Position numbers and translations under genes: made by a program | Notes under the pieces: generated by a model | The model's input: only the letters and a program-made list of their open reading frames with translations | What the model was told of the DNA's origin: nothing | The model's database searches: none | NCBI GenBank assembly: GCA_963704725.1 | Contig: OY969934.1 | Span: forward strand, 1,760,001 to 1,824,000 | Direction of reading: 5' to 3' | Length of the DNA: 64,000 nucleotides | DNA from: an uncultured Actinomycetes bacterium | Lineage (GTDB): Bacteria > Actinomycetota > UBA4738 > HRBIN12 | Shown: positions 1-64,000 of the stretch, piece by piece | Position numbering within the stretch: the stretch's first letter is position 1 | How the letters are laid out: the number at the start of each line of letters is the position of its first letter

Positions 1-377
1 CCCACCGAGCCGGCGACGAAGCGATCGGGCCCGAAGGCGTCTGTAGCGCGCCGCGCGATCTCGGCCCCGGCGCGGTTCATCTCGTAGACGACGGACTCGA
101 GCCCGTAGTCGGCCTGGGCGATGGCCGTCGACGTGAACGTGTTCGTGGTGACGATGTCGGCGCCCGCGGCCAGGTACGAGCGGTGGATGTCCTCCACGAC
201 GTCGGGTCGGGTCAGGTTCAGCAGGTCGGGGTCGCCCTTGACGTCGCGGGGGTGATCGCGGAACCGCTCGCCCCGGTAGTCGTCGTCGGAGAGCGCGCGA
301 TCCTGGATCGCGGTGCCGTACGCCCCGTCGAGGATCAGGATCCGTTCGGCGCACAGGGCCTCGAGCCGCTCCCGCAT
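1..377 (-). CDS. metH: Methionine synthase, N-terminal homocysteine S-methyltransferase domain (truncated by window edge)
   Basis: Reverse strand from ATG at 377 reads [25 protein letters not shown]...[34 protein letters not shown], the typical MetH N-terminus; absent from the ORF track because it runs off the window. Confidence 0.88.
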
Positions 378-474
378 GCCGAAACGCTACCGGCCGCGAT
401 CGGACCTGACCAGGGCTTCGCCCGCCCAGTCGGTGGGGTAGGCTGCGGCGGTGCCGCGAACGGACGGAGGACAG

Positions 475-1002
475 ATGGCCAAGGACGTGTTCAACGCCCT
501 CTCTGGGGCCGTCCCGCGATCCATCGCGATGCCGGGGATGACCGAACGTGTGCCGGCGACCGGACACCGGACCGACCAGCCGCTGGGACGTCGCGGCACC
601 GACCTCCTGGGGCAGGTCCCGCTGTTCGCCGGTCTGTCCAAGCGCCACCTCCGCCAGATCGCGGAGCACGCCGACGTCGTGGGCTTCCGCGAGCGCGAGG
701 CGATCGTGGAGGCCGATCAGCCGGGCGGAACGTTCTACGTGATCCTGGAGGGCGCCGCGAAGGTGACGCGCCGGGGGCGGACGATCGGCCGGCTCGAGCC
801 GGGTGACTTCTTCGGCGAGATCTCGCTCCTCGACGGCGGACCCAGGACGGCGTCGGTGGTGGCGGAGACGCCGGTCAGGGCGATCCGCATCTTCAAGCGC
901 TCCTTCGACCGGGTGGTGTCCGAGGAGCCGAGCGTGGCGACGAAGATCCTCCAGGTCGTGGCGCGCCGGCTCCGCGACGCGGAGCCCTCGATCAGCAGCT
1001 GA
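475..1002 (+). CDS. Cyclic nucleotide-binding domain protein (no HTH)
   Basis: VPLFAGLS...FYVILEG...GDFFGEISLLDGGPRTASVVA cNMP-binding motif; ATG 475 follows GGAGG (alternative start 538). Confidence 0.85.
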   Translation: MAKDVFNALSGAVPRSIAMPGMTERVPATGHRTDQPLGRRGTDLLGQVPLFAGLSKRHLRQIAEHADVVGFREREAIVEADQPGGTFYVILEGAAKVTRRGRTIGRLEPGDFFGEISLLDGGPRTASVVAETPVRAIRIFKRSFDRVVSEEPSVATKILQVVARRLRDAEPSISS

Positions 1003-1490
1003 TGCTCGCGATCGACCTGCGCTGGTGGAAGCTCCTGCACATCCTCGGCGTGCTGGGCTTCGTGCTGTTCCACGGTGTGTCGATCCTGGTGGCCTTCCGG
1101 CTGCGCAAGGAGCGGGACCGCGCGCGCATCGAGGGCCTGCTGCAGTTCTCGGGAACCGCCGTGCAGGGGATGTACCTCTCGCTGCTGGCGTTGATCGTGT
1201 TCGGGGTCATCGCCGGGTTCGCCGAGCACGTCTGGGGCTTCTGGTGGATCTGGATCGCCATCGGACTGCTCGTCGTCACCATCGCGGAGATGATGGTGGT
1301 CGCCCGTCCCTACTACGAGCGGGTGAAGGAGGCGATCCAGCTCCGCCCGTCGGGTGTTCCGCGAAGGAGCGACGAGGACCTCGACGAGATGCTCCGCTCG
1401 CGGGTGGCCCTGTTCAACGCCGCGTGGGGGATCGGTGCGCTCGTCCTCATCGCGGTGCTGATGGTCTGGAAGCCGACCTGGCACCTGTGA
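1002..1490 (+). CDS. Four-helix membrane protein, DUF2269-like
   Basis: WKLLHIL N-terminal motif, four hydrophobic segments, C-terminal LMVWKP; TGATG overlap with the upstream gene. Confidence 0.7.
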   Translation: MLAIDLRWWKLLHILGVLGFVLFHGVSILVAFRLRKERDRARIEGLLQFSGTAVQGMYLSLLALIVFGVIAGFAEHVWGFWWIWIAIGLLVVTIAEMMVVARPYYERVKEAIQLRPSGVPRRSDEDLDEMLRSRVALFNAAWGIGALVLIAVLMVWKPTWHL

Positions 1491-1508
1491 GCCGGGGCGG
1501 GCGGCCGG

Positions 1509-2531
1509 TCAGAGATCGGTCGGCGCGAGGGGTCGCTCCGCGGGGCCGTTGACCACCTCGCCGGTGGGCGCATACCGCGAGCCGTGGCAGGGACAGTCCC
1601 ACGTCCGCTCCGCGGCGTTCCACCTCACCGTGCAGCCCATGTGGGTGCACCGGGCCGAGACGGCGGTGACCTTGCCTCGCTCGTCCCGGTACACGGCCAC
1701 CTTGTGGTCCCCGGTCTCGACGATCCCGCCCTCGCCGGGTTGGATCTCCGACAGGTTCTGGGCGATCGTCCGGGCCACGAGGACGTCGCACGTGGCGTAC
1801 TCGGCAACGTCTCGGGGGACCGAGCCGAGTACGGCGGCCCGCGCCCCCGCCATCCCTCGGTTGCCGACGACCACGAGGTCGAAGCCCTCCTGGTCCGCCG
1901 TGGCCACGATCTGGTCGGCTGCATCGCCCTCCAGGATCACCAGGCCGACCGGGGCGCCCTCGCCGATCGTGGCCGCCGTGTCGCCGAGCACGAGCTCCCC
2001 GGTCTTGGGGTGCCCCACGAACAGCAGCGTCATGGAGGCCTCGAGACGGGCGGCGAGCGCGTAGGCCTTGCGCGCCGCCCGATCGGCGGTGGCGGACCCG
2101 TCGGTCGCGAGCAGGATCCGCCGGTACGGCGGCATCCCGTGCGGCCGGTCGGACTCGTCGCGGGCCCGGGTGAGCAGGACGTCGCACGGCGCGTGGGTCG
2201 TGATCTTCCGCACGACGCTGCCGATGAGCTGCTCCTCCTTGTACAGGCCGCGGCTGCCCGTGACGATCACCTCGGCGTCGCGCTCCTCGGCGGCGCGGAT
2301 GACGGCCTCGGCGGGCTCGTCGGCCGAGAGCACCACCTCGGTCTTCACGCCCTCGCGCTCGGCGATCCGCAGGGCCCGGGCCACGGCTGCATCCGCCTTC
2401 GCCGGGTCGGTGTACGCATGCACGACGGCCAGCGCGCCCTTGGTGGCGGCCGCCAGGCTCGCGGCGACGTGCTCGGCCGTCTCCGCCGTAGGCGAGCCGT
2501 CGGTGGCCAGGACGATGCGTCGGTACGCCAT
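1509..2531 (-). CDS. Tandem universal stress protein domains fused to a C-terminal Rieske [2Fe-2S] domain
   Basis: Two YRRI(V/L)LATDGS...G(S/N)RG...GSV...CDVL USP repeats followed by CTHMGC...WDCPCHGSRY. Confidence 0.88.
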   Translation of the reverse strand: MAYRRIVLATDGSPTAETAEHVAASLAAATKGALAVVHAYTDPAKADAAVARALRIAEREGVKTEVVLSADEPAEAVIRAAEERDAEVIVTGSRGLYKEEQLIGSVVRKITTHAPCDVLLTRARDESDRPHGMPPYRRILLATDGSATADRAARKAYALAARLEASMTLLFVGHPKTGELVLGDTAATIGEGAPVGLVILEGDAADQIVATADQEGFDLVVVGNRGMAGARAAVLGSVPRDVAEYATCDVLVARTIAQNLSEIQPGEGGIVETGDHKVAVYRDERGKVTAVSARCTHMGCTVRWNAAERTWDCPCHGSRYAPTGEVVNGPAERPLAPTDL

Positions 2532-2564
2532 GCGGGCGGTCCTTTCCGAGAGGTGCGAGCCCCG

Positions 2565-3506
2565 CTACGAGGGTTCGGGGCGGGGGGAGACTATCGCGTC
2601 GAGCTCGGCGAGCGTCGCGGCGTCGAGGTCGAGGTCGCCCGCCGCGGCGTTCGCCCGGACGTGGCCGCCGTCGCGGCTGCCCGCGATCGCCGTCGTGACC
2701 CCCGGCTGGTGCGTGGTCCAGGCCAGGGCGAGCTGGGCCAGGGAGACCTCGAGGCGCTCGGCGATGGGGCGGAGCGCGTCCACCACGGCGAGGTTCGCCT
2801 CGCGTGTGCCCGGCGAGAAGAGTCCGTCGCGGCCCCCCCGATGGTCGCCGGGTGCGAACGTCGTGTCGGCCCCGATCGAGCCGGTGAGCAGCCCGTACGC
2901 GAGAGGGCCGTACGCCAGCACGCCGGTTCCCCGGTCCCCGCACCACCGGATCAGCTCGCGGTCGTGAAGGACCAGCATCGAGAACTCCTGCTGGAGCGAG
3001 TCGACGTGTCGCCCAGCCTCGCAGCGCTCGATGAGGGCCTGGTCGAAGTTGGAGACGCCGACGAATCGGACCAGACCCTCGTCCACGAGATCCACCATCG
3101 CGCCCCAGGTGTCCTCGACGGGCACGCCGGTCTCGTCGGGCCAGTGGAGCTGGTAGAGGTCCACGTGGTCGATGCCGAGGCGCCCCAGGCTCCCCGTGCA
3201 CGCCCGGCGGACCTCCTCGGGCCGGAACCCGGATCCTTCGGGCCGAGGGCCGACCTTCGTGGCGATCAGCACGTCGTCCCGGCGGCCGGCGATGGCTCGA
3301 CCGACGAGCTTCTCCGAACGCCCGGAGCCGTAGACCTCGGCGGTGTCGATCCAGTCCATGCCCGAGTCCAGGGCGGCCCGCATGGCCTCCAGGATCTGCT
3401 CGTCGGGGGGCGCCTCGCCCCATTCGGCCCCGCCGCCGGCCTCCCACGCCCCGAACCCGACCACCGACAGCTCCGGCCCCTGCGAGCCGAGGCGCCTCGT
3501 CCTCAT
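2565..3506 (-). CDS. Aldo/keto reductase
   Basis: MRTRRLG...GFGAW, IDTAEVYG, IATKVG, LYQLHWPD, VGVSNF motifs. Confidence 0.9.
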   Translation of the reverse strand: MRTRRLGSQGPELSVVGFGAWEAGGGAEWGEAPPDEQILEAMRAALDSGMDWIDTAEVYGSGRSEKLVGRAIAGRRDDVLIATKVGPRPEGSGFRPEEVRRACTGSLGRLGIDHVDLYQLHWPDETGVPVEDTWGAMVDLVDEGLVRFVGVSNFDQALIERCEAGRHVDSLQQEFSMLVLHDRELIRWCGDRGTGVLAYGPLAYGLLTGSIGADTTFAPGDHRGGRDGLFSPGTREANLAVVDALRPIAERLEVSLAQLALAWTTHQPGVTTAIAGSRDGGHVRANAAAGDLDLDAATLAELDAIVSPRPEPS

Positions 3507-3661
3507 CGTGCCGCTCCTTCCGCCCGAGGCGTCCACGGACGGTGCGGCCCGCGCCGCCGCGAGCTCCGCCCGGTTCGCCGGTGCGCGGTAGGCTAGTTGA
3601 GGAACGCGGTGGGTGACCGAATCACGCTGAAGGAGGCGTGCCGGGCCGTGCCCGGCGACCG

Positions 3662-5499
3662 ATGACCAAGCAGGTCGAGGAGAAGCAGCGCGTCGTCATC
3701 CGGTTCGCCGGGGACTCGGGTGACGGGATGCAGTTGACCGGCGACCGGTTCACGAACGCGACCGCCGTCCTCGGGAACGACCTCGCGACCATGCCGGACT
3801 TCCCCGCGGAGATCCGGGCGCCGGCGGGCACCGTCCACGGCGTCTCGGCCTTCCAGATCCAGTTCGCGTCGACCGACATCCTCACGCCGGGCGATCACCC
3901 GAGCGTGCTCGTGGCGATGAACCCCGCGGCCCTGAAGGCGGAGCTGTCCTCGGTGGAGAAGGGCGGCACGATCATCGTCAACGAGGACGCCTTCACGGAC
4001 CGCAACCTGCAGAAGGCGGGCTACGCGGCGGACCCCACGGGCGACGGGACGCTCGACGGCTATCAGATCTTCAAGGTCCCGATGACCTCGATCACGGTCC
4101 GCGCCGTCGAGGAGCTCGGGATCTCGCGCAAGGAGGCCGAGCGCTCGAAGAACATGTTCGCGCTCGGGCTGCTCTCGTGGATGTTCGGGCGGCCCACCGA
4201 GGTCACGCTCAACTGGCTCCAGAAGAAGTTCGGCGACAAGCCGCAGGTGTTCGACGCCAACGTCGCGGCCTTCAAGGCCGGCTACAACTTCGGCGAGACC
4301 ACCGAGCTGTTCGCGACGTCGTACATGGTCAAGCCGGCGCCGGCCATGCCCGGAACGTACCGGAACATCACCGGCGCCACCGCGCTGGCATGGGGGCTCG
4401 TGGCGGCGGCCGAGCGGAGCGGCCTCCGTCTGTTCTACGCCAGCTATCCCATCACGCCGGCGTCCGAGCTCCTGCACGAGCTCTCGCGGTTGAAGAACTT
4501 CGGCGTGATCACGCTCCAGGCGGAGGACGAGATCGCGGCGGCCAACGTCGCGCTCGGCGCCTCCTTCGCGGGCGACCTCGGCGTGACGGGGACGAGCGGC
4601 CCGGGCATGGACCTGAAGGCCGAGACCCTGGGGCTCGCCGTGATCCTCGAGCTCCCCATGGTGATCGTCGACGTGCAGCGGGCCGGTCCCTCGACGGGGA
4701 TGCCCACCAAGACCGAGCAGGGCGACCTGCTGCTGTCGATGTTCGGCCGCCACGGCGAGTCGCCGATGCCGGTCGTGGCGGCGCGGTCGCCCGGGCACTG
4801 CTTCGACGCGGCGCTCGAGGCGGCTCGGATCGCCGTGACGTACCGGACGCCGGTGATCCTGCTCTCGGACACGTTCCTGGCGAACTCGTCCGAGCCGTGG
4901 GCGATCCCCGACGTGGACACGCTCCCTACGATCGACCCGAACTTCGCGAGCGGCCCGAACGCCGGCCAGGAGTTCCTGCCGTACCTGCGGGACGAGCATC
5001 TCGCGCGGCCCTGGGCCGTCCCCGGAACGAAGGGGCTCCGGCACCGGATCGGCGGGCTCGAGAAGGAGGACGGGACGGGCGACATCAGCTACGACCCGGA
5101 CAACCACGAGCACATGACGCACCTGCGGGCGGCGAAGGTGGCCATGGTGGCGGAGGGCGTGCCGCCGCTCGAGGTGGACGACCCCGACGGCGACGCCGAG
5201 CTCCTCGTGATCGGCTGGGGCTCGACGTACGGGACGATCCGAGCCGCCGCGCGGCGGGTTCGAGACGCCGGCCGGACGGTCGCCACGGTGCACCTCATGC
5301 ACCTCAACCCCTTCCCCTCGAACATGGAGGAGGTCATCCGCCGGTACCCGAAGGTGCTGATCCCGGAGCTGAATCTCGGCCAGCTGGCGCTCCTGATCCG
5401 CGGACGCTTCCTGGTGGACGCGCGGAGCCTCACGAAGGTGCAGGGGCAGCCGATCTTCGCCGAGGAACTGGAGACCGAGATCCTGAAGGTGATGGACGA

Positions 5500-5503
<4 letters not shown>
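3662..5503 (+). CDS. korA: 2-oxoacid:ferredoxin oxidoreductase alpha subunit
   Basis: IRFAGDSGDGMQL, YPITPAS, QAEDEIAA, TSGPG, DVQRAGPSTGMPTK motifs. Confidence 0.93.
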
Positions 5504-6549
<1,046 letters not shown>

Positions 6550-6550
6550 G

Positions 6551-7735
6551 CTAGGAGGACCCCGCCGCCCCGTGCCGGGCCATCGCGGCCTCGGCCACCG
6601 ACCCCACCTCTCGGAGCTCGTGGACGAGCGGGGGCAGCATCTCGAGGAGGCGGTCGACGTCGGCGTCGGTCGTCTCCGGACCGACCCCGATCCGGAAGCT
6701 CGCCGTCCCCGGGTGGCCCAGGTGCTCGAGCACGGGTGAGGGATCGCCGGGGGCCCCGGAGCAGGTGGATCCGGCGGCCACGCGGAACCCGCGGTCGTCG
6801 AGCGCCATGCTGAGGATCTCGGCGTCGAGGTCCGGGACGGAGAAGCACACGAGGTGCGGGACCCGCTGCGTGGGATGGCCGTGCACCTGCGCGTGGGGGA
6901 CCCGCTCCACGATCTCGCGCCGGATGCGCTCGGTCACGGACCACTGCCGGGCGGCCTGATCGGCCATGTCCTCCAGGCGCGCCCCCAGGGCCGCCGCCAT
7001 CGCCGCGACCCCGGGCACGTTCTCCATGCCCGATCGGCGGCGCCGCTCTCGGTCGTCCCCGCACGGGTAGGCCGCGACGGGAACACCTCTGCGCACGTAC
7101 AGGGCTCCCACCCCCGCCGGGCCGCCGAACTTGTGCCCGGACAGCGACAGGAGGTCGACGTCGAGCGTGTGGACGTCGACCGGAAGCCGTCCCACCGTCT
7201 GGCAGGCGTCGGTGTGGAACAGGACGCGCGCCTCGCGGCACAGCAGGGCGGCCTCGGCGATCTGTTGGATCGTGCCGACCTCGTGGTTGGCGTGCTGGAC
7301 GGACGCGAGGAGGGTGCCGGGCCGGCGCACCTCGGTCGCGAACCGGTCGAGGTCGATGCGGCCGTCGCCGTCCACCTCGACCAGCGCCGATTGGAACCCG
7401 TCCGTCTCGAGCGTGTGGAGGACGCCTCCTACGGCCGGGTGTTCGACGGTCGACGTCACGATGCGGCGGCCGATCTCCCGAACGGGCCGAACACCGCCCC
7501 AGATGGCGAGGGCGACGGCCTCCGTCCCTCCGCTCGTGAAGACGATCTCGTCGGGCTGGGCCCGGATGGCCTCGGCGATCTGGGCTCGGGCCTCGTCCAG
7601 GAGGCGCCGGGCAGCCATGCCGTTGCGGTGCAGACGGAGCGGGTCGCCGAATTCGTCGAGCGCGGCGACGAGGGCGGCGCGGGCGCGGGGGTCGAGCGGC
7701 GTCGCGGACGCGTGATCGAGATACGTCTCGTGCAT
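6551..7735 (-). CDS. Cysteine desulfurase (IscS/NifS family)
   Basis: YLDHASATP, FTSGGTE, EHPAV, HTDACQ, SGHKFGGP, GSTCS with the catalytic Cys. Confidence 0.88.
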   Translation of the reverse strand: MHETYLDHASATPLDPRARAALVAALDEFGDPLRLHRNGMAARRLLDEARAQIAEAIRAQPDEIVFTSGGTEAVALAIWGGVRPVREIGRRIVTSTVEHPAVGGVLHTLETDGFQSALVEVDGDGRIDLDRFATEVRRPGTLLASVQHANHEVGTIQQIAEAALLCREARVLFHTDACQTVGRLPVDVHTLDVDLLSLSGHKFGGPAGVGALYVRRGVPVAAYPCGDDRERRRRSGMENVPGVAAMAAALGARLEDMADQAARQWSVTERIRREIVERVPHAQVHGHPTQRVPHLVCFSVPDLDAEILSMALDDRGFRVAAGSTCSGAPGDPSPVLEHLGHPGTASFRIGVGPETTDADVDRLLEMLPPLVHELREVGSVAEAAMARHGAAGSS

Positions 7736-7793
7736 CGACGGAGTCTCCGGTCCTCGGAAGGCCGCTCCATGATAGGAGCGTCAGTCGCGAGCG

Positions 7794-8480
7794 CTAGGGC
7801 GTCGGCGGCGGGCGGTCGCGCAGGAAGACGGTCGCGTACAGGACCGCCGCGATGGTCGCGCCGGCCGCCGGGCCCACGATCCAGACGTACCAGTCGGACC
7901 ACGTGCCGCTCGCGAGCGCCGGCCCCACCCACCTCGCCGGGTTGAGCGCCGCCCCGGTGAACGGGCCGAATGCCAGGATCGCGACGGCGAGGGTCAGCCC
8001 CGCGGCCACGGCGCCGAAGCCCCGGGGGCCGTGCGGCTCGACCACGGCCGCGAAGACCGCGAACACCAGCAGGAAGGAGCACGTCGCCTCGATCACGATG
8101 GCCTTGCCCGTGGCGAGGCCGGAGGCGATGGCCGGCGTGCCGCCCGCCGCCGCGTCGAACGCGGTCCCCGGCACGAGGTAGCGGAGCAGGAGCCCGGCGA
8201 GCACGGCGCCCACGACCTGGGCCACGATCGCGGACACGGTGCGTGCCGTGGTCCGATGGCCGACGACCCACAGCGACACGGCGATCGCCGGGTTGAGCAT
8301 CCCGCCTTCGAGATGCGCCGTGATCGACAGCATCACCGCGAACACGAGCCCGCTCGCGAGCGCGACGCCCGTCAGGTCGAGGCCGAACCCCGACGTGATC
8401 GCCGCACCCGCGCCGATGAACACGAGCGCGAACGTCCCCACCAGCTCGGCGACGGCCGCCTTCGTCGTTTCCACGCGCAC
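7794..8480 (-). CDS. Aquaporin / MIP family channel
   Basis: AELVGTFALVFIG and two NPA motifs (LNPAI, LNPAR). Confidence 0.9.
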   Translation of the reverse strand: MRVETTKAAVAELVGTFALVFIGAGAAITSGFGLDLTGVALASGLVFAVMLSITAHLEGGMLNPAIAVSLWVVGHRTTARTVSAIVAQVVGAVLAGLLLRYLVPGTAFDAAAGGTPAIASGLATGKAIVIEATCSFLLVFAVFAAVVEPHGPRGFGAVAAGLTLAVAILAFGPFTGAALNPARWVGPALASGTWSDWYVWIVGPAAGATIAAVLYATVFLRDRPPPTP

Positions 8481-8577
8481 CCTCCGATCCTCCGACGAGG
8501 CACTGTGAGCGGTCGGACGATAGCCGAGCGCCGCCCGACGTCAAAGCCGCTCGGGGGTCGTTGGTAGTATCCGGCGG

Positions 8578-8973
8578 GTGAAGGTCCTGCTCATGGCCCC
8601 CGACCCCGCCTCGCGAGCGCTCATGCGCATCGTCGTGCGGAGCATCGAGCGGACCGCCGGCTCCCCTCTGGTGTTCCTGGAGGCCGCCGACGGGTCCGAG
8701 GGCGTCCGGATCGGCCTGCGGGAGCGTCCGGACGCGATCGTGGCCGACGAGATCGCCTCGCGCGAAGGGGCCTTCTCGCTGGCCCGGACGCTGCGCGGGG
8801 ATCCCGATCCCTTCACCGGCGCCATCGTGATCCTGCTGGAGCGCAAGCAGGACGCGTGGCTGGCACGCTGGTCGGGAGCCGACGCGTGGTTCGTGAAGCC
8901 GGTCGACCCGTTCGAGCTCGCCGGCCGGCTGCTGGAGCTGGTGGAGGCCCCGACACAGAGGGAGAGCGCGTGA
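8578..8973 (+). CDS. Stand-alone response regulator receiver (Rv3143-like)
   Basis: Receiver fold with PDAIVAD and DAWLARWSGADAWFVKPVDPFEL; TAGTAT -10 seven nt upstream of the GTG. Confidence 0.75.
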   Translation: MKVLLMAPDPASRALMRIVVRSIERTAGSPLVFLEAADGSEGVRIGLRERPDAIVADEIASREGAFSLARTLRGDPDPFTGAIVILLERKQDAWLARWSGADAWFVKPVDPFELAGRLLELVEAPTQRESA

Positions 8974-9260
8974 AGATCAAGGGAACGTGCCGGAGGTGCG
9001 GCCGGGAGTTCCTGGTCGAGCAGGTGCTGGAGAACGGCGGGGTCTGCCCGTGGGACGGCAAGCCATTCCAGCCGGACTACGCGGTCGTGCTCGTCGACAT
9101 GCTCCGCGACGCGGAGAGCGCCGGAAGCACCCTGGAGAACGCGCTGGAGAAGGTGGCCGACCTCGAACCCGAGTTCGTCCTTCACCCGGACACGGTGCTC
9201 GACCGGCAGCGCGAGCACCTCGAGCGCCTGGAGCGGACCCACGGCCAGCACCGCGGCTGA
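8970..9260 (+). CDS. Hypothetical protein with possible metal-binding motif
   Basis: GTGA overlap with the receiver gene; MKIKGTCRRCG...GGVCPWDG. Confidence 0.7.
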   Translation: MKIKGTCRRCGREFLVEQVLENGGVCPWDGKPFQPDYAVVLVDMLRDAESAGSTLENALEKVADLEPEFVLHPDTVLDRQREHLERLERTHGQHRG

Positions 9261-9468
9261 GGCGCCCAACCGATTCGGCGTCGCCATCCGCCGCGACGGG
9301 GATGGCTGGCTCGTGACGATCGTCGATCCCGCCGGTCGCGAGGTCTCCTCCCGCGCCTGCGGCGACGAGACGGAGGCCACGACCTACGCGTCGACGGTCC
9401 GCCAGCACGTGACGTGGCTGTCCGAGGGCAAGTTCCGGGAGTACTACCGGCTGCCCGAGGAGGGGTGA
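9241..9468 (+). CDS. Small hypothetical protein (start uncertain: ACG 9241 or GTG 9313)
   Basis: High-GC3 open frame ...APNRFGVAIRRDGDGWLVTIVDPAGREVSSRACGDETEATTYASTVRQHVTWLSEGKFREYYRLPEEG* filling the operon gap; not in the ORF track. Confidence 0.55.
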   Translation, partial: TASTAAEAPNRFGVAIRRDGDGWLVTIVDPAGREVSSRACGDETEATTYASTVRQHVTWLSEGKFREYYRLPEEG

Positions 9469-9470
9469 CG

Positions 9471-9578
9471 GTGGGGTTCAACGCGATGCAGCCGGGGCGG
9501 ATCAAGCGGGGAGACCTGCTCTATCTCGTCGCGGCCGCCGTGGTGATCGTGGGCCTCGTCGTGTGGGCCCTGCGGTAG
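9471..9578 (+). CDS. 35-aa single-pass membrane peptide
   Basis: GAGGAGG RBS before the GTG; MGFNAMQPGRIKRGDLLYLVAAAVVIVGLVVWALR*. Confidence 0.55.
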   Translation: MGFNAMQPGRIKRGDLLYLVAAAVVIVGLVVWALR

Positions 9579-9582
9579 CGGG

Positions 9583-9870
9583 TCAGCCCTCGTCGAAGCC
9601 GATCGAGAACAACCGCTCCAGGTCGTGCTTGGAGTAGACCTGGAACGCGATGAGCGTCTCGGTACGGGCGACACCGACGACCTTCGAGATGCCGCCGGGG
9701 ATCACCGTGGCCAGGTCGTCGTGCTTGGCCACCCGGACGATGGCCACCAGGTCGAACTCCCCGGCGACCGAGTAGACCTCCGACACACCGTCGAGGTCGG
9801 CGATCGCCTGCGCGGCCTCGGGGATCTCGTCGATCTCGCACTGGATCAGCACGACGGCGTGGACGGTCAT
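9583..9870 (-). CDS. Lrp/AsnC ligand-binding (RAM) domain protein
   Basis: VSEVYSVAGEFDLVAIVRV...TETLIAF...DLE. Confidence 0.88.
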   Translation of the reverse strand: MTVHAVVLIQCEIDEIPEAAQAIADLDGVSEVYSVAGEFDLVAIVRVAKHDDLATVIPGGISKVVGVARTETLIAFQVYSKHDLERLFSIGFDEG

Positions 9871-9871
9871 G

Positions 9872-11050
9872 TCAGGCTTGCTCCAGGACCAGGGCCGTGC
9901 CCTGCCCGCCCGAGACGCACAGCGTGGCGAGGCCGAGCGAGAGGCCCAGCTCGCGTAGCTCGTAGGCCAGCGTCAGGGTGACCCGGGCGCCCGACAGCCC
10001 GATGGGGTGGCCGACGGAGATCCCGCCGCCCTTCGTGTTCAGCTTGTCGCGGTCGAACTTCAGCTCCCGTTCGCACGCGATCACCTGCGCGGCGAACGCC
10101 TCGTTGAGCTCGATGCGATCCATGTCGGCGAGCGACAGGCCCGTACGCTCGAGGACCTTGTTGGTGGCCGGCACCGGGCCGATGCCCATGATCTCGGGGG
10201 GCACCCCGGCCGAGCTCATCCCGACGATCCGGGCCAGGACCGCTCGCCCCTCGGCACCGGCGCGCGACTCGCTCATCAGCACCATGGCCCCGGCGCCGTC
10301 CGTGAGCCCGCTCGAGTTGCCGGCGGTGACGCTGCCGTCGTCGCGGAACACCGGCTTCAGCTTCGCCAGGCCCTCCGGCGTCGTCTCGGGTCGCGGGTGC
10401 TCGTCCTGCGAGAGGGTGACGGTCCCCTTGCCCTTGGGGTCGGGGGCCTCCACCGGGAACATCTCGAGCGCCCGGCGGTCCTTGCCGGCCTCGGCCTTGC
10501 GCTGGGACTCGAGCGCGAACTCGTCCTGCTCCTGGCGGGAGATGCCGTACCGGTCGACGAGGTTCTCGGCGGTCTCGCCCATCACCAGGCCGCAGATCGG
10601 GTCGAGCAGCCCGTCGCGGTACATCCCGTCGTACACGGTCGCGTCGCCGAGCCGGTACCCGGACCGCATGCGGTCGAGGATGAAGGGCACCCGGGTCATG
10701 TTCTCCATGCCGCCCACGACCACCACCTCGGCCTCGCCGGTCATGATCTGCTGGGCGCCGAGGTGGACCGCCTTCATGCCCGAGGCGCAGGCCATGTTGA
10801 CGTTGAAGGCCGGAACGTCCGTGGGGATGCCCGCCTTCACCGAGACCTGACGGCCGGTGTTCGGCCCGTTGCCCGCCTGCCGGGCGTGGCCCATGATCGT
10901 CAGCTCGACCTGCTCGGGCTCGACCTCGGCCCGGCGGAGCGCCTCCCGAACCGCCAGCGCGCCGAGCTCGACCGCGGTGATCTCGCCGAACGAACCGAGG
11001 AACCGCCCGATCGGCGTCCTGGCGCCCTCGACGATGACCGCGCGCTCCAT
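9872..11050 (-). CDS. Acetyl-CoA C-acyltransferase (thiolase)
   Basis: ARTPIG, NMACASG, NEAFA, GHPIG, LCVSGGQG catalytic motifs. Confidence 0.93.
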   Translation of the reverse strand: MERAVIVEGARTPIGRFLGSFGEITAVELGALAVREALRRAEVEPEQVELTIMGHARQAGNGPNTGRQVSVKAGIPTDVPAFNVNMACASGMKAVHLGAQQIMTGEAEVVVVGGMENMTRVPFILDRMRSGYRLGDATVYDGMYRDGLLDPICGLVMGETAENLVDRYGISRQEQDEFALESQRKAEAGKDRRALEMFPVEAPDPKGKGTVTLSQDEHPRPETTPEGLAKLKPVFRDDGSVTAGNSSGLTDGAGAMVLMSESRAGAEGRAVLARIVGMSSAGVPPEIMGIGPVPATNKVLERTGLSLADMDRIELNEAFAAQVIACERELKFDRDKLNTKGGGISVGHPIGLSGARVTLTLAYELRELGLSLGLATLCVSGGQGTALVLEQA

Positions 11051-11062
11051 CGAGGACCCAGT

Positions 11063-12733
11063 CTAGCGGCCCGGGGAGGCGCGCCCGACGGAGGTGCCGG
11101 CCTCCACGAGGCGTTCGCGGCCGCCGGCCGCCGGTCGCAGGAGCACGAGGAGCCGCTGGAGGGCGGCGCCCGCGCCGACGGGCTCGGACAGCGGCCGATC
11201 GGTGGCCTCGATCCGAGGCCGGGTCCGCACGAGCCAGGACCGGAGCGCCGCGAGCTCGTCCGCGCGGTCGCGGGGACACGGCGAGGCGAGCGGCTCGTCG
11301 TCGGCGTCCCGCACGAGCGCGCCGCCGAGGAGCCGGAGCCGGTGGCCCTCGTCGTCCCGCAGGATGAGCTCGCCGGGCAGGAGGAGCCACGCGTCGGTCA
11401 TCGACCGGGCGAGCGCCTCGGCCAGCGCCCGGAGCCGCTCGCGCGCCAGCGCCGCCTCCTCGAAGCGCTCGTGCTCCGCGAGGGAGCGCATGCGGGCCTC
11501 GAGCGCCTCGAGGAGCCCGCCCGGCGTGGAGAGAGAGGAGATCAGGGACCGGACGAGCTCCCCGTAGCGCTCGGGGCCGATGCGCCCGTCGCACGGGGCG
11601 GCGCACCGGCCCATGTCGGCCAGCGCGCAGGGGGCGAACCGCGTCGTGGCCCGCATCGGCGTGGTGCACCGGCGGATCGCGGCGACGTCCTCGAGGGCCT
11701 CCTTGGCCAGGTGCGCGAGCTTCGACGACGGGAACGGGCCGAGGTGGACGCCGCCGCTCCGTGGTTCGCGGACCACCTTGAGCCGAGGGAACGCCTCAGA
11801 AGGGTCGAGCCGGAGGTACGCGTACCGCCGCCACGTCTTGCCCCGGCGGTTGAAGCGGGGCTCGTACCGGCGGATCAGCCGGGCCTCCAGGACGAGCGCC
11901 TCGATCTCCGAGCCGCACGGCAGCCCCTCGACCCTGGTCGTCTGGGCGAGGAGGTCCTCCACCTGCTTGCGCGAGTCCCCGTAGAAGTAGCTGCGGACCC
12001 GCGTGCGCAGGTCCTTCGACTTGCCGACGTAGAGCACCGAGCCGTCGCGCCCTCGGAACAGGTACACGCCGGCGGACCTGGGCAGGTGATCGGCGAGGCG
12101 GATCTTGCCGTAGTTGGGCCGGCCCCGGGCCCGAACGGCGGCGTGCAGCTCGCCGAGGGTGAGGATGCCGAGACGCCCGCCCAGCTCGAGCAGCCCGTGG
12201 AGCACCTCGGCGCAGGCCTCGGCGTCGGGGAGCGCGCGATGCGTCGGGCGCACGGCCGTGCGGAAGTACTCGGCCAGCGTGCGCAGCCGGACGTTCGGCA
12301 CGTCGGGCCACACGACGCGGCGGGCCAGGCGCGCCGTGCACACGGGCGGCGGGGGGAGCGGGTCGTAGTCGAGCCGGCTCAGCGCCACGTTGAGGAACGT
12401 GAAGTCGAAGCGGGCGTTGTGGGCTACGAAGACGCAGCCGCGGGCGAACTCGGCGAACGAGGGAAGCACCCACTCGATCGGCGGGGCCCCCGCCACGGCC
12501 GCGTCGTCGATCCCCGTGAGGTGCGTGATCTGACGGGGGATCGGCGTGCCCGGGTTGACGAGCGTCTCGAACACGCCGAGCCGCTCGCCGCCGCGGAACC
12601 GGACGGCGCCGATCTCGGTGATCCGCGAGTCGGCGGGGGAGCCGCCGGTCGTCTCGAGATCCACGACGACGAAGTCGACCTCGCCGAGCGGCACGCCGTC
12701 CTCGAGCGTGGTCTGGATGGCCTCGGCGAGCAC
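11063..12733 (-). CDS. DEDDh exonuclease fused to a UvrC-like GIY-YIG endonuclease (Rv2191-like)
   Basis: VVDLETTG, AHNARFD, HRALPDA, then GVYLF...LYVGKS.DLRTRVRSYF and a UVR coiled coil; start placed at GTG 12733 after GGGGAGG. Confidence 0.88.
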   Translation of the reverse strand: MLAEAIQTTLEDGVPLGEVDFVVVDLETTGGSPADSRITEIGAVRFRGGERLGVFETLVNPGTPIPRQITHLTGIDDAAVAGAPPIEWVLPSFAEFARGCVFVAHNARFDFTFLNVALSRLDYDPLPPPPVCTARLARRVVWPDVPNVRLRTLAEYFRTAVRPTHRALPDAEACAEVLHGLLELGGRLGILTLGELHAAVRARGRPNYGKIRLADHLPRSAGVYLFRGRDGSVLYVGKSKDLRTRVRSYFYGDSRKQVEDLLAQTTRVEGLPCGSEIEALVLEARLIRRYEPRFNRRGKTWRRYAYLRLDPSEAFPRLKVVREPRSGGVHLGPFPSSKLAHLAKEALEDVAAIRRCTTPMRATTRFAPCALADMGRCAAPCDGRIGPERYGELVRSLISSLSTPGGLLEALEARMRSLAEHERFEEAALARERLRALAEALARSMTDAWLLLPGELILRDDEGHRLRLLGGALVRDADDEPLASPCPRDRADELAALRSWLVRTRPRIEATDRPLSEPVGAGAALQRLLVLLRPAAGGRERLVEAGTSVGRASPGR

Positions 12734-12760
12734 CCGGTCCTGCCTCCCCTGCTGTTTCCC

Positions 12761-12804
12761 GGGGCTACGCTCGCTCGCGTGCGCTCGCTCGCTTCTTGAG
12801 CCCC
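12761..12804. repeat. 44-bp hairpin repeat, copy 1
   Basis: GGGGCTACGCTC-N9-CGCTCGCTCGCTTCTTGAGCCCC; matches 41069-41112 with identical spacing. Confidence 0.7.
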
Positions 12805-12833
12805 GCGGGGCCGCGAGGGCCACCGACCATACC

Positions 12834-12848
12834 CGAACAGGTGTTCGA
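12834..12848. promoter_or_regulatory. LexA (SOS) box in the promoter of the DEDD/UvrC gene
   Basis: CGAACAGGTGTTCGA; on the minus strand it lies between TTGACC (-35) and TATGGT (-10). Confidence 0.85.
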
Positions 12849-12874
12849 AGGTCAAGGGCTCGTAGGCTCGGACC

Positions 12875-13702
12875 ATGCGGTTCGCGGTGAGCGTTCCGAA
12901 CGTCGGCGACCTGGACACCCTGCTGGGGCTGGCGTCGGAGACCGAGGGTGCCGGGTGGGACGGGTTCTTCCTGTGGGACCACATCCGCTTCCTGCGGGGC
13001 GTGCCGGTCACGGTGTTCGACCCGTGGGTGGCCCTGGCCGCGATCGCGGAGCGCACCGAGAGGATCCGGATCGGCACGATGGTGACGCCCGTCCCGCGAC
13101 GCCGGCCGTGGAAGCTCGCCCGCGAGACGGTCACGCTCGATCACCTCTCGCGGGGCCGGCTGATCCTGGGCGTCGGTCTCGGCTACCCGCCGGACGCGGA
13201 GTTCGAGCTACTCGGCGAGGACCCCGACGACCGCGTCCGGGCGGCCAAGCTCGACGAGGGGCTCGAGGTGCTGACGCGGCTGTGGAGCGGCGAGGTCGTC
13301 GACTTCGAGGGAGAGCACTTCCGCGTCCGGGATACGCAGTTCCTCCCGGCGCCCCTGCAGCGGCCGCGGATCCCGATCTGGGTCGCCGGCGTGTGGCCGA
13401 CGCGCCGGCCGTTCCGTCGCGCCGCCAGGTGGGACGGTGTCTTCCCGCACGGATACGAGGACGACGGGAGCCTGCGCCCCCTGCGGCCGGAGGAGTTCCC
13501 GGCGATGCTCGGCTACGTCACCGCGCAACGGGAGACGGACGGGCCGTTCGACGTCCTCGCCTCCGGCGTGGCCGACGGCGATCCGGCGGTGGTCGAGCCC
13601 TTCGACCAGGCGGGCGCGACGTGGTGGGTGGAGTCGGACGAGGGCGCGCCGGGGTGGCAGGAGCGGATGCTCGAGCGGATCCGGTCTGGGCCGCCGAGGT
13701 AG
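12875..13702 (+). CDS. LLM-class flavin-dependent oxidoreductase
   Basis: GWDGFFLWDH, DPWVALAAIA, TLDHLSRGRLILGVGLG, PRIPIWVAG. Confidence 0.88.
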   Translation: MRFAVSVPNVGDLDTLLGLASETEGAGWDGFFLWDHIRFLRGVPVTVFDPWVALAAIAERTERIRIGTMVTPVPRRRPWKLARETVTLDHLSRGRLILGVGLGYPPDAEFELLGEDPDDRVRAAKLDEGLEVLTRLWSGEVVDFEGEHFRVRDTQFLPAPLQRPRIPIWVAGVWPTRRPFRRAARWDGVFPHGYEDDGSLRPLRPEEFPAMLGYVTAQRETDGPFDVLASGVADGDPAVVEPFDQAGATWWVESDEGAPGWQERMLERIRSGPPR

Positions 13703-13714
13703 CGACGCGCCCCG

Positions 13715-14299
13715 TCAGCCCGCGGGGAAGAGCTCGTCTTCGACGAGGAACGCGATCAGCTGGCCGATCGCGATGTGCGCCTCCTGGATGTGCGAGGTCT
13801 CCGCGCTCGGCACCTCGATGACGACGTCGGCGAGCGAGGCCAGGCGCCCGCCGTCCTTCCCGGTGAGCGCGATCGTCCGGAGCCCTCGCCGCCGGCCCTC
13901 GTCGAGCGCGCGCACCACGTTCTCGGAGTTGCCGCTGGTGGAGATCCCGAGGAGCACGTCGCCCTCCCGGCCGAGTGCCTCGACCTGCCGCGCGAACACG
14001 CCGTCGAACCCGAAGTCGTTCGAGATGGCCGTGAGCATCGAGGTGTCGGTGGTGAGGGCGAGGGCGGGGATGGCCCCGCGCCGTCGGTCCACGGTCAGCG
14101 TGCTGACGAACTCGGTGGCCAGGTGCTGCGCATCGCCCGCGCTCCCGCCGTTCCCGCAGATCAGGAGCTTGCCGCCCCGCCGCACCGAGCCGGCGATGGC
14201 CGCCGCGGCGTGCAGGATCGTCCCGGCGCACGCGTCGGCCGTCCTGGCCGCGACCGCAGAGGTCTCGAGGAGGTAGTCGCGGACCCGCTCGGCGGTCAC
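13715..14299 (-). CDS. gmhA: Sedoheptulose-7-phosphate isomerase
   Basis: CGNGGSAGDAQH, NDFGF..VFARQV, ISTSGNS, HIQEAH. Confidence 0.92.
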   Translation of the reverse strand: MTAERVRDYLLETSAVAARTADACAGTILHAAAAIAGSVRRGGKLLICGNGGSAGDAQHLATEFVSTLTVDRRRGAIPALALTTDTSMLTAISNDFGFDGVFARQVEALGREGDVLLGISTSGNSENVVRALDEGRRRGLRTIALTGKDGGRLASLADVVIEVPSAETSHIQEAHIAIGQLIAFLVEDELFPAG

Positions 14300-14862
14300 G
14301 TCCCGGCCCCGGCGAGGACCTCGACACGGATCACGTCCACCGCGGCCTGGAGGTTGGCGACCACGTGGTCGGCGAACGGCTCGGCGGCGGCGCGTTCCTC
14401 CTGGCCGTGGCCGGTGAGGACGAACACCGTGCGCGCCCCGACGGCCCGGCCCATCGCCATGTCGCCGGCGTGGTCGCCGACGACGAACGCCTCGGCCGGG
14501 TCGAACCCGAACGTCGCCGAGGCGCGCTCGACCATGCCGGTCGCCGGCTTGCGGCAGCGGCAGCCGGTGCCAGGCGCGTGTGGGCAGTGCTCGATCCCGT
14601 CGAGGTCGGCCCCCTCGGCCTGCAGGAGCTCGCGCAGGCGACGGTGCACCGCCTCCAGCTCGTCCTCGGTGATCCAGCCCCGTCCGACCGGGGACTGGTT
14701 CGTCACCACGAGGACCCCGAGGCCGAGCTCGCGCAGGCGACGGATCGCGTCGGCCGCGCCGGGGATCAATCTGAGCTCCGCGGGCGACAGGACGTAGCCG
14801 ACCTCCTCGTTGATCGTGCCGTCGCGGTCGAGCAGGACGAAGCGACTCACGAGGGTCGCCAC
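14296..14862 (-). CDS. gmhB: Heptose 1,7-bisphosphate phosphatase (HAD); alternative start GTG 14850
   Basis: LDRDGTIN, VTNQS, CPH...CRCRKPATGM, VVGD. Confidence 0.9.
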   Translation of the reverse strand: MATLVSRFVLLDRDGTINEEVGYVLSPAELRLIPGAADAIRRLRELGLGVLVVTNQSPVGRGWITEDELEAVHRRLRELLQAEGADLDGIEHCPHAPGTGCRCRKPATGMVERASATFGFDPAEAFVVGDHAGDMAMGRAVGARTVFVLTGHGQEERAAAEPFADHVVANLQAAVDVIRVEVLAGAGT

Positions 14863-15884
14863 ACCCCCTGCGGGGTCGCGGCCTCCACCCCGTGGTCCCG
14901 GAACGCGAAGTCGGCGATGCGGCCGCCGTGGGCCTCGAGCGCCGCGCCGACGGACTCGCGGCGGTCGGGGTCGCAGGCCAGGAGGAGGTAGCCTCCGCCT
15001 CCCGCGCCGCAGATCTTGCCGCCCGCCGCCCCCGCCGTGTGCGCCACGTCGAGCAGAGCCTCGACCGGCGTCCCCTCAGCGATGTGCGGGTTCATGCGCT
15101 TCTTGCTCTCGTAGGCCTCGCGCAGCAGGCCCCCGAGGCTTCGCACGTCCACGGCCTCGATGGCCTCCCGCATCTCGTACGCCATCTCGTGGAGCTGCTT
15201 CATCCCGACGATGGTCTCCTCGCGCCCCTCCGCGTACATGCGGATCTGCGTGTCGATCAGGCCGAGGTCCGTGCGGACGTGACCCGTGTAGCACAGGAGC
15301 AGATGCGACCGGAGCTCGGCGACGGCCGGCTCGCCGAGCGACAGGGGCGTCACCGACACCCCGTCGGGCCCGAACTCCAGGAGGTTGAACCCGCCGAAGG
15401 CCGCCGCGTACTGGTCCTGCCATCCGCCGGCGATGCCGAGGTCCTCGCGCTCGATCGCGTACGCGATGCGCGCAACGTCGGGCGCCGACATGGTCCGCCC
15501 CTCGAGCGCGGCGAGCGCCCCGACGCACGCCGTGACGAGCGCGCTCGACCCGCCCAGGCCGCTGCCCGGCGGGGCGTCGGAGGCGATGCCGACGTCGATC
15601 CCTGCCGCCGCCCCCACGCGTTCGATCGCGGCCTTCGGCAGGTCCAGGAACCCGTCGTACTCGGGGCCCCGCTCCAGCCCGTACTCGACGCGGTGGCCGA
15701 GGTCGAGCGACCGGATCGTGACGCGACGGTCGTCGCGGCGGGAGACGTCCACGCGCGCGCAGCGGTCGATCGTGGCAGAGACCACGGCGCCCCCGTGTCG
15801 CTCGTAGTAGTGGGGGAAGTCGGTGCCGCCGCCCACGAAGCTGATCCGGAGCGGCGCCGTCGCGCGCACGGTCGGCGTGGTCAT
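14847..15884 (-). CDS. hddA: D-glycero-alpha-D-manno-heptose-7-phosphate kinase (GHMP family)
   Basis: APLRISFVGGGTD, PPGSGLGGSS, GWQDQYAAAFGG, KICGAGGGG. Confidence 0.85.
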   Translation of the reverse strand: MTTPTVRATAPLRISFVGGGTDFPHYYERHGGAVVSATIDRCARVDVSRRDDRRVTIRSLDLGHRVEYGLERGPEYDGFLDLPKAAIERVGAAAGIDVGIASDAPPGSGLGGSSALVTACVGALAALEGRTMSAPDVARIAYAIEREDLGIAGGWQDQYAAAFGGFNLLEFGPDGVSVTPLSLGEPAVAELRSHLLLCYTGHVRTDLGLIDTQIRMYAEGREETIVGMKQLHEMAYEMREAIEAVDVRSLGGLLREAYESKKRMNPHIAEGTPVEALLDVAHTAGAAGGKICGAGGGGYLLLACDPDRRESVGAALEAHGGRIADFAFRDHGVEAATPQGVWRPS

Positions 15885-15964
15885 CGGCCCGCCAGTATGG
15901 TCGTGCGCGGACGGCCGTGACCATCCGGTCCGCTGGCCCGATCCGCCGGGGCGGAGCGCCGGGC

Positions 15965-16243
15965 TCAGGCCACGAAGCGAACGAGCCGGCGGCGCTGCTG
16001 CTCGGTCAGGCCGCCCCACACGCCGTAGCGCTCGCCGTTCTTGAGCGCCCAGGCCAGGCACATCTCCCGGATCCCGCAGGCGCCGCAGAAGGCCAGCGCC
16101 GGCCCCGCCTCCTCCTCGGAGGTCGGGAAGAACAGATCCGGGTCGATGCCGTAGCAGGCCGCTCGGTCCTGCCACATGTCCGGGGGAGAAGGGTTGGTGG
16201 GGAGGGTTCTCACGTCGATGCCGGCGATCCGTTCCTTGCTCAC
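15965..16243 (-). CDS. WhiB family Fe-S transcriptional regulator
   Basis: WQDRAAC...DLFFP...CGAC...C...GVWGGLTE; GTG after AGGAG. Confidence 0.92.
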   Translation of the reverse strand: MSKERIAGIDVRTLPTNPSPPDMWQDRAACYGIDPDLFFPTSEEEAGPALAFCGACGIREMCLAWALKNGERYGVWGGLTEQQRRRLVRFVA

Positions 16244-16378
16244 GCGTTGCTCCTGCCTCGAAGGACGCCACCCCCGGGCTCGTGTGAAGCGCGCCACCGG
16301 GTACTGCCGTTTGTAGCAACCCGGGGCCGGTGGAAAACAGTCTTGAAAACTCCCGAACGGAGTAGTAGGCGGGCCGCC

Positions 16379-17239
16379 TCAGCGACGCCGAAGGCGAGCG
16401 CCCGACGCCGACGCGAGCGCGCCCCCGCGAGCCACCCACGCGACCCGGGCGATGCCCACGGTCCCGGCCGCGCTCGTGATCACGCCCACGGCGCGGCCGC
16501 CGGCCACGATCTCCTCGCCGGATCGGATCGGCAGGTCCGAGTCCACGGGGACGACGACGCGGGTGGGGTGGCCGAGGTTCGCCACCCGGGCGATCGACTC
16601 CTGGCCGAGGAAGCATCCCTTGGCGCGGTCCGTCACCGGCGCCTCGTCCCACCCGGCCTCGCCGGGCAGGGAGCTCGCGTCGAGATCGGTGGGGAAGCGC
16701 GGCTCGCCCCGCGCGATCCGGCGGGCCTCGACGGCCCCCTCCGTGGCGGTCACGAGCCCCTCGCCGGCCAGCCGAGCGCGGGCCCCGGGACCGGCCTCCT
16801 CGTCGACCAGCAGGTCGAGCCCGCCGCCGAGGATCGACGGACGTGACGGCTCCGCCAGGCCCGGAGGCGCCTGGGTGAGACCGGGCAGCGCGAACACCCG
16901 GGCCGCGGCCGTCCGCAGCTCGACCACCGACGAGAGCACGTACGGAGCGAGGAGGTCGGCGACCGGATCGGGCTGATGGGACCCCTGGACCAGCAGGAAG
17001 GCGTCCCCGGCGAGGCCGAGGACGTGGAAGGCGGCCCGGATGCGTCCCGTCGGCGTGAGCAGGAGGGACGGCCGCGACCGGCCTGGCCCGAGGGAGGCGA
17101 CGTCCGTCGTGACGAGGTCGTTCAGCCAGGCGCGGGCATCGTCGCCGCCGACGCGGGTGATCCGCAGGCCCTCCGGCTCGGCGTAGGCGAGCCCGGCGTC
17201 GAGGGCGTGTGCCTGTGCCTCGAACGTGGTCGTGCCCAC
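16379..17239 (-). CDS. ygfZ: Folate-binding protein YgfZ family
   Basis: GDDARAWLNDLVT, LTPTGRI and the KGCFLGQE signature. Confidence 0.82.
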   Translation of the reverse strand: MGTTTFEAQAHALDAGLAYAEPEGLRITRVGGDDARAWLNDLVTTDVASLGPGRSRPSLLLTPTGRIRAAFHVLGLAGDAFLLVQGSHQPDPVADLLAPYVLSSVVELRTAAARVFALPGLTQAPPGLAEPSRPSILGGGLDLLVDEEAGPGARARLAGEGLVTATEGAVEARRIARGEPRFPTDLDASSLPGEAGWDEAPVTDRAKGCFLGQESIARVANLGHPTRVVVPVDSDLPIRSGEEIVAGGRAVGVITSAAGTVGIARVAWVARGGALASASGARLRRR

Positions 17240-17253
17240 CTCTGCAAGGATAG

Positions 17254-18393
17254 GTGCTCGTGGACGTGCCGCGGACGCTGGTCGTGAGCAACGACTACCC
17301 GCCGCGCGTCGGCGGGATCCAGCGCACGCTCGAGGCGCTCGTCCGCCAGCTCCCGCAGGACCGCGTCGCCGTGCTGTGTCCGGCGTGGGAGGGAGCCGGA
17401 TCCTTCGACGCCGACGCCGGCTACCGGGTGTTCCGGCAGCCCGAGCGCTTCCTGTGGCCGACGCCGGACGCCGGGCGGCGGATCCGGGCCGCGGTCGCGG
17501 AGTTCGGCGCGGACGTCGTGCTGTTCGGCGCGACCTATCCGCTCGCGGTCCTCGGTCCGAGGGTGGCCAGGCGCGGCACACCGTACCTGGCGGCCGCCCA
17601 CGGCTTCGAGTACTGGTTGTCGATCGCGCCCGGCGCGCACGCGCTGATGCGGCGGGCGACGTCCCGGGCCTCTCGCGTCCCCGTCATGTGCAGCGCGTTC
17701 ATCGCGCGGGTGGTTCGCACGGCGGTCGCGGACGACGTCCCGGTCTCCGTGCTGTATCCGGGGGCCGACGCCGACGCGTTCCATCCCGATCTGCCCTTCG
17801 AGGACCTCCGGGCGCGCCACGGCCTCGCGGATCGCCCGGTGGTCGTGTGTGTCAGCCGGCTGGTACCCCGCAAGGGTCAGGACGTGCTGATCCGGGCCAT
17901 GCCGCTGGTGCGGCGACGCGTTCCGGACGCCGCCCTGCTGATCGTCGGGGACGGCCCGTACCGGGGCGAGCTCGAGACGATGGCGCAGGGGGAGCCGCCC
18001 GGCACCGTCGTGCTGACCGGCCAGGTCTCGGAGGCGGACCTGCCCCGCTACTACCGTGCCGGCGACGTGTTCGCCATGCCGTGCCGGACCCGCCGCGGCG
18101 GGCTCGAGGTGGAGGGCTGGGGCAACGTCTTCATCGAGGCGGCGGCGTGCGCGCGTCCCGTCGTGGTGGGGGACTCGGGCGGGGCGCGCGAGGCGCTCGT
18201 GGACGGCGCGACGGGCCTGCTCGTGGACGGCTCGGACGTCGGGGCGGTGGCCGACGCCGTGGCCGGCCTCCTCGAGGACCCGGCGCGGGCCCGCGCTATG
18301 GGCGCGGCGGGGCGGGCGCGCGTGGAGCGGCACTTCACCTGGGATCGGGCCGCCGGACAGCTCGCGGGATGGCTGCGGGAGGCGGTGACGTAG
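17254..18393 (+). CDS. Glycosyltransferase family 4 (PimB'-like)
   Basis: NDYPPRVGGIQ, VSRLVPRKGQD, EGWGNVFIEA, GDSGGA. Confidence 0.88.
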   Translation: MLVDVPRTLVVSNDYPPRVGGIQRTLEALVRQLPQDRVAVLCPAWEGAGSFDADAGYRVFRQPERFLWPTPDAGRRIRAAVAEFGADVVLFGATYPLAVLGPRVARRGTPYLAAAHGFEYWLSIAPGAHALMRRATSRASRVPVMCSAFIARVVRTAVADDVPVSVLYPGADADAFHPDLPFEDLRARHGLADRPVVVCVSRLVPRKGQDVLIRAMPLVRRRVPDAALLIVGDGPYRGELETMAQGEPPGTVVLTGQVSEADLPRYYRAGDVFAMPCRTRRGGLEVEGWGNVFIEAAACARPVVVGDSGGAREALVDGATGLLVDGSDVGAVADAVAGLLEDPARARAMGAAGRARVERHFTWDRAAGQLAGWLREAVT

Positions 18394-18468
18394 CTCAAGC
18401 CCCGGGCGCTCGGAGCCGAACCTGGCTGTGTGGCCGGATCCACCGCGCCCGGGCGTTACCCTGCTCGT

Positions 18469-19182
18469 GTGAGCGCGGATGCGCGCTGCCCGAGCTGCGG
18501 CGGGCTGGTCGCCCCGGACGCGGAGTGGTGCGGCCAGTGCTTCGCGAAGCTCGGCACCGGGGAGCCCTCGCCACCCGCCGCTCCCGACCTGCCGTCGGCG
18601 CCGGAGACGGGAGGTGAGGCCTCGAAGACCGGACCCGTCTCGGGAGCCCCGTCCGCGTCGCTCGCCACGCCGGGGGGTGGCGCCCTCGAGGTGACCTCGG
18701 GGGAGGCGACCTGGGACTGCCCGGTCTGCGGGGAGCGCAACGCGCTCCAGGCGAGCGTATGCGGCGTATGTGAGACGCCGTTCGCCCGGCTCTTCGAGCG
18801 GCCCACGGAGCGCCCCCAGGTGCCCCCGCGGACCGCGGCGATGTGGTCGCTCGCGTTCGCCGGTCTCGGGCACTGGAAGTCGGGGCACCGGGCCGACGGC
18901 GTGGCGCGCATCGTCCTGTTCGCCTGGACCCTGGGGACCGTGCTCGTCATCTTGCTGTCGCTTCCGGACGGCGGCGGGTTCGGCCGGGCCGGCCAGCTGT
19001 TCGTCCTGTACCTCGCGGCCACGGCATCGGTCTACGTCGAGTCCGCCGTGGATGCCGCCCGCGTCGCCGGGGGGCGTCCGCCGATGGTGTCGTCGCGAAC
19101 CCTCCTGTGGTGGTCGGCGGGCCTGGTGCTGTTGTCGATCGTCCTGGCGACGTTCGTCACCCTGCCGGCCGCGCGTGGGTAG
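18469..19182 (+). CDS. Double zinc-ribbon membrane protein
   Basis: CPSC...CGQC, WDCPVCGERNALQASVCGVC and several C-terminal hydrophobic helices. Confidence 0.7.
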   Translation: MSADARCPSCGGLVAPDAEWCGQCFAKLGTGEPSPPAAPDLPSAPETGGEASKTGPVSGAPSASLATPGGGALEVTSGEATWDCPVCGERNALQASVCGVCETPFARLFERPTERPQVPPRTAAMWSLAFAGLGHWKSGHRADGVARIVLFAWTLGTVLVILLSLPDGGGFGRAGQLFVLYLAATASVYVESAVDAARVAGGRPPMVSSRTLLWWSAGLVLLSIVLATFVTLPAARG

Positions 19183-19194
19183 CATCTGTCCGCG

Positions 19195-19638
19195 ATGACC
19201 GAGCAGACCGAGGGTCAGATCGTCATCGAGGCCTCCGCGGCCGAGATCATGGACGTGCTGACCGACTTCGAGGCCTACCCTCAATGGGCCGACGTGAAGT
19301 CCGCCACGGTGCTCGAGCGCGGGGAGGGCGGTCTCGGCACCCGGGTGGCCTTCGAGGTCGACGTCCCGGTCCTGGGACGGGCGAGCTACACGCTCGCGTA
19401 CCGGTACGCGCCCGGCGACGGCGGGATGTCGTGGGTCTCGACCGAGGCCCGCGGCGCCGTGTCCGACATCTCCGGCGAGTACCTGCTCAGCGAGGTCGAC
19501 GACGACGAGACCAAGGTGATCTACCGGCTCTCGGTCAACCTGGGGGTGCTGCTGCCGGGGTTCGTCCGGACGCAGGGCGAGAAGCGCGTGATCGAGAACG
19601 CGCTCGAGGGCCTGAAGCGCCGCGTCGAGCTGGGCTGA
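19195..19638 (+). CDS. SRPBCC (START-like/cyclase) family protein
   Basis: DFEAYPQWA...Y.L.Y.Y...W...G.Y...LEGLKRRVE. Confidence 0.85.
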   Translation: MTEQTEGQIVIEASAAEIMDVLTDFEAYPQWADVKSATVLERGEGGLGTRVAFEVDVPVLGRASYTLAYRYAPGDGGMSWVSTEARGAVSDISGEYLLSEVDDDETKVIYRLSVNLGVLLPGFVRTQGEKRVIENALEGLKRRVELG

Positions 19639-19683
19639 CCGCGCCGGTTCGGCGGGCCGCCGCCCGCGCTAGGCTGTGGCCAG

Positions 19684-20892
19684 ATGCGCGTCCTGCTGTT
19701 CACCGGGAAGGGCGGCGTGGGCAAGACCACCGTCGCCGCCGCCACCTCGGTCCGAGCCGCGCAGGCCGGCCACCGGACGCTGGTGATGAGCACCGACCCC
19801 GCGCACTCCCTCGCGGACTCGTTCGACATCGAGATCGGCGAGAGCGCCACGCCGGTCGCCGCGAACCTGTGGGCGGAGCAGATCGACGCCCAGAGCCGGC
19901 TCGAGAGCAACTGGCGCGAGATCCAGGACTACTTCATCCAGCTCATGAACTGGGCCGGCGTCGACACGATCCAGGCCGAGGAGCTTTCGGTGATTCCCGG
20001 GCTGGACGAGATCTTCAGCCTGATCGACGTGAAGACGCACGTCGAGAGCGGGAAGTACGACCTCCTGGTCGTCGACTGCGCGCCGACCGCCGAGACGCTC
20101 CGTCTCCTGTCGCTGCCGGAGATCATGAACTGGTACATCGAGCGGATCTTCCCCGTGCAGCGCCGTCTGGTGAAGGGCGTCCGCCCGATCGTGACGAAGA
20201 TGACGTCGTTGCCCATCGCCGGCGATCGCTTCTTCTCGGCCGTCGAGCGCCTGCACCGCAACCTGGATTCGGTGCACCGGATCCTCACGGACGAGGCGGC
20301 CTCGACGATCCGGCTGGTGGTGAACCCGGAGAAGATGGTGATCGCGGAGGCGCGTCGCACGTACACCTACCTCGGGCTCTTCGGGTACCGCGTCGACGCC
20401 GTGGTCGTGAACCGCATCATCCCGGAGGACGTGGCCGATCCGTACTTCGCCAAGTGGAAGGACATCCAGGCGGAGCACCTTCGGACCGTGCACGAGTCGT
20501 TCGAGCCGATCCCGATCCTGACCGCGCGGCTGTTCGATCGCGAGATGATCGGCGTCTCGCTGCTCGAGGACATGGGCCGCGAGGTCTACGGGGAGCGCTC
20601 GGTCACCGACGTGTTCTTCCGCGACCAGCCGATCCGCGTCCGACGCCGGGCCGGGGGATACGTCCTCGTGATGCGGCTCCCGTTCGTCTCGCGGGAGGAC
20701 ATGGACATCCATCGCCGGGGCGAGGAGCTCTACGTCCGGGTCGGCACCTACAAGCGCAACCTGGTGCTGCCCCAGACGCTGCAACGGTTGGAGGTCCGCG
20801 GCGCGAACTTCGTGGGCGACCAGCTCGAGATCGCGTTCACCCGGGCCACGCCGTCCGAGGCCGAAGGAACCGGAGGGAGGACACGTGCCTGA
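19684..20892 (+). CDS. ArsA/Get3-family ATPase with C-terminal HSP20-like domain
   Basis: FTGKGGVGKTT, STDPAHSL, DCAPTAETLRLL; C-terminal ELYVRVGTYKRNLVLP. Confidence 0.9.
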   Translation: MRVLLFTGKGGVGKTTVAAATSVRAAQAGHRTLVMSTDPAHSLADSFDIEIGESATPVAANLWAEQIDAQSRLESNWREIQDYFIQLMNWAGVDTIQAEELSVIPGLDEIFSLIDVKTHVESGKYDLLVVDCAPTAETLRLLSLPEIMNWYIERIFPVQRRLVKGVRPIVTKMTSLPIAGDRFFSAVERLHRNLDSVHRILTDEAASTIRLVVNPEKMVIAEARRTYTYLGLFGYRVDAVVVNRIIPEDVADPYFAKWKDIQAEHLRTVHESFEPIPILTARLFDREMIGVSLLEDMGREVYGERSVTDVFFRDQPIRVRRRAGGYVLVMRLPFVSREDMDIHRRGEELYVRVGTYKRNLVLPQTLQRLEVRGANFVGDQLEIAFTRATPSEAEGTGGRTRA

Positions 20893-21178
20893 ATCACGCG
20901 CCAGCGGAGGCCGGACACGCCGGCCGGCGGAGCCGGTATCCCCGAACGGGGACGCGGGGAAGGGAACGCGAGGTCTCGTCTGCAACGTCGCGTTCTGTCC
21001 GATCTGCATGGCCGTCACGGCCGCGCAGGGGGCGGCCCCGGACGCGGTCGAGCATCTGCTGAAGGCGGCCGGGGAGTTCTTCCTCGCCGCGCGCGCCGTG
21101 ATCGACGTCCGCGGCGACCACCTCGCCGGCCGGAGTGACGCCGGCCCTGCAACGCTCGAGAGGATCGACATCGCATGA
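20885..21178 (+). CDS. Hypothetical protein (SCO2127/DUF5304-like position)
   Basis: C...FCPIC...PDAVEHLL.A..E...AAR...ERIDI; overlaps both neighbours. Confidence 0.65.
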   Translation: MPESRASGGRTRRPAEPVSPNGDAGKGTRGLVCNVAFCPICMAVTAAQGAAPDAVEHLLKAAGEFFLAARAVIDVRGDHLAGRSDAGPATLERIDIA

Positions 21179-22299
21179 CCGAGCTCGACCGAAGCCTGCT
21201 GCGCAAGCTGGCCGACTGGGACAGCGCCGGCGCCCCGATCACGTCGCTCTACCTGACCGTCGACGGTCGCCGGTTCCCCCGCAAGACCGACTACCAGGTG
21301 CGGCTCGACGAGCTCCTTCGCGAGGCCCGCACGAGCGCCGAGGCCCTGGACCGCGACGGGGCGCGCTCGGTCGAGCGGGACGTCGTGGCCATGTCCGAGT
21401 TCGTGCGGGAGGAGTTCGAGCGCGGCGACACGCGGGGTCTGGCGATGTTCGCCGCGAGCGCGGCCGGCCTGTGGGAGGTCGTTCTCGTGCCGCGTCCCGT
21501 CCGCGACCGAGTCGTCGTGGCGGCCCAGCCGGACCTGCTGCCGATGGAGGCCCTGCTCGAGACGTACCGGCCGATGTGCGCCGCGCTCGTGGACTACGCG
21601 CGAGGGCGGCTCTTCCTCATGGAGCTGGGTCGCCTCGAGGAGGTGTCGGACGTCGCCGACGACGTCCCGAACCGCCACGACCAGGGCGGGCGCGAGCAGC
21701 TGCGGAGGCAGCGGCACGTCGACGACCACCGAACCAAGCACCTCAAGAACGTGGCGGACGCCCTGTTCGCGCTGTTCCGGCGGCGGCCCTTCGAGCACCT
21801 GGTGCTGGCGGGCCCGGCGGAGGCGCACCGGGAGATCGAGGCCCTGCTGCACGACTACGTCCGGCGCCGGATCTGCGCGAGCGTCACCCTGCCGATGACG
21901 GCGAGCGGACCCGAGGTGCTCTCGCGGATGCTCGAGGCCGAAGAATCGGTCGAACGCGAGCGCGAGCGCGCGGCGATCGAACGCGTGACCGACGCGGTGT
22001 CGGCGAACGCACATGGCGTGGTGGGGCTCGAGGCGACGCTCGACGCGCTGGCCGCGGGCCGGGTCGCCGAGCTCATCGTCTCGATCGACGTCTCGTCGCC
22101 GGGGACGGTGTGTCCGACGTGCGGCCGCCTGGCCATCGGCGCCGCGCGCTGCGGAGCCTGCGGCGCCGAGACCGAGCGCGTGCCCGACGTCGTCGAGGCC
22201 GCGGTCACGACCGCGGTGCGCAGCGGCTCGCTGGTGGAGACGGTGCTGGGCGACGGGCTCGACGAGCTCGAGGGGATCGGTGCGCTGCTGCGCTTCTGA
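21175..22299 (+). CDS. Bacterial archaeo-eukaryotic release factor (baeRF/VLRF1-like) homologue with Zn ribbon
   Basis: SLYL.VDG, RGLAMFA, HDQGGREQLRRQRH loop, LVLAG, TLDALAAGRV, CPTCG...CGACG, GIGALLRF. Confidence 0.8.
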   Translation: MTELDRSLLRKLADWDSAGAPITSLYLTVDGRRFPRKTDYQVRLDELLREARTSAEALDRDGARSVERDVVAMSEFVREEFERGDTRGLAMFAASAAGLWEVVLVPRPVRDRVVVAAQPDLLPMEALLETYRPMCAALVDYARGRLFLMELGRLEEVSDVADDVPNRHDQGGREQLRRQRHVDDHRTKHLKNVADALFALFRRRPFEHLVLAGPAEAHREIEALLHDYVRRRICASVTLPMTASGPEVLSRMLEAEESVERERERAAIERVTDAVSANAHGVVGLEATLDALAAGRVAELIVSIDVSSPGTVCPTCGRLAIGAARCGACGAETERVPDVVEAAVTTAVRSGSLVETVLGDGLDELEGIGALLRF

Positions 22300-22320
22300 G
22301 CGCTCGGACGGGGGGAACCG

Positions 22321-23280
22321 GTGAGCGAAGGCGAGGCCGTCGGGATCGACGTCGGCGGCACGAAGATCAACGCGTTCCGCGTGGCGCGCGACGGCGAGAT
22401 CCTGGATCGCAAGAGCGTCCCCACGCCGGCCGACGATCCGGAGGCCACGCTCGCCGCGATGATCGATCTCGCGCGGGCCACGGTGACCGACGACGTCCTC
22501 GCGATCGGCGTCGGGGCGGCCGGCATGGTCGACGCCGCCGACGGCGTGCTGCGCTTCGCTCCGAACCTGGCGTGGCGGGACCTGCCGATCGCCGCGCGTA
22601 TGCGTGAGGCCCTCGACCTGCCATGCCAGATCGACAACGACGCGAACGTGGCGGCGTACGGCGAGTACCGCTTCGGCGCGGGCCGGGGGTTCCGCCACAT
22701 GCTCCTCGTCGCCGTGGGCACCGGGATCGGCGGGGGGATCATCTCGGAGGGCCGTCTGTTCCGCGGGGCCAACGGTTTCGCCGCCGAGATCGGCCACTTC
22801 GTCGTGGAGCCGGGGGGTCCGCTGTGCGGGTGCGGCAACCGGGGCTGCTGGGAGCAGGTGGCCGCCGGCCGGGCCATCGACCGTATGGGCCGTGAGGCCG
22901 CCCGGGAGCACGAGCGCTCGGTCCTTCGGCGGCTCGCGGGGGGCGATCCCGAGCGGGTCGACGGCCGGCTGGTCACCGAGGCCGCTCGGCAGGGCGACGA
23001 GCCCGCGCTGCGCGTGCTGTCCGAGGTCGGGCGGCGGCTGGGCGAGGGGATCGGCGGGCTGGTGAACATCCTGGACCCGCAGATCGTCGTGGTGGGGGGC
23101 GGAGCCATCCGCGCGGGCGACCTGCTGCTCGAGCCGGCCCGCGCCGCGTACCACGACGCCGTGCAGGCGCCCGATCACCGGCCGAGGGTGCCCATCGTCG
23201 CCGCCCAGCTCGGGAACGACGCGGGGGCGGTGGGGGCGGCGGTCCTGGCGCTCGAGGAGCTCGGCCGCATGCGGGCGTGA
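22321..23280 (+). CDS. ROK family glucokinase
   Basis: GIDVGGTKI, DNDANVAAYGE, GTGIGGG, AEIGH...CGCGNRGCWE. Confidence 0.9.
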   Translation: MSEGEAVGIDVGGTKINAFRVARDGEILDRKSVPTPADDPEATLAAMIDLARATVTDDVLAIGVGAAGMVDAADGVLRFAPNLAWRDLPIAARMREALDLPCQIDNDANVAAYGEYRFGAGRGFRHMLLVAVGTGIGGGIISEGRLFRGANGFAAEIGHFVVEPGGPLCGCGNRGCWEQVAAGRAIDRMGREAAREHERSVLRRLAGGDPERVDGRLVTEAARQGDEPALRVLSEVGRRLGEGIGGLVNILDPQIVVVGGGAIRAGDLLLEPARAAYHDAVQAPDHRPRVPIVAAQLGNDAGAVGAAVLALEELGRMRA

Positions 23281-24185
23281 GCGCGATGCGCCTCGGCCTG
23301 GTCCTGCCGCTGGCGACGTCCGACGCCGCCCGCGTGCTCTCGTACGCCCGGCGCGCCGAGGCCCTGGGGTTCGACGGCGTGTTCGCGTTCGACCACCTGT
23401 TCCCGCCGGGGGCGGCCTCGGACCGGCCCTCCCTCGACGGCTTCGCGTCGCTGTCGGCCGTCGCGGCCGTCACCGAGCGGGTGCGGATCGGCACGCTCGT
23501 GGCCCGCGCGTCGCTGCGCTCTGCCGGGCTGCTGGCCAAGCAGGCGGTGACGATCGACGGCATCAGCGGAGGCCGGTTCGTCCTGGGGATCGGGACCGGC
23601 GACGCCCTGAGCCGCGCCGAGCACGTCGCGTTCGGCCTGCCGTACCTGGGGCCGAAGACGCGCCGGGACCATCTCGCCGAGACCGTCCGGGCCGTACACG
23701 CGCTCTTCCGCGGGCAGGCGTACCCCGGCGGCGTCCACGTCCCCGCCGCGACGGGCCCGCTGCTGCCGCCGCCCACGACGCCGGGCGGCCCGCCGGTGTG
23801 GATCGGCGGCACGTCCGAGGCCGCGGTGCGGCTGGCCGCGGTCGAGGCCGACGGGTGGAACGGCTGGGGCCTCGACGTTTCGACGTTCGCCGCCCGCGCG
23901 GAGCTGCTGCGATCCGAGGCCGCCGGCCGTCCGGTCGAGGCGACGTGGGGGGGAACGGTCGTCGTCGGCCACGACGAGGCGGACGCCCGGTCGCTGGGCG
24001 CCGAACGCCGGCGACGGGGGCTCGCGCCGGACGCGTTCGTCGGCGACGTCGAGGGCGCGGCCCGGTGGCTCGGCGAGCTGTCCGAGGCGGGGGCGTCCTG
24101 GGCCGTCCTGCTCGTCGCGGGCGGGGCGGCCCGGCTCGAGATCCTCGGCGAGGCCATGCCGGTCCTGGTCGCGGCCGGCGGATGA
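23277..24185 (+). CDS. LLM-class flavin-dependent oxidoreductase
   Basis: GFDGVFAFDHL, IGTLV, ISGGRFVLGIG, PPVWIGG. Confidence 0.85.
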   Translation: MSAMRLGLVLPLATSDAARVLSYARRAEALGFDGVFAFDHLFPPGAASDRPSLDGFASLSAVAAVTERVRIGTLVARASLRSAGLLAKQAVTIDGISGGRFVLGIGTGDALSRAEHVAFGLPYLGPKTRRDHLAETVRAVHALFRGQAYPGGVHVPAATGPLLPPPTTPGGPPVWIGGTSEAAVRLAAVEADGWNGWGLDVSTFAARAELLRSEAAGRPVEATWGGTVVVGHDEADARSLGAERRRRGLAPDAFVGDVEGAARWLGELSEAGASWAVLLVAGGAARLEILGEAMPVLVAAGG

Positions 24186-24186
24186 G

Positions 24187-24780
24187 GTGACCGAGCTCCC
24201 CTCGCACCGGCTGAAGCAGGCCAAGCGCGCGCTCCGGCGCGCCGTGCTGGAGCGTCGCGACGCGACCCTGCCCGCCGAGCGGGCCGATCGAGGCCGCCGC
24301 ATCGTGGACCGGGCCCTGTCGCTGCCGGAGGTTGTTGATGTCGGCACCGTGATGGCGTTCTGGTCGTTCGGATCGGAGGTCGACACGGGGCCGCTCATCG
24401 AGCGCCTGCACCGGGCGGGCACGCGCGTCGTGCTTCCCCGCGTCGAGGGCGAGGACGTCGTGGCGGTCGGCTACGAGCCCGGCGACGCCGTGGCGCCGGC
24501 GCGGTTCGGCGCGATGGAGCCGACGGGTCTCGAGGTGGTCGAGCCCGGCCGGATCGACGTCGTGGTGGTGCCGGGGGTGGCGTTCGACCGCGACGGGGGC
24601 CGCGTCGGCTACGGAGGCGGCTTCTACGACCGGTTCCTCGGCCGGACCGGGCGGGGCGTGCCGGCCATCGCGATCGCGTTCGCCCTGCAGGTCGTGGATC
24701 GCGTCCCGGGCGGGCACCGCGACCGGCCGGTGGACGCGATCGTCACGGAGGACGAGGTGATCCGGTGCCGGCCGGCCTGA
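24187..24780 (+). CDS. 5-formyltetrahydrofolate cyclo-ligase
   Basis: SEVDT, VLPRV, VPGVAFDRDGGRVGYGGGFYDRFL, HRDRPVD. Confidence 0.92.
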   Translation: MTELPSHRLKQAKRALRRAVLERRDATLPAERADRGRRIVDRALSLPEVVDVGTVMAFWSFGSEVDTGPLIERLHRAGTRVVLPRVEGEDVVAVGYEPGDAVAPARFGAMEPTGLEVVEPGRIDVVVVPGVAFDRDGGRVGYGGGFYDRFLGRTGRGVPAIAIAFALQVVDRVPGGHRDRPVDAIVTEDEVIRCRPA

Positions 24781-24803
24781 CGCCCGGACCGCCGCCCAGG
24801 GCG

Positions 24804-25400
24804 ATGCGGCGCCAGCACTGGCGGCGCGCCGCCTTCGCCGCCCTCGACTTCGAGACCACGGGGCTGGACTACGAGCGGGACGCGGTCGTCTCGTACGGGC
24901 TGGTGCCGATCCGCTCCGGGCGGGTCGTGCTGGGGGAGGCCGCCCACGAGCTCGTCGCGGCCGGCGTTCGGTCGACGCCGGTGTCGATGAAGATCCACCA
25001 CATCCTGCCGCGCGACCTGCACGAGGCGCTCCCACCGGAGGAGGCGGCCGAACGGCTGCGGGCGGCGCTGGCCGGACGGTTCCTGCTGACGTGGTATGCG
25101 GACGTCGAGATCGCGTTCCTCCGGCGCCTGCTCGGCGAACGCCGCCGCCCCTGGGTCCGGCGCACGGTCGACGTCCGGCGGTTGGCCATCGAGCTCGAGC
25201 ACGCGGACCCGGACGTGCGTACGGGGCTGTCGGCGGCCGCGGCCCGGTACGGCGTCCCCGTCGCGAGCCCCCACGAGGCGCTCGACGACGCCCTCGTCAC
25301 CGCCCAGCTCTTCCTGGTCCTGGCGGCCAAGCTCGAGAGCCGGGGGTTCGGGTCCGTCCGGAGCTTCCAGCGGCTCACCGCGGTCGGCCGCCGAGCTTGA
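24804..25400 (+). CDS. DEDDh 3'-5' exonuclease (DnaQ-like)
   Basis: ALDFETTGLD...IH.I...HEALDDALVTAQLF. Confidence 0.82.
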   Translation: MRRQHWRRAAFAALDFETTGLDYERDAVVSYGLVPIRSGRVVLGEAAHELVAAGVRSTPVSMKIHHILPRDLHEALPPEEAAERLRAALAGRFLLTWYADVEIAFLRRLLGERRRPWVRRTVDVRRLAIELEHADPDVRTGLSAAAARYGVPVASPHEALDDALVTAQLFLVLAAKLESRGFGSVRSFQRLTAVGRRA

Positions 25401-25412
25401 ACGGTCAGTCAA
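25397..25412. promoter_or_regulatory. Putative operator palindrome upstream of the GcvT-like gene
   Basis: TTGAACGGTCAGTCAA; resembles TTGAACCGCCGGTCAA upstream of fhs. Confidence 0.5.
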
Positions 25413-25459
25413 AGACGTGGGAGGATGCCGCGGCATCGACCCACGGGGAGGGCCCGGGC

Positions 25460-26566
25460 ATGAGCGACGAGGCGATCACGACCGCGTTCCACGAGGTCAC
25501 GCAGGCGCAGGGCGGGACGCATGTCGCCGACGGTGGGTGGATGTGGCTCGAGGGCTTCGGCGACGTGTCCAAGGAGTACGCGGCCGTCCGCGACGACGTC
25601 GCCGTGTGGGACGTCTCGCCGCTCAACAAGTGGGACTTCAGGGGCCCGGACGCCCTGCGCGCCGCGCAGTGGCTGTTCAGCAACGACGTCATGGGGCTCG
25701 CGGTGGGGCAGGCCCGCTACGGCGCGTTCCTGGACCCCGACGGGCTCATGGTCGACGACGGCACCGTGTTCAACACGGCGCGCGAGGACCACTGCTGGGT
25801 GATGACGAACGGGAAGGACCACGACGCCTACTTCGCCGAGATGCTCGAGGGATTCGACGTCGGGTTCGAGTGGATCGCGCCGCGGATGCCGCACCTCGGC
25901 GTCATCGGCCCGCGCTCCCGCGAGGTCGTACAGAAGCTCACCGACGCCGACGTCGGTTCGCTGCGGTACTTCCGGTTCCTGCCTCGGCCCGTGACGGTGG
26001 GCGGGGTCGAGGTCTACCTCTCCCGCACCGGATTCGGCGGCGAGCTGGGCTACGAGCTGTTCCTGACGGACCCGGCGAACGCGCCCGACCTGTGGAACGC
26101 CGTGATCGGAGCGGGCGCGACGCCGTTCGGCACGGAGGCGATCGAGATCCTGCGGATCGAGGCCGGCCTGATCGTGACGGACTACGACTACGAGGCCCAC
26201 GTCCGCACACCGTTCGACTTCGGCCTGGACCGGCTCGTCGCGCTCGACCGCGACGTCGAGTTCGCGGGCAAGGACGTGCTGCGCCGGATCGCCGCCGCGC
26301 CGCCCAACCGCTTCGTGACCCTGCGGCTCGAGGGCGACGCGCTCCCCGAGTACGGCGCGTTGGTGACCAAGGACGGCCACGACCTGGGGGTCCTGACGAG
26401 CCCGGCGGACAGTCCCCGCTTCGGGAAGATCGGGCTGGCGATCATGGAGGCCGGTCATGCCGCTCCGGGCACCGAGGTCGAGGCGGCCGTGGGCGAGGGC
26501 AGGGCACCCGCCACCGTGGACGTCTGTCCGATCTACGACACCGACAAGCTCCGGCCCCGCGCCTGA
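25460..26566 (+). CDS. GcvT-family aminomethyltransferase / THF-dependent demethylase-like protein
   Basis: EYAAVR..VAVWDVSPL.K, GPDA, DDGTV, SRTGFGGELGYE, LRIEAG, PIYD. Confidence 0.85.
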   Translation: MSDEAITTAFHEVTQAQGGTHVADGGWMWLEGFGDVSKEYAAVRDDVAVWDVSPLNKWDFRGPDALRAAQWLFSNDVMGLAVGQARYGAFLDPDGLMVDDGTVFNTAREDHCWVMTNGKDHDAYFAEMLEGFDVGFEWIAPRMPHLGVIGPRSREVVQKLTDADVGSLRYFRFLPRPVTVGGVEVYLSRTGFGGELGYELFLTDPANAPDLWNAVIGAGATPFGTEAIEILRIEAGLIVTDYDYEAHVRTPFDFGLDRLVALDRDVEFAGKDVLRRIAAAPPNRFVTLRLEGDALPEYGALVTKDGHDLGVLTSPADSPRFGKIGLAIMEAGHAAPGTEVEAAVGEGRAPATVDVCPIYDTDKLRPRA

Positions 26567-26572
26567 TCCGGG

Positions 26573-27667
26573 TCAGTCGCGGAGCAGTCGTTCGACGACG
26601 CCCCGGAGCTCCTGTGCCGAGAACCCGAGCGTGGCATCCCCGACCTCGAGCTCGGCTCGCTGCACCCCGGGGACGTCGGAGGCCCAGAACGAGAAGGTCC
26701 AGATGCGCTCCTGCTCGGCCAGGCGAGCGACGGCGGCCCGCAGAGACCCCGCCTCCCGGCGCACGAACACGTGCATCATCGTCGTGTGCGGGGGATCGGG
26801 CAGCACCTCCACGTCAGGGAGGTCGCGGAGCGCCTCCGCGATCTCGAGGGCCCGTTCCCGGTAGGACGCGATGCGCGGGAACCTGGTCCGCAGGCCGTTC
26901 AGTCCCGAGGCCGCCAGCGGCCACAGGGTCCAGAGCGTGCCGCCGTGCCGCCTCCGCCACTCCCGAGCGTCCGCCACGACGTCCTGTGGCCCGGCCAGGC
27001 AGGCGCCGGCCAGCCCGCCGAGCTGCTTGTAGAACGACACGTACACGGTGTCGAAGGGCTCGGAGATCTCGGCGAGCGAGCGGCCGTAGAACGACTCGCA
27101 CCCCCACAGGCGGGCGCCGTCCATGTGGACGGCCGCGCCCCGGCTCCTGGCCCACTCTGCCTGTGCTAGCAGCTCGTCCCAGGAAGGGAGCTGCCCCCCG
27201 ATCTCCCGCTGGGGGAGCTCGAGCAGCAGCGCCGCCGGCGACTCGGAGACGGAGCGCAGGTCATCGAGCGTGAGCAGGCGGGTGGCATCGCCGACCGGTC
27301 GGCCGTGGAGCCCGTGCAGACGTTCGTATCCCCGCCCCTCGAAGAGGTCGAGGTGACAGGTCGGGTGGAACAGGATGGTCCGGCGACCCCGGCGGTCGGC
27401 GTGGACGCGCAGCGCGATCTGCTGCCCCATGGTCCCGCTGGGGAAGAACGCGGCCGACGGCTTGCCGAGGACGGAGGCCGCCTCGCGCTCGAGCTCCTCG
27501 ACCACACCACCCTCGCCGTAGACGTCGGGAGCGGCGTCCGGGGGGATCTCCGCGAGGTAGTCGGCCGGGGGGCGCCATCCGTGCCAGCTCAGGAACCGGG
27601 TGCACGCCCGCCGAAGCGAGTCCATCTCCTGCGGTGAGACCTCCGCGACCCCGTTCTCGGTCGTCAT
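26573..27667 (-). CDS. Threonine aldolase family PLP enzyme
   Basis: DVYG.GG, FPSGTMGQQ, HMDGARLW, YVSFYKQLGG. Confidence 0.85.
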   Translation of the reverse strand: MTTENGVAEVSPQEMDSLRRACTRFLSWHGWRPPADYLAEIPPDAAPDVYGEGGVVEELEREAASVLGKPSAAFFPSGTMGQQIALRVHADRRGRRTILFHPTCHLDLFEGRGYERLHGLHGRPVGDATRLLTLDDLRSVSESPAALLLELPQREIGGQLPSWDELLAQAEWARSRGAAVHMDGARLWGCESFYGRSLAEISEPFDTVYVSFYKQLGGLAGACLAGPQDVVADAREWRRRHGGTLWTLWPLAASGLNGLRTRFPRIASYRERALEIAEALRDLPDVEVLPDPPHTTMMHVFVRREAGSLRAAVARLAEQERIWTFSFWASDVPGVQRAELEVGDATLGFSAQELRGVVERLLRD

Positions 27668-27790
27668 GCCGGCGTCCTCTCCAAGCGGAGCGCGTGAGTC
27701 TATCCGGAGAACGGGACCCGGGAACCGGAGCCGCGAACGTGGATGGATGACACCCGTCTTCCCCTCCCGCGCCTGGTCACATCGGGCCGG

Positions 27791-27818
27791 TTGACGCCGG
27801 GCGCCCGCGGGCTACACT
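27791..27818 (+). promoter_or_regulatory. Housekeeping-sigma promoter for the small Cys protein/RidA pair
   Basis: TTGACG-N16-TACACT. Confidence 0.55.
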
Positions 27819-27868
27819 CGTGGAATTACGGGCGTGTGATTTCGCCCGGATCGGGGAGAGGAGACGCG

Positions 27869-28051
27869 ATGCCGCTCCACACGTGCGCACCCCCGCTGGG
27901 ATCGGAGCCGATGTCGCTCTGGGTCTGTCAGGACTGCGGGTCGACCTGGGAGGCCGTGCCCTGGAACGGCGTCTTCGACTTCGATCGGAGCGAGGCCGTC
28001 ACGCGGGCCGAGTGGATCCTGGTCGAGGGCCCCACGCAGCTGGCGGGCTGA
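27869..28051 (+). CDS. 60-aa hypothetical protein with HxC/CxxC motif
   Basis: GAGGAG RBS; MPLHTCAPP...WVCQDCGSTW... Confidence 0.6.
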   Translation: MPLHTCAPPLGSEPMSLWVCQDCGSTWEAVPWNGVFDFDRSEAVTRAEWILVEGPTQLAG

Positions 28052-28055
28052 TCGC

Positions 28056-28451
28056 ATGGCCGTGGACCTTCGAGTCGTCGAGACGCTCGCTCCGCCGCCC
28101 GGGTACTCGCACGTGGCGGTGGCCCGGGGCGGCGGGACCATGGTCTTCACGGCCGGCGCCGTTCCCCTCGACGCGCAGGGGAACCTGGTGGGCGAGGGCG
28201 ATGCGGTTGCCCAGGCGGCGCGGGTGATCGAGAACCTCCTCACGGCGCTCGAGGCCGGCGGCGCACGTCCCACTGACGTGGCCAAGACGACCGTCTACGT
28301 CGCCGGCGGGAGCCATGACACCCAGTCGTCCGTGTGGCAGGTCGTGCGGTCTTCGGCCATCGGCGCCGCGCCCAGCACGCTCGTCGGTGTGCCGACCCTG
28401 GGGTACCGCGGCCAGCTCGTCGAGGTCGAGGCCATCGCGCTCCTCGACTGA
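28056..28451 (+). CDS. RidA/YjgF family protein
   Basis: GYSHVAV, VFTAG, STLVGV..L...QLVEVEAIA. Confidence 0.85.
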   Translation: MAVDLRVVETLAPPPGYSHVAVARGGGTMVFTAGAVPLDAQGNLVGEGDAVAQAARVIENLLTALEAGGARPTDVAKTTVYVAGGSHDTQSSVWQVVRSSAIGAAPSTLVGVPTLGYRGQLVEVEAIALLD

Positions 28452-28462
28452 GGCGCCGGCCC

Positions 28463-30133
28463 CTAGAACAGACCGACCGTCCGGCCCGCCTCGTCCACGT
28501 CGACGCCGGTGAAGTTCGGGGTGCGCCCGAGCCCCGGCATCCGCTGCATGTCTCCGCACAGGACGACGAGGAACCCGGCCCCGGCGTTCGGCACGACCTC
28601 CCGGATCGGCAGCCGGAAGCCGCTCGGGCGGCCCTGCGCCGTAGGATCGTGCGACAGCGACAGGTGAGTCTTGGCCATGCAGACCGGCGCGTCGCCCATG
28701 CCGAGCGCCTCGATCCGGGCCAGGTCGCGCTCGGCCTTGGGCAGGTAGTCCACGCCCGCGGCCCCGTAGAGGCGGCGCGCGATCGCCTCGATCTGGCTGC
28801 GGGCGGGCGATCCGGCCGGCGTGAGGTGGGAGAAGGCGCCGGGGCGATCGCACGCGGCGACCACCGCCGTCGCGAGGTCGACCGCTCCCTCGCCGCCCCG
28901 GGCGAACCCGTCGTTGACGACGACCTCCTCGGCGCCGGCCTCCTTGGCCAGCCGTTCGAGAATCCCGATCTCGTCCTCGGTGTCGGTGGGGAAGCGGTTG
29001 ATCGAGACGACGCAGGGGACCCCGTACGTGCGGACGATGCCGATGTGCGCGGCCAGGTTCGGGGCGCCCGCCTCGAGCGCGCCGGGATCGGGACGGGTGA
29101 GCTCGCCGAACGCCGTCCCGCCGTGGGACTTGGTGGCGCGCACCGTCGTGACCAGGACGCCCGCGCTGGGGGCGAACCCGCCGAGGAGGCACACGATGTC
29201 GCAGAACTTCTGGAACCCCAGGTCCGAGCCGAACCCCGCCTCCGTCACGACGTAGTCGGCGAGCTTCAGGGCGATGCGGTCGGCCAGGACCGAGTTGTTG
29301 CCGTGCGCGATGTTGCCGAAGGGGCCCGTGTGGACGAGGACCGGCTGGCCCTCGAGGGTCTGCACGAGGTTGGGCTTGAGCGCGTCCTTCATGATCACGG
29401 TCATCGCCCCCGCCACCCGGAGGTCCTCGGCCGTGACGGGGGCGCCCGAACGCGTCTCGGCGACGACGATCCGGCCAAGACGCTGGCGGAGATCGGTCAG
29501 GCCGGACGCGAGCGCCAGCACGGCCATGAGCTCGGAGGCCGCGGTGATCACGAACTGGCTCTCCCGAGGGACGCCGTGCGCCTTGCCCCCCAGGCCGACC
29601 ACGGTGTATCGGAGCTCGCGATCGTTCACGTCGAGCGCTCGGGGCCAGGTGATCGTCGACGGATCGACGTCCAGCGGGTTGTCGTGCAGGAGCGACGCGT
29701 CGAGCGCTGCCGCGAGCAGGTTGTGGGCGGACGTCACGGCGTGCGAGTCGCCGTTCAGATGCAGGTTGATCTCCTCCATCGGGACGACCTGGGCGTAGCC
29801 TCCGCCGGTCCCGCCCCCCTTGATCCCGAACACCGGGCCCATCGACGGCTCCCGCAGGCAGAGCATCGTCCGCTTCCCGATCCGGCCGAGACCCTGCGTG
29901 AGCGAGATCGACGTCGTGGTCTTGCCCTCCCCGGCCTTGGTGGGCGTGATCGCGGTCGTGATGACCAGCCTGCCGTCGGGCCGGTCCCGCAGCCGCTCCA
30001 GGATCGACGGCGAGACCTTGGCCCGGTCGCGGCCGTAGGTCTCGAGCTCGTCCGCGGCGATCCCCGCCTCGGCGGCCACGTCCGCGATCGGACGGACGAC
30101 CGCTTCCTGCGCGATCTCCAGCCCGCTCTTCAT
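28463..30133 (-). CDS. fhs: Formate--tetrahydrofolate ligase
   Basis: TPTKAGEGKTTT, LREPSMGP.FGIKGG, HTGPFGNIAHG, TEAGFGSDLG, CMAKT, MPGL. Confidence 0.96.
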   Translation of the reverse strand: MKSGLEIAQEAVVRPIADVAAEAGIAADELETYGRDRAKVSPSILERLRDRPDGRLVITTAITPTKAGEGKTTTSISLTQGLGRIGKRTMLCLREPSMGPVFGIKGGGTGGGYAQVVPMEEINLHLNGDSHAVTSAHNLLAAALDASLLHDNPLDVDPSTITWPRALDVNDRELRYTVVGLGGKAHGVPRESQFVITAASELMAVLALASGLTDLRQRLGRIVVAETRSGAPVTAEDLRVAGAMTVIMKDALKPNLVQTLEGQPVLVHTGPFGNIAHGNNSVLADRIALKLADYVVTEAGFGSDLGFQKFCDIVCLLGGFAPSAGVLVTTVRATKSHGGTAFGELTRPDPGALEAGAPNLAAHIGIVRTYGVPCVVSINRFPTDTEDEIGILERLAKEAGAEEVVVNDGFARGGEGAVDLATAVVAACDRPGAFSHLTPAGSPARSQIEAIARRLYGAAGVDYLPKAERDLARIEALGMGDAPVCMAKTHLSLSHDPTAQGRPSGFRLPIREVVPNAGAGFLVVLCGDMQRMPGLGRTPNFTGVDVDEAGRTVGLF

Positions 30134-30143
30134 CGATCCTCCA

Positions 30144-30161
30144 CTTGACCGGCGGTTCAAG
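30144..30161. promoter_or_regulatory. Putative operator palindrome between the fhs -10 and RBS
   Basis: CTTGACCGGCGGTTCAAG; minus-strand TAAGCT -10 upstream and GGAGG downstream. Confidence 0.55.
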
Positions 30162-30270
30162 AACGGGCGAGAGCTTACCCGCCGGTCCCGGGCCCCGATC
30201 CGCCCGGGGCGGCGGCGCGGGCGTCGACCGGCCGGCGGGGCGATGGGAAGATGGTCGGGTGGCTCGGACG

Positions 30271-31104
30271 ATGCCGGTCCGCCGGAACGTGGCGCGCGTT
30301 CGCGCCCTGGCCGTCGACGGCGCCTCGGCGTTCGAACGCCCCGACGTCCTGGCCGCCGAGGAGCCGATGGAGATCCGCGTCCACGGCCCGGGGCAGGAGG
30401 CCATCGCCGTCGCGGTGACGATGCGCACCCCGGGGGGAGACTTCGAGCTCGCGGCCGGGTTCCTGTACACGGAGGCACTCGTGGACGGGACGGCGGACGT
30501 GCGTCGCGTCACCTACTGCGAGGACCTCGCGCCCGAGGAGCAGCACTACAACGTGGTCACCGTCGAGCTCACGCGTCCGTTCGACGCCGAGCGGCTCCGG
30601 CGGCGAAACTTCCTGGCGAGCTCCTCGTGCGGGATCTGCGGGAAGGCCACGCTCGACGACGTCGAGGTCCACTGCGCGCCGCTCGCGCCGGGGCCGGCCG
30701 TCGAGCGGGCGACGATCCTGGCCCTGCCCGACGCCATGCGGGCGACGCAGCGGGTGTTCGAGCAGACGGGCGGGCTCCACGCGGCGGGGTTGTTCTCCTC
30801 GGCCGGAGAGATGCTCACGCTCCGCGAGGACGTGGGGCGGCACAACGCCGTGGACAAGGTCGTGGGCGAGATGCTGCTCTCGGGCTCCCTGCCCCTGTCC
30901 GAGCGCATCCTGCAGGTCTCCGGACGCATCGGGTTCGAGATCGTCCAGAAGGCCGCCCGGGCCGGGATCCCCGTGATCAGCGCCGTCGGGGCGCCGTCCT
31001 CGCTCGCCGTCGAGGCCGCGGAGCGCCTGGGGATGACGCTCGTCGGGTTCGTTCGGGGAGAGCGGTTCAACGTCTACACGCACGCCGAGCGCATCACGAC
31101 CTGA
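30271..31104 (+). CDS. fdhD: Formate dehydrogenase accessory sulfurtransferase
   Basis: EEPMEIR, TMRTPG, SSCGICGK, TGGLHAA, EDVGRHNAVDK. Confidence 0.95.
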   Translation: MPVRRNVARVRALAVDGASAFERPDVLAAEEPMEIRVHGPGQEAIAVAVTMRTPGGDFELAAGFLYTEALVDGTADVRRVTYCEDLAPEEQHYNVVTVELTRPFDAERLRRRNFLASSSCGICGKATLDDVEVHCAPLAPGPAVERATILALPDAMRATQRVFEQTGGLHAAGLFSSAGEMLTLREDVGRHNAVDKVVGEMLLSGSLPLSERILQVSGRIGFEIVQKAARAGIPVISAVGAPSSLAVEAAERLGMTLVGFVRGERFNVYTHAERITT

Positions 31105-31182
31105 GCCGAGGTCCCGGTCGCCCTTGAAGGTCGGCTTAGAATCGGCCGCGAGACGACATCCGGTGGAAAGGAGCGCGCCTCG

Positions 31183-33138
31183 ATGAGGAACGGGCTCGTG
31201 CGGCTCACCGAGCCGATGGTCCGCTCGAACGGCGGGTTCCGCCCGGCGACCTGGGACGAGGCCCTGGACCGGGCCGCGGATGGGTTGCGGGCGGCGATCG
31301 AGCGGAACCCCGGTTGGGGAGCCGGCCTGTTCAGCTGCTCGAAGGCCACGAACGAGATGAACTTCGTCGCCCAGAAGTTCGCTCGCCAGGTCCTCGGCAG
31401 CAACAACATCGACAGCTGCAACCGCACCTGACACGCTCCGTCGGTCGTCGGTCTGGCGGCCGTGTTGGGAGCCGGTGGCGGGACCAGCTCCTACGAGGAG
31501 ATCGAGCACACCGATCTCATCGTGCTGTGGGGATCGAATGCGCGAGAGACGCATCCGATCTTCTTCCACCACGTCCTGAAGGGCATCCGCAACGGGGCAC
31601 GGCTCATCGTGGTCGATCCGCGGCGGACGTCCTCTGCCGAATGGGCGGACCTGTGGCTCGGGATCGACGTCGGCGCGGACATCGCGCTCTCCAACACCGC
31701 TGCGCAGGAGATCCTCGCGAGCGGCCTGGAGAACGACGCGTTCATCGCGCGCGGCACCGAGGGGTTCGCGGCCTATCGGGATTCGGTGGCGGTGTGGAGC
31801 CTGGAGCGCGGCGAGCGCGTCACGGGCGTGCCGGCGGACGCGATCCGGGAGCTCGCGCATGCGCTCGCCACGGCCGACCGCGCGGTGATCTGCTGGACGC
31901 TCGGCATCACGGAGCACCACAACGCCGTCGACAACGTGCTCGGGCTGATCAACCTCGCCCTCCTCACCGGCCACGTGGGCCGGTACGGCAGCGGACTGAA
32001 CCCCCTGCGTGGGCAGAACAACGTGCAGGGCGGCGGCGACATGGGCGCGATCCCCAACAAGCTGCCCGGCTTCCAGGACGTCGAGACGGACGTGGGCGCG
32101 CGCCAGCGGTTCGAGAGCCTGTGGGAGACGCCGATCCCGCCGAAACGCGGCTGGCACCTGTCGGGGATGTTCGACGCGATGGAACGGGGCGAGCTCACCG
32201 CCGTCTACTGCATCGGGGAGAACCCCGCGAGCTCGGAGGCCGACGCGCACCGCACGCGGAGGCTGCTCGAGAACCTCGACACGCTGATCGTGCAGGACAT
32301 CTTCCTGACGAAGACGGGCGAGCTGGCCGACGTCGTGCTCCCCGCGGCCAACTCGGCGCTCGAATCCGAGGGAACCGTCACGAACAGCGAGCGCCGTGTG
32401 CAGCGCGTGCGCAAGGCGCTCGATCCGCCCGGCGACGCGAAGGACGACATCTGGATCATCGCGCAGCTCGCCAAGCGGTTCGGCCACGACTGGGGCGACC
32501 TCACGCCGGCCGAGGCATGGGAGGAGCTCCGGCTGCTGTCGCCGATGCACGCCGGGATGTCGTGGACCCGCCTGGAAGAGATGGGCGGGATCCAGTGGCC
32601 GTGCCCGTCCGAGGATCATCCCGGGACGCCGTTCCTGCATGCGCGTCTGTGGGAGGAGGATCCGCACCGCCGGGGCGACCCTGCGCCGTTCAGCGTCGTG
32701 GACTTCGAGCCCCCCGTGGACGAGCTCACCGAGGAGTTCCCCCTCCGCCTCACCACGGGCCGGCGGCTGGACTCGTACAACACCGGCGTGCAGTCGGGCG
32801 GCTACGCGTCGCCGATGCGCCGCCGCGAGAGCATCGACCTGTCGCCGGAGGACGCGGAGCGGCTCGGGGTCGCCGCGGAGGAGATGGTCCGCGTGACGTC
32901 GCGGCGCGGCTCGGTGCAGGCCCCCGTGCGGATCGATCCGGGTCTGCGCGCGGGGCTGGCCTTCATGAGCTTGCACTTCCCCGAGCAGGTCGAGACGAAC
33001 GTGCTCACGATCGACGCGACGGATCCCAAGTCCGGCACCGCCGAGTTCAAGGCGAGCGCCATCCGAGTGGACCGGCTCGATGAGGTGGCCCGGGTGGGCG
33101 GGGACGTCGGGCCGGCGGCGACGCCGAGGCCGGGGTGA
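31183..33138 (+). CDS. Selenocysteine-containing molybdopterin formate dehydrogenase catalytic subunit (TGA 31429-31431 = Sec)
   Basis: ORFs 31183-31431 and 31462-33138 are in the same frame; readthrough gives NIDSCNRT-U-HAPSVVGL; also PLRGQNNVQG and C-terminal TAEFKA. Confidence 0.9.
31432..31461 (+). promoter_or_regulatory. Bacterial SECIS element
   Basis: Stem GGTCGTC (31443-49) / GGCGGCC (31455-61) with GGTCT loop, starting 11 nt after the TGA; layout like the fdhF SECIS. Confidence 0.8.
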
Positions 33139-33144
33139 CGTGAC

Positions 33145-35013
33145 GTGGACCTCCATCTGATGTCGGCGACGCCCACCGAGGAGGAGCGCGAGGCCGTCGA
33201 CGAGGTGCTCGGCCCGCCGGAGTCGGGATGGACCGGCGGCGAGCGCAACCCGCTCGACGGTCACGTCGCTCGGGGCGGGCGTGCCGACCGCGAGCGGCGC
33301 CACCTCCTCCTGCCGGCGCTGCACGCGCTCCAGCGGCGGGCGGGCTGGATCAGCCACGGCGGTCTGAGCTACGTGGCGCGGCGCCTGAGCGTCCCGCCGG
33401 CTGAGGCGTACGGCGTGGCGAGCTTCTACGCGATGTTCTCCACCGAGCCCCGCGCGAAGACGGTCGTGCACGTCTGCGACGACATCGCCTGCCGCGTGGC
33501 CGGGGCGGAGCGGCTGATCGAGGAGGTCGTGGCCGAGGTCGGGACGGAGCGTCAGGACCGTGTGCTCCGGAGCCCCTGTCTCGGTTTGTGCGAGCGGGCG
33601 CCGGCGGCGCTCCTGCAGACGGCCGGCCCGCGTGCGGAGGACGTAGCCGTCGCGCCGGCCGTGGCGGAGGCGCTGAGCGGCATGCTGTTCGAGCACTTCG
33701 ACGCGCCGGCCGAGCCCGCCGGCATCGGCGAGCCCTCCGCGCCCCAGACCGTGCTCGGCCGGGCCCGGGAGGGTCTGAGGCTCCTGCGCCGCGTGGGCGT
33801 GGTCGACCCGGGATCGCTCGACGACTACCGGGCGAGCGGCGGGTACGAGCCCCTGCGACGGGCCGTCGAGATCGGGCCCGGGAACGTGATCCGCGAGCTC
33901 AAGGACTCGAAGCTGCTCGGCCGGGGCGGGGCCGCGTTCCCGGCCGGGGTCAAGTGGGAAGCCGTCGCCGCGCAGGCCGATCGCCCCCACTACTTCGTCG
34001 CCAACGCGGACGAGTCCGAGCCGGGCACGTTCAAGGACCGGGTCCTGATGGAGCGCGATCCGTTCGCCGTGATCGAGGCGCTCACGATCGCCGGCTTCGC
34101 CACCGGCTCGGAGCGCGGGTACCTGTACGTGCGCGGCGAGTACCCTCGCGCCACGGCGGCGTTGGAGCGGGCCATCGGACTGGCCCGTGCCCGCGGGCTC
34201 CTCGGCGACGACGTGATGGGCGGGGGGTTCCGGTTCGACGTCGAGCTCCGCCGCGGCGCCGGTGCGTACATCTGCGGCGAGGAGACCGCGCTCTTCAACT
34301 CGATCGAGGGCAGGCGCGGCGAGCCCCGGAACAAGCCGCCGTTCCCGGTGGAGCGTGGGCTGTTCGGCAAGCCGACCGGCATCAACAACGTCGAGACGCT
34401 CGTGAACGTCCTCGAGGTGCTCTCGCTCGGCGGGCTCGAGTACGCGAAGCTCGGCACCGCCGACTCGACGGGGACGCGCCTGTTCTGCCTGTCGGGGTGC
34501 GTCGAGCATCCGGGGGTGTACGAGGTCGAGCACGGCGTGACCCTGCGCGAGCTGATCCGGCTCGCCGGCGGCGTTCGGGGAGGCCGCGAGCTGAAGGCCA
34601 TCCTGCTGGGCGGCGCCGCCGGGTCGTTCGTCGGACCGGAGGACCTGGATCTGGAGCTGTCGTTCGAGGGCGTGCGGGCCGCGGGGACGACGCTCGGCTC
34701 GGGCGCGGTGATGGTCTTCGACGACTCGGTCAGCCTTCCGCACGTCGTGCTTCGCATCGCCGCGTTCTTCCGTGACGAGTCCTGCGGGCAGTGCGTGCCC
34801 TGCCGGGTGGGGACGGTGCGGCAGGAGGAGGCGCTGCACCGGCTCGTGGCGGAGCGGCCGGTCGGCACGCGCGAGGACGAGCTCGCGCTGCTCGGCGAGA
34901 TCGGTCGGGTGATGCGGGACGCCTCGATCTGCGGCCTGGGCCAGCTCGCGGCGAGCGCCGTCGACTCGGCCGTGTCGCGCCTGCGACTGTTCGACACGGA
35001 GGAGGTCTCGTGA
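33145..35013 (+). CDS. NuoE-NuoF-like fused diaphorase subunit of NAD-dependent formate dehydrogenase
   Basis: VCDDIAC...CLGLC (2Fe-2S), GRGGAAFP, NADESEPGTFKDR, GAYICGEETAL, SCGQCVPCR...CGLG. Confidence 0.9.
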   Translation: MDLHLMSATPTEEEREAVDEVLGPPESGWTGGERNPLDGHVARGGRADRERRHLLLPALHALQRRAGWISHGGLSYVARRLSVPPAEAYGVASFYAMFSTEPRAKTVVHVCDDIACRVAGAERLIEEVVAEVGTERQDRVLRSPCLGLCERAPAALLQTAGPRAEDVAVAPAVAEALSGMLFEHFDAPAEPAGIGEPSAPQTVLGRAREGLRLLRRVGVVDPGSLDDYRASGGYEPLRRAVEIGPGNVIRELKDSKLLGRGGAAFPAGVKWEAVAAQADRPHYFVANADESEPGTFKDRVLMERDPFAVIEALTIAGFATGSERGYLYVRGEYPRATAALERAIGLARARGLLGDDVMGGGFRFDVELRRGAGAYICGEETALFNSIEGRRGEPRNKPPFPVERGLFGKPTGINNVETLVNVLEVLSLGGLEYAKLGTADSTGTRLFCLSGCVEHPGVYEVEHGVTLRELIRLAGGVRGGRELKAILLGGAAGSFVGPEDLDLELSFEGVRAAGTTLGSGAVMVFDDSVSLPHVVLRIAAFFRDESCGQCVPCRVGTVRQEEALHRLVAERPVGTREDELALLGEIGRVMRDASICGLGQLAASAVDSAVSRLRLFDTEEVS

Positions 35014-36017
35014 CCGTCGTGCCGCTGGCCCCGCCGCGCCGGCTCCTCGACCTCGAGGTGGACGGCGAGACCGTCCGGGTGGCCGAAGGGTCGACCCTGC
35101 TCGACGCCCTGCGCTCCAAGGGCGTCGACACGCCGACGCTCTGCTACGCGGAGAACCTGACGCCGGTGAACGCCTGCCGCGCCTGCGTGGTCGAGGTCGA
35201 GGGATCGCGCGTGCTCGTCCCATCGTGCGCCCGTCGGGCCGAGGAGGGCATGACGGTCCGTACGGACACGGACCGGGTCCGCCATGCGCGCCGGATGGTC
35301 CTGGAGTTCCTGGGGTCCTCCGTCGACCTCGGGCTGGCGAGCGCGGCGCTGAGGCGATGGATGGAGGCCTACGGCGCGGACCCCGGCCGCTACGGCGAGC
35401 AGGCTCCGCCCGCCGAGGCGGGGGACCACGACGCGCGGCGGCCCGGCCATCACCGTCATCCCGATCCGGCGGTCGCCGAGACCGTGCACCAGCCCGTGAA
35501 GGTGGACAACGACCTCTACGTGCGCGACTACTCGCGGTGCATCCTCTGCTACAAGTGTGTCGAGGCGTGCGGCGAGGACGCGCAGAACACGTTCGCCATC
35601 GCCGTGGCCGGTCGCGGGTTCGACGCTCGCATCTCGACCGAGTTCGCCGTCGGCCTGCCGGACTCCGCCTGCGTCTACTGCGGCAACTGCATCGGCGTGT
35701 GTCCCACCGGCGCCCTGATGTTCCGGAGCGAACACGAGATGCGCGAGGCCGGGACGTGGGACGAGGCCGCCCAGACCGTGACCGAGACGATCTGCCCGTA
35801 CTGCGGCGTGGGATGCGACCTCGAGGTCCACGTTCAGGACAACGCGATCGTGAAGGTGATGTCGCCCACCGATCACTCGGTGACGGGCGGTCACCTGTGC
35901 ATCAAGGGCCGGTTCGGATTCGAGTTCGTCCAGAGCCGCGCGTCCGTCCCTGCGCAGCCTCCCGAGTCCGACTCGGGCATGGCGCTCCCACCGCCGCCGG
36001 AGCTCACGGCTGGCTGA
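35010..36017 (+). CDS. Fe-S subunit (NuoG N-terminus-like: 2Fe-2S, 2x4Fe-4S, molybdopterin Fe4S4 domain)
   Basis: PTLC...CRACVVE...C, CILCYKCVEAC, CVYCGNCIGVCP, CPYCGVGC...LCIKGRFG. Confidence 0.9.
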   Translation: MTVVPLAPPRRLLDLEVDGETVRVAEGSTLLDALRSKGVDTPTLCYAENLTPVNACRACVVEVEGSRVLVPSCARRAEEGMTVRTDTDRVRHARRMVLEFLGSSVDLGLASAALRRWMEAYGADPGRYGEQAPPAEAGDHDARRPGHHRHPDPAVAETVHQPVKVDNDLYVRDYSRCILCYKCVEACGEDAQNTFAIAVAGRGFDARISTEFAVGLPDSACVYCGNCIGVCPTGALMFRSEHEMREAGTWDEAAQTVTETICPYCGVGCDLEVHVQDNAIVKVMSPTDHSVTGGHLCIKGRFGFEFVQSRASVPAQPPESDSGMALPPPPELTAG

Positions 36018-36600
36018 GGTCACCGGCGTCGTCCTCGCGGGCGGGCGCTCCACACGGTTCGGCCGCGACAAGCTCGCCGAGCCCTACCGCGGGTCGCCAC
36101 TGCTGCATCGCGCGATCGTGCGCGTCGGTGAGGTGTGCCGCGACGTCGTGGTGGTCTTCGCGCCGGATGGGGGCGTGCCGCCGCTCCCCGTGGGCGTCCC
36201 GGTGCGCGTCGCGCGCGACGACGCGGCGGACCGGGGGCCGCTCGCCGGCGTCGTTGCCGGCCTGCGAGCGGCGGCGTCCGAGCTCGCGCTCGTGGTGGCC
36301 GGCGACATGCCGGATCTGCAGACGGCGGTGCTCGCGGAGCTGGTGCGTCGAGCCGCCGAGGGATCGTCAGGCGCGATCGCGCTGCGCGAGGGCGACCGCG
36401 TCCGGCCCCTTCCCTGCGTGGTACGGGTGGGCGCGGCCGCCGCCGCTGCCGCGGAGCTGCTCGACGCCGGAACGCGCCGGCTCCGAGACCTCCTCGACGC
36501 CCTCGGCGTGATGGCGATCGACGAGGAGACGTGGCGCGCGCTCGACCCGGACGGGCGGACGCTCCTGGACGTCGACGAGCCGAGGGATCTCGACGCGTGA
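36010..36600 (+). CDS. mobA: Molybdenum cofactor guanylyltransferase (probable CTG start)
   Basis: In-frame GVVLAGGRSTRFGRDK lies upstream of the first canonical start; also GPLAG, AGDMP, DVD..RDL. Confidence 0.8.
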   Translation: MAEVTGVVLAGGRSTRFGRDKLAEPYRGSPLLHRAIVRVGEVCRDVVVVFAPDGGVPPLPVGVPVRVARDDAADRGPLAGVVAGLRAAASELALVVAGDMPDLQTAVLAELVRRAAEGSSGAIALREGDRVRPLPCVVRVGAAAAAAAELLDAGTRRLRDLLDALGVMAIDEETWRALDPDGRTLLDVDEPRDLDA

Positions 36601-36740
36601 CCGGGCGTCTCGGAACCTTGTCGCGAGGTTCGTCGCGTCTTGGTCCGGCCTTGGAACGTGCGTCGCTACCTTCGTTCGTGTTGGTGCACGGATCGATCCA
36701 TCGGCTTTCGTGCCGCGAAGTCGGGGACGAGGTGGATGTG

Positions 36741-36896
36741 ATGAGGCGAGAGCGGATCATCCGAAAGGCCCCGCGACCGAGGAAAGCGGTCGAGATCCTG
36801 CCGCTCGACCCTCGCGATCCCGACATCGTGCGCGCCAAGGCGCTGCAGGACCGCGTCGTGCGGCGCTCCCCGCGGATCGCGCCCCACGCGGCCTGA
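36741..36896 (+). CDS. 51-aa basic hypothetical protein
   Basis: GAGGTGG RBS; MRRERIIRKAPRPRKAVEILPLDPRDPDIVRAKALQ... Confidence 0.55.
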   Translation: MRRERIIRKAPRPRKAVEILPLDPRDPDIVRAKALQDRVVRRSPRIAPHAA

Positions 36897-36950
36897 CGGC
36901 GAGCCTCGGCTCGGGCGTGGTGGAACCACGGCGGACGGTAGGGTGTCCGC

Positions 36951-37769
36951 ATGACGCACGAGGGCTTCCGCGTCGGCGACGTCGACGTCGCGATCGTCTG
37001 CGAGGGGTTCGCACCGCTCGAGCTGGCCGACGAGATGCCCGGCGTGGACGTCGACTGGGATGCCGAGCGCGCCGCGTTCCCCTGGGCCTTCGCGGGAGCG
37101 GACGCCTGGGCGTGGCACGTGCACGCGTTCGTCCTGCGGACCGGGATCGGGATCGTGATGGTCGACACCGGTCTGGGGTCCTTCCCGCCGATCCAGCCGT
37201 GGGCGGAGTCGACCGAACCCGAACGCGCCTTCGCGGCGGCCGGCGCACGGGCGGACGAGGTTCGCGCCGTGGTCCACACGCACCTGCACGCCGATCACGC
37301 CGGCGGCGCGGTGGTCGACGGGAGGCCCAGGTTCCCCAACGCGGTGCACCACGTCCATCCGGCGGACTGGTCGTTCTTCGGTCGGGGCGATCGGATCGGC
37401 GGCTACACGGCCCGGGGCGGCATGGCGGTGCTCGAGGAGCTCGGCATGCTCGACCTGCGGGAGGGGGACCACGCCGTCGGCGGCGGCGTCCGGGTGGTGC
37501 ACGCGCCGGGCCACACGCCGGGGCACCGCGTCGCGATCCTCGAGTCCGGGGGCGAGACGCTGGCGCTCACCGGCGACCTGCTCCACGTTCCGCCCCAGGT
37601 GACCAACCCGGCGTCGCCCTCGAACCACGACGTGGACGCGGCCGAGGGCTGCCGGTCCCGGTCGGAGATCCTCGCGCAGGCTCGTGACGGCGGCTGGGGC
37701 GTGGTCGTCTCGCACTTCGGCCGCCCGTTGGGGCGGGTGGAGGCGGACGGATGGCACGCCGGCCCCTGA
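36951..37769 (+). CDS. MBL-fold metallo-hydrolase
   Basis: VDTG, THLHADHAGG, APGHTPGH, TGDLLH, SHF. Confidence 0.88.
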   Translation: MTHEGFRVGDVDVAIVCEGFAPLELADEMPGVDVDWDAERAAFPWAFAGADAWAWHVHAFVLRTGIGIVMVDTGLGSFPPIQPWAESTEPERAFAAAGARADEVRAVVHTHLHADHAGGAVVDGRPRFPNAVHHVHPADWSFFGRGDRIGGYTARGGMAVLEELGMLDLREGDHAVGGGVRVVHAPGHTPGHRVAILESGGETLALTGDLLHVPPQVTNPASPSNHDVDAAEGCRSRSEILAQARDGGWGVVVSHFGRPLGRVEADGWHAGP

Positions 37770-37875
37770 CCGAAGGGCCGATGCGGCCGGACGGCGTTCC
37801 GGGGTAGATTCCGGCTCGAAGAGCGGGGCCGCCCGGCCTTCCCGCGCATCAAACCCTCCGCGAAAGGACCCCGCC

Positions 37876-39192
37876 ATGACTCGTCGTGTGCTCATCATGG
37901 GTGCCGCAGGACGCGACTTCCACAACTTCAACGTCGCGTTCCGCGACGACCGGCGGTACGAGGTCGTCGCGTTCACCGCCACGCAGATCCCGTTCATCGT
38001 GGACCGGACCTACCCGGCCTCGCTCGCCGGCGAGGCCTATCCCAATGGCATCCCGATCCACGACGAGAGCGAGCTCACCTCGCTGATCAGCGACCGGGGC
38101 GTCGAGGACGTCGTGTTCAGCTACTCGGACGTGAGCCACGAGTACGTGATGCACAAGGCGAGCGAGGTGATCGCGGCCGGCGCCAGCTTCGTCCTGCTTG
38201 GCCCGCGCGACACGATGCTCCAGGCCGCCGTGCCCGTCGTCAGCGTGTGCGCCGTCCGGACGGGCTCCGGCAAGAGCCAGACCACCCGGGCCATCGCGCA
38301 GACGCTGAAGGCCGCGGGCAAGCGCGTCGTCGCCGTGCGCCACCCCATGCCGTACGGCGACCTCGAGGCGCAGCGGGTGCAGCGGTACGCCACCCTCGAG
38401 GACCTCGACCGCTACGACACCACCGTGGAGGAGCGCGAGGAGTACGAGCCGCACATCGCGACGGGCACGATCATCTACGCCGGCGTGGACTACGGCGACA
38501 TCCTGAAGCAGGCGCAGGGCGAGTGCGACGTCCTGCTGTGGGACGGCGGCAACAACGACCTGCCCTTCTACACGCCGGACGTCCACATCGTCGTGGCCGA
38601 TCCGCTCCGGGCGGGGCACGAGACGAGCTACCACCCCGGCGAGGCCAACCTGCGCATGGCGGACGTGATCGTGATCAACAAGATGGACTCGGCGACGCCG
38701 GAGCAGGTGGCGGCGCTGGCCGACACGATCGCCCGGGTGAACCCCGGGGCCACGGTCGTGCGGGCCAACAGCGCCGTCACGGTGGACGACCCCGGCGCCA
38801 TCGCCGGCAAGCGCGTGCTCGTGATCGAGGACGGCCCGACGCTCACGCACGGCGAGATGAAGTTCGGCGCCGGCGTCGTCGCCGCGCGGGCGCACGGGGC
38901 GGCCGAGATCGTCGACCCTCGGCCGTGGGCGACCGGGACGATCGAGGCCACGTTCCGCAAGTACGACGTGGGGCCGGTCCTGCCGGCGATGGGCTACTCG
39001 GACGGGCAGCTCGGGGAGCTCGAGAAGATCATCGACGCCGCCGACGTCGACCTCGTCGTCGTGGGGACGCCGATCGACCTGCGGCGCGTGATCGATATCC
39101 GCAAGCCCGCCGTCCGCGTGAGGTACGACCTCGAGGTCCTGCCCGACTCGCCGACACTCGCCGACATCCTGCGTCCGGTGCTCTCGGCGTGA
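37876..39192 (+). CDS. cDPG-synthase-like P-loop NTPase, probable arginine synthetase (ArcE family)
   Basis: IMGAAGRDFHNFN, AVRTGSGKSQTT, RHPMPYGDL, EEREEYE, WDGGNND, EDGPTLTHG; coupled to carbamate kinase. Confidence 0.8.
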   Translation: MTRRVLIMGAAGRDFHNFNVAFRDDRRYEVVAFTATQIPFIVDRTYPASLAGEAYPNGIPIHDESELTSLISDRGVEDVVFSYSDVSHEYVMHKASEVIAAGASFVLLGPRDTMLQAAVPVVSVCAVRTGSGKSQTTRAIAQTLKAAGKRVVAVRHPMPYGDLEAQRVQRYATLEDLDRYDTTVEEREEYEPHIATGTIIYAGVDYGDILKQAQGECDVLLWDGGNNDLPFYTPDVHIVVADPLRAGHETSYHPGEANLRMADVIVINKMDSATPEQVAALADTIARVNPGATVVRANSAVTVDDPGAIAGKRVLVIEDGPTLTHGEMKFGAGVVAARAHGAAEIVDPRPWATGTIEATFRKYDVGPVLPAMGYSDGQLGELEKIIDAADVDLVVVGTPIDLRRVIDIRKPAVRVRYDLEVLPDSPTLADILRPVLSA

Positions 39193-40127
39193 ACCGCGTC
39201 GTCGTCGCGCTCGGCGGGAACGCCCTGCTCCGGCGGGGCGAGGAGGACACGTTCGAGAACATGTACCGCTCGTCGCGCCTGGCTGCCGAGCGGATCGCGG
39301 ACATCGCCGCGGCCGGATGGGAGGTCGTGGTGACCCACGGCAACGGGCCCCAGGTGGGCCGCATCCTGCTGCAGCAGGAGGCCGCTCGGAAGTTCGTGCA
39401 CCCCATGCCGCTCGACGTGTGCGGCGCCCTGAGCCAGGGACAGATCGGCTACCTCCTGCAGGTGACGATCGGCGACGTCTTCTTCGAACGCGGCATGGAG
39501 CGTCCGGTGGCGACGATCCTCACGCTCACGCGCGTTCCGGTGGACGACCCCGCGTTCCGGGAGCCGACGAAGCCGATCGGTCCCTTCTACGAGCGCGACG
39601 TGGCCGAGCGGCTCGTCGCCGAGCAGGGGTGGGCCATGAAGCCCGACTCCCACGGCGGCTTCCGCCGAGTGGTTCCGTCGCCGGCCCCGTACTCGATCGT
39701 CGAGGCGCCGGTGATCCGGCGGTTGGTGGGGGACGGCGTGATCGTGATCGCCTCGGGTGGTGGCGGGGTCCCCGTGATCGAGGACGGGCCGCGCCTCGTC
39801 GGCGTGGAAGGCGTCGTCGACAAGGACTCCGCGGCGGCCATCCTGGCCGGCGACGTCGAGGCGACGATGCTCCTCATCCTCACGGACGTGCGACGGGTCC
39901 AGAGCGGGTTCGGGACCGAGGGCGCGCAGGAGCTGGAGCGCCTGAGCGTCGCGCAGGCGCGGGCGCTGTCGGAGAGCGGGGAGTTCGCCGCAGGGTCCAT
40001 GGGCCCGAAGATGCAGGCGGCGATCTCGTTCGTCGAGCGCGGGGGGGCTCGCGCGGCGATCGGCGACCTCGACGACGCGGTGGCGGTGCTCGAGGGGGCC
40101 GCCGGCACCACGGTCGTCCCCGGGTAG
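39189..40127 (+). CDS. arcC: Carbamate kinase
   Basis: VALGGNALL, THGNGPQVG, PTKPIGPFY, RRVVPSP, GGGGVPV, VVDKD, GSMGPK. Confidence 0.95.
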   Translation: MNRVVVALGGNALLRRGEEDTFENMYRSSRLAAERIADIAAAGWEVVVTHGNGPQVGRILLQQEAARKFVHPMPLDVCGALSQGQIGYLLQVTIGDVFFERGMERPVATILTLTRVPVDDPAFREPTKPIGPFYERDVAERLVAEQGWAMKPDSHGGFRRVVPSPAPYSIVEAPVIRRLVGDGVIVIASGGGGVPVIEDGPRLVGVEGVVDKDSAAAILAGDVEATMLLILTDVRRVQSGFGTEGAQELERLSVAQARALSESGEFAAGSMGPKMQAAISFVERGGARAAIGDLDDAVAVLEGAAGTTVVPG

Positions 40128-40136
40128 GCCCCTCGG

Positions 40137-40898
40137 CTAGCGGGGCTTCGCCGCGTCGAGCTCGAGGGCGAACGCGAGGATCCGTTCCCGCACGACGGGC
40201 GCGTCGTGGTCGAGCGTGACCACGTGGTAGGACCGCGGACACGGGACGAGCTCCGTGCGCTCGGACCCGATCTTCGCGAGCACCTTGCGGGCGTTGGCCT
40301 TCGGGATCACGTGGTCCGTGCCCGACTGGAACACCACGACCGGCTGCCGGATCGTGGGGAGCTCGGCGCGGACGAGCCTGGTGAGCGCGGCCATCTGCAG
40401 CGCGGCGGCCACCGGGATGCGGTCGTCGGCGTTCTCGTCGCGTCCCGGGAGCGCGATGTCGTTCGCCACGCCCCGGAGGTCGCGGGGGTACCACCGCACG
40501 ATCGGCGCGAACGCGTGGCGGGCGTCGAACACGTACGGGTTGGCGAGCGCGATGCCGTCCACGTCGTGCGGGCGAGACGCCGCGAGCGCCAGGACGATCG
40601 CCCCGCCCAGGGACTGCCCGAAGACGACGACCGTGCGAGCCCTGCGCCGCAGCTCGTCGAGCCCCCGTCCGGCCTCGTCCGTCCACTCGGTCCAGCGCCG
40701 CGTCCGGAGGTCGTCGAGGTTCGTCCCGTGCCCGGGCAGCCGAACGCCCTCGACGGCCAGTCCGTTGTCGGCGAGCCACTCGCCGATCGGTCGCATCGAC
40801 GCGGGGGAGCCGGTGAGCCCGTGGACGAGGAGGATGCCGACCGGTCCCTCGCCGATGGTGAACGGCTCGGCCCCGACGCGGACGGGCGGCGAGCTCAC
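40137..40898 (-). CDS. Alpha/beta hydrolase (carboxylesterase/monoacylglycerol lipase-like)
   Basis: HGLTGSP, LPGHG, GQSLGG nucleophile elbow, DHV, YHVVTLD. Confidence 0.88.
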   Translation of the reverse strand: MSSPPVRVGAEPFTIGEGPVGILLVHGLTGSPASMRPIGEWLADNGLAVEGVRLPGHGTNLDDLRTRRWTEWTDEAGRGLDELRRRARTVVVFGQSLGGAIVLALAASRPHDVDGIALANPYVFDARHAFAPIVRWYPRDLRGVANDIALPGRDENADDRIPVAAALQMAALTRLVRAELPTIRQPVVVFQSGTDHVIPKANARKVLAKIGSERTELVPCPRSYHVVTLDHDAPVVRERILAFALELDAAKPR

Positions 40899-40905
40899 CC
40901 CGGGA

Positions 40906-41043
40906 TCAGACGGACCGCTTGCGACGGCCGGGGTTCACGAACAGCGTCCCCACCATGTACAGGAACGCGAGGCCCACGGCGCCGGTGAGCGCGACCAGCA
41001 GCGCCAGGAAGGTCCACTCGAGCAGGCCCCAGGCGGCGAGCAC
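40906..41043 (-). CDS. 45-aa membrane peptide
   Basis: MLAAWGLLEWTFLALLVALTGAVGLAFLYMVGTLFVNPGRRKRSV*; TAGCAT -10 six nt upstream (leaderless); not in the ORF track. Confidence 0.65.
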   Translation of the reverse strand: MLAAWGLLEWTFLALLVALTGAVGLAFLYMVGTLFVNPGRRKRSV

Positions 41044-41068
41044 GGCGCCATGCTACTTCCTCGGGGCG

Positions 41069-41112
41069 GGGGCTACGCTCACTGGCTGCCGCTCGCTCGC
41101 TCCTCGAGCCCC
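41069..41112. repeat. 44-bp hairpin repeat, copy 2
   Basis: GGGGCTACGCTC-N9-CGCTCGCTCGCTCCTCGAGCCCC, stem extended by GGGGCG...GCACCCC. Confidence 0.7.
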
Positions 41113-41123
41113 CGCACCCCCGC

Positions 41124-42167
41124 TCAGGCGGGCAGCCCCGCGGCGGGGACGAGGATCTCCGCGTCGACCCACGTCACCCCGACGCCGAGGTACTGGGCGG
41201 CGGCTTGCGACAGGTCGATCACCCGCTCCAACCGCCCGTACGGGCCCCGGTCGTTCACCAGGACGAGGGCGCAGCGGTCCCCGCTGTGCACCCGCAGGAA
41301 CGTTCCGAACGGGAGCCACCGGTTGGCGGCGGTGAACAACCGGGGGTCGAAGATCGCGCCGGTGGCGGTGGGCTGGCCGCCGAACTCCCACCCGTACCAG
41401 CTCGCGTAGCCCTCGAAGGACTGGCCCGTCTCGACGAGCCCCTCGGGCGTCTCGCAGGTCCGGCCTCCGGTGGGACCGAGCAGCGCGAGCAGGCCGCTCT
41501 GGTCCTGGCCGTAGTCGATCACGTTCAGGTCCCAGCTCCCCGCGCGGGCCACGGCCGCGGCGACCGCCTCGCGCTGGGCCTCCAGCTCGGCTTCCAGGTG
41601 CGCGGCCTCGGCCAGCCGCTCGGCCTCGTCGACCTTGGTTTGCATCACGTCGAGCATCGAGCGGAGCCGTTCGAGCCTCGGCTCCATGGCCTGGCGCGCC
41701 GCCTCCGCCCGGGCCCGGCGCGCGAGGAGATCGGCCTCGGCGACGAGCGAGTCGCGAAGGGCCGAGTCGTCGAGCGAGATCGTCCGCGAGGCGTACTCGG
41801 AGATCGTGGCCATATCCGCGAAGCTCGGCGCGGCGAGCAGCGCCTCGAGGGACCCGGCGGGTCCGAACTGATAGGCGCTGCGGATCCGGGTTCGCAGACG
41901 TGCTGCGGCCTCGTCGACGGCCCGCTGGGCGGAGGCCGCGTCGCGGATCGCCACCACCGTCTCGAGCCAGGCCCGCCCCACCCCGGCCTCCAGCCGGTGG
42001 TAGCGGGCGAGCAGGACGTGGAGCTCGCGGTGCAGCTCCACCAGCCGATGGACCTCCGGCAGGTCTCCCGCCTCGTGCACGAGGCGCCCGATCCCGTGGG
42101 CGTGCGCGGGCACGGCGGGCAGGCTCGCCGCCAGGGCGAGGACGAGGGCGATGGCGCGTCGTCGCAT
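41124..42167 (-). CDS. Secreted coiled-coil protein with RlpA-like double-psi beta-barrel (lytic transglycosylase) domain
   Basis: Signal peptide ending PAHA, coiled coil, then GYASWYG...TATG...TAANRWLPFGT...VNDRGPY...IDLSQAAA. Confidence 0.85.
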   Translation of the reverse strand: MRRRAIALVLALAASLPAVPAHAHGIGRLVHEAGDLPEVHRLVELHRELHVLLARYHRLEAGVGRAWLETVVAIRDAASAQRAVDEAAARLRTRIRSAYQFGPAGSLEALLAAPSFADMATISEYASRTISLDDSALRDSLVAEADLLARRARAEAARQAMEPRLERLRSMLDVMQTKVDEAERLAEAAHLEAELEAQREAVAAAVARAGSWDLNVIDYGQDQSGLLALLGPTGGRTCETPEGLVETGQSFEGYASWYGWEFGGQPTATGAIFDPRLFTAANRWLPFGTFLRVHSGDRCALVLVNDRGPYGRLERVIDLSQAAAQYLGVGVTWVDAEILVPAAGLPA

Positions 42168-42293
42168 GCGCACGGGTCTACGCTCCCCAGGGTCGGGGCC
42201 GATGCCCGGCCGTACAATCGACCTCGACCCGCGGGAGCCTCTGCTTGAGCCCCGCACCCCGGCGCCACACCCTCGGGAGGAGCTCGGACCAGC

Positions 42294-43319
42294 GTGAAGC
42301 GGATCGGCATCCTGACGGGGGGCGGCGACTGTCCCGGCCTCAACGCGGCGATCCGGGCCGTCGTACGCAAGGCCGTCGGCGCTCAGGGGTGGGAGGTCCT
42401 GGGCTTCCGCGACGGCTGGCGCGGAGTGATGGGCGGCGGCGTCCAGCCGCTCACGGCCGAGTCGGTGCAGGGCATCCTGCACCGCGGCGGCACGATCCTC
42501 GGCAGTAGCGGCTCGAACCCGTACCTCGAGGGCGGCGTCGAGCGGCTCCGGGACGCGTTCCGCGACCTCGCGATCGACGGGATCATCGCGATCGGCGGCG
42601 AGGGCACGCTGGGGGCCGCGGCGGCGCTGACGCAGGACGGGCTGCCGGTGATCGGGATCCCCAAGACGATCGACAACGACCTCACGGGGACCGACACGTG
42701 CATCGGGTTCGCCACCGCGGTCCAGGTGGCGACCGACGCGATCGACCGCCTGCACACGACGGCGGAGAGCCACGACCGCCTGATGATCGTCGAGGTCATG
42801 GGCCGCAGCGCCGGGTGGATCGCGATCGAGTCCGGGATCGCCGGCGGCGCCGACGTGATCCTGATCCCCGAGAAGCCGTTCGACGTCGGCGAGGTGGCCA
42901 CGCATCTGCGCCGGCGGCACCTCCGGGGTCATTCGTTCTCGATCGTCGTCGTGGCGGAGGGTGCTTCTCCGGTGGAGGGGACGATGGACATGCCTGAGTA
43001 CGCCGTCGACGAGCGCGGGTTCACGAGGTTCGGCGGGATCGCCCAGACGCTCGCGCCGATTCTCGAGCGGGAGACCGGGTGGGAGGCCCGGGTGACGGTC
43101 CTCGGCCACGTGCAGCGGGGCGGCAGCCCGGTCGCCGCCGACCGGATCCTCGCCACGCGGTTCGGGACGGCGGCCGTCGACCTCGCGGCGAACGACGGAT
43201 GGGGGCGCATGGTCGCGGCCAGGGGAGAGGACATCGTCGACATCCCCCTGGCCGACGCGGCCAAGGCCCGCTCCGTGCCCAAGGAGCTCCTCGAGGTCGC
43301 CGAGGTCTTCTTCCTATGA
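42294..43319 (+). CDS. pfkA: 6-phosphofructokinase, ATP-type signature
   Basis: [35 protein letters not shown]; TACAAT -10 at 42213. Confidence 0.92.
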
Positions 43320-43335
43320 GCGGGAGGTCGCGCAC

Positions 43336-44484
43336 ATGAAGGTCGGGATCCTGACGGGCGGGGGCGACGTTCCCGGTCTGAACGCGTGCATCAAGGCCGC
43401 GACGATGCGGGCGGTCGAGGAGGGACACGAGGTGGTCGGCATCCGCCGCGGGTGGGGCGGCCTGCTGAACTGCGATCCCGACGACGTCGAGTCCGTCGCC
43501 GCGAACATCGTGACCCTCGATCCCGCCGCCGTGCGCACGATCGACCGGACCGGTGGCACGGTCCTGCACACCTCGCGGACCAACCCCGCGAAGGTCCGGG
43601 CGTCGGAGGAGCCCTCGTTCCTGGCCGACGGGCGGGAGGGGGACGAGCGGCGCGACCACACGAACCACGTGCTCAAGGTGCTCGCCGCCCTGGGGATCGA
43701 GGCCATGATCCCGATCGGCGGGGACGACACGCTGTCGTTCGCCCTGCGCCTGCACGACGAAGGCGTGCCCGTCGTGGCGATCCCCAAGACCATGGACAAC
43801 GACGTCCACGGCACCGACTACTGCATCGGCTTCTCCACCGCCGTGACCCGCACCGTCAACTTCATCCACCAGCTCCGGACGAGCGCCGGCTCGCACGAGC
43901 GCCTGGCGGTGGTCGAGGTCTTCGGGCGCTACAGCGGCGAGACGTCGCTCGTGTCGGCCTACCTGTCCGGCGTGGAGCGCGCCATCATCTCGGAGGTCCC
44001 GTTCGAGATCGAGCGCCTCGCGTCGCTGCTGATGGACGACAAGCGCCGCAACCCGTCCGGCTACGCGATGATGACCATCTCCGAGGGCGCCACGGTCGTC
44101 GGCGGGGAGATGGTCCTCGGCGGCAAGGAGGACGCCTACGGGCATCGCAAGCTCGGCGGCGTCGGGCAGCTCGCCGGGGAGCTGCTGCACGAGATCACGG
44201 GCGAGGGCATCATCAACCAGCAGATCGGCTACCTCATGCGTTCGGGCTCGCCCGACTCGCTCGACCTCATGGTGGCGATCAACTACGCGGTGATGGCCGC
44301 CGACCTCCTGGTCCAGGGGCAGACCGGCCGGCTCGTGGCGCTGCGCAACGGCAACTACGCGAACGTCCCGATCGACGTGACCCGCCAGGGCGTGAAGCGC
44401 GTCGACGTCGGCGCGCTGTACGACGTCGGTCAGTACCGGCCCAAGATCCGCCACGTCGACGGCAAGCCGATGTTCCTGTACTGA
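43336..44484 (+). CDS. PfkA-family phosphofructokinase, PPi-type signature
   Basis: [27 protein letters not shown]. Confidence 0.88.
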
Positions 44485-44528
44485 CGGCGCCCGGGCGTTC
44501 GGCGCGCGGCCCATATACTGGCCCGACC

Positions 44529-45575
44529 GTGATCGAGTACCGGGTCGACCTGCGTTCGGACACCGTCACGAAGCCCTCGCCGGCCATGCGCCGCGCCATG
44601 GCCGAGGCCGAGGTGGGGGACGACTGGTTCGGGACCGACCCCACCGTCAACCTGCTGCAGGAGCGCGCGGCGGAGGCGGTCGGCAAGGAGGCCGCGCTCT
44701 ACGTCCCGACGGGGACGATGGCCAACCAGATCGGGCTCCGCCTGCACTTCCGGGGGACCGGCCACTTCGTGGTCGCCGAGCGTTCCTCCCACGTCGCGTC
44801 GACCGAGGTCATGAGCTCGGCGGTCCTGTCAGGGATCGCGTTCCGCCCGGTGGCCGGGGACGATCGCGGTCGGATCTCCGCCGAGCAGGTCGCCGCGGCG
44901 CTGGAGGAGGACGAGCCGTACGGCGTCGAGGTCGTCGACCTGGTGAGCGTGGAGAACACGCACGGGCACTCCGGCGGCACGGTGATGGCGGTCGAGGACC
45001 TCCGCGCGATCCGCAAGGTGGCAGAGGAGGCCGGTGTGCCGATCCACATGGACGGGGCCCGGATCTTCAACGCCGCCGCGGCGACGGGGCTCGACGTGAG
45101 CGAGTGGACCCGCGAGGTGGACACGCTCATGTTCTGCGTCTCCAAGGGGCTCGGGGCGCCGGTGGGCTCGCTGATCTGCGGGCCGGCCGAGCTCATGCCC
45201 GAGGCCCGTCGGCTGAAGATCCTGTTCGGGGGCGCCTGGCGGCAGGCCGGGGTGCTCGCCGCCGCGGGCCTGGTCGCGCTGGAGGAGGGTCCGAATCGCC
45301 TGCACGAGGACCACCGCCGGGCCCGGCGGCTGGCCGACGCGCTCGCCGAGATCGTCCCGGGTGGGATCGATCCCGTCTCGGTTGAAACGAACATGGTGTA
45401 TCTCGACACGGAGCCCCTGGGGATGACCCCGCTCGAGGCGATCAAGCGCCTCGAGGGCGAGGGCGTGGGGGCCACGCTCGTGTCCGGCAAGGTGCGGATG
45501 GTCACCCACGTCGACATCGCCGACGACGACGTCGAGACGGCGATCTCGGCGTGGCGCGCCGCCGTCGCCGGATGA
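44529..45575 (+). CDS. Low-specificity L-threonine aldolase (GntG/LtaE family)
   Basis: [14 protein letters not shown]...[34 protein letters not shown]. Confidence 0.9.
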
Positions 45576-45585
45576 GGAGGACACC

Positions 45586-46209
45586 GTGAAGCTGTTCGGA
45601 CCGAAGCACCCGGAGGAGGTCGCCAAGCGGATCCCGCCGGGACAACGACTCGTGAAGACCTGGCCCGTGCTGCACTACGGGCCCATCCCGACCTCCGACG
45701 GAGCGAGCTGGGATCTCGAGGTCTCCGGGCTGGTCGAGGAGCCCTTCACGCTGACGCTGGCCGAGCTCAAGGCGCTCGGGCCGCAGGACGTGACGGCGGA
45801 CATGCACTGCGTCACCGGTTGGTCCACGCTCGACAACACGTGGACGGGCGTCCCGTTCCGGGTCCTCGCCGAGCGGGCGAGGCCGCAACCGGATGCGAAA
45901 TGGGTGATCGCGCACTGCGAGTACGGCTACACGTCGGACCTGTCGCTCGACGCGATGATGGACGACGACGTCCTCGTGGCGTGGGCCCACAGCGGCCAGG
46001 ACCTGACGCCCGACCACGGCTACCCGCTGCGCCTGGTCGTCCCGCAGCGCTACGCGTGGAAGAGCGCCAAGTGGCTCCGCGGGCTCGAGTTCTCCAAGCA
46101 CAACACGCGAGGCTTCTGGGAGGTGCGCGGGTACCACATCCACGCCGACCCCTGGCGCGAGGAGCGGTACAGCTACCAGGAGGGCCCCCGCGCCGAGCTC
46201 GAGGCGTGA
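45586..46209 (+). CDS. Sulfite oxidase-like molybdopterin oxidoreductase
   Basis: PPGQ...WPVLHYG, HCVTGWS, HGYPLRLVVP..YAWKSAKW, GFWE.RGYH. Confidence 0.88.
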   Translation: MKLFGPKHPEEVAKRIPPGQRLVKTWPVLHYGPIPTSDGASWDLEVSGLVEEPFTLTLAELKALGPQDVTADMHCVTGWSTLDNTWTGVPFRVLAERARPQPDAKWVIAHCEYGYTSDLSLDAMMDDDVLVAWAHSGQDLTPDHGYPLRLVVPQRYAWKSAKWLRGLEFSKHNTRGFWEVRGYHIHADPWREERYSYQEGPRAELEA

Positions 46210-46239
46210 GCCGCCGGCGCCCCCTCGTGTGATCGACCT

Positions 46240-47063
46240 CTAGGACGCCAGCGACCGGATCCTCTCGAGCTCGAGCCGGCGGCGCTCGCCGGAGGCCGGG
46301 GTCTCCACCACGAGGGACAGATCTCGGACCTCGGGCCGGTGCAGGATCGCCGCGAAGCCGGCCGGGCCGATCGAGCCCTCGCCGACGACCTCGTGACGGT
46401 CGCGACGCGAGCCGCGACCGTGCTTGGCGTCGTTGAGGTGGATCAGCGCCAGGCGGTCCGCGATCCCGGCCGATCCGAGCTCGTCGAACAGCGCGTCGAC
46501 GCCGGGCGGCTCGTCGAGCGCGTAGCCGGCGACGAACAGGTGACAGGTGTCGAGCACGAGGCCGAGGCGATCGTCGCCGACGGCCTCGAACAGGACGGCC
46601 GCCTCGCCCACGGTGGAGGCCACGGCGCCGCTCGTGGCGGCCATGAGCTCGACCAGCAGGCGGGTCTCGGCCGGCGTCTCCGCCAGGACCGCCCGCAGGA
46701 CGGTCGCCGCGCGCTCGACCGCCGCCTCCGGCTCGCCCGGGCCGCCGGAGCCGGCGTGGACGACGAAACCGCCGGCCCGCAGGACCCCGCACGCGCGAAC
46801 GGACTGCACGCACAGGCTCGACGACTTCTGCAGGAACTCCGGGTTCGGCGAGGCGATGTTGACGAGGTACGGCGCGTGGACGAACAGCGGCCCGATCTCG
46901 CCGGCGCGCCACTCCGCGCCGAACGCCTCCGCGGTCTCGAGGCGGGGGCCGGACCACGCCCGCGGGTTCGAGATGAACAGCTGCGCGGCCTCGGCGCCGA
47001 TCGCCCGCGCCGTCTCGACGGCGGTGCGCAGGCCCCCGGGCGTCCGGAGGTGCGCGCCGATCC

Positions 47064-47067
<4 letters not shown>
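46240..47067 (-). CDS. nfo: Endonuclease IV
   Basis: IGAH, QLFISNPRAW, HAPYLVNIAS, VVHAGS, LDTCH, HLND...DRHE, ETP. Confidence 0.9.
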
Positions 47068-48944
<1,877 letters not shown>

Positions 48945-49052
48945 GGTCGCCTCCCGTTGACTCGGTGCCGTTGCGGGCTGCTGGCTGGGGGCCGGGGGCG
49001 CGTCCGAGCACCCATCCTAGGACATCCCGGGCGGGGAACGAGGTAGGCGCCC

Positions 49053-49766
49053 GTGGGCGTTCCCGAGGGCGCGGCCGGCGATCGGGACGCGTTCGAGCGG
49101 ATCGAGCGAGCCGTCGCGCAGGGCCGTACGGACCTCGGAGCGCTCGGCTTCTGGCGGCTCCTCGCCGAGGTCAAGGCCGACCCGGAGCGCGCCGCTCGGG
49201 CGGCCGAGGTCGCGGGCCGGATCGACCGCGCGGCGTTCGAGCGGGCGGTGTCGTGGCGGGTGCCGGTCTGGGTCGGCAACGGTCTCCTCGTCCTGGGGAC
49301 GCTGGCCGGCGCGGGTGCCGTGGCGCTGGCGTTCCGCACCACGTCGGAGCCGGTGGCGGGCCTCGCCCTGCTCGTCGCAGGAGGCGTGTGGTCGGTCACG
49401 TTCCACGACCTGGCCCACTGGCTGGTCGGGCGAGCGGCCGGGATCCGGTTCACCTCCTACTTCGTGGGATGGAGGCCGCCGCCGCCCCGGCCCGGACTGA
49501 AGACCGACTACGCCACGTACCTGCGCGTCTCGCCCACGGCCCGGGTGTGGATGCACGCCTCGGGCGCGATCGCCACCAAGGTGGCGCCGTTCATCGCCCT
49601 GGCGTTCGTCCCGGCCACGGACGCGCCGCCGTGGGCGGGGTGGGGGTTGCTCGGCCTGGGCATCGTGGAGCTCGCCACCGACGCGCTGTTCTCCGTGCGC
49701 TCCAGCGACTGGAAGAAGGTCCGGCGCGAGCTCCGCCTGGCGCGGCGTGTGGCCGGGCGTCGCTGA
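49053..49766 (+). CDS. Hypothetical membrane protein
   Basis: About four hydrophobic helices; HDLAH resembles a degenerate HExxH. Confidence 0.65.
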   Translation: MGVPEGAAGDRDAFERIERAVAQGRTDLGALGFWRLLAEVKADPERAARAAEVAGRIDRAAFERAVSWRVPVWVGNGLLVLGTLAGAGAVALAFRTTSEPVAGLALLVAGGVWSVTFHDLAHWLVGRAAGIRFTSYFVGWRPPPPRPGLKTDYATYLRVSPTARVWMHASGAIATKVAPFIALAFVPATDAPPWAGWGLLGLGIVELATDALFSVRSSDWKKVRRELRLARRVAGRR

Positions 49767-49796
49767 CGGCGTTTGCGGTTATCCTGCGCCTCGGCA

Positions 49797-49912
49797 TCAC
49801 CGGGGAGCTCGGGCGACCGGGCTGAGAGGCGGGTTGGGTTCGGGGCCACAAGGCCCGGGAATCGGCGCCCGCGACCCGACGAACCTGAACCGGGTAACGC
49901 CGGCGGAGGGAG
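49797..49912 (+). ncRNA. TPP (thiamine pyrophosphate) riboswitch
   Basis: GGGGAGC...GCTGAGAG...GACCC...GAACCTGAACCGGGTAACGCCGGCGGAGGGAG directly upstream of thiE. Confidence 0.93.
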
Positions 49913-49915
49913 ACG

Positions 49916-50557
49916 ATGGCGACCTTCGACCACGGCTCGTTGCGGCTCTGCGTCGTGACCTCGAGCGGCCTCGTGCCCGGGCGGGATCACCGCGACGTGG
50001 CGCTCGCGGCGCTCGAGGGCGGTGCCACGTCGATCCAGCTCCGGGCCCCGGAGCTCGACGACGATGCGCTCCGGCCGCTCGCGGCGGAGCTGGCGGAGCG
50101 CTGCGCTGGCGCCGGGGTCCTGTTCGTGGTGAACGACCGGGTGGAGGTGGCGGCGGCCGTCGGCGCCGGCGCACACGTGGGACAGGGCGACGAGCCCGGA
50201 GGCGCGCGGGCCGCGATCGGCGAGGCCTCGGTGCTCGGCATCAGCGTGGCGACCGTGGAGGAGGCCCTGTGGGCCGCGGCGGCGGGGGCCGACTACCTCG
50301 GTGTGACGGTGTGGGCGACGCGCACGAAGCCGGAGGCCACGCCGCAAGGCATCCACGGGCTCCGGGCCGTCGTCGACGCCACCCCCTTGCCGGTGATGGC
50401 CATCGGCGGGATCGACGCGCTGAACGCGCGCGAGGTGATCGAGGCTGGCGCAAGCGGCGTCGCCGTGATCTCGGCGGTCGGCGCGGCCGCCGATCCGGTC
50501 GGCGCCACCCGGGAGCTGATGGAGGCGGTGCGCGGCGCGCGGATGGAGGAGCGATGA
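49916..50557 (+). CDS. thiE: Thiamine-phosphate synthase
   Basis: IQLR, VVNDRV, HVGQGD, LGIS, GADYLG, T.TKP, AIGGI, GVAVISAV. Confidence 0.92.
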   Translation: MATFDHGSLRLCVVTSSGLVPGRDHRDVALAALEGGATSIQLRAPELDDDALRPLAAELAERCAGAGVLFVVNDRVEVAAAVGAGAHVGQGDEPGGARAAIGEASVLGISVATVEEALWAAAAGADYLGVTVWATRTKPEATPQGIHGLRAVVDATPLPVMAIGGIDALNAREVIEAGASGVAVISAVGAAADPVGATRELMEAVRGARMEER

Positions 50558-51627
50558 CGGAGCAGCGGACGGGCAAGGCCACGGCGGAGATGTTCGAGCG
50601 GGTGATCCTGCGCCGGCTGGGGGCGAGGGACCCCGACGTCCTGGTCGGACCGCGCCACGGCGTGGACGTGGGGGTCGTTCGGGTCGCGGACGGCGTGGCG
50701 ATGGCGCTGACGACAGACCCCGTGTTCGTCGTGCCGGCGTACGGGTGGGAGCGCGCCGCGTGGTTCGCCGTGCACATCCTGGCCTCGGACGCCGCCACGA
50801 GCGGCCTGCCGCTGCGATGGATGGCCGTCGACCTGAACCTGCCTCCGGAGATCACCGACGACGAGCTCACGTCGCTGTGGGACGCGTTCCACCGGGCGTG
50901 CGAGGGGATCGGGGTCGCCGTGGTGACCGGGCACACCGCTCGGTACGACGGCTGCGCCTGGCCCATGGTCGGCGGCGCGACGTGCATCGCGTCCGGGCCG
51001 CAGGACCGCTTCGTCACCCCCGAGATGGCCTCGGTGGGCGACCGCGTCATCGTGACCAAGGGCGCGGCGATCGAGGCCACGGCGCTGTTCGCCGCCACGT
51101 TCCCGGACCGCCTCGCCCGCGGCGTCGGCGACGACGTCGTGAAGGCCGCGGACGCGCTGTTCGAGCAGATGACGGTCGTGCCCGAGGCGACGGTGGCTCG
51201 GGAGTTCGGCCTCCGAGGCGACGGCGTGACGTCGATGCACGACGCCACGGAGGGGGGAGTGCTCGGCGGTCTGGCCGAGGTGGCGGCGGCCTCGGGGGTG
51301 GGCATGCGGGTCGACCTGGCCCGCGTGCCGGTCCGCCCGGAGGTCAAGGCGGTCTGCGACCACACGGGCATGGACCCCTACGCGTCGATCTCCGAGGGGA
51401 CCCTGATCGCGACCGTGGTGCCGCAGCGCGCCGAGGCCTTCCTGTCCGCGCTGGCCGCCGCGGGGATCGACGCCGCCGACGTGGGACTCGTGACCGAGGC
51501 CGCGTCCGGCCGTGTGCTCGTCACCGAGGAGGGCGAGCGCCCCCTCGAGCATCCGGGTCTGGACCCGTTCTGGGGCGCGTTCGGCCGGTGGGCCGAGGAG
51601 GCCGCCGGGATCGCCGCGGCCGGCTGA
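50554..51627 (+). CDS. AIR synthase (PurM/HypE/ThiL-fold) family protein
   Basis: GP..GVD.GV, TTDP, SDAATSG, TGHT, GDRVIVTKG, MHDATEGG, ISEGTL. Confidence 0.85.
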   Translation: MTEQRTGKATAEMFERVILRRLGARDPDVLVGPRHGVDVGVVRVADGVAMALTTDPVFVVPAYGWERAAWFAVHILASDAATSGLPLRWMAVDLNLPPEITDDELTSLWDAFHRACEGIGVAVVTGHTARYDGCAWPMVGGATCIASGPQDRFVTPEMASVGDRVIVTKGAAIEATALFAATFPDRLARGVGDDVVKAADALFEQMTVVPEATVAREFGLRGDGVTSMHDATEGGVLGGLAEVAAASGVGMRVDLARVPVRPEVKAVCDHTGMDPYASISEGTLIATVVPQRAEAFLSALAAAGIDAADVGLVTEAASGRVLVTEEGERPLEHPGLDPFWGAFGRWAEEAAGIAAAG

Positions 51628-51646
51628 GACCCCCGCGGCAGGACCG

Positions 51647-52210
51647 TCACACGTAATCCCGAGGGGGACGCGCACGGCGAGCCTTCGCGGGGAGGAACTC
51701 CTCGGCCAGGACGGCGTACCGGACGTGGTCGCGCCACCTGCCGCCGATCTTCAGGTAGCGCGGGGAGTAGCCCTCCCGGCGGAACCCCAGACGCTCGACG
51801 AGCGCGATCGAGCGGTCGTTGCCCGGTTGCACGTTGGCTTCGACACGGTGCAGCCTCATCGGGCCGAACGCCTCTCGGAGGACGAGCCGAAGTCCCTCGG
51901 TCATGTGTCCCCGGCCCTCGAACGGGGTGAACGCTGCATAGCCCAGATACGCGCTCCGGAAGTCGCCGAGGACCATCTGGCTGAGGTTGGCCATCCCCGC
52001 GATCGCGTCGTCCTCCCGCCGCACTACCAGGAACAGCGCGTTGGTCGGTGACTCGGCCCTCGCGACGAGCTCGGCGAAACGCTCCCGCGTCTCGGGAGGA
52101 CGGATCCACCGGCCGTGCAGGGCGCGGCTCGCCCGGACGCGCGCGATGAACGCCTCCTCGTCGTCGCGACGCAGAGGGCGGATCCGCACGCGGAAGGGCG
52201 AGTTCGGCAT
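51647..52210 (-). CDS. RimJ/RimL-type GNAT acetyltransferase
   Basis: SAYLGY...GRGHMTEG...LHRVEANVQPGN.RS..LVERLGFRREG. Confidence 0.88.
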   Translation of the reverse strand: MPNSPFRVRIRPLRRDDEEAFIARVRASRALHGRWIRPPETRERFAELVARAESPTNALFLVVRREDDAIAGMANLSQMVLGDFRSAYLGYAAFTPFEGRGHMTEGLRLVLREAFGPMRLHRVEANVQPGNDRSIALVERLGFRREGYSPRYLKIGGRWRDHVRYAVLAEEFLPAKARRARPPRDYV

Positions 52211-52273
52211 CGCCGGCAACGGTACCCGGACCGTCGACCCGGAGGCCCACCCGCGACCGGATAGGGTTCGGCC

Positions 52274-53155
52274 GTGGACGTGGTGACGGTGGGGGACGTG
52301 ATGCTCGACGTGCGCGTGCAGGCCGAGGCGCTCGAGGAGGGCGGCGACGTGCACGGGCGGGTCCTGGTGCGCCCGGGCGGGAGCTCCTCGAACGCCGCGG
52401 TCTGGGCGGCGCACGCCGGGGCCCGGGCCCGGGTCCACGGGCGGGTGGGGGCCGACACGGCCGGGGCCCTGATCCGCGACGAGCTGATCCACCGCGGCGT
52501 CGAGCCGGCCCTGGTCGTCGACCGGGATGCGGACACCGGCACGATGCTCGTCGTGCACGAGCCCGGGGAGCGCTCCATGGTGGCCGACCGCGGCGCGAAC
52601 GGCCGGCTCGGGCCCCGCGACCTGCCCGAGCGGTTGGAGGCCGCCGCGGTCCTCGTCTCCGGCTACCTGCTCCTGTACGAGCCGACGTTCGCCGCCGCCA
52701 GGGCCGCGCTCGAGCGGGCCTCGGCCCGCTTCCTCGCCGTCGACGCCGCGTCGTGGCCGATGCTCCGCGACTTCGGTGTCGATCGGTTCTTCGACGTGAC
52801 GGCCGCGGCCAACACGATCTTCCTGAACGAGCGGGAGGCCGAGATCCTCACGGGCCGCCGAGGGGAGGACGCGGCGGACGCCCTGTCGGACCGGTTCCGG
52901 GTCGTCTGCGTCAAGCTCGGGGAGGCCGGCGCGGTGATGTCCTGGGAGGGTCTCGTGATCCGCTTCGGGGGCACCACGATCCGCGAGGTCGACCCCACGG
53001 GCGCGGGGGACGCGTTCGACGGCGTGCTGCTGGCGCAGCTCGCGGCGGGTCGCTCGCCGGGCGACGCGCTGCACGCGGCGTGCCGGGCGGGGGCGGTCGT
53101 CGCGTCCAGCTACGAGACGTGGCCGGAACGCCGGTCCGAGGTCGCGCCGGGATGA
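52274..53155 (+). CDS. PfkB family kinase (probable pseudouridine kinase)
   Basis: PGGSSSNAA, GRVGAD, NEREA, DPTGAGDAF; coupled to psuG. Confidence 0.85.
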   Translation: MDVVTVGDVMLDVRVQAEALEEGGDVHGRVLVRPGGSSSNAAVWAAHAGARARVHGRVGADTAGALIRDELIHRGVEPALVVDRDADTGTMLVVHEPGERSMVADRGANGRLGPRDLPERLEAAAVLVSGYLLLYEPTFAAARAALERASARFLAVDAASWPMLRDFGVDRFFDVTAAANTIFLNEREAEILTGRRGEDAADALSDRFRVVCVKLGEAGAVMSWEGLVIRFGGTTIREVDPTGAGDAFDGVLLAQLAAGRSPGDALHAACRAGAVVASSYETWPERRSEVAPG

Positions 53156-54060
53156 CCGTCTCGCCGTCCGAGGAGGTCGAAGGGGCGCTTCGGGGCGACG
53201 GCGCGGTCGTCGCGCTCGAGACGAGCGTGGTCGCGCAGGGCCTGCCCCCGCCGCGCAACCTCGAGTGCGTGGAGCGCATGTCGGTCGCCGTCCGAGCGGC
53301 CGGTGCCGTCCCGGCCTGGATCGGGATCGTGGACGGCCGGGTCCGGGTCGGGCTCTCCGAGGCCGAGCTCCGGGCGTTCGCCGAGCCGGGAGCCGCGGCG
53401 AAGGTGGCCCGGCGTGACGTGCCGTTCGCCGTGGCGGGGGGCGGCCTCGGCGCGACCACGGTGTCCACGACGATCTGGGCGGCGAGCAGGATCGGGATCA
53501 TGGTCGCCGCGACCGGGGGGATCGGCGGCGTGCATCCGGGGACCGGCGACGTCTCGGCCGATCTCGTCGAGCTCTCTCGGACCCCGATCGTGCTCGTGTG
53601 CTCGGGGCCGAAGTCGATCGTCGACCCGGTGGCCACGGCCGAGCGCCTCGAGGAGCTCGGCGTCGCCGTCGTCGGCTACCGATGCGACCGGCTCCCGTTC
53701 TTCGTCGCGCTCGATGCCGGGGTCGAGCTCGACCAGCGTGTCGACGACCCCGCGTCAGCAGCCCGGCTCGCGGCCGCCCTGCGTGCGACGGGGGCGCCGG
53801 CGGGGATCGTGATCGCCAACCCGGTCCCCGACAGGGTGGCGATGGACGGCGCCGAGGTGGCGCGGGCGGTGCGCGAGTGCGAGGAGGCCGCGACTCGGGA
53901 CGGCGTGCGAGGCAAGGCCGTGACCCCGTTCCTGCTCTCGTGCCTCGCCGAGCGGACCGGCGGCCGGAGCCTCGAGGCGAACCTTGCGCTGCTCGAGTCG
54001 AACGCTCGGCTGGCCGGGGAGATGGCTAGCGCAGCCAGGTCTTCGCGATCGCCTTCGTGA
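53152..54060 (+). CDS. psuG: Pseudouridine-5'-phosphate glycosidase
   Basis: VALETSVVAQGLP.PRN, ATTVS, ATGGIGGVH, DVSADL.EL, GKAVTPFLL, SLEAN. Confidence 0.92.
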   Translation: MTVSPSEEVEGALRGDGAVVALETSVVAQGLPPPRNLECVERMSVAVRAAGAVPAWIGIVDGRVRVGLSEAELRAFAEPGAAAKVARRDVPFAVAGGGLGATTVSTTIWAASRIGIMVAATGGIGGVHPGTGDVSADLVELSRTPIVLVCSGPKSIVDPVATAERLEELGVAVVGYRCDRLPFFVALDAGVELDQRVDDPASAARLAAALRATGAPAGIVIANPVPDRVAMDGAEVARAVRECEEAATRDGVRGKAVTPFLLSCLAERTGGRSLEANLALLESNARLAGEMASAARSSRSPS

Positions 54061-55072
54061 AGTACCAGGCGTAGCGGAGCGACTTCGGCTTCTTCGACTC
54101 GCCGCCGCGGCGCGTGAGGAACGTGACCGGGACCTCGACGATCCGCGCGTGCTGGCGGAGCGCCTCGATCGTCACCTCCGACGTCCAGAACTGGTCCTGC
54201 TCCAGGATCAGCTTGCGCAGGGTGTCGGCCCGCGTGGCCCGGTAGCCGCTCGAGATATCGGTGACCCGCTGCCCCGTCAGGAGCGTCACGACCCACGAGA
54301 AGAAGTGGACGCCGAGGTGGCGGACCCACGGCCCTCGTTCGTAGTCGCCGAGCATCCGCGATCCGTTCACATGATCGGCCTGGCCCTCCACGATCGGCTT
54401 GATGAGGGTGGAGAGCTCCTCCGGCTGGTGCTGCCCGTCCGCGTCCATCGAGACGACGATGTCCGCGCCGAGCCTCAGCGCGATGTCGTAGCCCACGCGC
54501 AGCGCGAGGCCGCCCCCGCGGCGCACCGGCAGGCTGGTCACCAGGGCGCCGGCGGCCCGTGCCACCTCGGCGGTCCCGTCGTCCGAGCGGTCGTCGACCA
54601 GGATCGGCACGACGACGTGTCCCTCCACCTCCGACGGCATGGCGTGGATCACCGCGCCCACGTTCTCGGCCTCGTTGTAGGCGGGCGAGATGACGACGAT
54701 CCGCTTGCCCTGGGGGATCTCCGCGGCCCGGTCCCAGTCGAAGGCGGACTGGCCGATCGATTCGACGAGCAGCCGGACGTTGCGCTCGGTCGTGTCGACG
54801 TAGGACTGCATCCGCAACAGGAGCAGGAACAGGATGGCCACGGCCACCAGCAGGACCGCGGTGAGCCGGAGCCCCGTCCCCGGCTCGAAGTTGAAGGTCT
54901 CGAAGATCGGGTTGAACAGGTTCGGCGCAACCGCCAGCAGGATGACCCCGGCGGCGATCGCGGCCGAGATGATAAGGCTCAGGCGGCTGATGCCCCGCCG
55001 CCGGTAGCGCGCGATCGAGGCTGCGAAGAACGCCACCGCCAGCAGGGCACCGATGGTGCGGAGCGCGACCAC
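54026..55072 (-). CDS. DUF2304-like membrane domain fused to GT2 (DPM1-like) glycosyltransferase
   Basis: Three N-terminal TM helices, then PAYNEAEN, VDDRSDDGT, DADGQH, GSR, TDISSGYRA. Confidence 0.85.
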   Translation of the reverse strand: MVALRTIGALLAVAFFAASIARYRRRGISRLSLIISAAIAAGVILLAVAPNLFNPIFETFNFEPGTGLRLTAVLLVAVAILFLLLLRMQSYVDTTERNVRLLVESIGQSAFDWDRAAEIPQGKRIVVISPAYNEAENVGAVIHAMPSEVEGHVVVPILVDDRSDDGTAEVARAAGALVTSLPVRRGGGLALRVGYDIALRLGADIVVSMDADGQHQPEELSTLIKPIVEGQADHVNGSRMLGDYERGPWVRHLGVHFFSWVVTLLTGQRVTDISSGYRATRADTLRKLILEQDQFWTSEVTIEALRQHARIVEVPVTFLTRRGGESKKPKSLRYAWYFTKAIAKTWLR

Positions 55073-55073
55073 G

Positions 55074-56249
55074 TCAGGTGGGCGAGCCCTCGCGGACGCG
55101 GCGCCAGCGCGTCGCCGGCATGATGTGGTCGGGGATCACGCGATCGCGGTAGCGCTCGATCGCCGCGAACATCGATTCGATGAGGGTCTCGGAGAGCAGG
55201 TGGGGCTGCAGGCCGAGGTCGAGCAGCTTGGTGTGCGCGGCGTGGTAGTAGTGGTCCTCGAGCTCGACCCGCGGGTTCTCCAGGTGCTCGACCTTCACGT
55301 CGATGCCCACCTCAGCCCCGGCCTTGCGCACGTGCTCGGCCAGCTCCATGATCGAGAACTGCTCGGTGAACTGGTTGAAGACGCGGTACTCGCCGGCCTC
55401 GGGCGGGTTGAGCGCGGCGAGCTCCACGCACTGGATCGTGTCGAGGATGTTGAGGTAGCCACGCGTCTGCCCCCCCGTGCCGTACGCCGTCAGGGGGTGG
55501 CCGATCACGGCCTGGAGACAGAACCGGTTGAGGGCCGTCCCGAAGACCTCGTCGTAGTCGAACCGCGTGAGGAGGCGCTCGTCGAGCATGGTCTCCTCGG
55601 TCTCGATCCCGTACACCACGCCCTGGTTCAGGTCGGTCGAGCGAAGTCCCCAGATCCGGCAGGCGAAGTGGATGTTGTGCGAGTCGTGCACCTTCGTCAG
55701 GTGGTACATCGAGCCGGGGAGCTTCGGGAAGGGCAGCGTGTCGCTGCGGTCCTTGTGGCGGATCTCGATGAACCCCTCTTCGATGTCGATGTTGGGCGTC
55801 CCGTACTCGCCCATCGTGCCGAGCTTGACCAGGTGCGCGTCGGGCGCGAGCTCGGCCATCGCGTAGAGCACGTTGAGGGTACCGACGACGTTGTTGGTCT
55901 GGGTGAACACCGCGTGAGCGCGATCGATCATCGAATAGGGCGCGCTCGGCATCTCGCCGTAGTGGACGATCGCCTCGGGGCGGAACTCGGAGAAGACCCG
56001 CTGCACCACGGCCCAGTCGGTGAGGTCGCCTTCGGTGACGCCGATCTCGAGACCCGTGACCTCGCGGAAGGCCTCGGCGCGAGCCGGCAGGGACGCCCCG
56101 ATCGGCGTGAGCGAGTCGGTGCCGGCCTCGGCGTGGGCCTTGCGGCGCAGGTAGTCGTCGATCGCGTGGACCTCGTGGCCGCGCCGGGCGAAGTGCATCG
56201 ACGTGGGCCACCCGAGGTAGCCGTCGCCGCCGAGGATCAGGATGCGCAT
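55074..56249 (-). CDS. sqdB: UDP-sulfoquinovose synthase
   Basis: LGGDGYLGWPT, SAPYSM, HLVKLGTMGEYG, YHLTKVHD, TDLNQGVVYG, RFDYD..FGTALNRF. Confidence 0.92.
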   Translation of the reverse strand: MRILILGGDGYLGWPTSMHFARRGHEVHAIDDYLRRKAHAEAGTDSLTPIGASLPARAEAFREVTGLEIGVTEGDLTDWAVVQRVFSEFRPEAIVHYGEMPSAPYSMIDRAHAVFTQTNNVVGTLNVLYAMAELAPDAHLVKLGTMGEYGTPNIDIEEGFIEIRHKDRSDTLPFPKLPGSMYHLTKVHDSHNIHFACRIWGLRSTDLNQGVVYGIETEETMLDERLLTRFDYDEVFGTALNRFCLQAVIGHPLTAYGTGGQTRGYLNILDTIQCVELAALNPPEAGEYRVFNQFTEQFSIMELAEHVRKAGAEVGIDVKVEHLENPRVELEDHYYHAAHTKLLDLGLQPHLLSETLIESMFAAIERYRDRVIPDHIMPATRWRRVREGSPT

Positions 56250-56311
56250 GATCGCCTCTCTCGCAGGTGGTGGAGAGCGGCCATCCTAGCAACGCGGCCC
56301 GCAGGTCCGGC

Positions 56312-57541
56312 TCAGGCCAGCGCCGCGAGCTCCTCGAGGACCCGGTCGACCTCGGCCGGCGTGTTGTAGTGCGTGAAGCCGATCCGGACCGCGCCGCCCG
56401 TCTCCTGCAGGCCGAGCCGCTCCATCACCTCGAGCGCGTAGTAGTTCCCGTCCCACACGAACACACCGCGCTCGCCGAGGGCCTTGGCCGTCTCGGCGGG
56501 ATGCTGGTCGCCCACGCGCACCGCGAAGGTGGGGGTGCGCTCGCCGATGCGATCGACGTCGGCGATCCCGTACAGCCGGACGCCGGGGACCCGGCGGACG
56601 CCCTCGAGGAACCGGCGCGCCAGCTCCGCCTCCCACGGGACGATCGCTCGCGCGAACGCCTCGCCCACCGCGGCCCTGCGGTCGGAGGCCGCGCCGGCGA
56701 GGCCGGCCAGGTAGCCGACCGCGGCGATCCATCCGGCCATGCCCTCGTGGTTCTGGGTCCCCGTCTCGAACGCGAACGGGAGCTCGTCGCTGGCCGGCCG
56801 CACCTTGTACGGCATCAGCCGGGAAAGCAGCTCCCGGCGCCCGAACAGGATCCCCAGGTGCGGGCCGAAGATCTTGTACGGCGAGCAGGCCACCAGGTCG
56901 GCGCCGATGGCCCGGACGTCGATCCGCCGGTGCTGCGCGAGGTGCACGCCGTCGCACGCGACGATCGCCTCGGTCCGCTCGTGGACGAGCCGCGTGAGCT
57001 CGGCCGCCGGCGTGATCGTCCCGACGGCGTTCGAGGCGAGGGTGAACGCGACGACCTTCGTGCGGTCGGACAGCGCGGCCTCGAACGACCCCAGGTCCAG
57101 CGTGACATCGTCCTCGATCAGATCGACCCACCGGACCTGTGCCCCGGCGTCCTCGGCCGCGAGGACCCACGGCCGAACGTTCGCGTCGTGATCGAGCCGC
57201 GTCACGACGACCTCGTCGCCCGGTCCGAGCGTTCGTCCGATCGAACGCGAGATCGCCAGCAACAGCGTGGTCGCGTTGGGCCCGAACACGACCTCGTCCG
57301 CGTCGGCGTTCAACAGGTCGGCCGCCGCCCGATGGGACTCGGCGACCACGTCGTCGGTCTCCTGGCTCGTGGCGAACGCGCCGTGGGTGTTCGAGTTGCT
57401 CCGGCCGAGGTAGCCGGCCATCGCTTCGATCACTGCTGCCGGGACCTGCGAGCCGCCCGGCGCGTCCACGAACACGATGGGGCGTCCGTCCATCTCACGA
57501 GCGAGGGAAGGGAAGCCCGCCCGGACACCAGAGAGGTCCAT
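56312..57541 (-). CDS. Cysteine desulfurase-like class V aminotransferase (Rv3778c-like)
   Basis: DAPGGSQVP, LDHDANVRPW, ASNAVGT, CSPYKIFGPH, ETGT, GNYYA. Confidence 0.85.
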   Translation of the reverse strand: MDLSGVRAGFPSLAREMDGRPIVFVDAPGGSQVPAAVIEAMAGYLGRSNSNTHGAFATSQETDDVVAESHRAAADLLNADADEVVFGPNATTLLLAISRSIGRTLGPGDEVVVTRLDHDANVRPWVLAAEDAGAQVRWVDLIEDDVTLDLGSFEAALSDRTKVVAFTLASNAVGTITPAAELTRLVHERTEAIVACDGVHLAQHRRIDVRAIGADLVACSPYKIFGPHLGILFGRRELLSRLMPYKVRPASDELPFAFETGTQNHEGMAGWIAAVGYLAGLAGAASDRRAAVGEAFARAIVPWEAELARRFLEGVRRVPGVRLYGIADVDRIGERTPTFAVRVGDQHPAETAKALGERGVFVWDGNYYALEVMERLGLQETGGAVRIGFTHYNTPAEVDRVLEELAALA

Positions 57542-57592
57542 CGCCGCCTAGACTCGCCGACGCGCCCGCTGCCGACAACCCCGGAGGTGACC

Positions 57593-58417
57593 GTGCGGTT
57601 CGGACTCGACGTCGCCCAGCACCAGCTGACCTGGGAGGAGATCCTCCGCCGGACCGTCTTGGCCGAGGAGGCCGGGTTCGACGGCGTCTGGGTGTTCGAC
57701 CACTTCACCGCGCTGTACGCGGATCCCGACGGGCCCTGCCTGGAGGGGTGGACCCTGCTCGCAGCGCTCGCCGCGGCCACGTCACGCATCCGGCTGGGAA
57801 CGCTCGTCACCGGCATGACGCATCGACACCCGTCGGTGCTGGCGACCGAGGTCGTGACGGTCGACCACGTGAGCGGAGGTCGCGTCGAGTGCGCCGTGGG
57901 TGCCGCGTGGAACGTCGAGGAGCACCGGGAGCTGGGGATCCCGTTCCCGTCGACGAGGGAGCGCATGGAGCGGCTCGAGGAGGGCGTGCAGGTCCTGCGA
58001 CTCCTGATGAGCGGCGAGCGCGCGTCGTTCGACGGCCGGCACCACCGCCTCGATGCCGCGCTCTACCGTCCCGCGCCGGTGCAGCGGCCCACGCCGCCGA
58101 TCTGGATCGGCGCCGCGGGACGGAGGCTGGCCCTTCCCATCGTCGGCCGCCGCGCGGACGTCTGGCACACCTACGGCGGCAACTACGGCGCGAAGTGGGA
58201 TGTCGTCCGTCGAGCCGCGGAGAAGGCGGGACGGGATCCCGCGTCGATCCTGCGCGCCTCGAGCCTGTCGATCAGCGAGCCGTGGGATGTGGTCCGCCGG
58301 GCGTTCGACGCCCACGTCGCGAACGGCGTCTCCTACCTCGTCGTGGAGTGGCCGAGCGAGGGTCGGGGTCGCCTCGACGAGTTCGTCGAGCGCGTCATGC
58401 CGGCGCTCGGAGGCTAG
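57593..58417 (+). CDS. LLM-class (possibly F420-dependent) oxidoreductase
   Basis: GFDGVWVFDHF, EGWTLLAALAA, TVDHVSGGR, PPIWIG; GTG after GGAGG. Confidence 0.85.
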   Translation: MRFGLDVAQHQLTWEEILRRTVLAEEAGFDGVWVFDHFTALYADPDGPCLEGWTLLAALAAATSRIRLGTLVTGMTHRHPSVLATEVVTVDHVSGGRVECAVGAAWNVEEHRELGIPFPSTRERMERLEEGVQVLRLLMSGERASFDGRHHRLDAALYRPAPVQRPTPPIWIGAAGRRLALPIVGRRADVWHTYGGNYGAKWDVVRRAAEKAGRDPASILRASSLSISEPWDVVRRAFDAHVANGVSYLVVEWPSEGRGRLDEFVERVMPALGG

Positions 58418-59025
58418 ATCCGGTCCCAGCCCGGCGGCAGGACCGGGGCAAGCCAGGACGGGTCGGGGCGCCAGTCGGCCCACTCGCGGTCGAAGGGCGG
58501 CTCGCGCTCGAGGACCCGGCGCAGGCCGGCCTCGCCCTGCATCCGGAACGCCTCGGCGTTGGTTTCCGTGTAGACGCCGAGCGCGATGCCCTCGGCGACG
58601 TCCTCCTCGTCCTTCCATCGCCACGACGACCGGTCGGGCTCGATCACGACGTCGAGGTCGTGGTCGAGGGTGTCGAATCCAACCTCGGAGCGCCGCAGCG
58701 GCGCCTCCACGTTCACGTACCAGCTCCGCGGCCGCCATCGCTCGTCCCAGAAGTGGAGCACCGCGTGGCCGGCCCCGGGCCAGGCGAACGACAGGACGTG
58801 CGCCTCGGACCACCGTCGCTCGACGAGCGTCCACTCGGCGCCCGGCGCCTTCAGCCGGATCGCGCCCTCGTGCGACGGCGGTCCGAACCACGTCGTCCCG
58901 ATCGGGATGTAGAACATCCAGCCGTCGTCGTCATCGAGCGCCACCGTGACCGGGCGCGCCGCCCAGATCCGGCCCCAGAGCACGTCGCGCAGCGCGACGG
59001 CCTCGCCGGGCTCGAATCGGCGCAC
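58414..59025 (-). CDS. DUF402 (FomD-like) domain protein
   Basis: WYVNVE.P...DTLDHDLDVVI...WKDEED. Confidence 0.8.
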   Translation of the reverse strand: MRRFEPGEAVALRDVLWGRIWAARPVTVALDDDDGWMFYIPIGTTWFGPPSHEGAIRLKAPGAEWTLVERRWSEAHVLSFAWPGAGHAVLHFWDERWRPRSWYVNVEAPLRRSEVGFDTLDHDLDVVIEPDRSSWRWKDEEDVAEGIALGVYTETNAEAFRMQGEAGLRRVLEREPPFDREWADWRPDPSWLAPVLPPGWDRI

Positions 59026-59029
59026 GGCC

Positions 59030-60556
59030 TCAGGAGACCCGGGCCGCGAACGCCGCCTGCGCCGAGTGCAGCAGGCCTTCGGTGCGATCCCGAAGGGCGT
59101 CGACCTCGGCCCGCAGTCCTGCGGCGACGGACTCGTCCTTGAGACCGGCGGCGTTGATCGCGACGTTCGCCAGCGCCGAGTGCGCCGCGGCGTGCAGGAC
59201 GTGCGCGGCCGAGACGCCGTCGGAGGCCGCGTTGGCGTTGCCGAGCTCGGTCACGGTCTTCGCCACCTCGATCAGCGCGGCCGCCCGTTGGGCCACCTCG
59301 AGCGGGACCCGCGCCGCGCCCTCGTACGCCCGCTGGATCGCGGCGCTGCGCTCGGCCCGCTGCCGGTCGTCGTCCTTCGGCAGCCGGAACGCCGCCATCA
59401 CGTCGTCGAACGCTGCGGCGTCGCGGTCGGCCAGCTCGAGGAAGGCGGGGCGGGCCGCCTCGGCCTCCTCCAGGTACGCGCGCATGCGGGGCTCGACGTC
59501 CTCGTACGCCTCCTTGCCGATCGTGAGCCGGCACACCATCGAGATCAGGGCCGCGCCGGCCGCGCCGCTCACCGCCGCCACGGAGCCGCCGCCCGGGGTC
59601 GGCGAGTCCGAGGCCAGGCCGTCGAGGAATCCCTCGATCGTCCGCGAGCCCACACCCTCCTCGTTCACGAGGGCCTCCAGGATCTGCGTGCGTGCATCGA
59701 ATCCCTCCAGTCGTAAGTGGTCGGGGTCGCCGGGGGCGAGCGCGGCCCGCGGGACGAGGCCGACGATCTCCGAGGAGACGATCCGACGGCCCCGCTCCCC
59801 GGCCAGCCTCGCCACCTCGTCGAACGCGGTGCGCGCGGACGTCACGTCGACGTCCACGAGGTTCATCGAGACCGTGACGCCGCCGCGCTCGGGGACCTCG
59901 AAGCCGATCGCGCGGACCGCCGGCAGCCCGCCGCTCGACTCGCGGACCGCGCGCGCGATGTCCTTCGCCTCCTCGACGGAGCCCTCGAGGTAGACGTTGA
60001 ACGCCACGAGGGGCTTGCGCGCGCCCACGGCGGTCGCGCCGGCCTGGCCGATGCGAGCGGGCCCGAAGTCGGGGAGCCGCTCGCCGCGCTCGACCGCCTC
60101 GCGAAGGCCCTCGAGCTCACCGCGTCGGACCTCGGCCAGGCTGGCGCGCTCGGGCGTGAGGGCGGCGCGGTCGTACAGGTACACGGGCAGGTCGAGCGTC
60201 TCGGCCAGCTCGGCTCCGAACGCCCGGGCCAGCTCGACCACCTCGTCCATCGAGATCCCGCGTAGCGGCACGAACGGGATGACGTCCGCGGCCCCCATCC
60301 GGGGGTGGCCGCCCGAGTGGCAGTCCATGTCGATCAGCTCGACCGCCTTCGCCGCGCCGGCGAGGGCGCTGGCGCGGACGGCGTCCGGCGAGCCGACCAC
60401 CGTGGTGTCGAGGCGGTGGTGCTCGGCGTCGGCCTGCCGGTAGACCAGGCGCGCGCCCCGGACGCTCGCCAGCGCGTCGCAGATCGCGTCGATCACCTCG
60501 GCGCGGCGGCCCTCGCTGAAGTTCGGCACGCAGACGACGAGCGCGTCGGGGTCCAT
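59030..60556 (-). CDS. Bifunctional glutamate formiminotransferase / formimino-THF cyclodeaminase
   Basis: CVPNFSEGR, HPRMGAADVIPFVP, GARKPLVAFNV, SMNL; C-terminal LASDSPTPGGGS...SD...NVAIN. Confidence 0.9.
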   Translation of the reverse strand: MDPDALVVCVPNFSEGRRAEVIDAICDALASVRGARLVYRQADAEHHRLDTTVVGSPDAVRASALAGAAKAVELIDMDCHSGGHPRMGAADVIPFVPLRGISMDEVVELARAFGAELAETLDLPVYLYDRAALTPERASLAEVRRGELEGLREAVERGERLPDFGPARIGQAGATAVGARKPLVAFNVYLEGSVEEAKDIARAVRESSGGLPAVRAIGFEVPERGGVTVSMNLVDVDVTSARTAFDEVARLAGERGRRIVSSEIVGLVPRAALAPGDPDHLRLEGFDARTQILEALVNEEGVGSRTIEGFLDGLASDSPTPGGGSVAAVSGAAGAALISMVCRLTIGKEAYEDVEPRMRAYLEEAEAARPAFLELADRDAAAFDDVMAAFRLPKDDDRQRAERSAAIQRAYEGAARVPLEVAQRAAALIEVAKTVTELGNANAASDGVSAAHVLHAAAHSALANVAINAAGLKDESVAAGLRAEVDALRDRTEGLLHSAQAAFAARVS

Positions 60557-60603
60557 CGCCGCGACAGCCTATCGGCCGGGCGCGACGGATAGGATGCCGG
60601 CCG

Positions 60604-61305
60604 ATGGTCTCGGAACCGCGCGTCGTCCCGCTCCACGTCGCCGACGTGCACCTGCCGGAGGGGGAGCGGTGGCCGGCGGGCAAGCCGTTCCCGATCCTGG
60701 CCCACGCCGTCACCCATCGCGACGGCGTCTTCCTGTTCGACACCGGGATGGGCGGCGGCAATGCGGAGGTCGAGGAGCTCTTCTCGCCCGAGCGGTACCC
60801 ACTGGAGGAGGCGCTCGCGGCGCACGGCATCGAGCTGGGGGACGTGACGGCCGCGGCCAACTGCCACCTGCACATCGACCACGGCGGTCAGAACGGGCTC
60901 CTGCCCGGCCGGCCGATCTTCGTGCAGCGGGCCGAGTGGGCCATGGTGCACGAGCCCGACTACACGGTCCCGGAGTGGGTGGACGTGCCCGGCCTCGCGT
61001 ATGAGGTCCTCGACGGCGAGACCGAGGTCGCGCCCGGGATCCGGGTGGTGCCGACGCCGGGGCACACGCCCGGCCATCAGTCGCTCGTGATCGAAGCCTC
61101 CTCCGGCAGGGTCGTGATCGCGGGCCAGGCGGTGCTGACGGTCGCCGAGTGGGAGGGCTCGACCGCGGCGACCGAGTCGGGCCTGCCGGCCGAGGGCGAG
61201 GACGGGCGCGAGGACTATCTGGCCTCGGTGGGGCGCCTGCGCGGCCTCGACCCGATCCGCGTGCACTTCGTCCACGACCCCACCGTCTGGGAGGCCCACA
61301 CGTGA
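60604..61305 (+). CDS. MBL-fold hydrolase, N-acyl homoserine lactonase-like
   Basis: FDTG, HLHIDHGG, TPGHTPGHQS, HD. Confidence 0.8.
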   Translation: MVSEPRVVPLHVADVHLPEGERWPAGKPFPILAHAVTHRDGVFLFDTGMGGGNAEVEELFSPERYPLEEALAAHGIELGDVTAAANCHLHIDHGGQNGLLPGRPIFVQRAEWAMVHEPDYTVPEWVDVPGLAYEVLDGETEVAPGIRVVPTPGHTPGHQSLVIEASSGRVVIAGQAVLTVAEWEGSTAATESGLPAEGEDGREDYLASVGRLRGLDPIRVHFVHDPTVWEAHT

Positions 61306-62405
61306 ACGCTCTGGAGCTGGCTCGCTCGTTCGTCGAGGACACGGTCCGACCGAATCTCGAGGCGTGGGATCAACAGGCCCGGTATCCGCGCGACGCGGTG
61401 CGAGCGTCGGGCCTCACCGGACTGTTCGCGCCGGCCGAGTGGGGCGGGCTCGACCTGTCGTACCGCGAAGGCATGGACGTGTTCGAGGAGCTCGGCCGGG
61501 GAGACGCCTCGCTCGCGTTCTCGATGTCGATGCACAACGCGGTGACGGCCAACGTCACCCGTTCCGGCGACGAGGAGCTCGTGGGCGCGTGGGGCCGGCG
61601 CCTGACGAGCGGAGAGGCCCTCGGCGGCTTCTCGCTCACGGAGCCCCAGGCCGGCTCCGACGCCGCAGCGCTCACGACGCGCGCGGTGGAGACCACGGAC
61701 GGCTGGCGCGTGACCGGGCGAAAGGCGTGGGTGTCGCTCGCCGGCGAGGCCGACCTGTTCCTCGTCGTGTGCAAGACGACGGGGGAGCCCGGCCACCGGG
61801 ACATCGCGATGCTCGCCGTCGAACGGGAGTCGGACGGCGTCTCGTTCCCCACGATCTACCGCAAGGCGGCCTCGGACTTCCTTCCGATCGGTGAGATGGC
61901 CCTGCAGGACGCGCCCGCACGGATGTTCTCGCCCCCGGGGCAGGGCCTTCGTGCCGCGCTCGGCGCCATCGACGTGGCGCGGTGCGACATCGCGGCGATC
62001 GCGAACGGCCTGCACGCCGAGGCGCTCGACGTGGCGCTGCGGCACGCCCGCGATCGAGCGCTGCTCGGCGGGCGGGTGCTCGACCAGCAGGGGATCCAGT
62101 GGGCGCTCGCCGACGCCGAGACCGACCTCGTCGCCGGGCGGTTGCTGACGCGGCGGGGGGCCGAGCTCCTCGGGACGCCGGAGGGATCGGTCGCCGTCGC
62201 CCACGCCAAGCGGTTCTGCCCGGATGCGGCGCTCCGGGCGGCGCTGCTCGCGAGCGAGGTGCTCGGCGCCTACGGGTGGCTGCTCGACCATCCGCTGGCC
62301 CGGCTCGTCGCGCTGGCGAAGATGCTTCAGGTCGTCGACGGCACCACGGAGGTCCAGCGCGTCGTAATCGCGCGAGACCTGACCCGCCGCGCCGAGGGCC
62401 TCTAG
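61302..62405 (+). CDS. Acyl-CoA dehydrogenase
   Basis: FSLTEPQAGSDA, GRKAWVS, QGIQWALAD, LGAYG, DGTTEVQR. Confidence 0.9.
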   Translation: MNALELARSFVEDTVRPNLEAWDQQARYPRDAVRASGLTGLFAPAEWGGLDLSYREGMDVFEELGRGDASLAFSMSMHNAVTANVTRSGDEELVGAWGRRLTSGEALGGFSLTEPQAGSDAAALTTRAVETTDGWRVTGRKAWVSLAGEADLFLVVCKTTGEPGHRDIAMLAVERESDGVSFPTIYRKAASDFLPIGEMALQDAPARMFSPPGQGLRAALGAIDVARCDIAAIANGLHAEALDVALRHARDRALLGGRVLDQQGIQWALADAETDLVAGRLLTRRGAELLGTPEGSVAVAHAKRFCPDAALRAALLASEVLGAYGWLLDHPLARLVALAKMLQVVDGTTEVQRVVIARDLTRRAEGL

Positions 62406-62416
62406 CGAACCTCGGC

Positions 62417-62446
62417 TTGACCCCTGTCGGAGCCCGGGTGTACGGT
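62417..62446 (+). promoter_or_regulatory. Promoter with PafBC-type (RecA-NDp) motif
   Basis: TTGACC -35; TGTCGG (62425-30)-N10-TACGGT. Confidence 0.7.
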
Positions 62447-62458
62447 TCGATCTCTCCC

Positions 62459-62474
62459 TCGAACATACGTTCGA
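62459..62474. promoter_or_regulatory. LexA (SOS) box
   Basis: TCGAACATACGTTCGA, a perfect actinobacterial consensus. Confidence 0.92.
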
Positions 62475-62514
62475 TTCCTTCGCGGGAGGTGGTGACCGGG
62501 GGTCGAGGCGGCGC

Positions 62515-62766
62515 ATGTCCAAGCGCTACGACGAGGAGGTCGAGGTCCGGGTCGAGCAGGACGCCGGCATGCCCGCGGCGTTCGTCTGGCGGGGGCGGCG
62601 CTACGAGGTCGCCGACGTGATCGGGCGGTGGCGGATCGAAGGACGGTGGTGGGCCGACGGCCGCGACCGCGAGTACTGGCGCGTCGAGGCTCGCGGCGGT
62701 GCGGTGTGGGACCTGTACCACGACCGGCTGGCCAGCCGGTGGCACCTGGAGCGGTTGTGGGACTGA
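62515..62766 (+). CDS. DUF6504-like protein
   Basis: YDEEVEV...PAAFVWRGRRY.V..V..RW....WW...EYWRVEA...W.LERLWD. Confidence 0.8.
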   Translation: MSKRYDEEVEVRVEQDAGMPAAFVWRGRRYEVADVIGRWRIEGRWWADGRDREYWRVEARGGAVWDLYHDRLASRWHLERLWD

Positions 62767-64000
62767 GTGGACGTGGATCACGCGTTCGTCCACCTCGACG
62801 TCCGGTCCTACTTCTCCATTAAGGAGGGGGCGTTCTCGCCCGAAGCGCTGGCGCGCCGGGCGGCCGAACTCGAGATGCCGGCCGTGGCGCTCACCGATCG
62901 CGACGGCCTGTACGGCGCCGCGCGGTTCGTCGACGCGTGCGGGCGCGAGGGCGTCCGCCCCATCCTCGGGTCCTCGCTCACCGTGCGCGAAGGCGGGACG
63001 CTGCCGCTGCCGCGGATCGGCCGGAAGCCGGCCGACGCGAGCGTGCTCGTCCTCGCCCGGGACGCGACGGGCTACGCCAACCTGTGCCGGCTCGTCACCG
63101 ACGCGCACGTGGCCGGCGAGCGCGGTGACCCCTCGCTCACCCCCGAGCAGGTCTGCGCGCACGCCGGCGGCCTCGTCGCGCTCCTCGGGCCGGCCTCGCC
63201 GCCCGGCGAGCTCGCGCACGCCGGGCGGATCGACGCCGCCCGCCGCGCGCTCGACCCGTACCGGGAGGCGTTCGGCGACCGACTGTTCGTGGCGGTCCAG
63301 CACCGCCTCGAGGAGGGCTCGCCGCGTGAGATCCGGGCCCTGCTCCGGCTGGCCGAGCGCGCCGAGGTCCGCCCCGTGGCGACGAACCCGGTCCGCTACC
63401 TCGTGCCCGAGGACGCCTTCCTCGCCGACGCGCTCGAGTGCATGCGCGAGCTCGTGCCCGTCAACCGCACCAACGTCTCGCGCCGCAACGCCGAGGGTTG
63501 GCTGAAGCCGGCCGCCGAGATGCGCGCGCTGTTCGCCGAGCGCCCCGACCTGGTCACCACCACGCTCGAGATCGCCGAGTCGTGCCGCTTCGATCTCGGC
63601 CTTCGCACGGTGCGGTTCCCCGACTTCCCAACGCCGGCCGGCCGCTCGGCCTCGAGCGTGCTCGCCGAGCGCTGCTGGCGCGGCCTGAAGCGCCGGGGGA
63701 TGCGAGCCACTTCCGGTGTGAAGGACCGGCTGAACCACGAGCTGGCGATGATCCACCGGCTTGGGTACTCGGCGTACTTCCTCACGGTCGCCGACATCGT
63801 GGCCGACGTCCGGGCCATGGGGATCCGGTGCGCGTGCCGGGGGAGCGCCACCGGCTCGCTCGTGTGCTACCTGAGCGGGATCTCCGACGTCGACGCGGTC
63901 CGCCACGACCTGACGTTCGAGCGGTTCCTGAACCCGATGCGTGACGAGCTCCCGGACATCGACGTCGACGTCGAGTCGGCCCGGCGGGAGGACGTCTACG
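62767..64000 (+). CDS. dnaE2: Error-prone DNA polymerase III alpha-like (truncated by window edge)
   Basis: FVHLDVRSYFS..EG, ALTDRDGLYG, GYANLCRLVT, ATN.VRY, YFLTV.DIV, RGSATGSLVCY, FERFLN...PDIDVD; SOS box upstream. Confidence 0.88.
   Translation, partial: MDVDHAFVHLDVRSYFSIKEGAFSPEALARRAAELEMPAVALTDRDGLYGAARFVDACGREGVRPILGSSLTVREGGTLPLPRIGRKPADASVLVLARDATGYANLCRLVTDAHVAGERGDPSLTPEQVCAHAGGLVALLGPASPPGELAHAGRIDAARRALDPYREAFGDRLFVAVQHRLEEGSPREIRALLRLAERAEVRPVATNPVRYLVPEDAFLADALECMRELVPVNRTNVSRRNAEGWLKPAAEMRALFAERPDLVTTTLEIAESCRFDLGLRTVRFPDFPTPAGRSASSVLAERCWRGLKRRGMRATSGVKDRLNHELAMIHRLGYSAYFLTVADIVADVRAMGIRCACRGSATGSLVCYLSGISDVDAVRHDLTFERFLNPMRDELPDIDVDVESARREDVY

Follow-up and report, generated by a model that had tools for sequence, protein, structure and literature searches.

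A putative arginine synthetase gene coupled to a carbamate kinase gene in an actinobacterium points to deiminase-independent, ATP-conserving arginine catabolism

We analysed a 64,000-nucleotide stretch of DNA (the window; G+C about 0.68–0.76) from an actinobacterium of high GC content (about 73%) and found in it two overlapping genes, arcE-arcC. Judging by their sequence relationships, these are most likely the genes for ArcE, an enzyme that makes ATP while converting arginine to citrulline, and for a carbamate kinase. We consider it highly probable that the two genes serve ATP-conserving arginine breakdown without arginine deiminase, by way of a distantly encoded ornithine carbamoyltransferase (OTC). 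ArcE would convert L-arginine, ADP and Pi into citrulline, NH3 and ATP; OTC, encoded ~245 kb away, would convert citrulline and Pi into ornithine and carbamoyl phosphate; and ArcC would use carbamoyl phosphate and ADP to form ATP and carbamate. Each arginine would yield two ATP, the same gain as in the ‘arginine synthetase pathway’ described for Thermococcus kodakarensis, which comprises ArcE (TK2200), ArcB (TK0871) and ArcC (TK2158) (Michimori, Yokooji and Atomi 2024, PMC11032458). We infer both the ArcE activity and its specificity for L-arginine from homology.

The arcE-like gene (37876..39192, plus strand; ATG start, TGA stop) encodes, by translation, a putative arginine synthetase of 438 aa with a GAAGRDFHNFN motif at residues 9–19 and a Walker-A-like P-loop, RTGSGKS, at residues 128–134. 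A Shine-Dalgarno-like sequence, GAAAGGA (AAAGGA-type; 37862..37868, plus strand), is recognisable 7 nt upstream of the ATG. At its other end the gene runs into arcC (39189..40127, plus strand; GTG start, TAG stop at 40125–40127) in a GTGA overlap, in which the arcE TGA (39190–39192) shares its three bases with arcC, whose GTG lies at 39189–39191. The 312-aa product of arcC matches TIGR00746 with 391.4 bits (cut-off 358.25) over residues 3–310 and, by this match, is a true carbamate kinase. Open reading frames and profile match together bear out the preliminary description, which had noted a 438-aa GAAGRDFHNFN/P-loop protein overlapping arcC. We propose a two-gene operon in which translation of arcC is coupled to that of arcE; a promoter and terminator scan of positions 36700–41200 revealed no promoter-like or terminator-like site around them.

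None of the genes flanking the pair in the window has an evident connection with arginine. Upstream lies a block for formate metabolism (FTHFS, FdhD, a molybdopterin oxidoreductase and a Nuo51-like subunit) together with a MobA-like gene and an MBL-fold hydrolase gene (36951..37769, plus strand; Pfam Lactamase_B, 68.7 bits), which ends 106 bp upstream of arcE. The best NCBIfam match of the hydrolase, an AidB-type lactonase model at 109 bits, is far under its 360-bit cut-off. A homolog of the hydrolase gene precedes arcE in 12 of 29 related loci and in 1 of 159 loci of other phyla; it is probably a lineage-specific neighbour outside the arginine pathway. Downstream of arcC are a convergent alpha/beta hydrolase gene, a gene for a DPBB-domain protein and two phosphofructokinase genes. 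Neither an arcD antiporter gene nor arcB stands beside arcE-arcC, and both arcA and arcB are absent from the window, as had been noted before.

Full-length sequence comparison places the 438-aa protein in one family with the ArcE proteins of Thermococcales. It is 61% identical and 77% similar to a protein of Pyrococcus furiosus DSM 3638 (P0303) over 431 residues (552 bits), and 59–60% identical to four further named Thermococcales proteins; in the comparison with TK2200, these named orthologs stand in for TK2200's own sequence. The 552-bit match is far above the homolog threshold of the ArcE authors (BLASTP E < 1e-100; SI legend of PMC11032458), whose Discussion describes arcE homologs throughout Thermococcales and explicitly includes P. 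furiosus. P0303 carries its species name from its source and is 92% identical to a Thermococci query protein (L101), which also matched proteins named by their sources Thermococcus litoralis, P. horikoshii OT3 and others. A further cluster (P0294; 201 members at 90% identity) includes T. eurythermalis, T. peptonophilus and Palaeococcus pacificus among the 15 of 201 members listed, T. kodakarensis being absent from those 15. Thermococcales were reached from a Methanofastidiosia MAG locus (L089) by class-wide homolog sampling and then through L101. In the class of L089, 117 of 121 sampled genomes hold one strong homolog each (50–66% identity to the L089 protein), and second matches per genome are weak at best (E about 1e-5 to 1e-7).

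The family is large. When 1.84 billion representatives were searched, 3593 matched at E ≤ 0.001, of which 657 reached E ≤ 1e-30. Close homologs run into the thousands; public sources call them ‘predicted GTPase’ or ‘cyclic 2,3-diphosphoglycerate synthase’, names of the kind that the preliminary description had given as usual for the family. Pfam and NCBIfam hold no model for the 438-aa protein, which gave weak matches there to cobW (25.7 bits) and ZigA (15.6 bits). From a 201-member alignment we defined conserved columns as those with at least 95% conservation in 168 rows outside the window's order, a set from which three long-branch representatives were excluded. The window protein keeps 114 of the 117 conserved columns, among them the GAAGRDFHNFN block at the N-terminus, the P-loop and WDGGNND; the three positions at which it departs, I184V, E214Q and T385I, count against the assignment. 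Its identity to members from other phyla and archaea is mostly ~60% (range 47 to 84%). Such slow evolution of the ArcE family, at ~60% identity across phyla, argues against a changed function. The ArcE-like identity proposed for this protein at the outset is thus supported by its similarity to the P. furiosus protein and its conserved columns, and by a relationship to CpgS that is only remote (see below).

Gene neighbourhoods give a second view of the family. In the window's order the ArcE gene occurs in 52 of 61 sampled genomes, the host's own included, and in 32 of the 36 high-quality ones. Directly downstream of it, arcC was found in 23 of 29 related loci, and one of the other six ends at a contig edge. 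In a set of 159 loci taken from named public genomes, arcC lies in the flank of 26 (within 300 bp in 22) and an OTC homolog in the flank of 21 (within 300 bp in 12), with both in 11. This set combines two scans, and several contigs are present twice; de-duplication, with partial matches left out, gave 152 distinct loci. Within 1.5 kb, 13 of these have arcC, 10 have arcC and OTC, and 7 have OTC, so that 30 of 152, from many phyla, are linked to one or both. The remaining 122, with neither gene within that distance, are a counterpoint to the proposed role, as is the lack of a carbamoyltransferase beside the window's own pair.

On a FastTree phylogeny of 201 rows, 11 changes are required to account for the 13 rows with arcC only, and 7 for the 7 rows with OTC only. 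The linked rows are scattered over the tree, so linkage is not restricted to one subfamily. The window protein groups with its own order and one other row in a clade of 31 rows that is well supported. A natural fusion of carbamate kinase and ArcE also exists: P0127, of 766 aa, matches NF009007 with 313.8 bits (cut-off 266), and its ArcE domain is 53% identical to the window protein. Three independent lines (synteny in relatives, neighbours across phyla and the fusion) tie the ArcE family to carbamate kinase and OTC. The order-level, locus and tree counts include unpublished genomes (G132, G155, G162 and G180), and the conclusions are unchanged when these are left out; among the unpublished loci, L190 is an uninformative contig-end locus and L214 belongs to the 23 with arcC.

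The host genome, a single contig of 3,450,992 bp that is 95% complete by marker genes, was searched for the other genes of arginine and carbamoyl phosphate metabolism. It has a single ArcE gene. No match to arginine deiminase, whether TIGR01078 (arcA) or Pfam PF02274, was found genome-wide at E ≤ 0.001, while controls matched. Elsewhere in the order, a full-length PF02274 match is present in 10 of 61 genomes (split in two in one of them), 8 of which also have ArcE and 2 of which have no ArcE match. Because these 8 relatives carry both, ArcE and the ADI family are not strict alternatives in the order, and we rejected strict complementarity of arcE and arcA within it.

The OTC model gave four matches in the genome, all outside the window, which spans C1:1760001-1824000. 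One is above the cut-off, at 400 bits (C1:2044629-2045531), in agreement with the earlier suggestion that the carbamoyltransferase is encoded elsewhere; this sole true OTC stands alone between PolX and pheT. It would be the partner of arcE-arcC, and probably serves biosynthesis as well. Both argG (456 bits) and argH (471 bits) are present, each above its cut-off, and so is carB (1400 bits, cut-off 1027); with these genes at hand, ArcE is dispensable for arginine synthesis. The genome checks for arcA, argF/arcB and argG/argH called for in the preliminary description thus returned, together with the overlapping arcC, the pattern expected for ArcE: arcC present, no arcA and an OTC elsewhere. Among other arginine-related enzymes, an agmatinase is present (191 bits, cut-off 174.3), a second ureohydrolase is under every cut-off, and a genome-wide search for arginase as an alternative route found no clear one. 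One ornithine-cyclodeaminase-family gene also occurs in the genome, its assignment being uncertain.

A second carbamate kinase (360 bits, C1:2359201-2360127) lies within a xanthine-dehydrogenase cluster, where an ATCase-like carbamoyltransferase adjoins it and a YgeW/OTC-like one (C1:2347974-2348930), under every model cut-off, is nearby. These two unusual carbamoyltransferases are >520 kb past the window's end and have their own kinase; the cluster does not compete for the window's arcC. A 439-aa neighbour of the YgeW-like carbamoyltransferase, considered as a possible second ArcE copy, turned out to be a xanthine-dehydrogenase subunit.

The catabolic direction of the proposed pathway follows from the coupling to arcC, from the presence of argG, argH and carB, and from the reasoning of the ArcE authors for organisms that possess ASS/ASL. 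Running the other way, ArcE would form arginine by joining free ammonia to citrulline at the expense of ATP, in place of argG/argH or alongside them. The chemistry would allow this: the abstract of PMC11032458 gives the reaction as reversible, with K about 10 at 80°C, and reports that T. kodakarensis fed with citrulline can make arginine, and the Discussion suggests a biosynthetic role for ArcE in organisms lacking ASS/ASL. However, the actinobacterial genome has both argG and argH, and the same paper reads ArcE as catabolic where ASS/ASL occur. Here, moreover, arcE is translationally coupled to a carbamate kinase, an enzyme that consumes carbamoyl phosphate and yields ATP. We therefore regard the synthetic direction as unlikely.

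The catabolic assignment also presumes that arginine is the substrate. The pair could instead use a different guanidino or ureido compound, perhaps in concert with the MBL-fold hydrolase or an unusual carbamoyltransferase, as the preliminary description had allowed as a fallback. The lack of an adjacent OTC, the MBL-fold gene upstream in 12 of the 29 related loci and the YgeW/OTC-like carbamoyltransferase that satisfies no model would fit such a substrate. Against it, TK2200p rejects D-arginine, agmatine, guanidine and Arg dipeptides (PMC11032458, ‘Identification of the Reaction’), and the window protein keeps nearly all conserved columns and is ~60% identical to members encoded in arcE-arcC-OTC operons; the unusual carbamoyltransferases, for their part, are remote and have a carbamate kinase of their own. 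The fallback found no support, given the L-arginine specificity of the characterised enzyme (PMC11032458) and the high conservation of the window protein, and we think it very unlikely to be correct. We see an equally slim chance that in this order the pair, parted from its carbamoyltransferase and often accompanied by the MBL-fold gene, handles another ureido or guanidino substrate or works as a reversible ammonia-fixing or ATP-buffering module. In so conserved a family, this would amount to a shift of function.

Arginine breakdown through ArcE could, in principle, matter less for ATP than for carbamoyl phosphate, supplied for pyrimidines and for [NiFe]-hydrogenase maturation. In T. kodakarensis, disruption of arcE or arcB leads to pyrimidine auxotrophy and disruption of arcC has little effect, according to a 2026 report (PMC13260591). 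That role is tied to a missing carbamoyl phosphate synthetase, but the actinobacterium has carB, which makes the role unlikely here; and its arcE shares an operon not with OTC but with arcC, whose product destroys carbamoyl phosphate. As the main function of the window's pair we judge carbamoyl phosphate supply more improbable still than a different substrate.

The predicted structure of the 438-aa protein bears on the name under which its relatives are filed. An AlphaFold2 model (pLDDT 94.3, pTM 0.92) was compared with the PDB using Foldseek. The best match was CpgS of Methanothermus fervidus (8oru; E 2.4e-17, 13% identity, TM 0.48), followed by the LpxK of Aquifex (4EHY; E 1.4e-8, 13% identity, TM 0.63 on the target's length). 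The authors of the ArcE study superposed their TK2200p model on the same 4EHY to predict that a nucleotide serves as cofactor (PMC11032458, ‘Prediction of the Reaction’). Our model likewise predicts a P-loop NTPase fold with an LpxK-like relation. The likeness to LpxK lies in the common P-loop kinase core; LpxK itself (tetraacyldisaccharide-1-P 4'-kinase) is a membrane-associated lipid A kinase of ~310 aa, functionally unrelated to arginine metabolism. CpgS (M. fervidus 8oru and 8ork; also 9sxb) resembles the window protein in length (436–460 aa) and has a related P-loop core, but differs in substrate and biological setting. A single-sequence phmmer comparison with solved CpgS 9sxb gave E 0.02 over residues 214–319 only (~100 residues), and an ArcE-family profile matched CpgS with E 3.7e-19 in the central P-loop region only. 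By these comparisons, which gave no close full-length similarity, solved CpgS is only a remote relative of the 438-aa protein; sequence and profile searches of our PDB copy found no ArcE structure. That the protein is nevertheless a cyclic 2,3-diphosphoglycerate synthase, as source names say and as the best PDB match might suggest, we give practically no credence, since that match is at 13% structural identity, the sequence similarity is confined to the centre, cDPG is found only in hyperthermophilic methanogens (according to PMC10690619), and the CpgS label is also carried by Thermococcales ArcE orthologs, which marks it as a propagated name.

As an arginine synthetase, the window protein would belong with the T. 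kodakarensis enzyme, in the same family over its full length, at ~60% identity to the five named Thermococcales orthologs and with the same predicted fold relatives. The reaction attributed to the T. kodakarensis member in the preliminary description, the interconversion of arginine, ADP and Pi with citrulline, ATP and NH3, matches the published one (PMC11032458). In both organisms arcC and an OTC are present and arcA is absent. The two differ in gene arrangement, the numbers TK2200, TK0871 and TK2158 being distant from one another, whereas in the actinobacterium arcE overlaps arcC. They differ also in metabolic context: T. kodakarensis is without CPS and ASS/ASL, and the actinobacterial host has both. 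Finally, T. kodakarensis ArcE is an assayed enzyme (PMC11032458), whereas the actinobacterial member is known from sequence and a predicted fold. With the classical ADI pathway (arcABC) the proposed route would have in common the OTC and carbamate kinase steps and the overall outcome, in which arginine becomes ornithine, CO2 and 2 NH3. In contrast to that pathway, arcA/PF02274 is absent here and the first step is predicted to be ATP-coupled, which would raise the yield per arginine from 1 ATP to 2.

A 2024 publication already covers the enzyme, the pathway, its broad distribution in bacteria and the linkage to arcB/arcC, and no new principle is involved here. Actinomycetota (Intrasporangium) are among the holders of arcE, which lies near arcB and/or arcC in some genomes (PMC11032458). 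Our literature search found no study characterising a bacterial ArcE, a weak negative, as unrelated words beginning with ‘Arce...’ crowded the results.

Should the assignment be correct, substrate-level phosphorylation would give the actinobacterium two ATP for every arginine with no arginine deiminase involved, and the same would probably hold for most of its order, in which the gene is widespread. This bears on how such actinobacteria persist on amino acids or when oxygen is limiting. On the same condition, ‘arginine synthetase’ should replace the database names ‘cyclic 2,3-diphosphoglycerate synthase’ and ‘GTPase’ here, and the conserved arcE-arcC pair would be a reasonable candidate for the assay of a bacterial ArcE.

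The association between carbamate kinase and the ArcE-like protein also occurs within one polypeptide. In P0127, a 766-aa ArcE homolog from the representative protein library, an N-terminal carbamate kinase is followed by a C-terminal ArcE domain that is 53% identical to the window protein, forming a natural single-chain fusion. Longer ArcE forms with additional N-terminal parts were also found (P0133, 655 aa; P0142, 651 aa); a Pfam search of these extra parts in both proteins returned no match.

In many genomes of the Thermococci-type archaeal class, the ArcE ortholog is accompanied by a second ORF of ~440 aa (for example, at G120:C5:214764-215168). This distant paralog matches ArcE weakly and only in the central P-loop part (E 1e-5 to 1e-7, 22–33% identity). 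Among related genomes of the window's order, the ArcE gene is present as 2–3 frame-shifted or stop-interrupted pieces in two, and the gene of the arginine deiminase-type (ADI) family is split in two in one. These broken genes, located at G144 C6:121098-122407, G161 C1:262805-264113 and G130 C19:254574-255726, may be pseudogenes or assembly errors.

Outside the window, in the region G000:C1:2343000-2362999, the source genome encodes a second carbamate kinase (360 bits). Its gene directly adjoins one for an ATCase-like carbamoyltransferase, and a YgeW/OTC-like carbamoyltransferase, scoring below every model cut-off, lies ~11 kb from this pair; all three are interspersed with xanthine-dehydrogenase subunit genes.

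Within the window, two phosphofructokinase-family genes are arranged in tandem on the plus strand at 42294-43319 and 43336-44484 (Pfam PFK, 349 and 224 bits, respectively). One may be ATP-dependent and the other PPi-dependent, or the two products may form a heteromeric enzyme.

Downstream of FdhD, a molybdopterin oxidoreductase gene (31105-33138, plus strand) reads as interrupted by a single in-frame TGA at 31429-31431, and a gene for a Nuo51-like NAD(H)-binding subunit follows at 33145-35013. Translation of the TGA as selenocysteine yields SCNRTUHAPSV, which is similar to the Sec site of formate dehydrogenases, so the gene probably encodes a formate dehydrogenase alpha subunit that contains selenocysteine.

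Follow-up and report, generated by a model that had tools for sequence, protein, structure and literature searches.

Thiamine synthesis is usually seen as solved, and vitamin B1 auxotrophy is predicted from genomes by means of its known set of genes. The present work concerns a two-gene operon within a 64,000-nt stretch of DNA (the window), in which thiE is followed by a gene of the PurM/HypE fold, termed here the AIRS-like gene. Several described systems offer points of comparison. The AIRS-like protein is predicted to share the job of ThiM, the hydroxyethylthiazole (HET) kinase (PF02110), which in salvage provides ThiE with thiazole phosphate at the expense of ATP. Like thiM, the AIRS-like gene has thiE and thiD as neighbours and follows a TPP riboswitch, and it likewise complements ThiG and Thi4. 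Unlike ThiM, its product exhibits the PurM/AIRS fold rather than that of the ribokinases (PF02110, the HK domain of ThiM, has no match in it), co-occurs with ThiM in one genome (G101) and two loci (L148 and L151), and brings its own synthase. The protein may thus be said to work like ThiM, a function which is inferred, without being a member of the ThiM family.

ThiL (TIGR01379) belongs to the same superfamily, fold and pathway, and its conserved acidic positions, the five that serve Mg-ATP, align with D38, D55, D79, D230 and E233 of the AIRS-like protein, which is predicted to share ATP phosphoryl transfer to a thiamine-related acceptor. The two differ in their motifs, the AIRS-like protein having GHT versus GGDT, HDATEGG versus D.SDG, and a DPFW versus a WDHF ending. 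The closest solved relative is HypE (TIGR02124; sequence profile 118 bits, fold TM 0.74-0.78), with which the AIRS-like protein shares the DAT.GG motif and, at the N-terminus, G-K. In contrast to HypE, it does not end in the PR[IV]C whose cysteine is HypE's own substrate and carries the carbamoyl/cyano group, and a His replaces the Asp of GDTK. SelD (TIGR00476) is alike in that GGH(S/T) takes the place of GGD and that an N-terminal segment has a conserved Lys, but the GK segment of the AIRS-like protein contains no Cys/Sec, as opposed to the Cys/Sec-x-x-Lys loop of SelD. Finally, yeast THI6 is a fusion of ThiE and ThiM, and archaeal ThiDN is a fusion of ThiD and ThiN. In both, a precursor kinase is joined to a thiamine-phosphate synthase, as in the ThiN-AIRS and AIRS-ThiN proteins described below, for which the kinase role is predicted; the kinase domain of the latter is of the PurM superfamily, and the fusion does not settle which precursor is served.

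The operon, its riboswitch and its genome

The first gene, thiE (49916-50557, + strand), codes for a thiamine-phosphate synthase of 213 aa, identified by PF02581 (165 bits, cut-off 27) and TIGR00693 (148.4 bits, cut-off 145.1). The AIRS-like gene (50554-51627, + strand; 357 aa; PF00586 and PF02769), a predicted thiazole-salvage kinase, overlaps thiE by ATGA, its ATG lying at 50554-50556 and the TGA of thiE at 50555-50557, through which overlap it is inferred to be translationally coupled to thiE. Ahead of both lies a TPP riboswitch aptamer or THI element (49791-49929, + strand), which matches the RF00059 covariance model over its full length (1-105; 44.3 bits, E 2e-7), including the P1-P5 architecture of the alignment and the core elements CUGAGA, ACCUGA and CGGAGGGA. 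The score is low because P3 carries a 33-nt insertion, and since it falls below the Rfam gathering score of 54.3 bits, the default whole-window Rfam scan reported no riboswitch. A whole-genome RF00059 scan returned the same site (E 2.7e-7), orthologous sites lie directly upstream of thiE in nine further genomes of the same family (48-62.5 bits, four of them at or above the cut-off), and a regular expression for the riboswitch motif matches 68 of the 76 close loci with enough flank.

Reading the sequence against the RF00059 alignment places a Shine-Dalgarno-like GGAGGGAG at 49905-49912 (+ strand), where it belongs to the aptamer's conserved CG.AGGGA core, 3 nt upstream of the thiE ATG (49916-49918). 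Because the 3' part of the aptamer thus holds both the ribosome-binding site and the start codon of thiE, the riboswitch is inferred to act as a translational OFF switch that has no expression platform besides the aptamer. The minimum-free-energy fold of the leader (z-score -0.77) did not reproduce the aptamer, and was replaced by the structure of the covariance-model alignment. No promoter or terminator was found by consensus scan, as expected in high-GC DNA.

The AIRS-like protein exceeds the cut-offs of PF00586 (43.6 bits) and PF02769 (91 bits), and its structural model (pLDDT 95.3) shows a PurM fold, with HypE, ThiL, SelD and PurM as the top Foldseek matches. Its motifs comprise an N-terminal GK, TTDP, ASD, SDAATSG, TGHT (within GHTG.Y), MHDATEGG and a C-terminal DP[FY]W; the C-terminus reads DPFWGAFGRWAEEAAGIAAAG, and PRIC is missing. 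The full acidic Mg-ATP ligand set is kept, and the protein is likely to be an active ATP enzyme, as inferred from model and alignment in the absence of biochemical data. Its NCBIfam scores remain below the equivalog cut-offs for ThiL (93.2 against 184.15 bits), HypE (82.7 against 251.6 bits) and SelD (56.9 against 125 bits), and the genome codes for its own ThiL (303.5 bits, TIGR01379), a HypE ending in QLPRIC and a SelD. The AIRS-like gene is therefore none of these three, canonical copies of all of which lie elsewhere in the genome.

The cassette ThiE has invariant Q41, R43, D74 and K138, the residues that bind HMP-PP and thiazole phosphate; since they are kept, it looks like an ordinary synthase. 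In the ThiE tree, the 13 rows from such cassettes group as one clade (SH-aLRT 100), separate from the canonical actinobacterial ThiEs; this distinct lineage accompanies the AIRS-like gene also in genomes that have a canonical ThiE. Complex prediction for the AIRS-like enzyme and its ThiE gave a score of 0.00 and returned no answer.

Neither the operon nor the 64,000-nt window contains thiD, thiM or thiG. In the genome as a whole, a single contig with an estimated completeness of 95%, thiD and thiL lie together 0.5 Mb from the operon, and thiC, thiG, Thi4 and thiM were not found; the sole weak ThiM-like match (PF02110, 26 bits) is a YjeF protein and was rejected. The only other TPP riboswitch of the genome precedes an NCS1 permease gene, while ThiW (PF09512), the known HET transporter, and ThiT/YuaJ (PF09515) are absent.

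What the original prediction had read from the sequence alone was confirmed. A TPP riboswitch does cover the ribosome-binding site of thiE, with a full-model match below the cut-off; the ATGA overlap with an AIRS-synthase-family gene holds, as do the four internal motifs, their dissimilarity from canonical ThiL and the lack of a C-terminal PRIC. The claimed absence of thiD, thiM and thiG is correct for the operon and the window, and genome-wide for the latter two only.

Fusions, neighbours and riboswitches across the family

The AIRS-like protein is a member of a widespread, unnamed GHTG.Y / DP[FY]W AIRS family, within whose tree it falls inside a clade of 66 rows. The family comprises 391 clusters at 50% identity (E < 1e-30) in bacteria and archaea, a count which may include a GGHTE sister group. 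Alignments of 60 and of 12 sequences served to identify its invariant columns, namely the N-terminal G-K, D38, D55, D79, G-H-T (126-128), H-D (229-230), E233 and the C-terminal D.[FY]W. Source annotations name the relatives "hydrogenase maturation factor" or "HypE". No paper tying the family to thiamine was found in the literature searched, which did not cover the supplements of PMC3766115 and PMC6593275 on TPP-regulon and thiamine-subsystem genes, where the family may be listed under another name.

Fusions to the thiamine-phosphate synthase ThiN occur in both domain orders, ThiN-AIRS (P0154, a cluster of 8) and AIRS-ThiN (P0135, P0195, G101 and G230), at no fewer than three separate places of the family tree. 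Of the 80 loci from close relatives, 79 have thiE directly before the AIRS-like gene, and no extra processing gene is conserved across the 80. In 80 diverse metagenome loci, ThiN is fused or adjacent in 32, ThiE adjacent in 7 and a synthase nearby in 2; genes in the high-GC loci, some of which GC3 gene calling had missed, were placed by homology mapping. Of the 38 metagenome loci flanked by 1 kb or more on each side, 12 show no thiamine neighbour. A search for longer fusions also returned one singleton (P0272), read as AIRS-ThiD with garbled ThiE-like ends, which is evidence of adjacency at most.

In metagenome loci, TPP riboswitches exceeding the Rfam cut-off precede the gene or its operon in 10 of 14 and in 1 of 11 loci scanned, and the family members bearing them fall into about five groups with less than 50% mutual identity. 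A riboswitch is upstream in 10 of the 12 genomes of the window's own family, and in G130 one is located between thiE and the AIRS-like gene; none was detected beside the cassette in 13 of the 24 carrier genomes described below. Operons of the type AIRS-thiE-thiD(-tenA) or AIRS-thiD-thiE are found in L149, L172, L211, L214, L216 and L220, the last four of which code for proteins with 52-59% identity to that of the window, and thiE-AIRS-ThiDN is found in L150. None of these seven operons has thiM, whose usual place the AIRS-like gene occupies. Other arrangements include L148, where the gene shares one operon with ThiM, ThiD and ThiL, and L151, where it heads a de novo thiS-thiG-thiH-thiF operon with ThiM on the same contig. 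The ThiN fusions, the synthase adjacency and the riboswitches in distant lineages thus tie the family strongly to thiamine-phosphate synthase, independently of the window's locus.

Gene content in Actinomycetota

Gene content was compared in 47 Actinomycetota genomes, 40 of them ThiE-positive and 24 of them carriers of the AIRS-like gene. ThiG, Thi4 and ThiM are all lacking in 16 of the 40, and every one of these 16 has the AIRS-like gene, with no other candidate for supplying the thiazole half. Conversely, all 16 ThiE-positive genomes without the AIRS-like gene have ThiG, Thi4 or ThiM. Twelve of the 16 complementing genomes come from one family, so that about four independent lineages are represented; G051, G176 and G230 are fragmented assemblies. 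All 24 carriers have a canonical ThiL match (three are partial, at contig ends) and 22 have ThiD.

Within the window's family, the AIRS-like gene, thiE and thiD are lost together and thiL is retained (G116 and G219). G143 has thiG and thiE without the AIRS-like gene, and manages, with four relatives of the same order, with ThiD alone. The AIRS-like gene is nearly always accompanied by a synthase of its own, also in six genomes that have a canonical ThiE (G059, G201, G202, G225, G237 and G258). The AIRS-ThiN carriers G101, which also has ThiM, and G230 possess thiC, thiE and thiL and no ThiD-family protein. Both belong to family f18, in which AIRS-ThiN is present in only 2 of 58 genomes; of 24 f18 genomes examined, 15 have ThiE and 23 lack any PF08543 match at E <= 1e-10. 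The match in the remaining genome, G301 (48.5 bits over about half of the model), was not read as ThiD.

The original prediction had further inferred a new ATP-dependent enzyme of thiamine salvage, such as a thiazole, HMP or TMP kinase, and the comparative evidence supports it, with no biochemical function shown. Of the three substrates, thiazole fits the gene-content pattern; TMP is disfavoured because ThiL is present in all carriers, and HMP or HMP-P is disfavoured as well. The expected co-occurrence with TPP riboswitches was found, in the five or so distant groups and in the window's family; in gene content, the AIRS-like gene complements ThiG, Thi4 and ThiM taken together, and it co-occurs with ThiL and, in most carriers, with ThiD. 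Two outcomes had been named as refuting the idea, homologues unlinked to thiamine genes and a plain ThiL orthologue; neither was borne out, the homologues being linked.

Proposed thiazole salvage and its alternatives

Directly shown are the riboswitch and the identities of the genes, together with the gene content of the genomes, the fusions and the operon neighbourhoods. The explanation that we favour, with moderate confidence, is that the AIRS-like enzyme is a thiazole (HET) kinase not orthologous to ThiM, or an activating enzyme of thiazole salvage close to it, in a TPP-repressed two-gene cassette. Its HET kinase activity is inferred from gene content and context alone, and its phosphoryl-transfer chemistry, the translational mechanism and above all the substrate are likewise inferred. 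Plentiful TPP would bind the aptamer, which in its closed form would hide the ribosome-binding site and AUG of thiE, and the AIRS-like gene, coupled through ATGA, would be silenced along with it. Scarcity of TPP would allow both proteins to be produced. The AIRS-like enzyme would then phosphorylate, at the cost of ATP, a thiazole alcohol obtained by scavenging (HET or a relative such as carboxy-HET), doing the job of ThiM with an unrelated fold, and pass the thiazole phosphate to its own ThiE. HMP would be imported, probably by the NCS1 permease behind the other TPP riboswitch, and converted by ThiD to HMP-PP; ThiE would join both halves to TMP, from which canonical ThiL would form TPP.

Several observations count against a HET kinase. 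No member of the PurM superfamily is known to phosphorylate an alcohol. In L151 the gene heads a de novo thiazole operon, and ThiW is absent from the window's genome. The independent lineages are few, and both the loci without a thiamine neighbour and the carriers without a detected riboswitch must be set against it. Where ThiM and the AIRS-like gene occur together (G101, L148 and L151), a plain duplicate of ThiM is not to be expected, and the presence of an own synthase beside canonical ThiE hints that the product of the enzyme, or its handling, is not ordinary.

It remains possible that what the enzyme activates is not plain HET but another thiamine-related compound; it would then belong to a new route of salvage or repair instead of standing in for ThiM. 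Candidates are carboxy-thiazole (cHET), a damaged, ring-opened or modified thiazole, and a thiamine breakdown product, perhaps through activation of a carbonyl oxygen of the PurM/HypE type, with a product that would depend on a dedicated partner, ThiE or ThiN. The nearest solved relative is HypE, whose chemistry is the activation of an amide oxygen, and this reading is also favoured by the dedicated synthase lineage in genomes with canonical ThiE, by the recurrent ThiN fusions and by the position of the gene beside ThiM, ThiD and ThiL (L148), ThiM (G101) or a full de novo set (L151). Against it, the cassette ThiE keeps its presumed ligand residues, no further processing gene is conserved in the 80 close loci, and a plain HET kinase is the simplest account of the 16 genomes in which the gene is the only thiazole candidate. 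A bolder version, also conceivable, holds that the enzyme and its private synthase (ThiE2 or ThiN) constitute an unrecognised two-enzyme route for a non-canonical thiazole precursor, for instance a carboxy-thiazole from the environment or a thiazole that is damaged or ring-opened, with ATP activation of the PurM/HypE type beyond the reach of ThiM and canonical ThiE. This would explain both the persistence of the pair beside complete canonical pathways and the repeated fusion of the two proteins.

An HMP-P (or HMP) kinase, a non-orthologous ThiD that would supply its fused or neighbouring synthase with HMP-PP much as in archaeal ThiD-ThiN fusions, is unlikely. It was suggested by G101 and G230, with AIRS-ThiN and without ThiD, and the paralogue ThiL performs phosphate-to-diphosphate transfer. 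It was rejected because ThiD is not found across f18 whether or not the AIRS-like gene is present; moreover, most carriers have ThiD, which shares the operon in L148, L149, L150, L172, L211, L214, L216 and L220, and G143 and its four relatives need only ThiD. Still harder to sustain is a second, divergent TMP kinase directly after the synthase. ThiL is the best NCBIfam match and among the top fold matches (TM 0.68-0.79), and a fusion of consecutive steps would be natural. This ThiL isozyme was rejected on the canonical ThiL match in every carrier; canonical ThiL is even in the same operon in L148, thiL is kept where the gene is lost with thiE and thiD, and the 16 ThiE genomes would be left without a thiazole source. 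A HypE-like maturation factor unrelated to thiamine and merely located behind thiE, as automatic annotation and the closest solved relative would have it, is practically ruled out by the missing PRIC cysteine tail, the true HypE elsewhere in the genome, the score far below the HypE cut-off and the pervasive thiamine links in fusions, neighbours and riboswitches.

The thiazole-salvage reading concerns a widespread unnamed family within the TPP regulon, fused to thiamine-phosphate synthase. If the family does supply thiazole phosphate, it would represent a new type of reaction for the PurM superfamily, and many soil Actinomycetota now scored as having no thiazole route could make thiamine from scavenged HET and HMP. 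Models of vitamin exchange in soil communities would change with it.

The thiE operon and its riboswitch

The source genome, of which the window spans 1,760,001-1,824,000, is a single contig of 3.45 Mb with an estimated completeness of 95%, and its closest relatives are uncultured soil Actinomycetota MAGs. The AIRS-like gene (50554-51627, + strand) codes for a protein of 357 aa with AIRS and AIRS_C domains and follows thiE (49916-50557, +; PF02581, 165 bits; TIGR00693, 148.4 against a cut-off of 145.1), whose TGA (50555-50557) overlaps its ATG (50554-50556). Since the next gene downstream codes for a convergent GNAT acetyltransferase, the operon has two genes. An Rfam scan of the whole window with default settings gave no match, and in a permissive scan of 49500-50100 the TPP riboswitch was the sole family matched (49791-49929, +; E 2e-7, whole model covered). 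Its 44.3 bits fall below the gathering score of 54.3 because stem P3 carries a 33-nt insertion, with the conserved cores left intact. Both GGAGGGAG (49905-49912, +) and the ATG of thiE (49916) lie inside the 3' part of the aptamer, which is therefore taken, by inference, as a translational OFF switch. The original prediction of a TPP riboswitch over the RBS of thiE, and of an ATGA overlap (50554-50557) between thiE and a gene of the AIRS-synthase family, thus held, the former with a sub-cut-off score.

Upstream, the gene for a predicted membrane protein of 237 aa (49053-49766, +; HDLAHW motif; no match in a Pfam search) ends 25 nt before the riboswitch and is thus not under its control. A Ser/Thr protein kinase-like protein with repeated C-terminal extracellular (PASTA-like) domains is read from ORF translation only at 47064-48860 (-). 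At 52274-54060 (+), a PfkB-family kinase gene overlaps the Indigoidine_A (PsuG-like) gene that follows it, the usual pairing of pseudouridine kinase and glycosidase, without relation to the thiamine operon.

Identity of the AIRS-like protein and its family

The AIRS-like protein scores under all NCBIfam cut-offs (ThiL, 93.2 against 184; HypE, 82.7 against 252; SelD, 56.9 against 125), and its genome codes elsewhere for a canonical ThiL (303.5 bits), adjoining thiD (343 bits) at 2.338 Mb, for a separate HypE with a QLPRIC end and for a SelD with a C-G-C-K loop. Assignment to any of these three is therefore rejected. The C-terminal end is DPFW, in contrast to WDHF in ThiL and PRIC in HypE, so that the predicted absence of PRIC and departure from canonical ThiL also held. 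By profile, the closest solved structures are HypE (118 bits), SelD (76) and ThiL (62), and the AlphaFold model (pLDDT 95.3) superposes with TM 0.74-0.78 on HypE and 0.68-0.79 on ThiL. Alignment with the genome's own paralogues shows that the acidic residues D38, D55, D79, D230 and E233 are kept, which we take to be the Mg-ATP ligand positions of ThiL. His127 stands where ThiL and HypE have Asp, and resembles the His in GGHS of SelD.

Searched exhaustively, 1.84 billion representatives yield 391 clusters at E < 1e-30, and in 60 full-length members G7-K8, D38, D55, D79, G126-H127-T128, H229-D230 and E233 are invariant. In a 92-row tree the query falls within a 66-row clade whose motifs are GHTG.Y and, at the C-terminus, D.[FY]W. 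Its sister clade of 23 rows (P0218-P0270 and others) has GGHTE in place of GHTG.Y and mostly misses the C-terminal DP[FY]W; weak matches in two genomes without thiE, thiD and thiL (G030, G089) are possibly members of this subfamily. A language-model search gives a lead that clusters may also occur in Thermoplasmatota and Bacteroidota. Relatives are named in databases only as "AIR synthase family protein" or "hydrogenase maturation factor". Full-text literature searches gave no paper tying the family to thiamine, and it is unmentioned in passages of PMC6593275, PMC11223231, PMC545781 and PMC3766115.

Association with thiamine-phosphate synthases and TPP riboswitches

The check for a link between homologues and thiamine genes found one, in the form of ThiN fusions, adjacency to thiE or ThiN, and TPP riboswitches. 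Three representatives are fused to ThiN (PF10120) in both orders, P0154 being ThiN-AIRS (8 cluster members) and P0135 and P0195 AIRS-ThiN (2 and 4), and the fusions occupy at least three separate positions in the family tree; AIRS-ThiN proteins also occur in two Actinomycetota genomes (G101, 528 aa; G230, 526 aa). At 79 of 80 loci from close relatives (76-87% identity) the gene directly upstream is thiE, and the 80th locus is without flank; no other thiamine genes occur within 6 kb. In 80 metagenome loci whose members are 37-62% identical to the G101 fusion, local HMMs detect a ThiN fused to or bordering the family member in 32 loci, a bordering ThiE in 7 and a synthase in the vicinity in 2; the remaining 39 show no synthase, but for 27 of these one flank is <1 kb. 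By Pfam, the 131 immediate neighbours include ThiN (15), TMP-TENI (5) and Thiamine_BP (5). The ThiEs of actinobacterial cassettes (thiE plus the AIRS-like gene) group in a separate clade of 13 rows (SH-aLRT 100), apart from canonical ThiEs (15 rows, 98). In five genomes both clades are represented, by one copy each, and only one carrier of the AIRS-like gene, G094, lacks an adjacent ThiE.

Rrf2-type regulators are a further 11 of these neighbours, typically divergent (L167, L169, L170, L171, L180, L190, L193, L197, L207 and others); cysteine desulfurase (3), NifU (2) and tRNA methyltransferase/ThiI-like genes (2) also occur. Such loci have no thiamine neighbour and may all derive from a single lineage.

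In the window's family a TPP match lies directly 5' of thiE in 10 of 12 carriers. In another carrier (G130:C35:15016-16790; L136 6017-7791) the riboswitch sits between both genes and ends at the first base of the AIRS-like gene, so that this gene, not thiE, is directly regulated. At E <= 0.001, the remaining 13 of 24 carriers show no TPP riboswitch beside the cassette. Pre-screening the 80 metagenome loci by regex left 11 candidates; Rfam scanning of these and three others gave above-cut-off riboswitches (55.6-77.3 bits) in 10 of 14, all upstream of the AIRS-like gene or operon. One more came from scanning 11 long loci in which no neighbour is a synthase: L213 (7550-9008), in the order TPP riboswitch, Thiamine_BP, AIRS-like gene. 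These 11 loci and the window form about five groups, <50% identical to one another.

In five metagenome loci, L213 among them, small PF01910 Thiamine_BP (YkoF-like) genes adjoin the family member. Two other RNA matches were seen, a TwoAYGGAY RNA between thiF and thiE (L151 11854-12010, -; 53.9 bits) and a fluoride riboswitch just 3' of a family member (L209 2032-2095, +; 43.4 bits).

Gene content and the candidate substrate

The 47 Actinomycetota genomes profiled include 24 carriers, out of a phylum sample of 301 genomes. ThiE is present in 40 (all carriers included), ThiG in 20, true ThiM in 5 and Thi4 in 2; among carriers, ThiL occurs in 24/24 (3 partial at contig ends), ThiD in 22/24 and ThiC in 3/24. 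In the anticorrelation check, all 16 of the 40 ThiE-positive genomes without ThiG, Thi4 and ThiM have the AIRS-like gene, and all 16 ThiE-positive non-carriers have ThiG, Thi4 or ThiM (14/14 leaving out the unpublished G001 and G088); eight carriers have ThiG or ThiM alongside it. Within the window's family, the non-carriers G116, G207, G219 and G298 are also without thiE and thiD, two of them retaining thiL, and G143 has thiG, thiE, thiD and thiL without the AIRS-like gene. TenA, ThiT and ThiW were searched in the window's genome and are absent. Its only other TPP riboswitch (G000:C1:1256394-1256507, L007; 56.6 bits) lies ahead of a gene for an NCS1-family permease (PF02133), through which HMP or some other thiamine precursor is probably taken up. 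Metagenome operons run AIRS-thiE-thiD(-tenA), AIRS-thiD-thiE or thiE-AIRS-ThiDN, placing the AIRS-like gene at the usual position of thiM. Gene content and operon position thus fit an enzyme that provides thiazole phosphate.

Other observations leave room for a substrate that is not plain HET. G101 has thiM besides AIRS-ThiN, and thiM also occurs in L148 (riboswitch-thiD-thiE-thiM-thiL-tenA-AIRS~ThiN) and L151 (riboswitch-AIRS-thiS-thiG-thiH-thiF, then thiE-thiC-thiD-NCS1-thiM); the AIRS-like gene moreover retains a private synthase in addition to canonical ThiE. An HMP-P kinase, suggested by the absence of ThiD from G101 and G230, is rejected, since a PF08543 search at E <= 1e-10 came back empty for 23 of 24 genomes of their family, f18 (the match in G301 is weak and partial, at 48.5 bits), and 15 of the 24 are ThiE-positive, yet only 2 of 58 f18 genomes have the fusion; the missing kinase of f18 is thus inferred not to be the AIRS-like gene. 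The ThiE-positive genomes of this low-GC actinobacterial family without ThiD are G101, G230, G324, G325, G286, G326, G087, G073, G181, G297, G327, G043, G275, G129 and G322, and the first two have thiC within a thiE-thiL operon.

The AIRS-like family is thus very likely a new enzyme family of the thiamine pathway, and a role in salvage on the thiazole branch is likely, with the substrate inferred. By a narrower margin, we favor phosphorylation of HET or carboxy-HET, most of this weight resting on a plain HET kinase; activity and substrate are both inferred. As such a kinase, the enzyme would feed thiazole phosphate to thiamine-phosphate synthase.
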